NCBI GenBank assembly: GCA_964036045.1
Contig: OZ038378.1
Coordinates: 146,010,001 to 146,074,000 of the forward strand
Reading direction: 5' to 3'
Length of the DNA stretch: 64,000 bases
From: Eutreptiella sp. 'Long Island Sound 2002'
Lineage: Eukaryota; Protista; Euglenida
The position numbers were made by a program, and so were the translations under genes. A model generated the notes under the pieces. That model had not been told where the DNA came from. It was given only the letters and a program-made list of their open reading frames with translations, and did not search any database. Position 1 is the stretch's first letter; each line of letters starts with the position of its first letter. This document shows, piece after piece, positions 1 to 64,000 of this stretch.

Positions 1-1334
1 AATGTTATGAGTATTCGTGGATCCGAATACGTTCACCATGGAGCTTTTCAAACTGCGGGATGTGTGTGGGTATTAGAATATTGTCCAACCTAACCAAGCC
101 TGTGGTACTTCTATGTCGTCAGTGTTATTTATGCTTTCCCGAATGATTGTACCGCATAACAGCAGCAACTACGGACGCATCATTGTGTTCCCCTGATTTC
201 TTGCGAGGTGTTCAGTTTTGATTATTTGGGTCGTCGTATGAATATATACATGTATATTCTTTTTCCCCTGGCTGCAACCAAATTCCCCGTCCGTCCACTA
301 GGTGATCCGCACCCTGCGCTCTGCGCAGTCCCGTGTGGCCAATGATGAAAGCGCCAATGATAAAACCGCCAAATCAGTGCAATGCAATTTGTATCTAATG
401 CTGGACTGTGGTTTTCCGAATTAACATGATAGGTCAATGAAATCAGTTATTCGTTTCCAACAATGCCGCGCACCAATTGTAATTTTCGTTTTTTTCTCGT
501 TCCCAGCCGATGCTGATGTATGTAAACTGGTTGCAGGCAAGGTGTAAGGCTGCCATGGTGCCTGCAATGGCTTGTGCAGCACCCCTGCCACTTCATGACT
601 ACTTGACGACCACCGGATGTCCGATCGTCTTCTGTTGTTGAATATTGGTTCGACCATGCTCTGCGCGTTATGCTTCTTCCACAGCAAAATAGAAGACCTA
701 CAGACCTTCAACCACTACTGTGTGCTGGTGGTTCCTGGAACAGTTAGCCTAGTTGGGCAACCGAGAGTTAGATGGACGCATTGGGGTTGTTTGCAATGGC
801 AACCGCCAGGACTGCGACGACTGGACTACCGGACCACTCCAAAACAAGAGACAAAACAACAGCGTCTGTGGTGATACAGCCCTTTCATGAAAGGTTGGCT
901 GTCAGGCCATCTAGGAGGTGGCGCTTTGGGTGTGCGTGTGCCGGGGCAGTCCCAGAAGGAGTGCTCCCGAGGGTTCCCGCGGCGGCGTTCAGGAATGCCC
1001 CGATTCCCGGCAGTTGATTGGTGCTGAGGAGGCCCACACCAGTCGTCCAGCCCACGGTCCTTCCCCGTGGGCAGGGCTGTGCTTAGGGGGCGGGGTGCGG
1101 GCGGGTGCGGGACCCGAAAATTGGTGTACCACAAATCGCCCGGCCAGATCTTCCCGACGGTCTAACCCCCCCCCCCCCTCCCCTGTGTCCAGCGCACAGT
1201 AAAGCCCTCAAAACAGGAGCCTTTGGTGGGCACGCCATTCGGGACCCCATCGGCTCAGTAAAGAGGGGGGGTGTATAAAAGCAGGGCCTGCCACTATCCC
1301 AGTGCACCAAAAAATTCTATTGCCTTCGGCAGTG

Positions 1335-1949
1335 CACCTCGAAGAAAGGTTGACAGTCAGCCAATCAGTCCCTTAGCCAGGCCAGCAGTCAGTCAGACAG
1401 AAACACACAGTTTGGGCTTTTTGTCAGTGGCAGACGCGGCCCCAAGCATTGGGGAGACCTTTCGCCTCAGACCAAGCAGTGGCCGAATGGTAATGCAGCT
1501 GACCGGAGGCTTTTTGGTCGGCGATTCAAACCCCAGTCGGGTGGATACGGCGCCGCCGCCGCCGCCAACAGTCGGCCGACCAGGATTCGAACCGCCAACC
1601 GAAAACTTTGTGTCGGCTGTGTTACCATTCGACCGGCGGTTGTGTGATAGCGATAAGCTTCCCCACTCCATGGAGCCTTCTGAGCGAAAACTTTTGACCC
1701 ACCCCCCCCCCTCCAGCCCCCCCCCGCTCAAAAAATTGATATCCAGTTTTAGGGGATACAGTTTTAGGGGATAGAGGCCTCAGAATCAAAAAATCCATTG
1801 GGGGATGGTCTTATTGGGCAAAATAATGATTTTACAAGGGGTTGGACATCCAATATCATGCCTTGGGGTATGCTACGCGAATGACCCCCCAAAAGGGGGG
1901 TATATGATGCCCGCGCCTGCGCTTGATCTAACAACCTCTCTTCGAGGTG
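1335..1949. mobile_element. Non-autonomous repeat element with 17-bp inverted repeats and internal tRNA-like cassettes; related copy at ~22200-22790
   Basis: CACCTCGAAGAAAGGTT (1335-1351) is inverted at 1933-1949 with 1 mismatch. Blocks such as CAGAAACACACAGTTTGG and AATGATTTTACAAGGGG...CATCCAATATCATGCCTTGGGGTATG recur at 22365-22740. Homology extends left of the inverted repeat, so the true ends are uncertain. Confidence 0.6.
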
Positions 1950-2299
1950 ACTTCCAAACCCCCTGCCATTAACCCCCCCCCCCACCCTTGTTTCTTGCAG
2001 CCTCTGATAGTGATTCCTCCTCTGTTGCTTCAGTCTCTGACTCAGACCCAGACGTTGAACTACTTGCCCGGCCACTATTTGAGTGCACAAAACAGTTTAC
2101 GGAACCACTGCTATTCAATGCCCCCTGCCACTAAACCCCTCCCTGCCATTCTACGCTCCCCCCCCCCTTTACACGAACCCGGTGCCTACTTCATTGGGCC
2201 CCCCAAACAGCGTCAGACAAGGCATTCGGGGGGGCACCGCGGTCCCTTTGGTCTGGGGCCATGATGTCAGGTTTTGCAATCCCTTCATGGCCCTGACGG

Positions 2300-3283
2300 T
2301 GGCCTGGCCAACAGTGCCAACGGTGCCAACCTTCCGGTGCTATTGAGGAAACCGGGACAATCTCTAAATCCACGCTTTGTTGCGTGGCCCCTTGAGTTGG
2401 GGTTAGGGACGGTGCTTTCATGTCTCACACCGAAGGGTGTTCGGAGGTTGCTTGGCGGCAAAGTGTTGCCCGTGTTCGCGAATACCTAAACCATGTTGTT
2501 CAAGAGATTCGATGGGCCGACAGGTTGAATCCTTTCAACCATTGTCCCCATTTTCCATTCTTTGTGACGCATTTCACAGACTCCATGCCCGTCAGTTCCA
2601 TTGGCGGGATATGGAGTGCTGACCTATGGAATCCTAAGTATGTGTCGCACGTTTTCAAGGTGACTGTTGCCGTTGATATGTTGGGCAACATTATATGGAT
2701 TTGCCCATTGGCCCCCGGGACATCAGCAGATGTTTTGATTTGGGATGGGTATGGACCTTCTCGTACCTGAGGTGATTTCTTTGATTTCGAAGTTGGGGGC
2801 CATGATGGTGCTTATAAAGGCCGGATTAATGTCATTGTGCCATTCATTGGAAGAAAGAATGGCACTTTGATAGCCCACCAACAATGTTACAATGACGTGC
2901 ACGGGTGGTATAGGGCACGCATTGAGCAACTGTTTGCTCGGTTGTGGCATTGGGGTTTGGTTAGGAACATCTGGCGTGGCGGCCCCAATGAGTTGCACCA
3001 GTCAGTCCGTATTTTGTTGCATGTTACACAACTTTGCATTCGGAGGCAAGTCCGTCACCCCCCCTACGGACCATGGGAGCATCTCCTGCCTCATGTTTGG
3101 ACTCACCAAAGCAAATCGGCCGCCACGCAAGATGAGGTAGAGGATGAGGCAGAAGTGTGTGTGTTGTGTTGCTAGAAGCGCTCCACCGTCACAGTTTGTG
3201 ATGAGTATAAGAAGCAGTATTGTACTGGATGTATTGATACCCACATGGCCCAATGTGGACCAATGTTGGGGGCTCCTCCATGA
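2300..3283 (+). pseudogene. PIF/Harbinger-like DDE transposase (DDE_Tnp_4-type) remnant with C-terminal Cys-rich domain
   Basis: One frame from 2420 gives THFTDSMPV (D1), WNPKYVSHVFKVTVAVDMLGNIIWICPLAPGTSAD, GHDGAYKG (D2), YNDVHGWYRARIEQLF (E), then CVLCC*KRSTVTVCDEYKKQYCTGCIDTH. In-frame stops at 2768-2770 and 3173-3175; probable frameshift near 2400. The 5' boundary is approximate. Confidence 0.85.
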
Positions 3284-3299
3284 GAGGGTAAAGCTGGGG

Positions 3300-4596
3300 C
3301 TGAAGTCGGGATAGGTAGTAGAAAAGTAGCGCACCGGGCGCACGCCGGGCAAACATTCCCCCCATAAATTGGAAAACAAGCTTGGCCTTTTCGCATCACG
3401 ACAATCCATTGCGCGTGCGAGGCCGACACATCAGTAGGTGCTTGCAAATGCTGATAACCGAGGGTTCTTGTGTCCTAAATACGCTAGAGGTGCCTCACTG
3501 CAAATATCTATTGTTGACTATCCGCCAGTGGGATCTACAGCTCCGGGAACAGTGGGAACAAGGGGTGCTCACCAACTAGTCGCTTTGTTTGAATTAGACA
3601 TCCAGGCCATGTTCCCCTCGCTGGACCGTGCAGATGTATGGAACTCCATTTCCACTATTGCGGAGCTGGTCGCCCAAGCACCAGGACCCAGGGGCTGACC
3701 ACGACGTGGTGTGCTCCACTTTGCAATGAACCGCATTGACCGAAAATTGGATAGAATAGGATCAGGAAGTCCACAGTTGTTCCATAACATTAGTTGAGCC
3801 TCGCCTCAACTTTTGTTTGCACCTCCATACTTAGGCAGTTTTTCTGTCTTCATTCTGTTCTATTGCAGTATTCTTGTGCTCTGCCTTTGCGAACATAGAT
3901 GTCAACCAGGTGCTCCGTTACGTCTACTTTGACTTGTTCTGTAATGATGCATTCGTCTTTTAAAACTGGGTACTACGCCAGAAACGGAGGCTAGCGATCG
4001 GTGGGCCCTGCTCATCACAGCTAGCCAGTGCTAAATGTATGCTGAGCGAGCACATGCATTTCCCCCTGTATCTACGGTTCGCCCCAACAACGCCGGGGCC
4101 TGCACACCCATGCCAATTGCCTGCCAAGCCAGGTCGGTCCCGTGACAACGTAAATGGAGTCACGTATTCAGACACACTGAATGATATGCTCCAGACAACC
4201 TGTGAAGGTATTTACAACCTGGACCTCCAATGGGAGGGAAGGTTTGACCACTGGATCACCCTGCAAGGGGACATGACAGTGGAATCACCGGACCCAACCA
4301 CCCACCCACCATGTATCCGCCTCAAGCTTGCCAACAAAAGCCTGAAAAACACTGCACCCCATCAGTTTCTCATGCGCTATCCCGACGCACATGCTCCGAA
4401 GGCGAAAAACACACTGAAATCACTGGTACCCACGTTAGCCAAGAACTCTGGATATTACAGGGACACGCGGGAAGAGGCACAGAGTAATGTACAACTAGTC
4501 ACAAGCGACTTGGCTGCCAAAGTTTACCCAAACTCAAGGTGGACACCACTCCTACACAAATGCCTGCGGAAATGGGAACTGACACCGTGCACGTAA
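3300..4596 (+). pseudogene. Penelope-like element reverse transcriptase remnant
   Basis: Across frameshifts: FSHHDNPLRVRGRHISRCL, LFELDIQAMFPSL (RT motif A-like), RQKRRLAIGGPCSSQLA (motif B-like), RSRDNVNG (motif C position), then YNLDLQWEG and LMRYPDAHAPKAKNTLKSLV (thumb-like). Several stops; no GIY-YIG endonuclease seen. Confidence 0.7.
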
Positions 4597-4599
4597 CAA

Positions 4600-4960
4600 T
4601 GCGACCATGTATACACAAGCAAATGAATGCATCCCATTTCTTGGTTCTGGTCCATGGCCCATGGCAACCCCTTGTAACCCCGGCTCTTGCTTATTTGCAC
4701 ACGCAGAAAAATAAACCGTTCAAGAGTCTTGGATTTGGTCATGACCACATGCTAGATCCCTTTTTCAGTGTGTGCCACCATGCAAATGCAACGTTGGACG
4801 CTTTTTAGCTTACATGGGGCTTCCATGACACTGAGGCGTGGTGTTTTGTTCGGATAGAGAAGTCTACAACCAGATTCTTGGCTATGGTGCATGGTCCATT
4901 GCTAGGCTCAATGCTAGCCGCTGCTGTGGTGTGCAACTCCTTAAATCCAGCTTTGCTGGG
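4600..4960. repeat. Dispersed repeat, second copy at ~18300-18650
   Basis: Close similarity over ~350 bp, e.g. GCAAATGAATGCATCCCATTTC...CCATGGCCCATGGCAACCCC and CAACCAGATTCTTGGCTATGGTGCATGGTCCA in both places. Confidence 0.85.
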
Positions 4961-5891
4961 CATAGGGAAAGTTGGCTTGTGCGGGGAGGGGGGGGCATTC
5001 GAGCCCCCCAAAGTGGGGGGGGGGGGGTCTGGGAAAGGGGCTCTCGTGACAGTCCAGTCCCAAGAGGCTAGTCTAAAACCTCGAATGATGACTCACCAAC
5101 TGCGCCGCAAAGCGGCCCGGAAGATTTTTTCTTCAAAAAAATTTCCCTCATGATACATACATCAAAATGATGAGTGCATCGTGCGATCTGAAAAGCGAAA
5201 ATTCCACCCGGAAATTTCCCCCAGCCAAAGTCCCCCCCCCCCCCCGAGGGAAGTATTAGAAGGGGGGGGAGGGGGGGGGGCTGGGACCCAAAAGTTTGTG
5301 CACCAAAAATGGCCCGACCAGATTTTTCCGATTGTAAACTTCGTTGGTCCCCTCTACAGTCCCTTTGGTCTGGAGGGGGGGTTGGGGGGGTCCTCCTATG
5401 GCGCACCGCCATTCCAATACCCCCCCCCCCCCCGCGTACAGCAGTAAGGCAGTGCGGCGGGATGCAGCAGCACAACGGGGGAGTGAAAACAACAGGACAT
5501 GGGGGGGAGGGGGCGGGCTATGGGCGACCCGCACACAACCGGAAAGAGTGTGTGTGTGTGCGGGGCAATCAGCGGAACAGCGTCCCCGGGGGCAAAGAGC
5601 GGGGGGGGGGGGGGGGGTGCCGGCCGCACACACACAAATGAGCGGATCGGGGCCGGTGCTGGGGGAGGCAACGGACAACGGGCGTCCCATCCGCAGCACT
5701 GCGAATGGGAAGGAAAAGGGGTGGGTCTGACAAATGCAAACCAGAGGTTACGTACTCTACAGTCAGGCATAAGTGCATCTTTATTCTCTTTGGCAAACGT
5801 CGAGAAAAGGGGGGGGGGGGCAGAGAGACAAAGGGCGTTGCGCCCCCTCCGGAGGGGCAGCGGCGCAGCGCTGGTCAGACACAGGCCCGCC

Positions 5892-6127
5892 TCAGTCCTC
5901 CTCCAACGCCATGTTCAGCTCCGCCAGCCGCTGCAGAGTGTTCTGCTTCAGCTTCAGACTGCCCAACTGGTCCTCCAGGAGCTCATTCTGCACCGCCAAC
6001 CGCTCCTCCTCCGCCCGCAGCGCCTCGAGCCGCATCATGACCTGCAGGAGCTCCGCCTCCGGCGTCTCCTGCGCAGCCGCGGGGCCGTCTTGGGCCTCCT
6101 CCGCACCCCCTGCCTCGGGCCCCGGGC
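5892..6127 (-). CDS. Coiled-coil acidic protein, exon 3 of 3 (terminal)
   Basis: Acceptor CCCGCAG at 6129-6128; phase 1 matches the end of exon 2; encodes ...AELLQVMMRLEALRAEEERLAVQNELLEDQLGSLKLKQNTLQRLAELNMALEED*. GC3-rich heptad-like sequence. Confidence 0.8.
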
Positions 6128-6264
6128 CTGCGGGTGCAAAGCGTGGCAAGGAATCAGTTGATGACGGGTGCTCCGAAGGCTCAAAAACAAAAACCGCCGG
6201 CCTGTGGTACACCCAAACCTCCGTGCGGCGCTAGCGGGCGGGGCACTGCGGTGCGTCATCGGCC

Positions 6265-6928
6265 AACCGCCGTCGGTTGGGTGTCAAACGCCGTCGGTTG
6301 GGTGTCAAACGCCGTCGGTTGGGTGTCAAACGCCGTCGGTTGGGTGTCAAACGCCGTCGGTTGGGTGTCAAACGCCGTCGGTTGGGTGCCAAACGCCGTC
6401 GGTTGGGTGTCAAACGCCGTCGGTTGGGTGTCAAACGCCGTCGGTTGGGTGTCAAACGCCGTCGGTTGGGTGTCAAACGCCGTCGGTTGGGTGTCAAACG
6501 CCGTCGGTTGGGTGTCAAACGCCGTCGGTTGGGTGTCAAACGCCGTCGGTTGGGTGTCAAACGCCGTCGGTTGGGTGTCAAACGCCGTCGGTTGGGTGTC
6601 AAACGCCGTCGGTTGGGTGCCAAACGCCGTCGGTTGGGTGTCAAACGCCGTCGGTTGGGTGTCAAACGCCGTCGGTTGGGTGTCAAACGCCGTCGGTTGG
6701 GTGTCAAACGCCGTCGGTTGGGTGTCAAACGCCGTCGGTTGGGTGTCAAACGCCGTCGGTTGGGTGTCAAACGCCGTCGGTTGGGTGTCAACCGCCGTCG
6801 GTTGGGTGTCAAACGCCGTCGGTTGGGTGTCAAACGCCGTCGGTTGGGTGTCAAACGCCGTCGGTTGGGTGTCAAACGCCGTCGGTTGGGTGTCAAACGC
6901 CGTCGGTTGGGTGTCAAACGCCGTCGGT
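6265..6928. repeat. 21-bp minisatellite, ~32 near-identical units (AAACGCCGTCGGTTGGGTGTC), intronic
   Basis: Read directly; only a few single-base variants. Lies in intron 6128-8894 of the coiled-coil gene. Confidence 0.97.
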
Positions 6929-8509
6929 CAACGCACCCCTGCCACGCTCAGGCCGTCGTCGGTGCAGAAACAACAACAAATGCCCCGTTCCCAAAGGACA
7001 GCCCTGCACTTCATGGCCACGTTACTCTGAAGGCACGCCGCAGGGCGTGCCAAGGTGCCGCAGGGGAGTCTGTCCCATGCGCTTACTGCAAAGGGCCCCA
7101 ACGCCTGTGACCCTTGTCCCCAGGCCAAAGCTCTGGGGCCCCTTTGGCCGCTCAACTTCAGGGCTCCTGTTGAGAGGGGGGGGGGAGGGGGCAGTGGTGC
7201 TGAATTGTGAAAGGGAGCACTACGATTGGAAATGCACCGTCAAACATGTGCCGAGGAAATGGGGAACGTTTGTGGGCGTACCTCCCCGTCCACGATGCAG
7301 CTCAGTCTCGCCCCACACAAAACAGCACCTTATGCAGGGGTCTGGCTTCTTTTGTGCGATACCCCGCAACGCAGCACGGGGTGTGCGAAAGCCCAGCGAT
7401 GTGTGCCAATTCATGTACCCCCACCCCCCATGGCCGGACATGGTGACCCCTGGCCTGTCATGCATGTGGTGCTGGAGACACTGTCAGCACAAGCAGCACA
7501 CGTAGCAGGACCGCAACAAAGATTGGCTTGGCAAAGGCCAACAACCGACCCAATGCGCCCGTTACAAGTAGGTCTAGTGAGACAGCACCGAGAGGTGACC
7601 GGGGTGCATGGGATGTGAGGCAACAAACTTACGTACGACGGCAATCGTGTGGGCAGAGGGAAGTAGCTCCACCATATGTCTCCGCAAGGCAAGAGAAGGA
7701 CCAACACGAGTACATACAAGAAAAGCAAATGAGAGACCAGAGAGGCGAAGGCCCGGAAGCCCTTGCAAAAGACGCAGCCCTGCTGGAAGTGCTGTGCACG
7801 AAAGTGCCGAGGGCTGTCAAACAAGCACCGTCGTATCGGTGAATTTCGGGGATTTCGTTACGTGCCGCGGATTTTAGTACGCGTTGGGGATTTCTATTAA
7901 GTGTCGGCTTGGGCGCAATAATGTTATGCGTGATGAAGCCATACCACGGCGGGCGGTGCTGTATTGTTACGCGTCTTAAAATCCCATCTTTGAAAGCTCT
8001 GGAAATGCACCCCCCCAACACACACACCCAGACCTTGTGTGGTGTGTGGGAGGCCTGAGGGTCGCAGAGGTTAAGGGTGGGGGTCAAGGACCCTCCACAT
8101 GGCTCCCCTCCAACAGCTCCCCACGAGCCACAGAAACATGTGGTGGTCGATGTGTTGGGGAAGGAAAAGGGAGGCGATGGCTTGGGGTACTGTGTGACAA
8201 CAGTAAGATGGTGGCTGACCCTCCCTCCCCACCAGCCCCGCCCCTTCCGGACCTACGCATTGATGGACGGGGCCGCCAGGCTGAGAGTGCAACTTCGTGG
8301 AGGGCAGAACGATCTACATGGGCCATGGGATGACAGGTATCGAACCCCCGCCCACTGAGCCCCCAAGACCAGGGCTTTAGCGGTTGCGCTAATGCAACGC
8401 TCACCGTCAAAAGTTGCTTCAAAAGTTTGGTCGCGCTCGGGGTAACCGAACTCGCTGGCCCAAATCACTCGCGGGCTCAGGCATTGTTAAGGGCTGAAGT
8501 GAACGCATC

Positions 8510-8765
8510 ACCGGGGGCTTTTTTAATTCAAAAAAATAAAAGAAGCGGGTGTGTCCGGTGGTCAGCAAAAAAATCGGCACCGCTCCAACCGATGGCACTT
8601 AAGGGGTAACCGACGGCGGTTGGAGTGCAACCGACGACGGTTGGAGGGTAACTGACGGCGGTTGGAGGGTAACTGACGGTGGTTGGAGACAAAGTGCTAC
8701 TAGGCCAAGACCAGGCTTTTTGTTAACTACAAAAAAACACTCGTCCCCTTAAAAAACCCCCTGCG
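8510..8765. mobile_element. MITE-like element with 4 units of the 21-bp AACCGACGGCGGTTGGAGGGT-type repeat; sister copy ~26080-26276 with 2 units
   Basis: Shared core AAATCGGCACCGCTCCAACCGATGGCACTTAAGGGGTAACCGACG...GGTTGGAGACAA.GTGCTACTAGGCC; G-rich and C-rich ends loosely inverted (CAGGGG...CCCCTG in the 26-kb copy). Confidence 0.7.
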
Positions 8766-8894
8766 CATCACAGCACCGACTGCAAGAGGGGCACAGCCAG
8801 CAACTCCAATGAGGGTTACCAGTCGGACGTTGTGGAGGCCACCGCCCGTGCCATGGGGCCAGGAACGAGGCGGAGCAGAGGGGGCAGGGGCTAC

Positions 8895-9189
8895 CTGCCT
8901 CCGAGGGCCCCCCCACGTCCTTGTCCATGTCACGGAGGGTGGCCCGCATGATGGCGAGCTGCTGCGTCTGCCTCCGCAGCATCTCCGTGAGGGCGGCGTT
9001 GCTCAGCTCCGGGTCCGTCTCCTCGGTCAACATGTCCGCCTTCAAGTGCCGCAGCTCCGCCTTCATTTTGTGGTTCTGACTGAACAGGCCCTCCAACTCC
9101 CGCGTCAACACGTTCAGCGGCTTGTCCGGGGTCGCGAGCGACTGCCCCCGTCCGGGCGCCAGCAGTGCCATGGCAGCGGATTGGGCGGC
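8895..9189 (-). CDS. Coiled-coil acidic protein, exon 2 of 3
   Basis: Acceptor GTCGCTCAG (9191-9190), donor GCAG|GTAGCC (8894-8893); 295 nt, phase 0 in, phase 1 out; AAQSAAMALLAPG...LTRELEGLFSQNHKMKAELRHLKADML...GPSEA. Confidence 0.8.
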
Positions 9190-9506
9190 CTGAGCGACAA
9201 CACACAGGGGGGGGGGGGGGGCGGGGGATGACCGGGGCCGTGGGAAAAGAGTGGGTGGGCCGCACGATGTGACATAGTGCGGGGGATTCAGGCGGACGTT
9301 GTGGTGCGCTGTGCCGACGTACTACGACGCCTCATCCCCCGAGGGCGCGACTTCTCGGGGGTTGGGTGCCTTCAGCTGCCCGTGTGTCTACACACGCTGA
9401 GGGGGCCCGCCGGAGCGGGGGGGGGGGCGGGGGGAGGGAGAGGGGGAGGGAGAGAGGGAGAGGGAGCGGAAAGGGGAGGGGGAGAGGGAGGGGGGGGGGG
9501 GCAAAC

Positions 9507-10112
9507 CTGGTCGTCATCAGGGCCCTTACCTTTGACCTGAGCATTCTCCTCATCCCCCTGCCCCTCCTCCTCCTCCTCCTCCTCCTCCTCCTCCTCCTCC
9601 TCTTCTCCCTCACCCTCACCCTCACCCTCCTGCTGCGTCAGCACGTCTTGACTCAGCGTCAGCAATTCCTTGCGCAGCATCGCCAGCAGGTCGGAGTTCA
9701 TGCCGGCCATGCTCACGCTGGTGTCGTACTCCTGCGCCATCTCCTCCGTGTCCTTCACCTCCGGGCGCGCCTGCCCCCGGCCCACGTTGTTGATCAGCGC
9801 CATGATGCTCTCCTCCAGCTGGTCCAGCTTGTCCAGGTGCTGCTGCTGCTGCGCCGCGTTGTCCTCCTCGTTCTGCGCGATCCGCTCCAGCAGGTCCCGG
9901 TTCCCGTCGCGCATGCGCGCGGTCTGCGCCTCCAGCCCCCGCTCCATCTCGTTGATGCTCTGCCAAATGGGATGGCTCATGATCTCGGCCTCGATGTCCC
10001 CGGCCGCGGGGACCGCGGCCTCCTCCGGGTCAGAGCCCGCCGCTGGGTCCGTGGGCGGAGCCTCGGGGTCTTGTGCATCGGTCCCCTCGGGATGGGGGAT
10101 GCCATTCTGCAT
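9507..10112 (-). CDS. Coiled-coil acidic protein, exon 1 of 3 (spliced product 378 aa)
   Basis: ATG at 10112 lies 10 nt after an AG acceptor (10124-10123), either a trans-splice site or a sign of an unseen upstream exon. Donor CAG|GTTTG at 9506-9505 keeps phase 0. Exon total 606+295+236=1137 nt, divisible by 3. Poly-E tract. No family recognised. Confidence 0.75.
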
Positions 10113-10359
10113 AGCACACGGCCTGCGGAAGTGACAGGTCGTCAGGGGCCAGGCGCGGGTTCTGCCTCTGTTGCAGATCTCACAGAGCCCAACGGGGGTG
10201 CGGATACGAGGGGCGGGGGCCTAAACCCCCCACCCCCTACCCCCCCTCAACAAATGGTCCCTGGGTCACCGGGATCGCATTGAGCACACGGTGACAAGCA
10301 TCCCCACAACCGGACACACCCATCCCCGCAGGGCAGTGTGAAGGTGAGGCAACATAATA

Positions 10360-10764
10360 CCCCCCCCCCCCTTGTATAAGCTACGCCAATGTCCCAAATT
10401 AATACGGTCCCTACGCCTACTGTAGCTTGGACACGGGCGTAGCTTGCGCGCCACACATACAACTACCAACACCGGGCGCCCAGTGTCAAAAAGAGAGGAT
10501 TGCATGGTGAGCTGGAGCAAGAAAGGGGAATGTAATGCACAAACATCCCCAAAATCAGAGCTATGTGGGTTCAAGTGGGCAAACACTCACAACAAATGTG
10601 TCCATGACTCTATGTAGCCCGCACATTTGTCACCAAACCCATGTCTTATGTGGCTGCACTACGTTTGGTACCGCATTAAAATTAGGTCCCAAATGAATAC
10701 GGTCCCTACGCCTACTGTAGCTTGGACAAGGGCGTAGCTTATACAAGGGCGGGGGGGGGGGGGG
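10360..10764. mobile_element. MITE with TA flanks (Tc1/mariner-like target), copy 1
   Basis: Perfect 19-bp TIR CCCTTGTATAAGCTACGCC (10369-10387 and 10731-10749), extended by poly-C/poly-G runs; TA at 10358-59 and 10765-66. Confidence 0.85.
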
Positions 10765-11904
10765 TAGTGGCAGCAAAACCAGAAATGCCCGCACTGAGTG
10801 CACTGACTGCAAGGCCCATACCTCCCGAGGGATGCTGTTGTGCCGATGCTGTTGTCGAGCGAGTGCTCGAGCTTTGCTGCGGCGCCGCAGCCTCGTGTGG
10901 TGACAACCATCGGCTGCGCCAGGCTTTGGGGGGAGCGTCCGCACCGCGCGCGCACCGTGTCCGCGGCCCCCCCTCGGGGCGTGGGGGTAATGAACAATTC
11001 TGCGTCACAGAAGGCAATGCAGCGCAAAGAAGGCCAGTTGCCGCTCACGTCCTCTTGATGTTCCTCAGGGGCCGTGGCCTCCCGGGTAGAGGCCTTGGAA
11101 AGAGTAGACCACACCCCAGCGCTGGTCGCCCTCCCTTTGAAGGGGAAGCGACCGGGATGACTAAATATTTCTCAGACCATTCGCCCGGCGCGTCGAGTCT
11201 GTACCTACGTGTCACAGTTTCTCAACAACAAAAAAGGTTGCTTAAGAGGGTCTTCTTGGGCTCCAGGGGTGGAGATGAGGACGGGTATTTGTTTTGGTCC
11301 GGGTCCAGGGGTAGGGGAACCCAACCCCCGGGTGCCGCACTGTTGGGTCGGGATCGCTTTGCAACACCAGCAGCTGTCCCGCGTTCCTTCCTTTACCACC
11401 GCAGCAGTGAATGTTCCTGCTCATCATCAAGGCAGACCTCTGTTCACAGGCTTTGAATGGCCCGACTGCCAGTCCGAACGGGGTATCACATTGGACTGGA
11501 CTCTGCCACGTGCATTCGTTGGCAGGTGCGCTGCCCGTTCACACCCGCCGTACCAACAGCACACCCTCCTGCTCTTAGACGCCATGTGGTCAGCGCCCTT
11601 GGGCTGGAACACTCAGCCATCTTCCACCCCCTCACTCTCCGAAGACGACTGTGAGGTGCAGGTGCATCCAGACAGTTCAGAAGTGATAGGCACTGCGATG
11701 CGCATCATACCCGGGGGGATCAGGAATGTGCCGTATTTGCAATGGCGAAGTTTGGCACCAATTCTTATATACCACTGCCAAATTTGGTAAAAAATATCCC
11801 GGATCGTGGCACAAGAACAAGCCAACACCGCGAACGTTGGCTTCAGGATGGTTGCTGTTTGCCATGACACTTCTCATCATGGTGTCTTAGTACCCCTCCC
11901 TGTC

Positions 11905-12224
11905 TAAGCTACGAAAAATTCGGAATAAATACGGTCCCTACGCCTACTGTAGCTTGGACAAGGCTGTAGCTTGCGTGCGACACATACAACTACCAGCACA
12001 CATGCCACCACCAAGAAAGGGGAAGATAATGCAGAAATATACCCAAAATTAGAGCTATGTGGGTTCAAGTGGGCAAACACCCACAACAAATGTGTCCATG
12101 ACCCCATGTAACTGGCAAATTTGTCACCAACCCCATGGCTGCACTACATTTGTACCGAATCAAATTAGGCACCAAATTAATACAGCCCATACAGCCGCTG
12201 TAGCTTGGACAAGGGCGTAGCTAT
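11905..12224. mobile_element. Degenerate copy of the TA-flanked MITE family
   Basis: TAAGCTACG left end, CGTAGCTA right end; shares TACGGTCCCTACGCCTACTGTAGCTTGGAC and CAAAAT.AGAGCTATGTGGGTTCAAGTGGGCAAACAC.CACAACAAATG with copy 1. Confidence 0.75.
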
Positions 12225-12944
12225 TACAAATTGGGGGGGGGGGGTTGGCACAAGGCCTCGGTATCTGATTGTTTGCCTTTGGCGGCGCCTATTGGCCTCT
12301 CGCCACTGCTCATTCTGACCCTCGGTGGGCCTGAACGTGTTTTGGTTGTGTCAATGGAGCCCCCGGATGACTTGTCCTGTTTGACTACTCCGGGGGTGGG
12401 CTGTCCCGGAGACGGGCTGTTGGCCGTGCGTTGACCAGGTGACAATGGGGGGGGGGGGGTACGCCACCCCCATACCATCTGTACTTGAAGGGACATGGGA
12501 GGGAGAAATTTGGAGAACTTTTGGGCCCGGCATGGCATCTATTCTTGGGACCCCCGGGGGATATCCTCTTGGCATTGTCCTCACTGGACAACGCGCTGTC
12601 CTTTGCTGTGGATGACACAGCGATGGCGGAGGTCCTACCAGAGCCCGATCCGTGTTAGATCCGCCTTCCACAACAGCAACAGCTGGGGATTGTCCAACTC
12701 CGAGACCCAACGACATGTGCCTTGGCGCAGTTGGCGGGCTTTGCGACATTTGGGGTGGCTTTGTGGTGGGTGCCCCTGGGTCGGCAGAGGGGATGGCCCT
12801 ATTGCCTCGGAGTGAGGGATGCGCTGAGTGGTATCTCAACGTCAACAGCGGAGGATATGCTTCTCCAACGGTCACTGCATCATGTCCGGCGGGCCTCCCC
12901 TGCGCTGGCACACCCTCTGGGGTCTCATGCCCCCCAAAACAAGC

Positions 12945-13870
12945 CCCCCCCCCCCCCGTGTGACATTCCGTCGGGTTGTTGTTTCTTTACGGGGCCCTGG
13001 ACGGTCACCCGGTCGCTGCGTTTTGTCGGCTGCTGCGGCCGGCGCTCCTGCTGGTGTCGTGTTGGGGGTTGTGCTGGTTGTTGTGGGGGTCGTTTTGAGG
13101 GTTTTTGCTGCCCCCACACCTCCGTCCTCAGGCCGTCCACCATCTGCCCCGGTGCGTTTCCGTGTGCGTGAGCCCCACGTGAAGCCCCCCCCGCCGCCGC
13201 CGGGGGCTTCACATGTGGGACTTGTCCTCTTCCACGGAAAGGCAGTGGCAGAGCACAACTGTGGGGCCGGGGGGAGGGGGGGGGTCGCAACGGCAGACGA
13301 AGAAGCCCCCGAAAACCCCCCAAAACGGCCGACAAAGCGTCCCAGTGGTCCCCCCAAACCCCAAGGCTGAGTGCGCGGACAAGGGGCGGGCCATCACAAG
13401 ACCCCCCCCCCCCCCCCGTGCGCTATTCCGTCGTGTTGCTGTTTCTTTATGGGGCCCTGGGGGTCACCCGGTCTTCCCTTCGCATGTTGCGTCGGGTCGC
13501 TGCGTTCTGTCGGCCGCTGCGGCCGGTGCTCTTGCTGGTGTCGTTTCCGCGTTCGCGGAGCCCAGCGGTTGGTGTGCTGGGGCTGTGCTGGATGCGGCGG
13601 GATGTGCCGTTTGCGCGTCAGCGGCGCTCAATAGTTGGCGTATTGGGGGTTGTGCTGGTTGTTGCCGGGGTCGTTTGACTGTTTTTGCCGTCCACGCGCC
13701 TCTGTCCACAGGCCGTCTGTAGCCTGCCTCGCTGTGTTTCCGTGTGCATGAGGCCCAGGTGCCCTGCTCCTCCACGCATTGTCCTGGCCGTCCAGCCCCC
13801 CCCCCCCCCCAACACAACGCCCTGTCTTTCCCGTCGGCAAACGCCCAATACGACACGGGGTCGGGCCCTT
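12945..13870. repeat. Two diverged tandem copies of a ~430-bp unit
   Basis: GGGTCGCTGCGTT.TGTCGGC.GCTGCGGCCGG and GGGGTTGTGCTGGTTGTTG occur at ~13010-13090 and ~13495-13670. Confidence 0.7.
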
Positions 13871-15946
13871 GGCCCCGACATCGGCCCCCCCACGTCATCG
13901 GCCGCATGTCCGCCGCGCCCCCCCCCCCCCTCCCCCTGTGCCTCCATTGCCCTAACGCTGCCCGGCATAAACCCGCGGAGGCGACCCCTGTGGCCGCCGC
14001 AGCAGTCGGCACCGCGCAGCCCCGGGGGAGAGTGGCTGTGAAGCGACGGATACGCAGCTACCGAGGGCCCCCATGACACGGGCTGTCCGATGGTGGTGGC
14101 ACGCGGAGTGCGAGCGAATCGTTTTGTCTTGCGATCAAACAGCGTGTCCGAAGTCCAACGGTACCTAAGCACTAAACACGTGGCGAATCTTTTCTTTTTA
14201 TTACATGGGCCAAGTTCAAATGTGCCAAGCGCCGTGTGGGCGGTGTTGAGGGCGAGTACAGATGCGAAGTACACATTCCGGCGGCGGCGCACCCACTATC
14301 AATACATTGACGCCGCCCGCCCACGCAGCGGGACGGTGGGTCAGCGAAGATACATGTGGCGAACCTGCGCCAAAGGCGTGCACTGACCAGAACAGGGGCG
14401 CGGGCGAATCGCCGCGGGCGGTAAAGCGGGCCACGGGTTTCTGACCAGGCGTTGAGGGAGGGGGGGGACGGGCCGCCCCACGACTCAGCGACATCCGATG
14501 GTCCAATGGGACCGACCCCCGGCGCCATTCAGCCCTCGTTTGGAGTGTGGACTGTGCGCTCTGTGACCGTAGGAGTGGGGGGGGGGTGCGGGGGGGGGGG
14601 GGGGGGGCGCGGCGCCGCCCGGGGCCATCGCGGGGGGGGCGATGGTTGGCCAAAGAACACAACATGGCCCCCCCCGCGCGGGGCCGTGCGGCCCGGCCAT
14701 CGGGCCTTGGGGAGCGACCCGTCAGATCCGTCGGTCAGACGTGGGGGGGGGGGGGGGGCGTGTCCCGGACCGCCCTCACGGGCCCGGGCCCTGCGCAAAG
14801 ACGGGGGCGCGGACCAGCGGATACCACTTGGGGGGGGGGGCACCCTCTGACGCTGCGCGGCGCGCGCACCGCGCGCCCCCCGTCCGGACGGGCGGCGGGT
14901 CGGCGGATGGGACTCGGGGCTGCGGCCCTGGGCCCCCCTTTTTGTGAAGGGGGGGGGAGGCGGGCCGGCGGGCCCCGTGTGTACATCGCCGGGGGAACAC
15001 CCCCGCGTGACCCATCATCTCAAGTATCCGTTTTCCTACATTTCTAAGCCGAATCCACCAAAACTCACTCACGGCGGAAAGTGACACTTGATTGCGCGTC
15101 GCGCCGCGCGGGCGCATTGAACACACGGGTACCCGCCAATTGGCCAGCCAAGTGCCGTTTTGGCACCCTTTCGGAATTGTGCGGCGGCCGGAACACGGGC
15201 CTTGGCACGCCCCCGAACGCCCGCTCCCAGTCAACGCGCAACGCACTGCCCAGCGCAACGCTCCTACGGACGGCGGCCGCGCGCGGACGTCCGTACGGAC
15301 CTCAGCACTTGCGCGGCCTCCGCGGGCAATGGGGTACCATTGCCCGAAGGCTGTGGCACGGGACACGCGGGCAAAGGCGCAGCAAAGCCCCGGGCAAACC
15401 CTTGAAACCACCGCACGACTCGCGCACACACACTTCGCGCATAACGCGCTCCACACAAATCCAGTACACCCCCCCCCCCCTCTCGGTCTGTGAGGCCCGG
15501 TACACGGGCCCCAGGGGGCGAGGACACGCCCTCACTCCCGCGCACGCCCGCCCTCCGTCACTGCGCCCACGTCCGCGCGCACACCGGCACAAGAGTCCCC
15601 CAAGTGGCCCCGTGGCGGTGGTGGGGGGGGCCTCGGTCTATGGGCTGGGGGGCGGGTGTAGCGGATGGGGCCCGTGAGGCCTGCGGTCCGAGGCCACACC
15701 ATTTGCGACCGGAGGGGCCGGGCCTGCCCCGCCGGCGGAGGGCGACGGGGGGGGCGGCACAGGCCCTGGCTCGGGTGCTCGAAGAGGTGCGGCCCCGGCG
15801 GGACCGGCCGCGCGCGCGGGCGCCGCGCGGCGCACCGGGTGGCCCCCGGTCCAAATAACAGCGCAGGCACGAGCCCGCGCTCTAACTGAGACTCTTGAAT
15901 GGCAAATGCATGTGTGTGTGGGGGGGGGGGGGGGTATGACGTCAGG

Positions 15947-16230
15947 GGTTGGGGAGCCCCCGCATGAAGTGCACTTTGGGGGGGTTGGAGAGCCCCCGCA
16001 TGAAGTGCACTTTGGGGGGGTTGGGAAACCCCCGCATGAAATGCACTTTGGGGGGGTTGGAGAGCCCCCGCATGAAGTGCACTTTGGGGGGGTTGGGAAA
16101 CCCCCGCATGAAATGCACTTTGGGGGGGTTGGAGAGCCCCCGCATGAAGTGCACTTTGGGGGGGTTGGAGAGCCCCCGCATGAAGTGCACTTTGGGGGGG
16201 TTGGGAAACCCCCGCATGAAATGCACTGGG
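15947..16230. repeat. 36-bp minisatellite, 8 units of two variants
   Basis: Units GGGGTTGGAGAGCCCCCGCATGAAGTGCACTTTGGG (A) and GGGGTTGGGAAACCCCCGCATGAAATGCACTTTGGG (B). Confidence 0.95.
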
Positions 16231-16654
16231 CCATGATGTCGGGTTTTCAAAGGGCATGATCCTGACCTCATTCCAGACTCACTCAGATCTGCTCAATTCT
16301 GTGCGCGCCCGCCCGGACAGTCATGTACACGGCATGTGCCGGGGGCGGTGGAGTGCACAGCCCCGGCCCTGAGATGGCGGGGGCGGGGCTTTGGGATGCG
16401 GATGTTGAATGCGGACCGTTACCCCCGCGGGGCACGGTCTGCGGGCGGCAGCGGTCCGAACAAAGAGGCGCCTCAGGGACAATGCCACCGGCGCCTTCCG
16501 CGGTGACGAGGGAAGGACCCCCGGATAACTACACGGCGCCGTGAGGGCCCGGTCCTGCCACGAAGCCTGAGACCTACGGACCGCCGAAGTCCACCTCCCG
16601 GGCCCCGGTCAAACATCGTTGCCCCCGGCCCGGCAGAGGGGGGCCCCGGGCCCC

Positions 16655-17398
16655 TTAGAGGACGTGGTTCTGGGTGCGGGACACGTACGTCGTCCGGCCG
16701 TTGGTCCGCAGCCCCGTGCCTGCCCCGAAGTTGGACCGCAGCACGAGCTTCCCGTCGCCGCTCGCTCGGTTCGCGTGCGTCCCGGTCCCCACGCTCCCCG
16801 TGTCGCGGCCGGCGAGGCCCCGGCCCGTGCCGTCCGACGCGAACCGGTGCGCGTGCGTCCCCGTGTACTTCGTGTGGTCCGTCAGCCGCTCGAAGATCGA
16901 CGGCCCCGACCCCCGGCGGTCGCCCGCGCGCCCGCCGCTCGGGCGCCGCTCCGCGGAGGGCCCGCCAGGCGGGGCCCCGGACTTCAGCGTCGCGGTGGTG
17001 GGCACCGTGGCGTCCCCCCACATCTGCCCCGGGCCGGGCTGGGAGCGCGCGTCGCCCTCCAGACGGTAGAGGTGCGCGTACGCGTCCTTCGGGGGCTGGC
17101 TGGGCTTGCGCGAGACCTGCGGGGGCGCCGGGGGCTCGGTCTTGTTGGGGGTGGGCAGCGTCGTGGGCGACTCGAGGGGCCGGCGCCCGCTGGTGGGCTC
17201 GGCCTCGGACGCGTCCCCCCGGGCGGCCTCCTGCGAGGCCCGGCGGGGGGCCTCGACGGGGGGCAGGGGGTCCGGTCGGGCGCGGGCGCAGTGGTGCGCC
17301 AGGTACTCCCGCACGCCCGCGAGGATGGCCTCCTCGTGGTCCGGCGAGAGCTCATACGGGGCGACCGTGTCGGCGAAGGCCTCCACAAGAGCAGACAT
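16655..17398 (-). CDS. 247-aa Pro-rich protein with partial p25alpha (TPPP/apicortin-type) motif; likely microtubule-binding
   Basis: SIFERLTDHTKYTGTHAHRFASDGTGRGLAGRD matches the p25alpha C-terminal signature including GxGxGxxGR. Acceptor CTCCGCAG (17417-17416) lies 17 nt before the ATG. Strong GC3 bias. Confidence 0.8.
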   Translation of the reverse strand: MSALVEAFADTVAPYELSPDHEEAILAGVREYLAHHCARARPDPLPPVEAPRRASQEAARGDASEAEPTSGRRPLESPTTLPTPNKTEPPAPPQVSRKPSQPPKDAYAHLYRLEGDARSQPGPGQMWGDATVPTTATLKSGAPPGGPSAERRPSGGRAGDRRGSGPSIFERLTDHTKYTGTHAHRFASDGTGRGLAGRDTGSVGTGTHANRASGDGKLVLRSNFGAGTGLRTNGRTTYVSRTQNHVL

Positions 17399-19009
17399 GC
17401 CGCACGGGACGAGGGCTGCGGAGACCAACGGCCATGAGCAAGGGCAAGCCCCCCCCCCCCCTTCCCCCGAAATCCCCCCACCTAAGGCGGTCCTTAACCC
17501 AAAAAAAACAAAAAAAAACTGTTCCGTTCCACAGTTTTCCGAAAAAAGCCCGCGGCACACCACGTGTTGGCGGTGGGCGGTTTGCGACTGGCGGTTGGTG
17601 GCGGTTGGTGGCGGTTGGCGGTTGGCGGTTGATGGTCCCTTGGGGCGGTCCCTAAGGGCGCTCCTTAACAAAAAAAAAAAGCAAGCCCCTTGAAGACCTT
17701 AACGACTGCAACGCCCGGCACATGCACGTCGACGGGCGGCACAGATCACACACGGCGCACGCAGACATGGAGCAGCGCCGGGCACTCCGCAGCCCACGCG
17801 CATCGGCCCATCGGTGGGCGTGCCCTCCCGTCGCGGGGCAACAGCACCCTGGGGCCCTGGTGCCGCGGGCTTTGGGCCCCAACCACAACGTTGGATGCCT
17901 GGCGTGCATTTTGGATGGCACTCAGACACGGTGTTTGGTTTGTATAATCTGATAAATCAAGACTGCCAGTTCCTGGTTTTGGTCCATGGCTCACCAACAA
18001 CGCCCTTGAAAATTCAGTGATTCATGCCGGTGAGGATGGACTTTACATGGCACTCAGCCCTGCTGCTCGGTTTGCATGGCCATACAAATCAACACTTTGG
18101 GGTTCTTGGTGTTGGTCCATCCTGCACCATGCACCTGGTCATTGTTGATGAAATGTTGTGGCACATGTTCTGCCTATGAACAGAGGTTGGGCCTTGACCC
18201 GGTTCAAGAACCGCTTGTGACAGGCAATCGGATGTTCATAAAGGACAGATGAACCTGTCCCGTTTTTCTGCTTGCAAATCCAGCGCTGTAGCAGTCTTTG
18301 GTTTGTATACACGAGCAAATGAATGCATCCCATTTCTTTGTTCTGGTCCATGGCCCATGGCAACCCCTTGCAACCCCGGCTCTTGCTTATTTGCATATGC
18401 AGAAAAATAAACCGTTCAAGAGTCTTGCATTTGATCATGACCACCCGCTAGACCCCTTTTCAGTGTGTGCCACCATGCAAATGCAACGTTGGACGCTTTT
18501 TAGCATGGAGCTTACATGACACTTAGGCGTGGTGTTTCTGTGGAAAGGGAAATCAACAACCAGATTCTTGGCTATGGTGCATGGTCCACTGCTAGGCTCA
18601 ATGCTAGCCTCCGCTGTGGTGGGCAACCCCTTAAACCCAGGGGTGGACGGGCTTTCCATTGAGAGGGTGGGGGGGGGGGTCAATAGAGCCCCCTGGCTAG
18701 ATCCCCCCCCCCAAAAAGGGGCTCAATTGACGGGACCCCCAAAATCCTAACGAGACTGACCCACGGGCCGCGGAGGTGACCCAGACCCGATCAGCCTGGG
18801 ATGCCTCTGCGTAGATTAACTTCAGCAAAAAGGCTACCATTCTGTTCGCATGCAAAATAATATTGCCCATCAGCAAGGCACCTCAAAGAGGGAGGGAGCA
18901 CAGTCAGTCCATCGGTCCGTTTGTCACGAAATCACTTGGAAGCCCCCCACCCTTGTGGAAACACCCAAAATGGGTGAAAAACACGTAAAGAGGGGCTAAA
19001 AAATACTTT

Positions 19010-19630
19010 CATAAACAGGATAATGGATCATTGTGAATGGTCAAAAAATAAAAAAATCGGTTTTGGAACTTTCCCTTTTTGAGCTGCCATGGGTGGAAAA
19101 CTGCATCAGCAGGTTGTGCCCCAGCACCTTCAAAGCCCCCAGCCCCTCCCTCCAAAGACCCAGGGTGAAAAACACATGAAGAGGGTCTAAAACATGCTTT
19201 ACATAGGATATTTGATCATCGTGAATGATCAAAATATCAAGTATCCGTTCAAGAAACTTCCATTTTTGAGCTGCTGAAGGTGGAAAGCCGCACAGGCAGG
19301 TTGTGCCACAGCCCCTTGCCCCCGTTCCAACACCCAAATGGGGGGGGAAACACATACACAAGGTCTAAAACATACTTTGCAACACATATAGGGGGGCTAC
19401 AACATGCTTACACAAATAGGATATTTGATCATTGTGAATGGTCGGAATATCAAAAAAAAATCCGTTTAGGAAAATTCCATTATTGAGCTGCCGAGGTTGG
19501 AAAACCACACAAGCAGTTTGTGCCCCCCCCCCCCCCCGCCCCGCCTCCAAACACCCAAATAGGGTGAAAAACACATAAAAAAGGTTTACATATGTTATTT
19601 GATTATTGTGAATGGTCAGAATACCGGAAC
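19010..19630. repeat. Degenerate tandem repeat, ~190-bp period, 4 units
   Basis: GAT(C/T)AT(T/C)GTGAATG(G/A)TC recurs near 19026, 19214, 19427 and 19601. Confidence 0.75.
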
Positions 19631-20109
19631 AGAACATCAAAAAATTGGCCTTTTTCGGCCGTAGAGGGTGGGAAATTGCTTATGCAGTTTAACTGCCGAC
19701 AAACAACAATATTGGGGGCTTCAGGGGGCTCCTGGTCCTGGCTACGCAGGCCTACTAGCCACTACACGGGTCCCCATGGGTGCCAGAGCACCCTATTCGA
19801 GAACTCTATTTGAGTACGCTATTGGAGTACCCTTTTTGAGTACCCTATTTGAGTACCCCATTTGCGTTCCCCATTGTAGTACCCTAAGGGGGCGTTTTCG
19901 CACAGCGCGCGCACAGCGCCAGTTATTACGGTGTTTACCCCGGTAACAGCCTTGAAAACCTGCCACCTCTAGAAGCATGCATGAGCAATTCAAAAGTCCG
20001 AAATTCAAACGTGTCGTGTTCTCAGAATTATCCAATGTCCAAAACAATGCAATGTAGACAATAAAATTGTCTTGCGGGTGTTCAAGAACACCTGAAAATA
20101 TATTAGGGG

Positions 20110-20600
20110 CTACTCGGGAACATCAATATCGCAAGTATGCTCATCCATGCAACCTCTACACAAGTAAAGGTCACACGTGGAGCATTCCGATGTGTCCCTT
20201 TTGCCACAAACTTGGCAAAGGAAAGTATCCTCCTCTTCCTCATCAACCTCAGGGGCCTCTTCCTCTGTCCAAATGGAAGAAGGAATGTGCTCCCATGGGC
20301 CATAAGGTTGATACCTTTTCTGCCTTCGCAACATGAACTGTGAAAAGTGCAAAAGTATGCGTGTGTTGGCATGCAAGTCTTGATGGGACCCCAGCCACAT
20401 GTCACGCACTACTCTCCAAGACCAAAGGTGGGCAAACAAGTGTTCCACCCGTGCCCTATAATACCCATGCACATCATTGTATGTTTTCTGGTGCATGGTC
20501 AAAGTCTTTCGACCATGACCTCAGGGTGCCCGTTTGCAAGGGTACATACATGCAAGAAGGGGGAGGGTTGATGCTACAAGGACACACAACGGCAATAGTA
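20110..20600 (-). pseudogene. PIF/Harbinger-like transposase 3' half (second family member) with intact Cys-rich tail
   Basis: YPCKRAP*GHGRKTLTMHQKTYNDVHGYYRARVEHLFAHLW...YQPYGPWEHIP...EEEEDTFLCQVCGKRDTSECSTCDLYLCRGCMDEHTC; colinear with the 2.4-kb copy. Confidence 0.8.
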
Positions 20601-20699
20601 CCCTGCGGCAATCCTACACCCAAAAAACTGCCTACCGGTGGTGGAGAATGGCCTACTTTTTGCACAGCGCGCGCACAGCGCACGGTACGCCCCCTAATT

Positions 20700-21005
20700 C
20701 AGCACCATATTCGAGCGCCCAATTTGAGGACCCTATTTTACTACACTATATGATCACTCTGTTTGAGTGCCCTATTTCCGTGCCCGATTTGAGTACCCTT
20801 TTTGAGTGGCCAATTTCAGTACCCTATTTGAGTAGCGCATTTGAATACACAATTTGAGTATCCTATTTGTGTAAGCTGTTTCAGTACCCTATTCGAGTAC
20901 CCTATATGAGTACACAAATTGATTACCCTGTGTTAGTACCCTAGTTGAGTACCTCATTGGAGTACCCTATTCGAATACCCTATTTGCGTACCCTATTTGA
21001 ATACA
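20700..21005. repeat. Degenerate GAGTACCCTATTT-type short tandem repeat; same repeat at 19790-19885
   Basis: Many imperfect GAGTACCCTATTT units on both sides of the 20-kb transposase fragment. Confidence 0.8.
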
Positions 21006-23229
21006 TTTTGGCCAGCACTTTGCAAAATAAACCCGTTGAGAGATGGCCATGACTCCCATGTGTCTTGGACACACTATGCCATCGGAATCGGGATGACAAA
21101 AAAGCCCAGCCCAGCACGGCCACCATGAGTGACCCTTCCAGAGTCAGAGCTGCACCACTGCAATCAGGGGCACCAGCAGGGCGGGGGGTTCCTCTGCTTT
21201 AAAGCCCCGCCTCAGGCTGCGACAACCCCCCCCTCGGTTCGCACGGGGTTGGGGGCTGGATTGGTGGCTGGGTTGGGGGCTGGGTTGGTGGCTGGGTTGG
21301 TGGCTGGGTTTGTCCTGGCAGCAGTGACTGCCACACAGCCACATTCTCGACCCTTACTGCCCCGAGCTTTGCCTTCCTAGAACGCTTGGCCCGTTTCCAC
21401 TCTCGCTGGCATTGTATGACCAGCGGGTGGCTCTTGGACACTGATTTCAAGCCAAAGGTTGCCGTGGACCCGGGGGTTGGTTCTTGTGCACAGCCATCGG
21501 CAGCCCCATACTGCTGGGGGAAAAAATTCCCGGCGCGTTGCACTGAGGGATGCACGCCCTTTCCTTCCTCACAGTGAAAAGGATGGACAACGAACACCCA
21601 AGGAACGGATTGCAGCACACTGGGCTGCAGTGCATATGTATACGAGAAGGGCATGACCCAATGATCCACTGGCTCTGACGTGAAGCCATCGGTGATGAAA
21701 AGGACTAGTGTCAGGGAACAGTGCCGTGGAGCCAAGGGGTGCCTCTTCCGTGCGGCGGTTCTTGGTCCCTTGGCGAACACGGCCACGGCGGTGACCACTT
21801 GCGTTGAGGCCAATCCCCCACGCAGGCCCATTTTGCCAAGGCATCCACAGCAAAATGGGTGACTCTCCTGCCTCCCATGACCCTCCCGCTGACAGCACCT
21901 TTGTTCTGTCGGACAGCGACGTGCCACAGATCAGTGGAATTCACAGATCAGTGGACGCCATCGCCCTGTGATGCCATTGGTCCTGGATCACCCCGTCCCT
22001 CAACGGGAGGCACGGTCCACCACAGCGCAACCCCGAAAGCAGCGGTGGCAGTATCGACCAGGAAACAACAGCAATGGGCACCAGGCCTTTGCTCAGTGAA
22101 GGGGGGATCAAATTGCCCCCCCCCACCCCTCCACCGGGATTTTGGCTGACCCCCCCCCCACCCACATCAGAAAATGTTTCCTCGGGAAAAAGAAAAAGAA
22201 CTTCTATGGCTTTCGGCAAAGCACCTCCAAGAGAGACTAGAGTCAGTCACTTAGCCTGAGGGTCAGCCAATCAGGCAGTCAGGCAGGCAGGCAGTCAGTC
22301 AGGCGGGCAGGCAGGCAAGCAGTCAGGCGGGCAGGCAGGCAGGCAGTCAGGCGGGCAGGCAGGCAGAAACACACAGTTTGGCTTTTTGTGGTGGCAGCCC
22401 ACAGCCACAAGTGAAGGGGAACAGCCTTGCACCGCGAACCATCAGTGGTCGTGTGGTAGAACATTTGCCCAAGGACTCGCCGGGCGTCGATTTGAATCCC
22501 CTCCGCCGGATGCCGGCGCAGGTTGTGCAGCCAATCAGCTACGCTACCCGACGCTGGTTCCAATCCTTCAAAGCACAAATGTTTGCCCCCCCCCCCCCCC
22601 CAAAAAAAGTGGTATCCAGTTCCCGGGGGATGGAGGGCTCAGAATCAAAAAATCGAGTGGGGGATCGTTTTGTCGGGCAAAACAATGATTTTACAAGGGG
22701 GTACACATCCAATATCATGCCTTGGGGTATGCCACCCAAAGGGGGGGGGATGTATGGCGTCCGCACCTGCGCTTGATCTAAGAACATGTCTTGATGTCTG
22801 TAATGTATCAAAGGGGCCCGAAATTGGAGGTCAAGTTTAGGTACACGACCTTGTTCTTGACCTCTGACCCCCCCCTCCCTTTGTTTAGTATCACCCAGCC
22901 ACTACGCAAAGGCCTGATGACCCCACGTCAGTCGTGCACAGCCGGCGGACGCGGAGCCAGCGCTAGTGGTCGGCCTCGCGCCGGAGCTGGCGGCACAAAC
23001 AGCCCGTCTCTCAAGCAGACCGAGATCCGTCAGGGCTCCCGAAAAGTTTATTTGGGGGGGTGGGGGCCCCTTAGAGCCCCTTTTCCACCCCCCGCCCCCT
23101 CTGGAGGAGGGCTCCAAGGGCTGGCTCTCTTTTGTCCATGTTTTTCATGCATATTCCATGACAAAACTGCGGGCCCTGTCACAGTCTGTCCCTGTCACTG
23201 TCACTGTGTCACTCCAAAGGGGGGGGGGG

Positions 23230-23545
23230 GGGCTCCTCCTACGGTTGTCAGCCGTTCTAATGCATCCCTGCCCCCTCCCCAGGGAAGTATTAGAAGGGGG
23301 GGAGGAAGGGGGGGAGGGGGTGCAAGGGGAGGGAGGGAGGGGAGGTTCAGGGGAGGTACCCCCCCTCCTCCTACGGTTGTCAGCCGTTCTAATGCATCCC
23401 TGCCCCCTCCCCAGGGAAGTATTAGAAGGGGGGGAGGAAGGGGGGGAGGGGGTGCAAGGGGAGGGAGGGAGGGGGGGTTCAGGGGAGGTACCCCCCCTCC
23501 TCCTACGGTTGTCAGCCGTTCTAATACATCCCTGCCCCCTACCCC
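23230..23545. repeat. Tandem ~130-bp repeat, three copies (third partial)
   Basis: CTCCTCCTACGGTTGTCAGCCGTTCTAAT(G/A)CATCCCTGCCCC at ~23233, 23365 and 23497; GGGAAGTATTAGAAGGGGGGG also at ~5248. Confidence 0.85.
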
Positions 23546-24952
23546 TGCCCCCATAAGCAAGTTAGAGCCAAAATCTTCAGATATTTGCATTGGGGACATA
23601 AGCATGTGGCCCTTGCAGCCCCTTTCCGCTCCGCCCCTCCCTGAATTTGGGGGGGGGCTTCAAGCGCCAAACGCCCCCCCCCCCCCGTGCGGTTGGCTTG
23701 GTGGACGCGTGTTTGTGGGTGGGTGTTTGCAATTGTTTGAAGCTCCGCAAGCCGCTGTTTTGGCCACACGGTTTCTGTTTCTCGATGCGGCGGGTCGTGT
23801 CGGCCAAAACGCCCCCCCCCCCCCCCCACCAGCCCAGACCCTCCAACCGCCGCACGATCCCGACCAGAGTGACCCGGGGCCCTTCCGGGGAACTCCCCCG
23901 GGGAGGCCCCGCAGACCATCACGACTTTGCCTTTGCCCCCACGACCCATTGCACCCTCCGCCCCCTGCCTGCCCCCCCCTTACCCCTCCGCCCTCCACAT
24001 GGACAACGCCCCCCCGCACGGCCCCGCTGGCCACGCCGCGCCGAGTGTGTGGGGGCGGTGCGCCGTGCGACTCGCGACGACGGGATGGCACCCCCGATCA
24101 GGCGGCCCCTGCCCACGGCCTGCGTCCGATGGCCTCCCCGCGCCTGGGCACTGGGCGCCGTTTGGAGATGCGGACCGTCCGTCAGGCAACGAGCGGCGCG
24201 CGCGGCGCCGGACATCGCCCCGGGACCCCCCCCCTCAACGCACCACCAGAGACGCCCCCATCCCGGTGGGCCCCCACCGGCGGGGGCGACGCTGGGCCCC
24301 ATGGCCCCCGTAGCCTGACCGGCCGTGGCCAACGCCGGGGGTCACCGCCAGACGTTGGCCTGCAGGCCAGTCTGCGCGACGTGACGAGCACGCTCAGTCA
24401 GGGGGGGGGGGGGGGGCAGGGCCACGGCCTCTGTGGAGTCAGGCAGCCCCTGGGCTCCGGCCGCCAAGCGGCTGCTGTGCTGCAGTGCCCCCCCCCCCCC
24501 CCACGGGGCCGTGCTCTTCGGCGGAGAACACGCCGGTACCGCCCCCGCAAACCCCCCGGGGGGCGCACAAGGCCCCAGTCCCGCGCTCTTCTCTGCGCTT
24601 TGGCGGACCCCCCCCCCCGTCTGCAGTCCTCGGCCCCCGGGGCTGCGGGGGGGGGGGGAGTCGCCCTTGTGAAGGCCCCCAGTGCACGCCCCCTCGTCCC
24701 AGACCCACGTCCCGGAACACGGCCCCCCAAAACCCGTTCACATATCCGCAGCGCCACGCCCCCAATACGACCGCGGGGCCGTGGGGGAGAGCAGCCGCCC
24801 CCCCCCCATCTCCCCCGATGCATCGCCGGCCACCGAACGCGACCCGCAAAAGCGGTACAATGGGCAGAGGCGTGCCATGTGCCGCGCCCGGCGCCCGGCG
24901 GACCGTATCCCGAGCCACGGCGCTCGTGTGCCCCGGCGCGCCCCCCCGGCGC

Positions 24953-25414
24953 TCAGTTGCCCTTGGCCTTGCCCTTGGCCTCGTCTTTGGGGGGCGGGGG
25001 GGGCGGGGGGTTCCACTGGTGCATGGCCCGGAACGCCCTCCCCATCGCCACGACGTACCCCAGCCACAGCACCGGCGACGCCCACGTGCCCACAAACAGC
25101 GCGTCGCTCAGGAGCCCGAACGCCGCGCTCAAAGCCACAAGGCCCGCGCAGCCGTACCGCTGCGGGTCCCGCCGCGCCACGGCCCCCGCGCGCCGCGCCG
25201 CCTTCCGGGCCCTTCCGGCCGCGTCCTGCGCCGCGCCCTGGGCCCACAGGACCGACTCCATCGCCTGCCGCCGCGCCTGCCCCAGCGGCGTCCGCTGCGC
25301 GAGGGCCCCGCGGATGTCGGTCACCAGCTGAGCCACCGCGTCGCATGGCTCTATGTCCTGCGCCATGATGGCGTCGTCCAGGGCGTTCTGCAGGTCCCCC
25401 TTTTGCAGACGGGC
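24953..25414 (-). CDS. TPR-domain protein with C-terminal hydrophobic segments, exon 4 of 4
   Basis: Acceptor CTTTCTCAG (25416-25415), phase 0; ARLQKGDLQNALDDAIMAQDIEP completes a TPR; YGCAGLVALSAAFGLLSDALFVGTWASPVLWLGYVVAMG is hydrophobic; ends in basic KDEAKGKAKGN*. Confidence 0.85.
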   Translation of the reverse strand, partial: ARLQKGDLQNALDDAIMAQDIEPCDAVAQLVTDIRGALAQRTPLGQARRQAMESVLWAQGAAQDAAGRARKAARRAGAVARRDPQRYGCAGLVALSAAFGLLSDALFVGTWASPVLWLGYVVAMGRAFRAMHQWNPPPPPPPKDEAKGKAKGN

Positions 25415-25742
25415 CTGAGAAAGCGCAGGGTCTGATGTGGCTTGTGTTGCGTTGTTGTGTGTGTGTGTTGTGGTGTTGTGTGTTGTGGTGTGGGGTGTGC
25501 GATGCAGACGTGCTGCGCGCGTCTGGCACGGAAACTGGTTCTCAGTACGCCCACACAGCACCACAGGCCACTCAGTAATACCCGCCCCCCCGCACCACCA
25601 GAACTCAGTAGGAACGTGCCGCGTGCGGCGAGTGGCTCAGTAGGACCCTGCTCCATCTGATCATGTCTGAGCCGGCAGACGCTGGTGGCACGTCTGGTGC
25701 GGTGCGGTGTGCTCCGGGAACAGGGCAGACCAGGGCCCATAC

Positions 25743-25931
25743 CTGCGCCCGCCGATAGAAGGCCTTCTTGCTGTTGGGGTTCAGCTTGAGGCTGTTGGAG
25801 GCGTCCGTCTCCGCCTTCGCGAAGGCCTTCAGCTTCAGATAACAGGCGCAGCGGTTGTTCAGCAGCACCACGCGTCCCTCGTGGTCCTCCGCCTTCAGGG
25901 CATTGAGGGCCGCGGTGTACAGCATCTCGGC
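25743..25931 (-). CDS. TPR-domain protein, exon 3 of 4
   Basis: Acceptor CCCCACAG, donor CAG|GTATGG; 189 nt, phase 0/0; AEMLYTAALNAL...LLNNRCACYLKLKAFAKAETDASNSLKLNPNSKKAFYRRAQ is classic co-chaperone-type TPR sequence. Confidence 0.92.
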
Positions 25932-26471
25932 CTGTGGGGCGCCGGGGCGGACGGACACCCCCACGCGGCCGTGGCCGGCCCCGCAGCCGCCCCCCCCCCC
26001 CCAGACCTCTACACACATATCCGCGCGGTCAGTTCTCCTGCCGACGGTGTCCGTGTGCAAGTGTACGCGCGGCGCGCAGGGGATTTGTTAATTTGAACAA
26101 AAAAAAAAAGCGGGTGTATCCGGTGATAAGCAAAATCGGCACCGCTCCAACCGATGGCACTTAAGGGGTAACCGACGGTGGTTGGAGTGCAACCGACGGC
26201 GGTTGGAGACAAGGTGCTACTAGGCCGAGACCAGGTTTTTAAACGAAAAACACTTGTCCCCTAAAACACCCCCTGGCGGCGCGTGTGTCTGTGGGGACAA
26301 TAACTGTGGACAGGGGGTGGGGGTTGGGGGGGGGGGGGCACGCCCAGCGCAGGCCCTCATGGATTGCCCTCAGCCGTGTCCCCGTGCGGCAGTCCCGTCG
26401 GTGCACGCTCACAGACGGGGGCGCGTCTGCTCCCCTCACGCCCTCGTACCCCCCGCGGGGCACGGCCGTAC

Positions 26472-27002
26472 CTGCGCGAACTCCTGCCTCCCGAAGCACG
26501 CGTTGGCGTTCCCCTTCAACACCGCGGCCTCCGCGCCGTCGGCCCCAGCGGGCGCCCTCTTCGGCGCAGTCTTGGGGGCCGGGGAGGGCCCGGTCGCCGC
26601 GGTGCCGGGGGCCGCGGAGCGCCCGGGCGTCGTCGGGGCCGTGGCGGCGGCTCCGGACGGGCGGTCCGGCCCCGGCGGCGGAGGCGCGCGTGCGGACTTC
26701 GGGGGCCGCGGCAGACGGCCGGTGCGCGGCCGGCCGAACTTCAGGTCGCGGGCCTCCAGGAGGTCATCGACGGCCAGGCAGCCGGTCTTCTTCGCGTGGC
26801 GGTAGTGCAGGACCGCGGACCAGAAGGCGTGGATCTCCGTGCAGAAGGCCCGCATGGCGGCCGAGGGGGTCCCGCACAGCCCCGCGTAGTGCGCGAACAC
26901 GGCGTCCACGGCGTCGGGCGGGCGGTACGCCACCAGATCCACGTGCTCGTCCCCGTGGGGCCCGATCCACGTCACGCTCGTGCGGTCGCACACCTGCGAG
27001 TC
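26472..27002 (-). CDS. TPR-domain protein, exon 2 of 4
   Basis: Acceptor TGCCGCAG (alternative in-phase AG 9 nt downstream), donor CAG|GTACGG; 531 nt; ends in AAVLKGNANACFGRQEFAQ (first TPR helix). Confidence 0.85.
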
Positions 27003-29333
27003 CTGCGGCACAAAGGCCGGGGGTCGAGGGGGTTGGGCCCCACGGTGCGCCCGGGAGGGCAAGGGGCGGGGGCTAGGGCTACGGGGGTGTCGCAGCGGCA
27101 TCGCACGCGGTACCGCGCGCTTCAGTACATGCGGTGGTTGCTGCTGGTGCTGCTGGTGTATTGACTGCTACCAAACCCGACAACATCTCAGAATTTAGAA
27201 ATAACAATTTCTGTCTTTGGTCTTTGTGCCATCTGCAAGCGAAAGAATATCAGAGATGGCCAGTACCCTAGCGGTATGTTTGTTGGATTCATAACTCTGA
27301 AGGGCGGGGGTTCAAATCCCACGGTGCACATTTCTATGGCCTGCAGCGGACTGTTGTTTCGTCCGCGAACAAAGTCCTACACAACAATCGGAAGACCATT
27401 GCACAGGCGAACCCACGCAAAACACTAGGCCCGTTCGGACGTCACCATCGAAGGAGGAAAACATAATCGCCGCCTTGGTGCCAAGACTCCGGCAAATGAT
27501 GGGCATGACCTACGTGGCGGCCGGCGGGGGCGGCCGGCGGGGGCGGCCGGCGGGGGCGGGGGGGCGTTGGGGTCGGGTCTCTGAACAGGCAGCCCCGCGT
27601 GATAGCGACACGGACACTTTGAATGCGCAATGCCCCCTGCAGCCCACAGGCACACCACCCCCAGTGCCCCCCCAAACATTTGTTGTGACTGCCCAAATAC
27701 AACGGGTGCCCCCCCCCCATTCCCGGAGGTCACCCCCTACGACCGCCTTTGTGCCACATTTGTTGTGACCGACCGGCGTTCTGCGTGGGTGGGGCTTGCG
27801 TGGCCCTGCGCCCGGGCCCCCTGTACGGCCGCAGGACGGGGCTGTGGCTGCGGCCTGGGGCCGGCTCATGCTCCGGAGGGGCTGAGCACGCGCCGCACTG
27901 ATACATCGCCGGAGGACGGGCCTGACGCGGGCGGGGGGGGGGGGTCAACTCTGGAGAACTTGCGAGGGCTGGGGCCCCACAGCGGAGGGGAGTTCCATGG
28001 CCACAGCCTCCCTGTCGTATCGGGGGGGGGGGGGGGACGCAGGGCACACGCGGTGTCTGGGGGGGCCATGCGGTGGGGGGGGGGGGGGCAGGGGGGGGGG
28101 TGTCTGTCGCAGGGGCCCTCACGGGCCCTTGTGGGGGCGGCCAAAGGGGCAGCGCCGGCCGGGACTGGATGGCCCCCGGGCCCCGCAGCCCATGGGCCTC
28201 CGGGAACAGTCGACATAAAACGGTGTCCCCCCTCCCCCTCCCCCTCCCTTTCCCTCCCCCCCTCCGCCCGCAGGCGCTCCCACGGGCCGCTCTCCATCCG
28301 CCACCCCTCCTCCGCCGCGCGCGCCCCTGCGGCCGAGCGGTGGCTGCGCGACCGGGACGCCGCAGGGGCGCGCGCGTCCCGGTCGCACAGCCACCGCTCG
28401 GCCGCCTCGCGCACCGAGACCCCACGAGCGGTAGCGGCCCCGGCGCACTGTTCCTCAGACGTCGCAAGGGCCGTGCACATGGCCCCTTTCATGATCGACA
28501 CCAGCGGGTGCCCCACCCCCCATCTCCACGCAACCCCCGCCGCCCCCCACCCCAAATCCTCAGCACCTCATGCCCCTTCACAGACACCGCTGAAGGTGGG
28601 CCATACTGGAGGGGGGGGAGGGGGGGGGCTGGGCACATGTCATTCCTTTTCGCCTGCTCGACGGGTCTCTGAGGGGGGGGGGGGTACGCGAGGGGGGGGA
28701 GGGGGGGTCGCCCTGGGTCAGGGCCGGGGGGGCCACAATGGACCCCCCCCCCGCCCCACACGAAGAGGCACACGATGTGTGGAGGCGGGGGCATGGGACG
28801 CCGCGCGTGCGCGGGGCAACTCCCGAGGCGCACCGTGTGACGCCCCTGCCCGTCGTTGTGTTGGAGGACGGGGGCCATCCCCCCGAAGCCCCGCACTCCC
28901 GGGCCCCTCTCGCCCCCTCCACCGACCCCCAGTGGACCCCCTGGACGCATCCTGGGGACCTCCGCAGATCGATCAACGAGAGAAAAGGGGGGGGGGGTCT
29001 GGGCCCCCACTTGTGCTCTGCGCCGATGGTCTGTGTCAGAGCGACGCGGGGGACCCCCCGTTGCACCGGGGCGTCGGGGCCACGCGGGGGTCCCCCGGGG
29101 CACATCGCCCAACGGCTGCCCTGCGGCCCATGCCCCGGAAACGCGGAGGCGTGCGCCGCCCTCAACGCACCCCCCCGGCCCCCGGGGCCTGGGCCCCACC
29201 CCCTCAAAGGGCGCCGAGCCTCCCCCCCCCCCCCCCCCGTCCCCCCCCCCCCGTGCCCCCCCCCCCCCCCCAAAACCCACGGGACCGGGGCGCCGGAGGG
29301 AAGGGCACTGCCGAGGCGCCGGGCGGGACATAC

Positions 29334-29441
29334 GAAGGGGCTCGGGCCCGTCCAGTGCTCGTCGCCAAACTGATAGTCACCGGCGGTGGCGGCGTGCAGC
29401 CGGTGGACCCCAATGTCCTGCTCCTGCGGACTGGGCTCCAT
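29334..29441 (-). CDS. TPR-domain protein, probable exon 1 of 4 (spliced product 429 aa)
   Basis: AG at 29461-29460 lies 18 nt before the in-frame ATG; MEPSPQEQDIGVHRLHAATAGDYQFGDEHWTGPSPF then donor TTC|GTATG, phase 0 matching exon 2. An extra exon within 27003-29333 cannot be excluded. Confidence 0.65.
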
Positions 29442-30155
29442 CACCGCTGGGCCATGGGTCTGCGCAGTGGACACGATGCGGGGCACGTATCCCCCTCCCC
29501 CCCCCCCCCCCCAAACACAGCGCACAGCAACACACGCCCGGAGGCGGCGGTGTGGGGCCCCGCATGCCTCACGAGTCCCAAGAGGCGATCGCAGTTCAGT
29601 GAGACATGTGGTGGTGCTCCCTGGGTACTCGGTACAAGGCCTCCACCATTACCCACGCCCATCCCACGTCCCCTCCCCCCCCCCCTCCCCCTCCCTCCCC
29701 GTCTCTGCGCAGCGCTGTGCTATTGTTGCGTCGGGTCCGCCCAAAGACTGTACTGCCGCAAGAAGCGGACAAGGCCTGGGGGGGGGGGGTAAAACTTAGT
29801 ACCAGACGACGTAAAACTGAGTAAAAACTTTGTAGAAACGAGGTAAAACGTAGCAGATAAAACAATTTTCACAAAGATTTTTGAGGAAAATTTTTTGTTA
29901 CTGAGTTTTGCCTCGTTTCTACTAAGTTTTACCATAACCCCCCCCTCCCCAGTTTTACTAAGGAACTGGACCCTTGGATGGTATGTGGTACTTGTGTTTA
30001 AGGGCACAAAGCCCGGGGGAGCCCCCACCCGTGCGCCACTCAACACGGGGTTTGTGTGTGGCGCGGCCAGTCTCGCATCAGTGGGCGCGTGGGGACCATC
30101 CGGCCATTGCTGATGGCCCCTGATCCGCATCGCAGGATGATGCACAGCACCAACC

Positions 30156-30355
30156 NNNNNNNNNNNNNNNNNNNNNNNNNNNNNNNNNNNNNNNNNNNNN
30201 NNNNNNNNNNNNNNNNNNNNNNNNNNNNNNNNNNNNNNNNNNNNNNNNNNNNNNNNNNNNNNNNNNNNNNNNNNNNNNNNNNNNNNNNNNNNNNNNNNNN
30301 NNNNNNNNNNNNNNNNNNNNNNNNNNNNNNNNNNNNNNNNNNNNNNNNNNNNNNN
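30156..30355. other. Assembly gap (200 N)
   Basis: Run of exactly 200 N; true size and orientation across it unknown. Confidence 0.99.
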
Positions 30356-30960
30356 GACAAGGAAGCAGGCGGGTAATTCGGAAACCAGGGTTCGTACAAA
30401 ACAGGTGAAGGCACGTGCTGCTACCCTTAACCGACTGCGTGGAATCACAGGGGAAGGGGACGCTGCAATGGGCCGCCATAATATTTCCGTTTGGACCTGT
30501 GATTTTGCTTTGCCTATGAGGTATAAAAGGGCGAGACGTGACGGGACGTGACTGACGGGACGGAAGGATGGGGGTCTGCCACTGGGCGGGCGAGGGCTCC
30601 CTGGGGTCCGTGAGGCCTCTGCGTGGAACGGAGGGAGGGAGGGTAAGGCCCCCCGGACAGGGACTGGGCTGGGGATGGGGGGGCCCCCCCCTTCCCGCAT
30701 GCAGCCGTTCGCACGGGCCGCGGCATCCGCCCCTCGTCGTGCTCCCCCCGCCCCCCGTCCCCCAGCGATGCGTTGGAAGGGGGGCCGCCCCCCTCCAGGG
30801 CGCCCAGCCTATGCCCAGCCACTGTCCCAGTGCCACAGTAACCGCCCCCAACCGCTTTGGCAACCCCCTCCAACCGCCTGCCTAACCGCCCCCGGGGTCG
30901 CCTCGGAGGCCCCTTCCCTTCCACCGCATCCCCCACCCGCCCCCCTCCCCACGCCCGCAG

Positions 30961-31208
30961 GCAGTTGGGCGGTGTGCCAGTCCCCGAAGGCGGCGCAGGC
31001 CAGCGCCCTGTGGAAGCAGGCGCGGAAGGAGGCGGACGGGATGGGCATGCCCTTCCTCGCGGCGCGGGCCCAGCAGCTGCTGGGCCTGCACGCGCTGGAC
31101 CAGACCTCGGGGGACCGGCGGGCCTTCCTCTCGCAGGCCAGGGCGGACTTCGAGCGCATTGGGGCCCTGGGCTGGGCCCACCCCCGCCACTGGGCCATGC
31201 CCCTCTGA
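30961..31208 (+). CDS. Orphan terminal exon; helical C-terminus like those of AAA-ATPase/adenylate-cyclase (ADCY10-type) proteins
   Basis: Pyrimidine-rich acceptor CCCGCAG (30959-30960); near-complete GC3 bias; ALWKQARKEADGMGMPFLAARAQQLLG...RRAFLSQARADFERIGA*. Family assignment is from recalled pattern only. Confidence 0.65.
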
Positions 31209-32388
31209 CTGCCCCCTTTTGGGGGGGGGGCGGGGGGGGGGGCGTTGCTTGGCAGAGGGCACCGCCTCCGACCCCCCCCCCCCCCGTCCCACTGATCGGC
31301 CCCAGACCCCCCCCCCCCCCCACACGCCCCACACCCGCGAGGGCCATGCCCCTCCGCCCGCACCGGGTCCCGTGCGGGCGTGCCACGGCACTAATGCCGT
31401 CCACCGGCGAAGGGGGGGGTGCCGGGCCGGGGGCGTGGCGTCCTTCCTCCGAACTACAGCCAATGGGGCTTCTCGATCAAGTGCTTGTATGTGACTTGTA
31501 TGTGGGTGGAGGGCATAGACCCCCCCCCCGGGGGGGGGGGGTTGGGTGGGTGGGTGGGTGGATGGGTGGGTGGGTGGGTGGCTGAGACCTGGCCGAGGCC
31601 CAAACTAACCCCCCCCCTCCCCCCGGGGTCAGTAAGCAATAGCAGGGTGCCGGCCTTCGCCTCCACTGCGCAGATCCGAGTGCACTGGGCCTTATCAAAA
31701 GGGGTGGGGGGGGGGGGTCCCGAGGGTTTGGTATGGGGACTGCCGGGGGGGGGGGGGGGGCGGGGCAAAGAGCCCCCGAAAACGGGGGGCGTTCGGGAAC
31801 AGGGCTGTTCTGAATTCTGCCGCCGAAATTGTTTGAGCACTGAAAACGGTCCCAATGGTACCGACCCCCCCTTCTCTTCCCCCCCCCCGCCTCCCCCGCA
31901 AACGAAAGCCCCCCCCCCCCCCCCCGCCCCCAAACGTGCCCGGGCCTGACCTTTGGAGGCCCGGCCCCGCGCGCCCGTACGGCGACGGGGCATCCGCGAG
32001 TGAACGCCCCCCCCCCCCCCCGGCGCCCTCCCTCACGGGGACGGGCATGGCCCGGGGGGACAACGGCCCCTCAGGGGCAAGCCCCTGCCCTCTCCCTCCG
32101 CCCCCCTTCCACGGCGCCCAGCCTATGCCCAGCCACTGTCCCCCGTGACGCCAAGTGCCAGTTTGCATGGCATTTGTAACCGACAGTAACCGCCCCCAAC
32201 CGCTTCGGCAGCCTCCTCTAACCGCCCGTCTAACCGCCTCTGGGGCCGCCTCAGAGGTCCCTTCCCTTCTCACGCATCCCTACCCAGACCCCCCCCCCCC
32301 CTCCTCTAATACTTCTCTGCGAGGGCCCTCCACAGCTCAAGACCCGCAAAAGAGGGGGGTCCTCCCTCTCTCCCTCTGCTTCGGGGGT

Positions 32389-32660
32389 GCAGACGCGGTC
32401 CTCGGGGCCGACGCGCACCCCCTCGTCCCTTGACCCACGGCCCCCCTCAGACCTCTGACCACGTGCCCTCCGAAGGCGATGGGGGGTGCGCCGTGTCCGT
32501 TTCTGCGAAGGGGCCGGGGCCGTGGCGGTGGTCCTGCCCCCCCCCCCCCCCCCCCCAATGGCCCACGGCACAGCCCCCCCCTCTTGTCCCGCTGACCTGC
32601 GGCATGACCCCCCCCCTCTGCCCCCGCCCGCACCACCGCCTCGTCTAAGGGACCCGCTGC
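32389..32660. repeat. Dispersed ~270-bp repeat, second copy ~37807-38105
   Basis: Near-identical GGGGCCGACGCGCACCCCCTCGTCCCTTGACCCACGGCCCCCCTCAGACCTCTGACCACGTGCCCTCCGAAGGCGATGG in both. Confidence 0.9.
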
Positions 32661-32922
32661 CACCGGCCCATTCCCCCTCCCGCCCAACGCCCTTCAGCCG
32701 CGGGTTGGGGGGCCGGGAGGCGGGTACGGCCTTCATTTGGTTTTGCCGCAAGGAGGACCCCCCCCTCCCCCCAGACCAAAGTGGACATCGCGAGAAAAAC
32801 GAAATGTGCCGTTGTGAAAATCGGGTTGGGCCATTTGTGGTACACAAACTTTAGGGGCCCAGCCCCCCCCCCCCCCTTCGCCTTTACGCAGCCCTGGGCC
32901 GTGTCCATCTGAGGGCACTCAC

Positions 32923-33058
32923 CCCCCGCCCCTCGTTGCCTCCCGCTGATGGGGCACGCGTGCGGGCGTTGAAGGCGCACTGGGCCTGCCAGAGGCCGTG
33001 TCACGCGGTCGCCCGGCACACGCCCGACGCGCCGTCCGCCGGGCTGGAGGCGCCAGAC
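32923..33058 (-). other. Candidate internal exon of an unresolved minus-strand gene
   Basis: GGCCAG acceptor (33060-33059) and strong GG|GTGAGT donor (32922-32921) bound a GC-rich 136-nt block; reading frame and partner exons not resolved. Confidence 0.35.
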
Positions 33059-33916
33059 CTGGCCACAACACACGGCCGCATCGGCGCGGGGGCATGGGGC
33101 GCGGGGGGGGGGGGCGGGCGGACTGGGGGGGGTGGCGATCGCCGGGGGCCCACGTGCCATGAGGCGTTGTGGGGCGGCGTATCGGAGGGGGCGGGGCCCG
33201 GGCCTTTGCTTAGTGGCTGGTCGATACTGGGGGTTGGGGGGGGGGGGGGGGCGCTCAGAGGCCAAAACAAAGTTTTTGGATCTAAAATCAACCTCCAAGT
33301 CCGGGCTTTTGTGATAATTTCCCTCTTTTTCCCGAGGACAAATGTTCTGATGCGGTTGGAGGGGGGGGGTCAACCCCCCCTCCCCGTGTCACGAAGCAAA
33401 GGCCTGCCCCTGCGCCCCCCTGCCCCCCTGACCCCTGCGAGGCCCCCAGGCCCGCCTCACTCCCCTGCCCCCCCCCCCCCCCTCCCAGACCATGACCGCG
33501 GGGCACTGCCTCCTGATCAGTGGGGCTGTGCCCAACGGAAGTGAAGGGGGGCTGCTGCAGTGTGGGCCCCTGTGCCACCGCCACCACCGAGGCCCTTCCA
33601 TGGCGATGCCCCCCCCCCCCCCCCGCTGGGGGGGGGATGGGCCCTGGCGTGAGTTCGACGACAGCCCCATGGGGTAGCACAACCATCCCCCCGTGCGGGA
33701 ATCCCGGATTCCCCGTCTTGCCCCGTACAGTCGCCCGTTCAGTGGGTTCTCGGAACCGTGACGCAGAAATAGGCAGTCTGGGCACCCGTTTGTCCCTCTT
33801 TTCTGCCTCCCCGCGTGTTGTTGACCAGACGCCTTGCAGTATGTGCCACTCCGAGAATTTTGACACTGTTGATTTGTTGTCTTGGGCGAGGCGGGAACGC
33901 CGCTGCCCGTCCGGCC

Positions 33917-34261
33917 CCACTCTACCCCCTCCTTCACGGGGCTTTGCTGGGGCCATCACTGCTCCGGTGTTCAGCGGATGCGCGTAGACAAGGCCCGTGT
34001 CGGCGGGGCCGTCCCTGGGGAATGCGACTCATCGTTTGTTGGTTTGTTTTGTTTTGTTCTTCCGCTCAGGACGGCCCTTGAGTATTGGTGGCGGGATTTG
34101 GCCACCCAACGGCAGTGGACACACAACCGACGGCGGTTGGGGTTCAACCGACGGCGGTTGATGGCCAACCGACAGCAGTTACTCGCCGTCTGGCACTCTA
34201 CGGAGCTCCAAGCGTATCCACCCCCCCCCCCCCCTTTCTGGCCTTAACGACAGCCGGTACG
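33917..34261. repeat. ~340-bp direct duplication, second copy ~35541-35878
   Basis: Near-identical blocks, both including AACCGACGGCGGTTG units. Confidence 0.9.
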
Positions 34262-34412
34262 ACACGAAGCGGTGTTACCGCCCTGTGGAGTGTGCTGACC
34301 GTTGTTCTTGCACGGGCGGGGCGGGGGGGGGGGATATGGCTTGCGCGTCCCTGGGTTTCACGGACCCCGCGCTGATGTCCGATTCGCGTGTCGTTCGGAG
34401 CAATTTGCAGTG

Positions 34413-34771
34413 TAAGGTAAGGTAAGGTAAGGTAAGGTAAGGTAAGGTAAGGTAAGGTAAGGTAAGGTAAGGTAAGGTAAGGTAAGGTAAGGTAAGGTAA
34501 GGTAAGGTAAGGTAAGGTAAGGTAAGGTAAGGTAAGGTAAGGTAAGGTAAGGTAAGGTAAGGTAAGGTAAAGGTCAGGTAAGGTACTTGGGCGTGCCCCA
34601 AGCTCCAGCGTAACGTTACCCTCCTTATCCCTCGCAGCACCCCTTCCGGCTCGTGGGGTCCCAGACACCCCAGCGCCGAGGGCACTGCGTTCCCGCTTAT
34701 GGGTCCACCAGGATTCGAGCCAAGCACCTCCAGTTCAGGCGTCACGTGCATGACGGCTGAACCACGCGACC
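34413..34771 (-). mobile_element. tRNA-derived SINE with (CCTTA)n tail and 15-bp target-site duplication
   Basis: Minus strand from 34771: GGTCGCGTGGTTCAGCCG (A-box-like)...GGCTCGAATCC (B-box-like)...GGACCCA, 72 nt; ~115-bp body; ~31 CCTTA units. Flanks GAGCAATTTGCAGTG (34398-34412) and GAGCAACTTGCAGTG (34777-34791). Confidence 0.8.
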
Positions 34772-36566
34772 TTGTTGAGCAACTTGCAGTGCATCTGCTG
34801 TTGTGGCCCCCCTCTTTCCACATCCACATTCCCTTGGACTGATCTGCCCGCCACAGCACGTCACTGGACACCAAACTAGTCCCCTCCGCCATGACTCTGC
34901 CACAGCCCCGTGGGGTCCCCAAGTGTGTCAGCCCCTGTGCCAGGCCATGGCTTAGCCCCCCCCCCCCCGGAAACAAAGGGTGAATGGGCCCAGCTTGGGC
35001 CACTTTCCCCGGCTGGGGGCTGGAATGGGGGCTTCCGTGGCATACTAACCGAAGAGGGTGCACGCATGTGAAAATGCATACATCTGCACAAAGACAAGTG
35101 TACGTGCAAAAAGGAAAAAGCAAAGCATCGCAATACTGTCAGAAATTCAGATGATGATCAAAGGAATAGCATCACACCATTCTGATGAGCGATGCGATAG
35201 CAAAACACAATTCTGATTGCTGCATTCTGAATTCTGAATTCGGACGCGCAAAAGCAATGCACGAGCATGCGCACCGATACGCGACAACATAATGTGATGT
35301 CTTACCGCCAAATGCGCTGGCGACATCCAATATTCATGGAGCTTGTGAGCCCCCCCCACTTTAATGCGGAACGGGGGATGTAGCCGTTGCAGTCCCCCCT
35401 GCCACGCATCAGAGAGGACACGGCCCCATGGACCACATAAGGGACCACCGGACCTGCCTCCCACTGCAACGGTACGCACAGTGCGATATGATGTGCACTG
35501 ACAAGGGCCGCGTTTCGGGGGGACGCCGCTGCCTGCCCAGCCCCACTCCACCCCCTCCTTCACGGGGCTTCGCGGGGGCACCAGTGTTCAGCGGAGGCGC
35601 GTAGACAAGGCCCGTGTCGGCGGGGGCGGCCCTGGGGAATGCGACTCTTCGTTTGTTGGTTTGTTTTGTTTTGTTCTTCCGCTCAGGACGGCCCTTGAGT
35701 ATTGGTGGCGGGATTTGGCCACCCAACGGCAGTGGACACACAACCGACGGCGGTTGGGGTTTAACCGACGGCGGTTGATGGCCAACCGACAGCAGTTACT
35801 CGCCGTCTGGCACTCCACGGAGCTCCAAGCGTATCCACCCCCCCCCCCCCTTTCTGGCCTTAACGACAGCCGGTACGGGTCCCGGTACGGGCGGGATTTG
35901 GTCCACCGATGGGACTCACGCACAGCGGCGCGCCGGATGGGGGCCTCCGAGTGACTCCACGGCCCTTGCGATATCGAGGCCCCCGCACCCCTGCGGCTGC
36001 CCTGCAAGATGCCCCGTGGGGCCGAGGCCGAAGCGCGTGCCTTGTGCCGGCAGCACGCACCCCCCGACGCATTGTGTGCGGACCGGGGGCGTGTGCTGTT
36101 GAATGGACACCACGTTTGGTGTGCAGGGGGGGTGGGGCCCGGGGGCTGGGGGCCTGGGGGCACGGTGTTGCCCACGACTGCAACGAGTCCGCGTGCAGAC
36201 CTGCACTGAATTCCGCATGGCAGAAGCACTTCGAAGTCCGTGTTCGGGCGTGGGGGTGCCCCTTCTTGTAGGGGGTCGAGGGGACGCCGCTGGAACATTT
36301 CCATCGCCCCTGTCCCCCCCCCCCCCTTGTCAATTGCTTCGTGGAAAATGGTTTTAAAAGGTAGAGTAGCAAAAGTAGCAAAAGTTCCGGACTCGGCAGA
36401 GCAAATGTACCCCATTATAAACCAACCCACAAGTCCTGTACCAGGCAGCAGAACACAGCTCCACGGCATTCTTATACAACTGTAAGTGTCACAACTGTAT
36501 GTCCAGGGCTGTTCAAGAAGATTAGAGGGTTCGAGGATTGGAGGATCAGAGGGTTTGAGGATCAGA

Positions 36567-36650
36567 GATTAGGGGAGTAGGGGATTAGGGGATTAGGGGA
36601 TTAGGGGATTGGAGGGTTAGACGGTTAGACGGTTAGAGGGTTGGAGGGGT
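36567..36650 (+). repeat. Short degenerate telomere-like tract (TTAGGGGA)n grading into GGTTAGA units
   Basis: GATTAGGGGAGTAGGGATTAGGGGATTAGGGGATTAGGGGATTGG read directly. Confidence 0.6.
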
Positions 36651-39600
36651 ACAGGTTTTGTGTACATAGAGGCCCTTAAGCCTGTCCCAGTTGCCCTGGG
36701 CCCCGCAACCACCTGCCCTGGCCGGTGCCTCTTGACCCGACGTGCCCGTTGTCCTCCATCTCCCGAGGATCCTCTTGGCTGTTTCCCTCTGGTGCTGGTG
36801 CTGATGCTGCTGCTGGCGATGGTGGAGGTGCTGCCGCATCCCCATCCCCATCCCCCTCTGCCTCCCCCTCGAGCCTCTTCACACATTGCTGCGCAGCGGC
36901 CTTCGTTGAAGATGGGCGAACGGTCCACCTCCCGAATCTGCCCATCCCGAAACTGAATCCCCAAAATGGTAGGGGTCAGGCCTCTCCTGCAGCACCACCT
37001 CCTTCCCTGCTGCAAGGGATGGCCGGCCTGCCTCCTCCCGGAGGACTGTAACCACACTGACCCCTCATTGTTAGGGTTAGGCGTATTGTGACCCAAATGA
37101 TCGTGACGTATCGTATCGTGTTGTGTCGTATCGTGTCGTGACCAAAAACGTCCACCATCTCATTGCGTTGGTCCCACAACCCATAGGCCATAGTCTCCAA
37201 CGGTGCCTTGTGGTCTCTCCAGAGGCCCAGGTGGTTCATGGTTGGGCGTCCACAGAGCAAACATAATTTGCCCTACGGATGGAGCCTCTTGTCATACAGG
37301 GTCCAGCCAATCTAACTGCCTCAATGGCCTGTCACTGACGTCAGCTTCGGTGCAGATATGGCGATGATCCCATGGACCATTGCTCCTTAAAATGAACCCC
37401 CCCCCCTCCAATGGCGCCTTCTGGTATGCTCTTTGATGTGCACCCCTTTGGGGTGTGCGCATGCGACCCTCTTGGGAGCCTCCGTCCCCCCATGCCCCTC
37501 CCCCCCCGTGTCCACCCCCCCCCCCTCTCTGCCGGGCCAGAGTGATGCCGGAGGGTGCCGGCCCCTGTCGATGCATGGCCCCCCTCGCCCCGACCAAAAC
37601 ACGTTCGGACCGCCAGAGGGTCAGGCTGTGCCAGGGCGAGAGGCCAGTGGGCGCCGCCAGAGGCAAACAAACTAACGCCATGGCCTCGGCCCAAAGCCCC
37701 CGGGGGCCCCGGCCGGGGCTCACGCGACAGCACCGCCTCCGTCCCGCGCGGGGCCTGTGCCGCCCCCTCGCGTCGCTCCGGTCGTGTCCCTCGGGACCGG
37801 GTCTGTGAGACGCGGTTCTCGGGGCCGACGCGCACCCCCTCGTCCCTTGACCCACGGCCCCCCTCAGACCTCTGACCACGTGCCCTCCGAAGGCGATGGG
37901 GGGTGCGCCGTGTCCGTTTCTGCGAAGGGGCCGGGGCCGTGGCGGTGGTCCTGCCCCCCCCCCCCCCCCAATGGCCCACAGCACAGCCCCCCCTCTTGTC
38001 CCGCTGACCTGCGGCATGAGCGCCCCCCCCTCACGCAGGACTGCGGGTGTGCCCCCGCCCGCACCACCGCCTCGTCTAAGGGACCCGCTGCCACCGGCCC
38101 ATCCCCCTCCCCCCCTCCCCCCTGTTCCACGGTCCCCTGCACCCTCGAAGGAGCAGGGCAACTAACCACCACGACACTGCGATCCCCTCCTCTTCCCCCA
38201 CAGCGGCGCTGTGTAATGTGTGCCGTGCTGCCCTGCCTCTGTGTAGAGGCACGGGTGTGTGCCTGAGTCCCCGGGGCACGCGGGACGGGGGCGTCAATTG
38301 TCGGAACCCCCCCCCCCCCCCTCCGAGTGGCGCTGTACCTGAAGTGTGTGTGTGTGTGTGTCGCCGAGGTCCTGAGGTCGCCGAGGTCCTGCGTGTGGTT
38401 GGGTGGTGCATCCAACAATGAAGTTCATAGCAGATCATCGGGGGCTGCGAGCTCGGGCTCCTCCAAGAACTATTGGGGTCTGGGGAGGGCACGAGGGTGT
38501 GGAACTGCACTTCTGCACGCCAGCGCTCGGGTGCACTCCGCCCCGCCTCAACAGACCCAAAGACGTCTTGGGGCTGCTCTGCAGCTCCTGAGGGGTTTGC
38601 TCCGACCGCTTTTCCTGTGCCTCCGCTCTTGTTCTTCCAGGTCCCATCGGGTGTGTGTGTGTGTGTTTGTGTGTGTGTGTCTAACCCTTCTGGTCTGGCG
38701 GGCAGGGCTGGTGAACACTGTGCGTTTGTTTTGCTGCAGGCCTCTGGCTGCACGGCGACGCCACAGGCTGCACCCGTCTTCTGGAGGGGTGCCTGGGGTC
38801 ATGTCTCCTGTCTTTGCGTTGCAGAAAGGCGCCTGATGCGGGCGGGACATGCTGCTTTTGTTCTGCTTTGCATCCGACGAGATCTAGTACACTCAGGCCG
38901 CCTTTTGCTGTGCCCTGTTTGTCGCGTCGACTGTGTGGGTGTGGGTGTGTATATGTGTGTGTGTGGGGGGGGGGTCGGGGGCACCATGGGCCAAGGGTAT
39001 CACGGAAGCACGGCTCCGTCAAGCCCAGCCGGGGCACAATCATGGTCGGTAACAGACACCAAAATGCCCCCGCCCAGGCCATTCCAGCCAATGTTTCAAG
39101 CGTTCAGCTTCATGTACAAGCCCCACTGCAGACGTATGCCGCACAATGACGGCGTTGGGACTCTATAAACCTGACACAACCGTTCGTTCTCTGTGTGGCA
39201 CCTGAAAAACCGCGAAGACATACACTATCCCGCTAGCCCCAACTGCTCTCCACAAACCCAGGCTGTCGTGCACCGGCTGCCAAGAAAAGAGGAAACCACC
39301 GCCAGACGGAAACAAAGCTGTGCCCCCCCCTCCCGCCCTTATCCAAGCAACGCTTATTCAGGTTCACGAGTGACAGTTCAGCACAGATGTCAGTGATACC
39401 AGGAGTGAAGGGCGCCTCGACCTGACCCATGACCTGGACCATCCGTGAAGCAAACGTAACTGTTGTTGCGGGGGGGAGCCTCTTGTCATACAGGATAGGT
39501 ACCCTTCTCACCTCACAGGGGCTGGCCGCATGTGGTCGGCCCGCGGTGGGAGCCATGCGCTCCTCAAAATGAACTCCTCCCTTCCCGGGCTATCCGTGAA

Positions 39601-41959
39601 GGCGCGTCACGGCGCCCTGCTGGACACATGAAACAATTGGTGCTGCAGCGGATTGATACATGTTGAATGTGCAGGCGTAGGTCTGTCGGTGGGGACCTAT
39701 CGCGGAACTTTCCACTGTTCTACGGCCAAGCAACGCCTATCTGAGATACTGTTGAGCATGCCAGAGTGATGCTGGAGGCTGAGGGCCATCGTCGAATCAC
39801 GGCCCAGCAGCGCCTGTCCGAAGCCCTCTGGACATCTCGCACACTGTGTCTCGCCGTGTTGCTGGATGGTTTGAACGATTCCTGTCGCGGCTCTGCCGCA
39901 TGAGACCTGCCGTACTGTTGGGGATGCCGGAGTGAATCTGGATGGTCACGACTGTCGTCGCGTTATGGCCAAGCAACACCCATGTCCCAGCATCGCGAGG
40001 CGTTGGTGACGTCAATTTTCGCACCGTGAGTTTTGGCGGTGCATTTTTCAATCGGTCCTGCTGTGAGGGGTGCTGTCTGATGCCTGGGCTTTGAGATGCA
40101 TGATGGTCATGTTTTGTGTCAAGCAAGCTGATTGGGGCATGATGGCCTTGGGGATGGGGCATGATGGCTCTGGTGGCATATTTTGCCCCTTGGCTTTCAG
40201 AATAGTCCCCCATGTCTTTCCTCATGTACCGTGCACAGTGTAACGCGTAAGCAACACCCTTGTCCAAGCAACACTCGGTCCCAATCTGCTCTGTGAACAT
40301 GCTTCTTTGCGGATGAGAGGGGGTTGTGTGGCAGAGCAACGCCGTAGATGGCCATCGCTGGAGCCCGTCCATGTCACGAGCAGTAGGCATGCCTCCGGCA
40401 CAGAAGGGGAAACCGCATGCTACCTATTTCCATGTGGCCCCTTGTGCGTGCACTGGGCAGCGCCCAGCACCTTTGGCAGATGTGCCCTTGTGCATTCTGG
40501 CATTTGGTGCTCTGTGAGTTCGAGGCTGTTCCCGTTAGAGCCCCCCCCCCCCGATGACTGGCAGTTCTGCCTGCTGTACACCAACGCACCCATCCAAGAC
40601 ATAGGCTCCCATCATCATTTGCCTCATCACTCGCACCCTAGCTACCTTTTGGTGGTAAAACATTGATCCTGTGCCCTTGGTTTCCTGTAAAGGAAAAGTG
40701 CTTCCATAAATAATCAAATATGTTTGGATTGTTCATTTTTCTGAAATGGATTCCGAGGAAATAATACGGTCACCACCAACCGTGTTACTTGGGTGAGTAT
40801 CCCAGCCTCTGCGTGCGCAGTATGCACGCAGTGCCCACGCAGTGCCCACACAGTGCCCAGGCAGTGCAAGAACTTGGCCCATGACCAATGCACCCGCACG
40901 CGCACTAGTGCACGGGTGCAGTGGGAAGGTCAGTAGTCAACAACTCCATGACCCCCCAGCGATTCAAAATTGTCTCCGAGTTCCAAGTGCCCCCCCCTCC
41001 CCCCCGCCCCTTGTCCAGCCTCTCACTTGCGAGTCCCCAAAGGAACTGCATCAGTTCCAAGTGGCGGTTTCAATGACCGCCGAGGCAGCGAACTCAAGGC
41101 AACATTCGGCACTGCTCTGAAGAGCAATGCTCGTATCCCTGTGTCCCGGGGGCACCCGGAAGCCAAGTCTCCGGCGCTTCAGTCCCCCTTGTCCAGCCCC
41201 TCACTTCCCCAAAGAGAGTGCCTCAGGTCCGCGCGGCGCCTGTTCTGCGCCGTCCTGTGCTCTGTTGCCATGTCCATATCCCTCAGGACCGGATTTGTTA
41301 GGCGCGGTCCTCACAGCCCATGCCCGCCTCCTTTGTTCCCTGACCCATTCCCCTCCTCGTGCCTCCGGAGATGTTCCCTCAAGGCACTGCTGTGCCCCAT
41401 GTCCGGCTGTGCCCAGACCTGCCCCCCAAACGTGCAGAGCACAGACCTGCCCCCCAAACGTGCAGAGCACAGACCTACCCCCAACGCGACGCCTTCCGCA
41501 GCCGACCCGTCCAGCTTCGTCGCTGATGGGGAGCATGTGCAGCGGTTCCAGACTCGGGGGGGCCGAAGGAGGAAGTTGCACGCTGCCCCTGTTCAGAGGT
41601 TGGGGCGGCCAAGAAGTCGATGGATGACTGCGGTGGCCCTGGAGTTCTGCTTGTTCGTGCCCTGTGCCTCACATTGCGAGCCTCCGTGCGTGTCAGCGCA
41701 GATCCTGAAGCCTTTGGCAAACAACAGCAAGCACCTTACGGGCCGTGTCAGTTGGCGACAGCCCCTCCCCCCCACCCAAACCCGGGGGGGGGGGGGGGGG
41801 GGCTACCATCGTCCCTGGGGGGAGGGGGAGGGAGGGTACAAAATTTCATTGTTTGCTCTCCAGAATTTTTCTGGTGAACCCCAAGCCATTCAATAAAGAA
41901 GTGGACGCGGCTGCCCTTTTCTTTTTTGGGGGAGGGTTACTTCATCGTGCGTTCTCATA

Positions 41960-42357
41960 CCCCCCCCCCCCCTTGTATAAGCTACGCCCTTGTCCAAGCT
42001 ACAGTAGGCGTAGGGACCGTATTAATTTGGGACCTAATTTTAATTCGGTACGAAACATAGCGCAGCCACATAAGACATGGGTTTCGTGACGAATTGGCGA
42101 GTCACATAGAGTCATGGACACATTTGTTGTGAGTGTTTGCCCACTTAAACCCACATAGCTCTGATTTTTGGTATCCTTGTGCATTATATTCCCCTTGCTT
42201 GCACCAGCTCACCATGCAATCCTCTCTTTTTGAACCTGGGCGCCCGGTGTCGGTAGTTGTATGTGTTGCGCGCAAGCTACGCCCATGTCCAAGCTACAGT
42301 AGGCGTAGGGACCGTATTAATTTGGGACTTTGGCGTAGCTTATACAAAGGGGGGGGG
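41960..42357. mobile_element. MITE with TA flanks, copy 2, inverted relative to the 10.4-kb copy
   Basis: TA at 41958-59 and 42358-59; ends poly-C-TTGTATAAGCTACGCC and GGCGTAGCTTATACAAA-poly-G; interior is the reverse complement of 10360-10764. Confidence 0.85.
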
Positions 42358-44205
42358 TAGGTGAACAACGTACAAAGCCTCATTTGAAACTCCATTCGAT
42401 CGAGGAGTTTCAAATTGTGTGGAAAAGACCACGAAAAAGGGTGCTTACGGTCTGAACCCCCCCCTCTTTGCACAAGCGCGGGCTCGTCCAAGCGCGGCAA
42501 CCACGTCTGACCGTCTTTTTCCTGTTTTTTTCGGACTGCGGTTTTTGTGGTCAGAAATGTAACGTGACGTGGTTGTGCTCTGATTGTCCCGGGAAGTTGG
42601 CGCTAGATCATCCTTGTGGTAGTTCCTCCTGCTCATACCATCTTTCTGCCTGCAACTGCAACCCGGTCAGCGGGCTTGCGCAAAGGTGAGGGATGTTCTG
42701 CACCAAGCGCCGTGCTCCCCAACAACATCATCGTATCGTGCATCCCTAATTCGTATAGCCATCACCCTGGTTAGTTTGTTCAAACACTACAACACTAGCT
42801 GTTGGACAAACATGGCCACGGCCAGACGTGGGCCGTGGGGGAGTATTAGTGCGCCGGACAACTATTCCCCCCGTGGGCTACCCTCCTGTGCTAACATGGG
42901 CCCGGCGCACCCAAAATGCAGAAACACAGGCTCGTGGTGTTTGGACAAGGGCATGTTTGTGCGCAACACATTCCACGGAGCACGCGTATCATTGAAACCT
43001 ACCCCTTAGAGAGTACGTTAGCGCGCCGGAACAATCATTTGGATGCCGGGCGTGCCGGGCAAACATACCCTCTTAGTACACAGAACAGTGCTCAACAGCC
43101 CAGCATTCGCACCGCACAAGAGAACATGGGTCTGCAGCTACACCCACACCGTTACACCCAAGTGTCCAACTCCTGGAGCCTGCACAAAGGTACAAACCAT
43201 ATTTCCCTTTTACTGGAACCGCGAAAACCACCAAAAAGTGCGGGAATATGGGGGCAAAGTATTAGGACAAGGGCGTGGTGGCACGGGGGGTACAATGCCA
43301 CTTCCTCCCCATTCACAAATGGCAATGGCGGTCGTTCAAAGGCCACGTTCGATTGCACGTTCTTGAGAGTTTGCCTTGCTGTATGCTTCACTTGCAGCGA
43401 TGAGGATGGGTGGGGGCACAAGGGTGTGCGTAGGTATGCGCGCGCAGTGCGGGCACTCTTTGAATCTAAGTTGTATGTGTTGCTTTGGGCTACCCCACAC
43501 TGGCCACCCTTTGTCAATACCCTGGATGTCTATCATGTATGTGTGTGTATGGCATCCACTTCAGTTGTTTCCATGGCCACAGGTGTGAACTGAACGGGGC
43601 TGGAGGTTTTGGGGGGTTCTATGGCTTCTGATAGGAAGCAGACTGGGGGAGACTGTGGGTGAGTCCATAGTTTAGGAGGCAGCAAGTGTGCTGTGTCAGC
43701 AGGTTGGTGGACACTGAGATGAAGAGAAGAGGGGCACACGTGGCAGTGCAAATGTTCCCTGTGTTGGCGCCAAGTTGAGTGGCGCCGTCAAATTGACTGT
43801 CATTTTGTAATACATATTGCACAATTGCATAATATGAGCTCCATTGGGAGGTGCAAGTCATCGCAGGGCGCTGGGACGTGGTGGATGCAAAATCCATCAC
43901 ACTTGTGTTGAGAATCACGGAGGCATTAAAGCTCTGCCACACCCAAGGGGGGGGCACACCGTGCGCTTGTGCGCGCGCTGTGCGAAAAGCCGGCTGTCTT
44001 CCACCACCGGTAGCCACGGATCCCAGGGTCCTGAATTCTGCACCCTGCAGCCCCTGCTGGTACACCAGGGAATTTTTTTGTGGTCTGATGCTTGCCACGG
44101 GTTTCAGGATCCTGAATTCTGCACCGCATGCTGTTTTGAATGGATCATGCATGCTTCCGTACATGTGGTGGAGAAACATGAGGGCAGAGATAGAGAGCCC
44201 CACTA

Positions 44206-44810
44206 GGCGCTCTTTGTGCACCCTCTATGCGCCCTCCATGCGCCCTCTATACGCCCACTATGCCCCCATGATGCGCCCTCTATGCGCCCTCGATGCGCCC
44301 TCTATGTACCCACTAGGTGCCCTTTGTGCGCCCACTATGCGCCCACTATGCGCCGTCTATGCGGCCACTATGTGCCCACTATGCGCCCTCTATGCGCCCA
44401 CTATGTGCCCTCTCTGCGCCCACGATGTGCCCTGAAGTGGCTTCTATGCGCGAACTATGCTTTGTCTATGCTTTCTACACGCGCCCACTATGTGGCCACT
44501 ATGTGGCCACTATGCGCTGGCTATGCGCTCACTTTGCCCTGCTATGCGCCCACTATACGCCCTCTGTGCGCTCACTAGGCCGCCGCTATGCACCCCCTAT
44601 GCGCCCTCTATGCGCTCACTATACGTCCTCTATGCGCCCTCTATGGGCCCTCGAAGCACCCTCTATGCGCCCCACGCGCGTCCTCCAGGCGCCTTCTGGG
44701 TGCCCACTATGCCCCCATTATGCGGCCGCTATGCGCCCCCTATGCGGCCTCCATCCACCCTCCATGCACCCACTAGGGGCCCTCCGTGAGCCCTCTATGC
44801 GCCCTCTAGG
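44206..44810. repeat. Degenerate ~11-12-bp tandem repeat (TATGCGCCCAC/TATGCGCCCTC)
   Basis: Read directly; source of several low-complexity ORFs. Confidence 0.9.
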
Positions 44811-45655
44811 GCAGGGGGGGGGGATGCTGGAAATGAGGCGCGAACCAGCTTTGGTGCTGCAGTGCGAGTGCTGCCTTAGGGAGGGGGGGGGGTTGACGGG
44901 GCGCGGGCAGGGACACAGTGGAAAGCAGTGTGAGCAGCGGCAGCAGCAGCAGCGCCACTGAGTCGGGTGCAGCCCGAGGGGGGGGGGGGCGGGGTTTGGC
45001 GGGGCCAGGGGGAGATGGGCCGGCTGAAGGTATGGTTGGCTTCATCTGAGTGGGCTCTGGTTCGCGCCGGTGTTGCGTGGGAGGGGCTGGCGGCGCAGCA
45101 TGCGCAGGAGTTGATGTCGGCCCTCCTCTCAGCACACGAGGGGAAGGGCAAGCAGGGGCAGGGGCAGGGGCAGGGGCAGGGGCAGGGGCAGGGGCAGGGG
45201 CAGGGGCAGGGCGCAAGCAGGAAATGGGAGGAGGTGGAACGGTTCTTGTCGGCGTCACCCCCTTGCCCTCCCACAGGCGTTGCAGGGATGCATGATGTTG
45301 GCGGCCAGGGGGCGGGGTGGGGGGACCGGGAGGTCGTTCGTCTGGCTTGGTCTTGGGTGGGGATGCTGGGGGCAATTGGGAGGCGGCGCTGGTGCGGATG
45401 CACGTCTCCAGTTCCTCCTCCAGAATCCTCAAGCACACTTGCCACAGGTCCACCCACGCACCAGCCAAATTTCCACATGTTGGCTTGGAGGGGTGGGTTG
45501 GAGTGAATACACGTAAAATAAATAAATGGATGAATAAAATAAAACAAAAACAATTAAATAAATATAGAAAAGGAAAGCGCGTACCATCCTGACGAACGTT
45601 CCAATGTTCTCAACAGAAACTCCTGCAAGAGTCTGTCCACGTGCAATTCCTTCTG

Positions 45656-46747
45656 ATGGCGGTGGCGGCTGAGCCAGCTGCCGTCCAGTGGGAGCCGCCC
45701 ACCTTCAAGAAGCCTGTCTCAGCCAAGGTTCCGCTCACGGCGTACGAACCGGCCTACGTGGCGCGTAGGAAGCAGGTCGGGGAGAAGATCTTGAAGCTCA
45801 AGGACGGACGGCAGCTCTCCTACTTCACCGAGGGCGACCCAGCGGACCCGGCAGTGCTCTGCCTCCACAGTCTCGGCTTGTGCAAGTACCAGTGGCTCTT
45901 TCCCAAACCGGTGCCTGGGGTGTTCCTCATTGCAGTCGATCGCCAGGGGCACGGCAACTCGAGCCCCTACCCGCCAGGCCTTGTGCGGCAATTCCGTGAC
46001 GACCTGCACGAGTTCGTGGAGCTGCTTGACGCGCTCCATGTCGACAAGGTTCATGTGACTGGCTGCTCGATGGGGGGTTGCTGGGCGATCATGGTCGCCG
46101 CTGCGTTGGGCGAGCGCGTCTCTGCCTGCGCTCCCTTGTGTGCCTTGTCCGATCCGTGGAATCCCAGCGTCACGACAGCCGAGCAGCGCAAGAGCCTGTG
46201 TCCTCAAGGCGTGATGGCACTTCTCAGCTTGGGCGACTTTGGATGCAACTGCAAGGGCGGCCTGATGCGCTGGATTATGGGCATGTCGTTCAAAAGCTAC
46301 CCAGACAAGTCAAAGGACCCCGGCTTTGAGTCCATATACAACACTTACTTCAAATATGGCGATCCCAACAAGAAAGAGCTGCAACAGGACTTCGCTCAGA
46401 TGGACGCAGACCCCTATTTCGTGACCGCCATCCTCGACTGCAATCTCAACGGCCTCAACAGCAAGCACGCCGGCGTGGTCGAGCAGGTGCGCTGTTTCGG
46501 CAGGCAAGGGTGGGGCTACGATCTTCGCGACATCAAGTGCCCGACGTTTGTGTACCACGCGGAAAAGGACGCTGAGGTGCCGATCAGCTGCGCGCAGCAC
46601 AACAGCTCTGTAATCCCGGGGGCCGAGCTCGTCATCGTGCCGGAATACGGGCACTCGACCATCCTGATGTTGGGGCCGGAAATCATTCTCGCGCTCGTAC
46701 AGAAGCGCTCCTTCGCGGTAGGAGGAGGTTTATTGACAAGACTGTGA
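45656..46747 (+). CDS. Alpha/beta-fold hydrolase (Abhydrolase_1-like), intronless, 363 aa
   Basis: LKDGRQLSYFTEGDP, LIAVDRQGHGNS, nucleophile elbow GCSMGG, Asp in HAEKDAEVP, His in EYGHS; uninterrupted GC3-rich ORF. Confidence 0.92.
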   Translation: MAVAAEPAAVQWEPPTFKKPVSAKVPLTAYEPAYVARRKQVGEKILKLKDGRQLSYFTEGDPADPAVLCLHSLGLCKYQWLFPKPVPGVFLIAVDRQGHGNSSPYPPGLVRQFRDDLHEFVELLDALHVDKVHVTGCSMGGCWAIMVAAALGERVSACAPLCALSDPWNPSVTTAEQRKSLCPQGVMALLSLGDFGCNCKGGLMRWIMGMSFKSYPDKSKDPGFESIYNTYFKYGDPNKKELQQDFAQMDADPYFVTAILDCNLNGLNSKHAGVVEQVRCFGRQGWGYDLRDIKCPTFVYHAEKDAEVPISCAQHNSSVIPGAELVIVPEYGHSTILMLGPEIILALVQKRSFAVGGGLLTRL

Positions 46748-47409
46748 TGAAGAGGTAAGCTCATCTCGCTTTCGCCTGGCGCCAGTCGTAGGAGGCGGAG
46801 GAGGAGGCGGAGGAGGATCAGGAGGTGTATTTACAAGAGGTCGCCAAAGAGGTAAGATCAACTCGCTTTCGGGGGGAAGGCAGATCAGTGTGTCCAAAGC
46901 AGTGTTGATAGCACCTGAAGCGAAGGTACCACGGCAGACCTGTTTAGGGGTCGTGTCAGGCGGCCCCACTATGGACTCAAGGCTACAACGCCACCACAGA
47001 CCCCAGGTGACCCAGGTGTAGTGAAGCCCGACACACACATGTACCTGACATGTGCTCACTGACACACCCTCATGCACGTGTCGTACTCTGATGTACTGCT
47101 TGCAAGCGATCTGAGCCGCATGTCACACAGCATCTGTCGCATTCTCTGCACAGATTGCGCATTGGAAATTCCATTGCGTGGCATTATTTTTTTTCACATG
47201 CTTTAGTAAAGGTTTGCTGTACAGGATCTGAGATACATAGATAAATTCAATTAGATCTGAAATTAGTCCAGTTGACAATAAAGTTAAAGATCGATCGCGT
47301 GCTGAATAGAGATATTCTAATGTGTTCGTTAATCCGCATTACTGAGAGAGTGCGAGCAATATATAAAGTCTGAGCGACTGGAATTTCATGTTATGTATGT
47401 ATGCTACGT

Positions 47410-48018
47410 ACGGCGTACGAACCGGCCTACGTGGCGCGTAGGAAGCAGGTCGGGGAGAAGATCTTGAAGCTCAAGGACGGACGGCAGCTCTCCTACTTCA
47501 CCGAGGGCGACCCAGCGGACCCGGCAGTGCTCTGCCTCCACAGTCTCGGCTTGTGCAAGTACCAGTGGCTCTTTCCCAAACCGGTGCCTGGGGTGTTCCT
47601 CATTGCAGTCGATCGCCAGGGGCACGGCAACTCGAGCCCCTACCCGCCAGGCCTTGTGCGGCAATTCCGTGACGACCTGCACGAGTTCGTGGAGCTGCTT
47701 GACGCGCTCCATGTCGACAAGGTTCATGTGACTGGCTGCTCGATGGGGGGTTGCTGGGCGATCATGGTCGCCGCTGCGTTGGGCGAGCGCGTCTCTGCCT
47801 GCGCTCCCTTGTGTGCCTTGTCCGATCCGTGGAATCCCAGCGTCACGACAGCCGAGCAGCGCAAGAGCCTGTGTCCTCAAGGCGTGACGGCACTTCTCAG
47901 CTTGGGCGACTTTGGATGCAACTGCAAGGGCGGCCTGATGCGCTGGATTATGGGCATGTCGTTCAAAAGCTACCCAGACAAGTCAAAGGACCCCGGCTTT
48001 GAGTCCATATACAACACT
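47410..48018 (+). pseudogene. 609-bp partial duplicate of the hydrolase (= 45737-46345) between 65-bp direct repeats
   Basis: Only difference noticed is ATG>ACG (GVMALL vs GVTALL); direct repeats at 47341-47405 and 48016-48080. Confidence 0.92.
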
Positions 48019-50012
48019 GAGAGAGTGCGAGCAATATATAAAGTCTGAGCGACTGGAATTTCATGTTATGTATGTATGCTGTACGCATGGAGAGTTCCAA
48101 CTGGACGTCCATGCGTTGGAAAGCCTCTTTGGCAAGTGCCTCAGAACTCTCCCCAATGAATGTACACAATGTGTGACTTATGCCCATCGCCGGTTCAATT
48201 GCCATGTCTCTTAGAGAGGAGCATGGCACGGTGAGCCGCCATCATGTGTGAGCGAGCCGCCCGACCTGAGGTTCAACCAGGTCTGGGTCGGAGAATAAAG
48301 GTGCACTTGATCCAGAATGCAGAGTGCATGGCCTCAATTGCTTTTATGTGTCTTTTGCTTTGTTTTGTATTGTGTTGTTTGGGTGTTTGTGGTTATAGGT
48401 TAGTTCCAGTTTCACAAAATATTTTCTTAAGTGATATTTTTTATTTTATGTTTTTCTCAGATTTTGCTCATGTGTGCCCCAGCACCCAAAATATGAGCCC
48501 ATTGAAATGTAAATCGTTGTAGAAAGAAATATGTTGTCTTGTCCAAGCTGGCATTTATGAGTATTATTAGCGGAGAAAACATGTCCCGCAGGAAATTTGT
48601 GAACTTTTACGCAAGCAGCACTTCTTCAGCAGCTGGGGAGCAATACAGTTTTCCGGGCATATAGCTGCGCTGTCCATGTACAACAAAAATGTATCGTGGC
48701 GGTGGTCCTTATATGCAATAATGTAGATGATGACAGTATTTATAACATATTCGGTTTTTGTTCCCATGTCAAGAGCTTTTGTTCTGAGTCTTTGTGATCG
48801 GAAAGTGTGAAAAGTATGACAGCAACCATGTCAGCAATTGGGTCAACAATGTCACCAACCATGTTAAGCACCATGTCAACAGTGTTGCGAACCATGTCAA
48901 GCATAGCAACAATGTTATCACCCATAGAATGGTGGGCACTAACACCTCATTGGTTCTGGCAGGCGTCTCTTTTGCCTTTAGTGAATAATGTTCCGTGGTT
49001 ACCCCGTTCGCTGGTGGAAGGGTCGGGTTTTCAGAGTGTGTCAACGGTTTGCTTTTGAGGCTTTCTTTACTAAAACAGATATTCTGGTATGTATTGAGGT
49101 TGCTAAGCGCCATGTGTGCGAGTCCGAAGGTGCTGGGCCTGATTCTGGATCTGTTTCGTGATATTATGTTGTTGTCGTTGCTATTAGAGTGCAAGAGCCA
49201 GCACACGAAAGGCGGGGCTGAGCTGGCAGATGCACTCGGATTGCGGGTTAGGGAGGGATGTCGTGTTTTTTGATCACACAAGCGAATTTTGGTTGTGCAT
49301 TTGCAGGGACGGGCATTTTATGTGTGCTGCTACAGTAGGTTACGAGCTTGATGTGTTGCTCAATTTGCCACTTGATGCTGTATACTAAATGCCCGTGGTT
49401 TTCCTGCCCTGTGCACCTTCACCCGGAAAGTGTCAGAGAGGTTTGGGTATGGTGCTTTCGGGGGTGCATGACATTGGTATGGTGCGAGCTTGTGTACATT
49501 TGGTGACATGATGTCCTGTCCTCAATACTGTCCGTCTATTCGATTGTGGTCTGCACTTAGCTTCCCATGTTCAATTGATTTTGGCTGAGGAGTTGTGCTG
49601 GTGCTGATCGTGCTCTTGTGAGTTGGCTCAAATCGCTAGTGCCAAGTGTATCTAAAAAGTGCCTTGCCCACGCAATATCCGACCACATTGTCCTAGCTAA
49701 TATCAATCGCACGGTTACAGAGTTTCTCATCCAACAACCTGGTGGGAAGGACTGATGAAACACTCCCTCCTGAAATACGGCATGCCCCCAGCCCCGCATC
49801 GTGAAGCCATAAAGCCATAAATCTAGCGAAGGACACCAAATGGGCCCACGTGTTTGGGCCCACTTGAGGCATTTGCTCTTGCTTGTATCCAAATGATTTG
49901 TGTTGTATGTCACGTTGTTTTAGCCGCCACCTGAACACACAAAGCGCCTTTATGCTGACTGTGCTCTCTGCAGCTTATGGAATCAATGTCTGGCTGTATG
50001 TCAATCATGGAA

Positions 50013-50222
50013 TCAATGTATGGCTGCCGGAAAGTGATGAGATTATGCACCATGGACAATTATTATGCAGTGTGCTGTGTGCATAATCTCATCAGTTTCT
50101 GGTAGCCATACGGGTGCATAATCATTGTGCAGGGTGCATAATCTCATCACTTTCTGGTAGCCATACGGGTGCATAGTGATTGTGCAGGCTGCATAATCTC
50201 ATCAGTTTCCGGTAGCCATACG
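50013..50222. repeat. ~55-bp tandem repeat (3 units) plus one inverted unit
   Basis: GCATAATCTCATCA(G/C)TTTC(T/C)GGTAGCCATACGG three times from ~50080; inverted TATGGCTGCCGGAAAGTGATGAGATTATGC at ~50019-50048. Confidence 0.8.
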
Positions 50223-51619
50223 GCCAGGCCATGAGGGATTGGGCCTCCGCTTGGACGGTGAGGCGATCTGATGGAAAGAAGGCTACGGCGAGAGAAGTTG
50301 TTGGGATCCCTTTCTAGACCCCCGCTTATGGGCGTCAGGTCTCCAAATGATGGAAGGAGGGTGAGGGTTGGGATGTGGGGTTCATGGTGTGTATCTACCC
50401 CAGGCAATCATCTTGATGATTCGTGGTACATCTTGGCCTTGACCCACAATTGACAAGACAAGCAGCGCCCAAATATTTGCGCCTTTGCGAGGCTGCCCAA
50501 TTTCCCATCCACTCATCCTCAGACAATATGGACAATGTGTGTCGCGGCTCAGCGGCATAATATTTCAAGTACTGTTGGAATGCCAAAGTAATTTTGGAGG
50601 GTGGCGACCATCGTCAATCTATGGCCAAGCAATGGCAGAGTGAATCTGAAGGGTGACAACCATCGTCACCCTGTGGCCAAGTAACAGCAAACGGACGCAG
50701 ACTATGGCACACAAGTGAGGAAGGTAGAACGGCAGAAGGGTGATCAAGAGTAATCGTGATGAGGCCTACTGGCTCGATTCTGACCTGAAACCCAATCAAT
50801 GGGGGCACCAGTGGCGCCGTTAGAACGACGTATGGTGGCGCCTAAGGGCCCCTTGCTGGACAGCATGAGCAATGTGTGTCTGTACCCACCCATATCAGGG
50901 GCATGTTTGTTGAGTGCACGGATCAACACGATAGCTATTGCTTTTTGTTGGTGGGTACATCGCAGCTCTGCCGCGTTGAGACCTATTTATTGTACTGCTG
51001 AGAATGCCAGAGTGATTCTGGAGGGTGACAACCAACCATCGTCGATCTATGGCCAACCAAAGGCAAATGACCAGAAATTGACAGAACCAACGCCTCGTGT
51101 TGCTGGACAAGGGTGTTGCTTACGTGTTGCACCATGCGTGGTGCATGCATTAAGACATGGTGTACTATTCTCAAATCCAAGGGGCAAATATGCTACAAAG
51201 GCCATCAGGCTCAAATCAGCTTCCTTGACACACAATATGACCCGCATCTCAAAACCAAGGTAGCAGACAGCACACATAGCATATAGTAGGACAAATTGAA
51301 AAAATGCACTGAGAATGCGAAAATTGATGGAATCAACGCCTCGTGTTGTCTGGACAAATCCACGTGCTTTGTAGCGATTGCTTTGCATTGTTTGGAATGT
51401 AGATGTGACACTGGCTGCCATCAACTTGCTGCCTCCCATATCCCATCCGCTAAGCAAGAGCACGAGGAAACTACAAATTAAACGGACACCAACATTGCAT
51501 CTCACGACAACCTTGGTACAACAAGGGGTCATGCAGCCATCTCAGTCCTCCTTGCTTGGGGACCTTGATATATTAAGCGACGCCTTCCTGCTGTGGGGAC
51601 TCGATATAGTAGAGGTTAT

Positions 51620-51856
51620 GTAGCCACTTGAATGCCTACGTTTGGCGTGGCTAGTGAATAAGTTCCATTGGTCTGTGCACAATGCGCTTTTGCATTTAGT
51701 GGCAGGTCTGTTACCCCCCTCCCCCGAGGGAACATGGGAAAATGTTCCCCCTCATGTGTGGACCATTGTTGCTACCAAGAGAGCTGCCATTCAAGATGAT
51801 GGTAGGGACGAGGTTGATGTCTGTGTTTGGTGCTGTCCACAGCATTCCACCACACA
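51620..51856 (+). pseudogene. Third, highly degraded Harbinger-like transposase C-terminal remnant
   Basis: [42 protein letters not shown] aligns with YGPWEHLLPHVWTHQSKSAATQDEVEDEAEVCVLCC*KRST of the 2.4-kb copy; similarity ends just before the spliced-leader motif. Confidence 0.75.
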
Positions 51857-51865
51857 TTTTTTTTC

Positions 51866-51892
51866 ACTTTCTGAGTGTCTATTTTTTTCTCG
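51866..51892 (+). other. Genome-encoded euglenid spliced-leader (SL) exon relic
   Basis: ACTTTCTGAGTGTCTATTTTTTTCTCG versus the Euglena gracilis SL as recalled, ACTTTCTGAGTGTCTATTTTTTTTCG; followed by AACC, not the GT donor expected in an SL RNA gene. Confidence 0.88.
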
Positions 51893-51924
51893 AACCAACT
51901 TGCCCTGCTGAGCTTGCAGAACCA

Positions 51925-54900
51925 ATGCGAGCAAGAACCATGCTCCGAGGAGTTGTATTCATTTGTTTGTTGACATGGCTTGTGGCTGCAACGACAACTC
52001 CAACGGTGACCTCCACGCAAAGTCCAACAGAAACCCCATCAACCACGCCAAGCTCAACCCCGTCTAGTACGCCAAGCGCAACCCCAACAGCAAGTCCATC
52101 CGCAACCCCAACAAGTACCCCGTCGTCAACACCAACCGGGACGCCGTCACCATCACCAACCGCGACGCCGAGTGGAACCCCAACAGGCACACCCTCACCA
52201 ACACCCTCCGCCACGCCGAGTGCAACCCCAACAGGCACGCCATCAGGCACACCCTCACCAACACCCTCGGCCACGCCGAGTGCAACCCCAACAGGCACGC
52301 CATCAGGCACACCCTCCTCCACACCCTCGGCCACGCCGACCAGTACACCATCACCAACCCCATCAAGCACTGCAACCCCAACAGCAAGTCCATCCGCAAC
52401 CCCAACAAGTACCCCGTCGTCAACACCAACTGGAACGCCGTCACCATCACCAACCGCGACGCCGAGTGGAACCCCAACAGGCACGCCATCAGGCACACCC
52501 TCCTCCACACCCTCGGCCACGCCGACCAGTACACCATCACCAACCCCATCAAGCACTGCAACCCCATCACCCACGCCAAGCCCAACCCCGTCTAGTACGC
52601 CAAGCGAAACCCCAACAACAAGTCCATCCGCAACCCCAACAAGTACCCCGTCGTCAACACCAACTGGAACGCCGTCGCCATCACCAACTGCGACGCCGAG
52701 TGGAACCCCAACAGGCACGCCATCAGGCACACCCTCACCAACACCCTCGGCCACGCCGAGTGGAACCCCAACAGCCACGCCATCAGGCACACCCTCACCA
52801 ACACCCTCGGCCACGCCGAGTGGAACCCCAACAGCCACGCCATCAGGCACACCCTCATCAACACCCTCAGCCTCGCCTACCGGTACACCATCACCAACCC
52901 CATCAAGCACTGCAACCCCATCACCCACGCCAAGCCCAACCCCGTCTAGTACGCCAAGCGAAACCCCAACAGCAAGTCCATCCGCAACCCCAACAAGTAC
53001 CCCGTCGTCAACACCAACTGGAACGCCGTCGCCATCACCAACTGCGACGCCGAGTGGAACCCCAACAGGCACGCCATCAGGCACACCCTCACCAACACCC
53101 TCGGCCACGCCGAGTGCAACCCCAACAGGCACGCCATCAGGCACACCCTCACCAACACCCTCGGCCACGCCAAGTGGAACCCCAACAGGCACGCCATCAG
53201 GCACACCATCACCAACACCCTCGGCCACGCCGAGTGCAACCCCAACAGGCACGCCATCAGGCACACCCTCCTCCACACCCTCGGCCACGCCGACCAGTAC
53301 ACCATCACCAACCCCATCAAGCACTGCAACCCCATCACCCACGCCAAGCCCAACCCCGTCTAGTACGCCAAGCGGAACCCCAACAACAAGTCCATCCGCA
53401 ACCCCAACAAGTACCCCGTCGTCAACACCAACTGGAACACCGTCACCATCACCAACTGCGACGCCGAGTGGAACACCAACAGGCACGCCATCAGGCACAC
53501 CCTCACCAACACCCTCGGCCACGCCGAGTGGAACCCCAACAGCCACGCCATCAGGCACACCCTCATCAACACCCTCAGCCACGCCTACCGGTACACCAAC
53601 CCCAAGCCCAACCAGCACTGCGACACCCAGCCCAACTCCTTCGCCCACACCAACAGTAACTGCATCACCAACTGCAACCCCGAGTCCAAGTCCCACTTCC
53701 TCACCAACACCCTCACCAACACCAACAACAACAGCCTCCCCGAGTCCAACCGACACCCCAACCTACACATCGACGCCAACACCTTCGGCGACGCCAACAC
53801 CTACGCACTCTCCCACGCCGACCTCGTCTGCTACCCCGAGTGCCACCAACACGCCAACATTCACATCGACTCCAACCCCGACGTACACTTCGACTTCGAC
53901 GCGTACTGTGACGGCGACTTGCAGTGCAACCTCTACCCCTAGTGAAACCACAACCCCAACAAGTTCAGAAACTTCTACAATGACAAGGTCACCCACTCCT
54001 ACTCAAACGTCATCGACCACACCGACGCCCACACGGACGCCCACACCAACGTCCACTGCAACCTGCACATCAACACCAACATCAACTTCCACTTCCAGTG
54101 CGACCGGTACAGCAACTCGCACTTCCACATCTACAGGAACGTCAACACCCACACGGACCTCAACATCAACTTCATCCGCAACACCTAGTCCCACGAGAAC
54201 GGCAACTTTCACAAATACTCCGACGCCATCGCGGACAAGAACAGCGTCTCCAACATCAACTTCAAGCCCAACCACGTCGCAAACACCAAGCCCGACTGCA
54301 ACCTCGTCGCCAACCAGGACCTCGACCCCGACCCCAACCATGACTTCTACTGCCTCGGGCACGCCCACAACTACTGCTACCCAAACAGGTACACCCTCAC
54401 CGACACCCACCGCAAGCTCAACCCCCACTCCCTCGGTGACACCTACGGCCACTGCAACGGTGATTCCCACATTTACTGACACCAGCACGCCAACGCCAAC
54501 CCCGACTCGCACTGCAACCTCGAGTCTTACACCCACAGCCACCGCAACCTCAACATCCAGTGGAACGCGCACATCCACCATCACTCGCACGGGCACTGCC
54601 ACAATGACTGTGATTCCTACTTACACAAGCACCCCAACCCCATCACCGACAGCCACCCCAACTCGCACTTCGACTGCGACCCGTACGCGCACTGCTACAC
54701 AAACGCGGACCACAACATCTACCCGAAGCTCGACGCCGACCCCTACGCTGACGCCAACATACACACGGACAGCAACGAGGACATCGAGTTCCACATCTTC
54801 AGCTACTGCGACGAGTCCCCAGACTCTCACAGATACAGCCACAATCACAATGTCTCCCAGCCTCATCATTGTTAATGATGTTGCCCCTGGGTTTGCTTCC

Positions 54901-56724
54901 ATCCTGAAATATGATGAGCCGAATCAATTCGTCATCACTTTTGACCGAGACATTGCTGGCGGTGTCACAACCGCAGACGCAGCTGCTCGTCTACGGATTA
55001 TGCAGAATGGAGCCTCACTTGCCAGTGTTGCAGTTGGTGATTCTTCTATCAGCATTTCAGGGACCAGGCTGACTTACACTGTAGTAGCATACACTTTCAG
55101 TGCAGATGCTGTAGTCACAATCTCTTTGGATCGTGGATTTGTTGGAGAAGCCAATAATCTCCCATCGTATTTCAATGGGATGAAAGAAGTTCGGTACAGT
55201 ACATGCTGTCTACCAACAGAAGAATCCAGCAATTTCACCTTTGCGCTGGACAGCTCAATTGAGACGCTGAACACCCAGGGCGGATTAAACAAGATCTGCA
55301 ACATATTCGGCAGAGTGCTGGCGAGTGTGCCATGCAGCAAGGCGGATATTTTTGTCCAACCCTCCGTGCCAATTATCACTGTCCGATACTTCGATTTGGC
55401 TTACAACAGCAGTGTCTTTTTGAATGCAGGTATCCGAGAGGGATTTGCGGTTGGGGCTTTCAGTAGATTGTTTGTGGCAGAGGGGTGTGGGGACATTCTC
55501 CCAGGCTCTGTTACTGAGTATTATGGTGAGCGCTACATAATGGAATCTGTGGAGGTATTCTTGAGCCCCATTTCACAAGGGTCCGAAACTACGGTCACTG
55601 TGACGGCCTCTTTGACCTCTGGGTTTAACATTGGAGATACTTTTGAGCTGTATTTGCCGCTAGCAATGCAGCTGAGCTACCCCATGAAAGCCACGTTTGG
55701 CAATTATACTGGAGTTTGGCCTAGCAATCACATTAACAGCCCATACTACGTGTTGCAAGGCACAACAGGCACGAGTATCTACTTCAACACGACTGGTCTG
55801 GTCTTCAGCATTCCGGGTGACCGCACTTTGACAATAGAGATCTCTAAGGGAGTGAAAATGCCAACTTCCTGCAGCGATTTCGGACCCACCGGATTCATTT
55901 CTGTGTACACGTTCAAGCGCTGGGACGCAAACTATCAGAATTTGTTGGATTTCAAAGTTTTTGACCCCGCTAACGACGGCTGTGCGAGTCCTGCCGAAAC
56001 AGTCGGCGTTCCGGATCCCGACGTTCTTGGAACTACAGAATGGTACGATTTCTCGCCGACCACAGGCATCCAGGGCAACGCCATCACCCTCACGTTCTCT
56101 GGGTTGCTTTTTTCGAACATTCGAGCCCCCTACGTTGCGAAGGTCGCTGCTTTGCCGGCTGATAAAACTTGCCGTGGCACAGCACTGGGGACGCACGCGG
56201 GAGAAATCAATCCGACCACCAGAAACATTACTTTTGTGCTCCAAGCAGTTGGGGTGTATGATATCTGCATCATGCACCGCTCCAACTGGGAGCTGGCAAA
56301 GGTTTCTCTCAGCATCAATCCTCCAACTGCAACCGAATTCCTCAACATCCTCGCGGTGCCAACTTCAGCGTCGCAGCCGTCACTGCAGGAAGCAGTTGCT
56401 TTGAACAACAATCTCCAGCCCTTCCAGACAATTATCACACCGCCCCGGCCATTTCTGCTGGAATTTTCTTCATGTGAAGCTCTGCTGAAAGCTGCCCCAG
56501 CTTTTTGCGGATGTTACATCCGAGGCGCATCAGGTAATATATTATCTCCTGGGGTCACCCTGGTGGCGCCCACATCCCTCAACACCGAGTTTGTGGCCAC
56601 AATTTTCGGAATCCATGAGCAAGTCCGAATGGGATGCTGTGCAACCAATCCATATGCCACTGAGTCCACTATCCTAGATTTCAATCAATTTGTGTTGGGG
56701 ACCAAGTGGGGTCTGTGCATGTAA
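51925..56724 (+). CDS. Secreted mucin-like Thr/Ser/Pro-rich protein (1599 aa) with C-terminal beta-rich, Cys-containing domains; intronless, probable retrogene
   Basis: [22 protein letters not shown] looks like a signal peptide; ~970 aa of T/S/P repeats; ~620-aa non-repetitive C-terminal region with no obvious TM segment. 4800 nt without a stop. The supplied ORF start at 51742 lies inside the transposase remnant. Confidence 0.9.
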
Positions 56725-56845
56725 AGCACGACTCCTTTCTGCACGGCGATCGATACCAGTCCCCCAGCACTGAGGATGTTCGGCCACAGTCGTTTGTTTT
56801 TTCCTTTTCCCCATGGGACACGATTTGGCTGAGATGTGTACGTCC

Positions 56846-56908
56846 TAGAGGGGGGGCCTTGCCGCAGCCTAAGGCGGCGCTTAAAAGCGGAGGCAAGGCC
56901 CCCCTCTA
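56846..56908. repeat. Hairpin-forming inverted repeat (17-18-bp arms, TA at both ends)
   Basis: TAGAGGGGGGGCCTTGCC (56846-56863) and GGCAAGGCCCCCCTCTA (56892-56908). Confidence 0.75.
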
Positions 56909-57315
56909 CGGTCGCAACGGCGCCCCTTAGAGCCGTTGGGGAGGGTCTGTTTTCCAAAGTTACAGTCCAATCTTTGGTGTGACCTCTTGACCATCCAGTG
57001 GCCAAAATAAGCACTCAGTGGGTGATTTTGAGACATGTAGTGTGGAGAATGTTGTATGTATGTTGTTCCTTGTATGTTGTTTACACGCAGGTGCAAGCAC
57101 AAGTGTATGCATGCACGCTCAGAACCATGCATGTGCACAAATACTGGCACATTGATTCTGCCCATACTACACACAGGCAATGTACATTAACCTGCAGTGT
57201 GCATCTCTACCCCATATTTGCTGCTATAGCTCCCGAGCAGCAGTTTGTGAATGGTCGATGATTTTTTCCCACGACCTACAGCCACCACACCGATAGTAAC
57301 ACAACGAACAGACAT

Positions 57316-60300
57316 CTGAGCCGTGGCTATGACCATATGCCTGTGTCACGGGGGTATATGCGAGCTCAGCATGCATTGCTCATGGCCTAAGCAGAAACCG
57401 TCACTTTCTGTTTTGGAAATTTACTCAGAAGGTCGGATACTGAGCTTGTCCTGTGTGTCTGCTACCTGGACAAGGTAGTATTATTTGTGCATTGCTGTGT
57501 ACTGCAGATTTCTTGCATCCAAGGCACTCTACTGCACCCTGTATCACGCAAAACACTTCATTGTTTTCGCAATTTCAGCCATGAATGTTCATCATATTGA
57601 CACGTACCCAGCTGGTGCTGTTGTCGATTTCTAACCTTCGGGGGGCAGTATTGTGCCTGCCAAGATTGTGCTTGCCACAAGGGCTGGAGCCCACTGTCAA
57701 GCCCCCTGCCAAGGCTGGTCCCAAAGCTGCCAAACCTGGTGCCAAACCCTCAACGAAGATTGCAGCCAAACCTGCTGCCCAGTTGGCAGCCAAGTCTGCA
57801 ATTAGAGAGCCCATTCCTGTGGCCCCTGTTGAGCATGTGCAGCCCTTCAGAGTCAAATACTCCCGCCCGAAAAAGTGGCATCCAGAGCCTGTTTCTGAGC
57901 AGATCTGAATATGCATCCCATCAGGAAGTTCCTGGCCCCTTGGGCATGGTGGATCAAGGCATCATTCGGCACTGATCTTGTTTCAGCTGCAGTGCAGCTA
58001 GTCAAAACAATGAACTGTGAGCCGTAGCTATGACCATATGCCTGTGTCACGGGGGTATATGCGAGCTTAGCATCCGTTGCTCATGGCCTTGCAGAACAAT
58101 TGCCCTTGCATAATAAGCGGAATCGTCACTTTCTGTTTTGGAAATTTACTCAGAAGGTCGGATACTGAGCTTGTCCTGTGCGTCTGCTACCTGGACAAGA
58201 TAGTATTATTTGTGCATTGCTGTGTACTGCAGATTTCTTGCATCCAAGGCACTCTACTGTACCCTGTATCACGCAAAACACTTCATTGTTTTCGCAATTT
58301 CAGCCATGAATGTTCATCATATTGACACGTACCCAGCTGGTGCTGTTCTCAATTTCTAACCTTCGGGGGGCAGTATTGTGCCTGCCAAGATTGTGCTTGC
58401 CACAAGGGCTGGAGCCCACTGTCAAGCCCCCTGCCAAGCCTGCTCCCAAAGCTGCCAAACCTGGTGCCAAACCCTCAACAAAGAGTGCAGCCAAACCTGC
58501 TGCCCATCGCAGCGATCTGCGCATCGCTGGTCGTTTGGCTATCCCGCGCAGCTTGTATCGCCACTTGGTTCGGACGCTGGGGGGCTTCCGTGCGGCCCGC
58601 AAAGAGATAGGTTCATACCAGGACAGGGTGCTGGACTCTGTCACTGCTGCTCTGGCCTCAGCAATCCCACCCAAGTCTAAGCGCCCCAATGTGTTTGTAT
58701 CGGCCGATTGGGATTCACCTACCCCCTTGTTGTAACTGCCCCCATGTTTGTCATATGCATGCCATCATGGCTGGCATATAATTTCTGACTGTCACGCTGC
58801 GACCTGTGGCGGGCTCTGCCCTGGGCTGTTCTTATAGCCGACGCGAATGCCACTAACTCAGCTACGCCCCCTGTCTCTCCTCAGGACATCCTGACATACT
58901 GGCGATCACTCTAGGGGCTTTTCTCTGGCGCTGCCACCACTTGATCCGCTATGTAAGCCCTCACTGATTACCATGCTCACCTGCCTCTTGGCCGCACAGA
59001 TGGACAATCACTGTCTGTAGAGCTACACGCTGATGGATGCCAGCACTGCATTTGCTAGTGCCTCAGAGCGGTGCCGCATACCCCTGCAGCGCCTTCCCTC
59101 GACGACCGTGATTACTCTGGTCTATGTCGCGCTCAGCTTGCATATAACGGGCCGTCTGCTCATGGTTCATGTCCTGCATTCGCTAGCTGGAACAAGCACA
59201 ATGTGCGACGCTTCCTGACCTCCCCGGCGCTATCTGGCGCGGTTCAATCGTGTTGCTGGTTTTTTTTACCATTGCGATCTGCCAATCAAGGGTGCATTGG
59301 GTGAATTGTCAGATGGATGCTGCTGATTTTGCTGCCCCCGACACAGTGACCTGGGTGCAACAGGGTTGCCTTGGATGAGATGGCTACGTCGATGAGCCAT
59401 GGAATTCTGTTGGGACGGTCGTCCACGTGGTGTGAGAATGCTGGGTATCTGGGTGAGATAGTATGCTGTTTCGCCAGTTTGGCCTCATCGGTTACTCCGG
59501 GGGTGCCCACGCCCCGCCGTCTCTTCAACCTTGTCCCTCTTTCACGTCCAGCACAACACAACAGCCAGTTGCGTATAATACCGCCCCCCCCTCCCGTGCA
59601 CACGCCTGTGTGCACCCCCGATCCCCCTCTGTGTCTCTATTTTTTTCGCCAACCGTTGGCAGGTTGGCCCTCCCATGGTACACCGACCCCCACCCCTACA
59701 CCATGCGAGTGGAATGCCATTTTCTTCTTTCCCCTGTGGGCGACCCACCGCGCCCTGGTCGCCCACTGCCACCCCCCCCCCCCCCCCACCGGTCCCCCTT
59801 GTCTCCCGCCCTATGTACCTCTGTTTTCCACGTATGATGGGATACCCGCTCAGGACAGGAACCCGCCCAGACAGTACCCCCAGATTATCTGCCACTGCCC
59901 CCGGGCATGGAGTATGGGGCGACCACTTCTGTGATGTCCACTTTGTAGCATAATTTACTACCTTGCATCGTCCCGCCGCCGCCGTGACCCCAGCCTGCCA
60001 ACCTGCTGACCCTTGACTTGGGGATGTGGGTGACTCAATGTATATTGGGCTGGCCTCCTGAGAACACTGCAGCTGTGGCTTTGGACTTGTATTACAAAAA
60101 AAAAAAAAAAGAGTGCAGCCAAACCTGCTGCCCAGTTGGCAGCCAAGTCTGCAATTAGAGAGCCCATTCCTGTGGCCCCTGTTGAGCATGTGCAGCCCTT
60201 CAGAGTCAAATACTCCCGCCCGAAAAAGTGGCATCCAGAGCCTGTTTCTGAGCAGATCTGAATAAGCGGAATCGTCACTTTCTGTTTTGGAAATTTACTC

Positions 60301-61939
60301 AGAAGGTCGGATACTGAGCTTGTCCTGTGCGTCTGCTACCTGGACAAGGTAGTATTATTTGTGCATCGCTGTGTACTGCAGATTTCTTGCATCCAAGGCA
60401 CTCTACTGTACCCTGTATCACGCAAAACACTTCATTGTTTTCGCAATTTCAGCCATGAATGTTCATCATATTGACACGTACCCAGCTGGTGCTGTTCTCA
60501 ATTTCCAACCTTCGGGGGGGCAGTATTGTGCCTGCCAAGATTGTGCTTGCCACAAGGGCTGGAGCCCACTGTCAAGCCCCCTGCCAAGGCTGGTCCCAAA
60601 GCTGCCAAACCTGGTGCCAAACCCTCAACGAAGATTGCAGCCAAACCTGCTGCCCAGTTGGCAGCCAAGTATGCAGCGTGCGTGTAGTGCGGCTATTTGG
60701 CAACATCTATGGGAACAGTGTTGTGGTGTCGGTTTTGTCCTTTCACGGCGGGCACCTCAGCAGATGTACTTTTTTGGGACTGCGAAGGGCCACAGGCCAA
60801 GTTTCCTTTCAAAGATTATGAAGCAGGTGCCACATTGTGATCTTGATTGTGCTATATTTGTGGAAAGGAGGGGTGTTCATACAATTTTTGTGGGTAAAGC
60901 GCCTGCTGTCCTTAGGGGGAGGGGGGGGGAATCAGGAGGCTATCGGTGTACTCGTCACAAAAGTAGTTCAAAGCACATGTGCGGTGCAACCCCCTGCACC
61001 ATGCCACCATGCTCCTTTCTTGGCCTTTTTTGATGCCGACATGAACGTGGTTTTCATACTTGGCAGTGGATGCTATACTCTTTAGATAGGGTCCTCTGCT
61101 GGTTTCCAAATGTCGATTTTTTGGCATGCTGATAACCCAGGAACATGTGATGAGCGTGCATTTGCTACCACGTAGATGGTATCCGATATTGGGCATCAAT
61201 TCGTGGGGTTGTGGGAGGTGCAGACCTCAGGCCCACACAATGCACTTCATTTGGCCACACGTCCAATATCATGCACTAATTTGGGGCTTGGTGGGAGACT
61301 GGCTCAGGGCTGAGCTCATAGGTAGGAAAAGCAAGCACGAATATCCACGGGCGGTCCCTGCCCCACCCTGTCTGCCTTTTGGTTTGGTGTCCAGCTCTGC
61401 AATGGGTCTTGGCACAGGATGTGCATAACTCTGGTGGGAACATGTGTTTATCAACCCTCTTTTGGATTCCTTGTTTCTCATTCCAACAATGAGATGGGTT
61501 TGCTGGGATGCTGATGTCAGCATCACCACCAAAAGATTCACCCAGCACAGAAGAGCACAAATCATGAAAGCAGACAGGCACTGGAGTCGATTGATTGATT
61601 GATCCCTACCTCCCCCACACAAACACAAAAGGCCCACCGATGTATCACCAGAAGTTACCGTGCCAGATAACCTAAACAACCCACCATCCATCACCCATCC
61701 TGGCCCCTTGGGCATGGTGGATCAAGGCATCATTCGGCACTGATCTTGTTTCAGCTGCAGTGCAGCTAGTCAAAACAATGAACTGTGAGCCGTAGCTATG
61801 ACCATATGCCTGTGTCACGGGGGTATATGCGAGCTTAGCATCCGTTGCTCATGGCCTTGCAGAACAATTGCCCTTGCATAATAATTCCTGTGGCCCCTGT
61901 TGAGCATGTGCAGCCCTTCAGAGTCAAATACTCCCGCCC
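57316..61939 (+). repeat. Cluster of shuffled segmental duplications (modules A-E)
   Basis: The same blocks occur at 57316-58506, 60108-60670 and 61699-61939 in different orders; includes a K/A/P-rich pseudo-ORF KPPAKAGPKAAKPGAKPSTKIAAKPAA. Confidence 0.88.
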
Positions 61940-62779
61940 ACGGGGGCCGCCGCCAGCCAATGTGTCACCTTCCGCATGCTTCCCCCATTAGATCTTCTAC
62001 ACATCGGACCTTAGAACGTTTGATTGCCTGTAGTATTTGCCCCCAGTGCACCACAAGTGGGTCGCTCTTTGGTTGGTGCTACTGTGCACTGGGCATAATA
62101 ACGTGCCCATGTCCACAAATGGCAACCTGAAAATTGCTACTGGCATTTTTTTTCGTTGCAGTTCTCGACGTTTGCGGCCTTTCCCAAGTGCCATCGATAT
62201 TCCTTTCATTCTCTACACACAGCAACATACAACAGCAAGCACAACAAAAAGCGCAACAGCAACGTTTGAAAGAATGATTGTTGAAACTCATGGCCCTAAG
62301 CCTGCTTCAAAAAGTCTCAGCGTTTATCTCCTTCATGTGGCAGTGGATAAAGCTGACGAAAGTGATGGTGTAGTATATAATGCTTAAAACTGTTGGCCCC
62401 AGGCCTGCTTGAAAAGAGTTAAGCATTCTCTAGTAACACACAAAGAATCACATGGAACTGAAATTGCCTGAGACCGGACCCGCAAAGGCAACATACTTCC
62501 CCACCTTGCCTAAGGGTGGGCAGGGCGCATTGGGCAACTTACACACAACTCATACCACATTGACGTTCTCTAGACGCGAAGCAAGAACGGGGCAAGAGGC
62601 AACAGAATCAGCGAAAAACACAAAGCCCCACATGGTCCTACGCGTCACGCCACATGTACACCTCAAATATTACCCCCGCACCAACACGCAAATGTTGCGT
62701 GCCCATCACATGCCACTGTAGACTAAAGAAACCATGCAAAAAAAGGCAATATGTGTGCGATTTGGTGAAAAATGCTCGA

Positions 62780-63440
62780 GGGGGGGGGGGGGGGGGGGGC
62801 ATGATTCTTCTTTCGACCGGAGGGATCCATTCGCCAAGGGGCCCAAGTTTCTTCTTTCGAAGGGGGGGGGTCCATTGGCACAGGGGGTCCATTGACACGG
62901 GTGGGGGTGTGTATCTGAGTTGGACATGCCATCCCCTGTCTGGTCATGTTGTGCAATGCCATGGCACAATCATGTGAAGCGCCGTACCACCATGCCACAG
63001 TGCTATGACATGACATATGATAACGTTAAACCACATGACATGACATAGCAAGAGATGACAGGACACAATACGACATGACATGACACGATATGACACGACA
63101 CGGAAGCCCATTACTCCAATGCCCCTTCGGTGGGCGTCCCTGCCCCCCCCCCCCCCCGCCCCGACCCTCGCCGTGAAGTTGAGCTCTACTGGTGTGAAAA
63201 AGTGCAAAAAGTTGTAAACATGAGCTCTATAGCCATCACTAAGATGCAAGAGGTACAAATGTTATGTCTAGACCACTTTTAAAGCGATGGCACAAGCTAG
63301 AAAGTGCTTACACAAAGAGTTCTTCTAGATTTTCAAAGAGAATTTGAGTCAATGGACCCCCCGCGCCCATGCCAATGGACCCCCTCTCTCGAAAGAAGAA
63401 ACATGGCCTGGGCCATTGACACGGGCGGGGGGGGGGGGGG
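62780..63440. mobile_element. Probable MITE with inverted subterminal repeats and internal (CATGA)n microsatellite
   Basis: TTTCTTCTTTCGAAGGGGGGGGGTCCATTGGCA (~62847-62880) is inverted at ~63369-63401 (TGCCAATGGACCCCCTCTCTCGAAAGAAGAAA); CATGA/CACGA repeats at 63005-63100. Confidence 0.6.
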
Positions 63441-64000
63441 GGGGGGCACTCCACCGGTTCTAGCTCCCAAGTGCAGGGTCATTGCCCTGCACAGAAGTTC
63501 TTTCCACGGAAATCACGACCCTGCTTGGAGCTGGCCTTGGAGCGGGCGCACTCAGCGCAGCGCGCGTGTAACTAGTGCAACTAGCGTGCAACTAGTTGGG
63601 TTTCTTGCCGTACTAGAGACCCATACTTTGGAATACCAGGGGCATCATTAGTTGTCAAAGGTACCGGGGTACTAGGGAGTCGATGGGTGCCGAGGGCTCC
63701 CAATTGTCCACAAGCACCAAAACTATTACCCTCAGCGCTTGAGTTGAGGTGATGGACACACAATGAAGGAGGGGGGTGGGGGTTGCCATTTTAGAGAGGA
63801 AGGCCTACAGGGGTTTACGGACTGCCCGCTGGAAGAGAGGGGAGGGTTGCCCGCATATGGACCTCCGTTCTCGACCGTGGGTGGAAAGAGGGCTCCTCCC
63901 CCGCACGCCGCCCTCGCCAAGGCCAGAGCCTCTTTGGGGGGCGTGTTTATGAAACTTCCGTGCCCGCGCGGGCATGCTGCTCTACCGGGCGAGCCAAGCG

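Follow-up and report, generated by a model that had tools for sequence, protein, structure and literature searches.

An intronless gene directly behind a genome-encoded spliced leader is very probably a retrogene of a trans-spliced euglenid mRNA

The window analyzed here (the whole stretch of 64,000 nucleotides) contains, at positions 51866–51892 of the forward strand, the sequence ACTTTCTGAGTGTCTATTTTTTTCTCG, which is followed by AACC. Direct reading confirmed the first-pass annotation, which had described a spliced leader (SL) ending 32 nt before an ATG (here at 51925) and followed by AACC, not GT. The published E. gracilis SL is ACTTTCTGAGTGTCTATTTTTTTTCG (PMC6242988). The element in the window is a full-length version of this leader plus a single additional C (T7-C-T-CG where the published leader has T8-CG), which also answers the earlier question of whether the real SL of the organism matches. 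The expected number of exact SL 18-mers, as evaluated in 100 shuffles of the window, was 0.00. The same SL relic was found in ENA contig ctg10381. Thus, the genome carries the organism's own SL, lacking the SL RNA intron, directly 5' of the 5' UTR.

The coding sequence (51925–56724, + strand), defined by reading of the open frame and by alignment to the parent gene described below, is intronless and comprises 1599 codons with no stop, as had been claimed earlier. Upstream, the frame remains open across the SL as far as an ATG at 51742 (1660 aa); position 51925 is the start codon common to the copy and the parent, and the first AUG past the trans-splice site. The encoded protein starts with a signal-peptide-like N-terminus, followed by Thr/Pro/Ser-rich repeats (~1040 aa) and a C-terminal region of 559 aa that is specific to euglenids. 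An exact look-up of the 1660-aa frame returned no record, because the gene caller had split it. A homologue search limited to proteins of 880–2800 aa yielded no match, as did Pfam searches with the whole protein and with the C-terminal domain, and a protein-atlas feature search gave weak unnamed matches at most. Homologues were restricted to euglenids; an exhaustive representative search returned the family and exon-sized fragments, which led to the parent. A structure model of the C-terminal domain (mean pLDDT 66.5, pTM 0.48) was submitted to Foldseek, and generic matches to tandem beta-sandwich proteins (Ig-like, adhesin-type) with TM <0.3 were obtained. The model allows one to say only that the domain is predicted to consist of extracellular beta-sandwich modules, and nothing more specific. 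Another uninterrupted ORF in the window, at 45641–46747, codes for a 368-aa hydrolase.

We found an intron-bearing paralogue in the same assembly, on ctg10784, a contig other than that of the window copy. This gene spans 97 kb and consists of 16 exons separated by 15 GT-AG introns of 135 nt to 25 kb; exons in its C-terminal half are 97–502 nt in size, which matches the intron spacing of 0.1–0.6 kb that the first-pass annotation had given for other genes of the window. The exons are 82–96% identical to window positions 51893–57280, and all 15 introns are precisely absent from the window copy, with seamless junctions. Alignment of the parent exons places the missing introns (+ strand) after positions 51977, 54388, 54890, 55060, 55314, 55440, 55554, 55744, 55867, 55998, 56125, 56222, 56335, 56524, and 56660. 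The inferred splicing of the parent is real, since parent mRNA contigs (L013–L018) are 100% identical to the ctg10784 exons. The intron-containing parent paralogue, which the first-pass annotation had proposed to look for, thus exists. Copy and parent differ by about 6% overall, with exon 1 at 13%. A third allele or copy is evident from mosaic variant contigs, and therefore the gene on ctg10784 could be sister to the true parent rather than the parent itself. The opposite direction, i.e., derivation of the ctg10784 gene from the window copy, is implausible because of its 15 GT-AG introns.

The acceptor of the parent reads ...TTATTGTCCTGCAG/AACCAACTTGC (the slash marks the junction), while the window reads ...TTTCTCG/AACCAACTTGC. 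The SL in the window is therefore joined exactly at the parent's trans-splice acceptor (CCTGCAG/AACCAACTTGC in the parent versus CTCG/AACCAACTTGC in the window), and the 5' UTR of the copy (51893–51924, + strand) aligns with parent exon 1 from the first base past the CAG. This geometry bears on an alternative in which a fragment or pseudogene of an SL RNA gene came by chance to lie upstream of an intronless gene produced by DNA duplication with intron loss, or by horizontal transfer. SL RNA genes are indeed multi-copy; however, true euglenid genes read ...TAC/ACTTTC...TTCG/GTATA, while the SL in the window is preceded by TTC and followed by AACC, no RNA gene was detected with Rfam, and the homologues are euglenid-only. 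The fact that the SL abuts the base after the parent's acceptor effectively refutes this explanation, and we regard it as hardly conceivable. Between the SL and the upstream member of a direct repeat (see below) lies a 10-nt filler, ATTTTTTTTC (51856–51865, + strand, read directly), which is identical to SL nucleotides 16–25 and differs from what precedes the SL in true SL RNA genes, ...TAC/ACTTTC. There is a hint of one further locus in which TTTTTTC stands in front of the SL. An origin of the filler and the SL from an SL RNA transcribed further upstream was considered and rejected, as four of four metagenomic euglenid SL RNA loci have TAC before the SL.

At the other end, alignment to the parent gene and mRNA assigns 56725–57280 (+ strand) to the 3' UTR of the copy. 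Homology stops at 57280, corresponding to nucleotide 341 of the 1678 nt in the parental 3' UTR. In agreement with the earlier caveat, no poly(A) was found after the stop codon or after the end of homology, and 56725–57869 contains no A-run of five or more; the tail is missing because the copy ends within the parent's 3' UTR. A ~230-nt segment (approximately 56840–57068, + strand, from the alignment) has no counterpart in the parent gene or its mRNA. The segment contains a near-perfect hairpin at about 56848–56910 and has a read-set depth of 500–1600, compared with about 40 elsewhere; it is either a later insertion in the copy or a deletion in the parent. A SINE or LINE tail was also considered and rejected, as the last part of the 3' UTR does not resemble the (CCTTA)n-tailed SINE of the window. 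A search of a plasmid collection with the 3' UTR gave no match.

The first-pass annotation had also reported no target-site duplication (TSD), a statement that can be refined. A candidate 9-nt TSD, CCACCACAC, is present at 51847–51855 and at 57282–57290 (+ strand), and is the only 9-mer common to 51780–51870 and 56725–57600. The downstream copy begins 2 nt past the independently mapped end of homology, and the upstream copy lies 10 nt from the SL; given the mapped ends, we estimate the probability of a chance occurrence at about 1 in 1000. The shortness of this repeat and its distance from the SL, like the lack of poly(A), speak against a retrogene. In the window and the fetched loci, we found no paralogous empty site, and no other copies of the flanks or of the extra 3' UTR segment.

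Contigs matching the copy come from two libraries whose recorded type is RNA or "RNA?". A 435-nt contig (X5; 2013, E. gracilis, library labeled "RNA?") reads CTATTTCTTTTC, and then agrees with window positions 51875–52034 at every letter; that is, a fresh SL is joined at the AG of the relic (51874–51875, + strand). The 12 loose letters of this contig match SL nucleotides 14–25 with one mismatch, and the parent diverges by 13% in the part where the contig and the copy are identical. The X6 contigs are identical to the copy over 56488–56645, a segment in which the parent differs at 20 sites, and one X6 contig continues past 57280 as far as 57345. In a second junction contig, from X6, the joint is shifted by two bases (TTTTTTTC/GAGTGTC), a position that does not fit a canonical AG acceptor. 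A transcript with a fresh SL ahead of the truncated relic is thus seen in one X5 contig, the X6 contig being ambiguous. The results partly show that the copy is expressed and that a fresh SL is added at the AG of the relic, the latter through one contig with 12 loose letters.

The same X5 contig is relevant to the possibility of an assembly artefact, in which the assembly would have incorporated a read of cDNA or transcript origin and the SL with its intronless gene would not be chromosomal. The SL is a multi-copy word at which short-read unitigs break, and none of the unitigs listed bridges the SL itself. A single assembly, ERZ25074135, contains the locus, and it is in essence identical to that of the window; over 21 kb, L005 shares 99.99% of its letters with the window, two homopolymer runs being the only differences, which indicates the same genome. 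However, contaminating cDNA would equal its gene, while the copy is 6% off the expressed parent mRNA (13% in exon 1), and the presence of the relic downstream of a fresh SL in the 2013 "RNA?" contig requires a genome-encoded relic. Moreover, genomic reads carrying the SL at this site, proposed earlier as a check, appear to exist: 31-mers specific to the SL junction occur in four read sets (5/7 sampled words in each), and the depth, about 25–60, is even across the upstream flank and the gene. Runs X1–X4 were taken as DNA from this even depth, their kind being unrecorded, and they may come from the assembly's own sample and so not be independent. Taken together, the data make an artefact very improbable. 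Read joints 51888>53533 and 51888>53714 were disregarded, as their sides are 22 nt long and lie in low-complexity sequence.

The dS between copy and parent is 0.11–0.15, and the copy is therefore not very recent. Both copies are free of stops, and dN/dS over 774 codons was 0.25 (NG86) or 0.39 (YN00), pairwise values from which constraint cannot be assigned to the retrocopy branch alone. They partly show that, since the duplication (dS of about 0.11–0.15), the open frame of the copy has been maintained by purifying selection. The earlier view that an intact ORF must be either recent or selected is thus sustained with respect to selection, while very recent origin is contradicted by dS. A dead processed pseudogene, i.e., a true retrocopy that is unexpressed, unconstrained, and open through youth alone, would fit the presence of parent mRNA in six transcript data sets in which no long contig of the copy was found, and the parent branch could carry the pairwise dN/dS. 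Yet the observed dS is not that of a young copy; neutral drift over 4.8 kb at half the dS distance would, by our estimate, introduce several stops and frameshifts, and none are present; and contigs identical to the copy and not to the parent come from two RNA or "RNA?" libraries, one of them with a fresh SL. We therefore consider a dead pseudogene unlikely.

We conclude that window segment 51866–57280 is very likely a retrogene, derived from the mature, trans-spliced, and fully cis-spliced mRNA of a multi-exon E. gracilis gene or its close paralogue, and encoding a secreted mucin-like protein. The initial interpretation as a full-length retrocopy of a mature euglenid mRNA is supported by the parent, by the SL at the acceptor, and by the absence of 15 introns, with the qualification that the 3' UTR is partial. 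The mature mRNA may have been reverse-transcribed from an internal 3' UTR site, presumably primed by microhomology with the nicked target (CCUCACA in the mRNA and CCACCACAC in the target); such internal priming would lead to a 9-nt TSD and no A-tail. The retro-copied SL would bring its own 3' splice site, a pyrimidine tract followed by CTTTCTGAG immediately before the cut. The E. gracilis SL itself contains a pyrimidine run followed by AG (CUUUCUGAG), and in the window the filler and the 5' half of the SL form a pyrimidine tract before the AG. A read-through transcript from upstream could then acquire a fresh SL at 51875/51876, and the re-spliced mRNA, with a 17-nt truncated relic in its 5' UTR, would read SL and then TGTCTATTTTTTTCTCGAACC. 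That the copy owes its expression to this splice site in the retro-copied SL is partly shown.

The genome of E. gracilis is 2.4 Gb. We tentatively suggest, with slightly more doubt than confidence, that the euglenid SL makes retrocopies self-sufficient: a copy landing in transcribed DNA would have a ready acceptor and yield a capped, translatable mRNA, and mRNA recycling of this kind may be a general way for E. gracilis genes to duplicate and to lose introns, convergent with dinoflagellates. If true, this would be a second, convergent case of SL trans-splicing favoring retrogene survival. The same route may help account for the strongly varying intron density among E. gracilis genes. The SL 16-mer outside SL RNA genes could serve as a simple genome-wide marker to date and count retroposition events in Euglena. 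For annotation, the locus implies that genomic SL-like words and tandem SL pieces in cDNAs represent real biology and not artefacts.

Like LINE-1-type retrocopies of animals and plants, the window copy derives from a spliced mRNA, lacks introns, sits at a new locus, and has a short direct repeat on either side (here, the 9-nt candidate TSD). Unlike them, it has no poly(A) tail, and its 5' end is complete with the cap-adjacent leader and its 3' end is truncated, the reverse of the usual 5' truncation by LINE-1. An insertion of the classical kind, with an A15 tail and a ~25-nt TSD, is located 1.2 kb downstream, at 58509–60111; the genome therefore does make the classical form.

To our knowledge, SL-tagged retrogenes have so far been regarded as peculiar to dinoflagellate genomes, and our literature search found no paper describing them in euglenids, in line with the earlier remark that the phenomenon is not well described there. 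In dinoflagellates, DinoSL-tagged "recycled" processed cDNAs are known (Slamovits & Keeling 2008; Song et al. 2017; review PMC6050394). The two systems are alike in that a genomic SL relic lies directly 5' of the gene, the origin is a retroposed trans-spliced mRNA, and transcripts carry a fresh SL ahead of the relic; many of the dinoflagellate copies stay functional. Dinoflagellate retrogenes often keep introns and are located near their parents (PMC6050394), whereas here a parent with 15 introns over 97 kb was identified, intron removal is complete, and parent and copy are on different contigs. The window copy also belongs to a different phylum, Euglenozoa, with an unrelated 26-nt SL. The euglenid case is documented by a parent, an exact acceptor, full intron removal, an ORF that is intact and seems to be under constraint, and an mRNA re-leadered at the relic, and indicates that the same route of gene birth as in dinoflagellates is at work in a second, unrelated trans-splicing lineage.

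At window positions 51866–51892 we read the 27-mer ACTTTCTGAGTGTCTATTTTTTTCTCG. Comparison with the published E. gracilis spliced leader (SL), ACTTTCTGAGTGTCTATTTTTTTTCG (PMC6242988; the same sequence serves as a primer in PMC5654406), indicated that the window copy is the complete SL plus one inserted C. When the window was shuffled 100 times, the expected number of exact SL 18-mers was 0.00. An ATG at 51925 opens a frame of 1599 codons that runs without interruption to 56724. The claim of the first-pass annotation that an SL precedes an intact ORF thus holds, and its concern that the real SL of the organism might differ is answered by a match to the E. gracilis SL that is exact bar one extra C. 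As it had also stated, AACC and not GT directly follows the relic. SL RNA genes of euglenids, as seen in metagenome loci, read ...TAC/ACTTTC...TTTTCG/GTATA; an SL RNA gene fragment was rejected, since the window has neither the TAC upstream flank nor the GTATA downstream flank. No RNA gene was found by Rfam in the whole window.

The rest of the genome was searched via the proteins called on the ENA assembly ERZ25074135. Six short ORFs (69–201 aa) came out of an exhaustive search with the C-terminal region of the product (559 aa), each matching over 40–58 residues, at 73–93% identity, on successive parts of the query; all six are carried, in the same order, by a 1.73-Mb contig of this assembly, ctg10784. 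By stepping along this contig via neighbouring called genes and by BLAST alignment, we mapped the parent gene as 16 exons that match window positions 51893–57280 and are spread over 96,983 nt. Identity to the window was 87% for exon 1, 93–96% for most coding exons, and 82–92% for the 3' UTR. At each of the 15 exon junctions the parent has a GT..AG intron (135 nt to 25,287 nt) and the window is seamless, the junction after 55314 having been resolved by hand; the Thr/Pro-rich exon of the parent is a single open frame of ~3.2 kb. The intron-containing paralogue that the annotation had proposed to look for was thus found. A second homologue search yielded the 574-aa protein P0025, encoded on six transcript-sized contigs (JGI, Logan). 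The 3' UTRs of these contigs match ctg10784 exons at 100% identity, so the parent is expressed and spliced as mapped, and they revealed a 16th intron, of 7 kb, inside the 3' UTR. With its full 3' UTR, the parent gene occupies ~105 kb of ctg10784, from ~1,203,180 to 1,097,857 (fetched pieces L007/L006/L003/L001/L002/L004), with introns of up to 25 kb. The parent transcript contigs L017 and L018 part ways near the 3' UTR intron junction, which suggests alternative processing.

At the 5' end, the parent reads ...GGCTACATGTTATTGTCCTGCAG/AACCAACTTGCTCTGCCGAGCTCGCAGAACCAATGCGAGC and the window ...GTGTCTATTTTTTTCTCG/AACCAACTTGCCCTGCTGAGCTTGCAGAACCAATGCGAGC; homology begins at the first base after the parental pyrimidine tract and CAG. 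This element is a trans-splice acceptor, and the SL of the window is attached at exactly this point. Such a structure is unique to a trans-spliced, fully cis-spliced mRNA, so the window gene arose by reverse transcription of one, as had been proposed when the locus was called a recycled trans-spliced mRNA. That the locus is a genuine SL-tagged retrogene with an identified parent is well supported.

The 368-aa hydrolase ORF at 45641–46747 is encoded exactly on another ERZ25074135 contig, ctg10381, which equals window 35644–56747 over 21.1 kb, except for two homopolymer lengths far upstream, and also carries the SL relic. This contig is of the same assembly lineage as the window, so it is not independent support. 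In the read sets X1 and X3 (kind of run not recorded), depth was even, ~25–60, across the unique upstream flank and the gene, a profile that looks like genomic DNA. When 31-mers in 51836–51925, each containing flank plus SL, were sampled, 5 of 7 words were present in each of X1–X4. The copy differs from the expressed parent at 143 of 2322 nt (6% divergence); cDNA contamination was rejected, since a contaminant would not differ by this amount. X1 contig loose ends at 51859–51893 read TTTTTTC then SL behind other upstream DNA, G then CTTTCTGAG, or SL then TTTTACAG; the genome thus has additional SL copies, at least one of them also behind a T-run and C.

Homology to the parent gene and mRNA ends at 57280 (...TTTTTTCCCACGACCTACA), 341 nt into the 1678-nt parental 3' UTR. 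This truncation explains the absence of a poly(A) tail, which had been noted correctly; the accompanying remark that no target-site duplication (TSD) was found can be refined, as a 9-nt candidate, CCACCACAC, is present at 57282–57290, two nt past the end of homology, and again at 51847–51855. No other 9-mer is common to the downstream region and the 90 nt preceding the SL. With the two ends mapped independently, we put the probability that such a match arises by chance within ~15 nt of both ends at about 1 in 1000. At the break the parent mRNA continues CCTCACAATTACCAC, which resembles the CCACCACAC of the target; reverse transcription would therefore have been target-primed, via microhomology, at an internal 3' UTR site. 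The 10 nt that separate the upstream copy of the candidate TSD from the SL, ATTTTTTTTC, equal SL positions 16–25; they may stem from a template switch as reverse transcription ended. A ~230-nt segment of the retrocopy 3' UTR (56840–57068), bearing a near-perfect GC-rich hairpin, is missing from the parent gene and mRNA. Read depth from this segment up to 57349 was 500–1600, versus ~40 outside it, which marks part of the segment as a high-copy element; the ~200 kb of retrieved Euglena DNA contained no further copy.

Over 774 aligned codons, neither copy contains a stop, and differences number 81 at third, 34 at first, and 28 at second positions. Retrocopy and parent differ with dN 0.037 and dS 0.149, a ratio of 0.25 (NG86; 0.39 by YN00). 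Of the earlier alternatives, recent or selected, the dS speaks against a recent duplication, while a 4.8-kb ORF still open at such a distance argues for constraint, the dN/dS being a pairwise value that cannot isolate the retrocopy branch. X1/X3 unitigs at 54598–54843, 54922–55061, and 55585–55803 are mosaics with only some parent-specific letters, one of them crossing the site of a lost intron (55744/55745); there must therefore be a third allele or another intronless copy, possibly with gene-conversion tracts.

The product, which we read as a putative secreted or surface glycoprotein, has a hydrophobic, signal-peptide-like N-terminus, ~1040 residues of mucin-like Thr/Pro/Ser repeats, and a 559-residue Cys-containing C-terminal region without a Pfam match. 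Homologues with 25–37% identity, all uncharacterised, occur in Eutreptiella gymnastica, Euglena longa, and Entosiphon sulcatum. A medium-confidence structure model (pLDDT 66.5) contains tandem beta-sandwiches and resembles surface adhesins at the fold-class level only (TM <0.3).

A 435-nt contig with T7 vector at one end (X5; E. gracilis library of 2013, labelled 'RNA?') matches window 51875–52034 with 0 mismatches. The 12 letters ahead of the match, CTATTTCTTTTC, agree at 11/12 with SL positions 14–25 versus 9/12 with the genomic upstream sequence, and the G at 51875 can be taken for the final SL base, which makes the RNA a fresh SL followed by TGTCTATTTTTTTCTCGAACC... On the reading of this one contig, trans-splicing appears to use the AG (51874–75) within the relic. 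A strong pyrimidine tract, TTTTTTTTCACTTTCTG, precedes this AG, and the retro-copied SL would thus bring its own 3' splice site for fresh SL addition. An estuary metatranscriptome (X6) also contains contigs identical to the retrocopy, including over 56488–56645, a stretch with 20 differences from the parent, and one contig runs across 57280 into the flank. The 5' contig of this set reads TTTTTTTC/GAGTGTC, two bases away from the canonical junction, for which we have no explanation. Several X6 contigs are 99–100% identical to the E. gracilis locus, reflecting either E. gracilis in the sample or carry-over between libraries. No long retrocopy transcript was found in six assemblies that contain the parent mRNA; the retrocopy is probably expressed at a lower level than the parent.

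A classical retro-insertion (58509–60111), 1.2 kb downstream of the retrocopy, has an A15 tail and a ~25-nt TSD (AAGAGTGCAGCCAAACCTGCTGCCCA); the poly(A)-tailed form is therefore also present nearby in the genome. This insertion splits a single unit of a ~0.7-kb tandem repeat and carries a decayed SL-like word, GTGTCTCTATTTTTTTCG, mid-element (59631–59648, ~1.1 kb from the 5' end); a possible origin is the renewed copying of a transcript from an older SL-retrocopy. Units of ~700–725 nt, tandem or dispersed (families D3–D8; 57317–61940), begin 36 nt past the retrocopy end and hold a Lys/Pro/Ala-rich reading frame. Upstream, the uninterrupted hydrolase ORF, of the alpha/beta type, has a 99.8% identical partial copy at 47401–48020, flanked by a ~64-nt direct repeat (47343–47406, 48018–48080); the sequence ahead of the ORF showed no SL relic. 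A 55-nt unit (family D9) is present in three tandem copies at 50068–50232.

A full-text literature search yielded no description of SL-tagged retrogenes in euglenids, and neither E. gracilis genome paper (PMC6366073, PMC11252322) mentions the SL. The window retrogene belongs to a known kind that appears undescribed in the present lineage. Its mechanism matches that of the DinoSL-tagged retrogenes of dinoflagellates, which are characterised by genomic relics, fresh SL ahead of the relic in transcripts, and high survival (PMC6050394).
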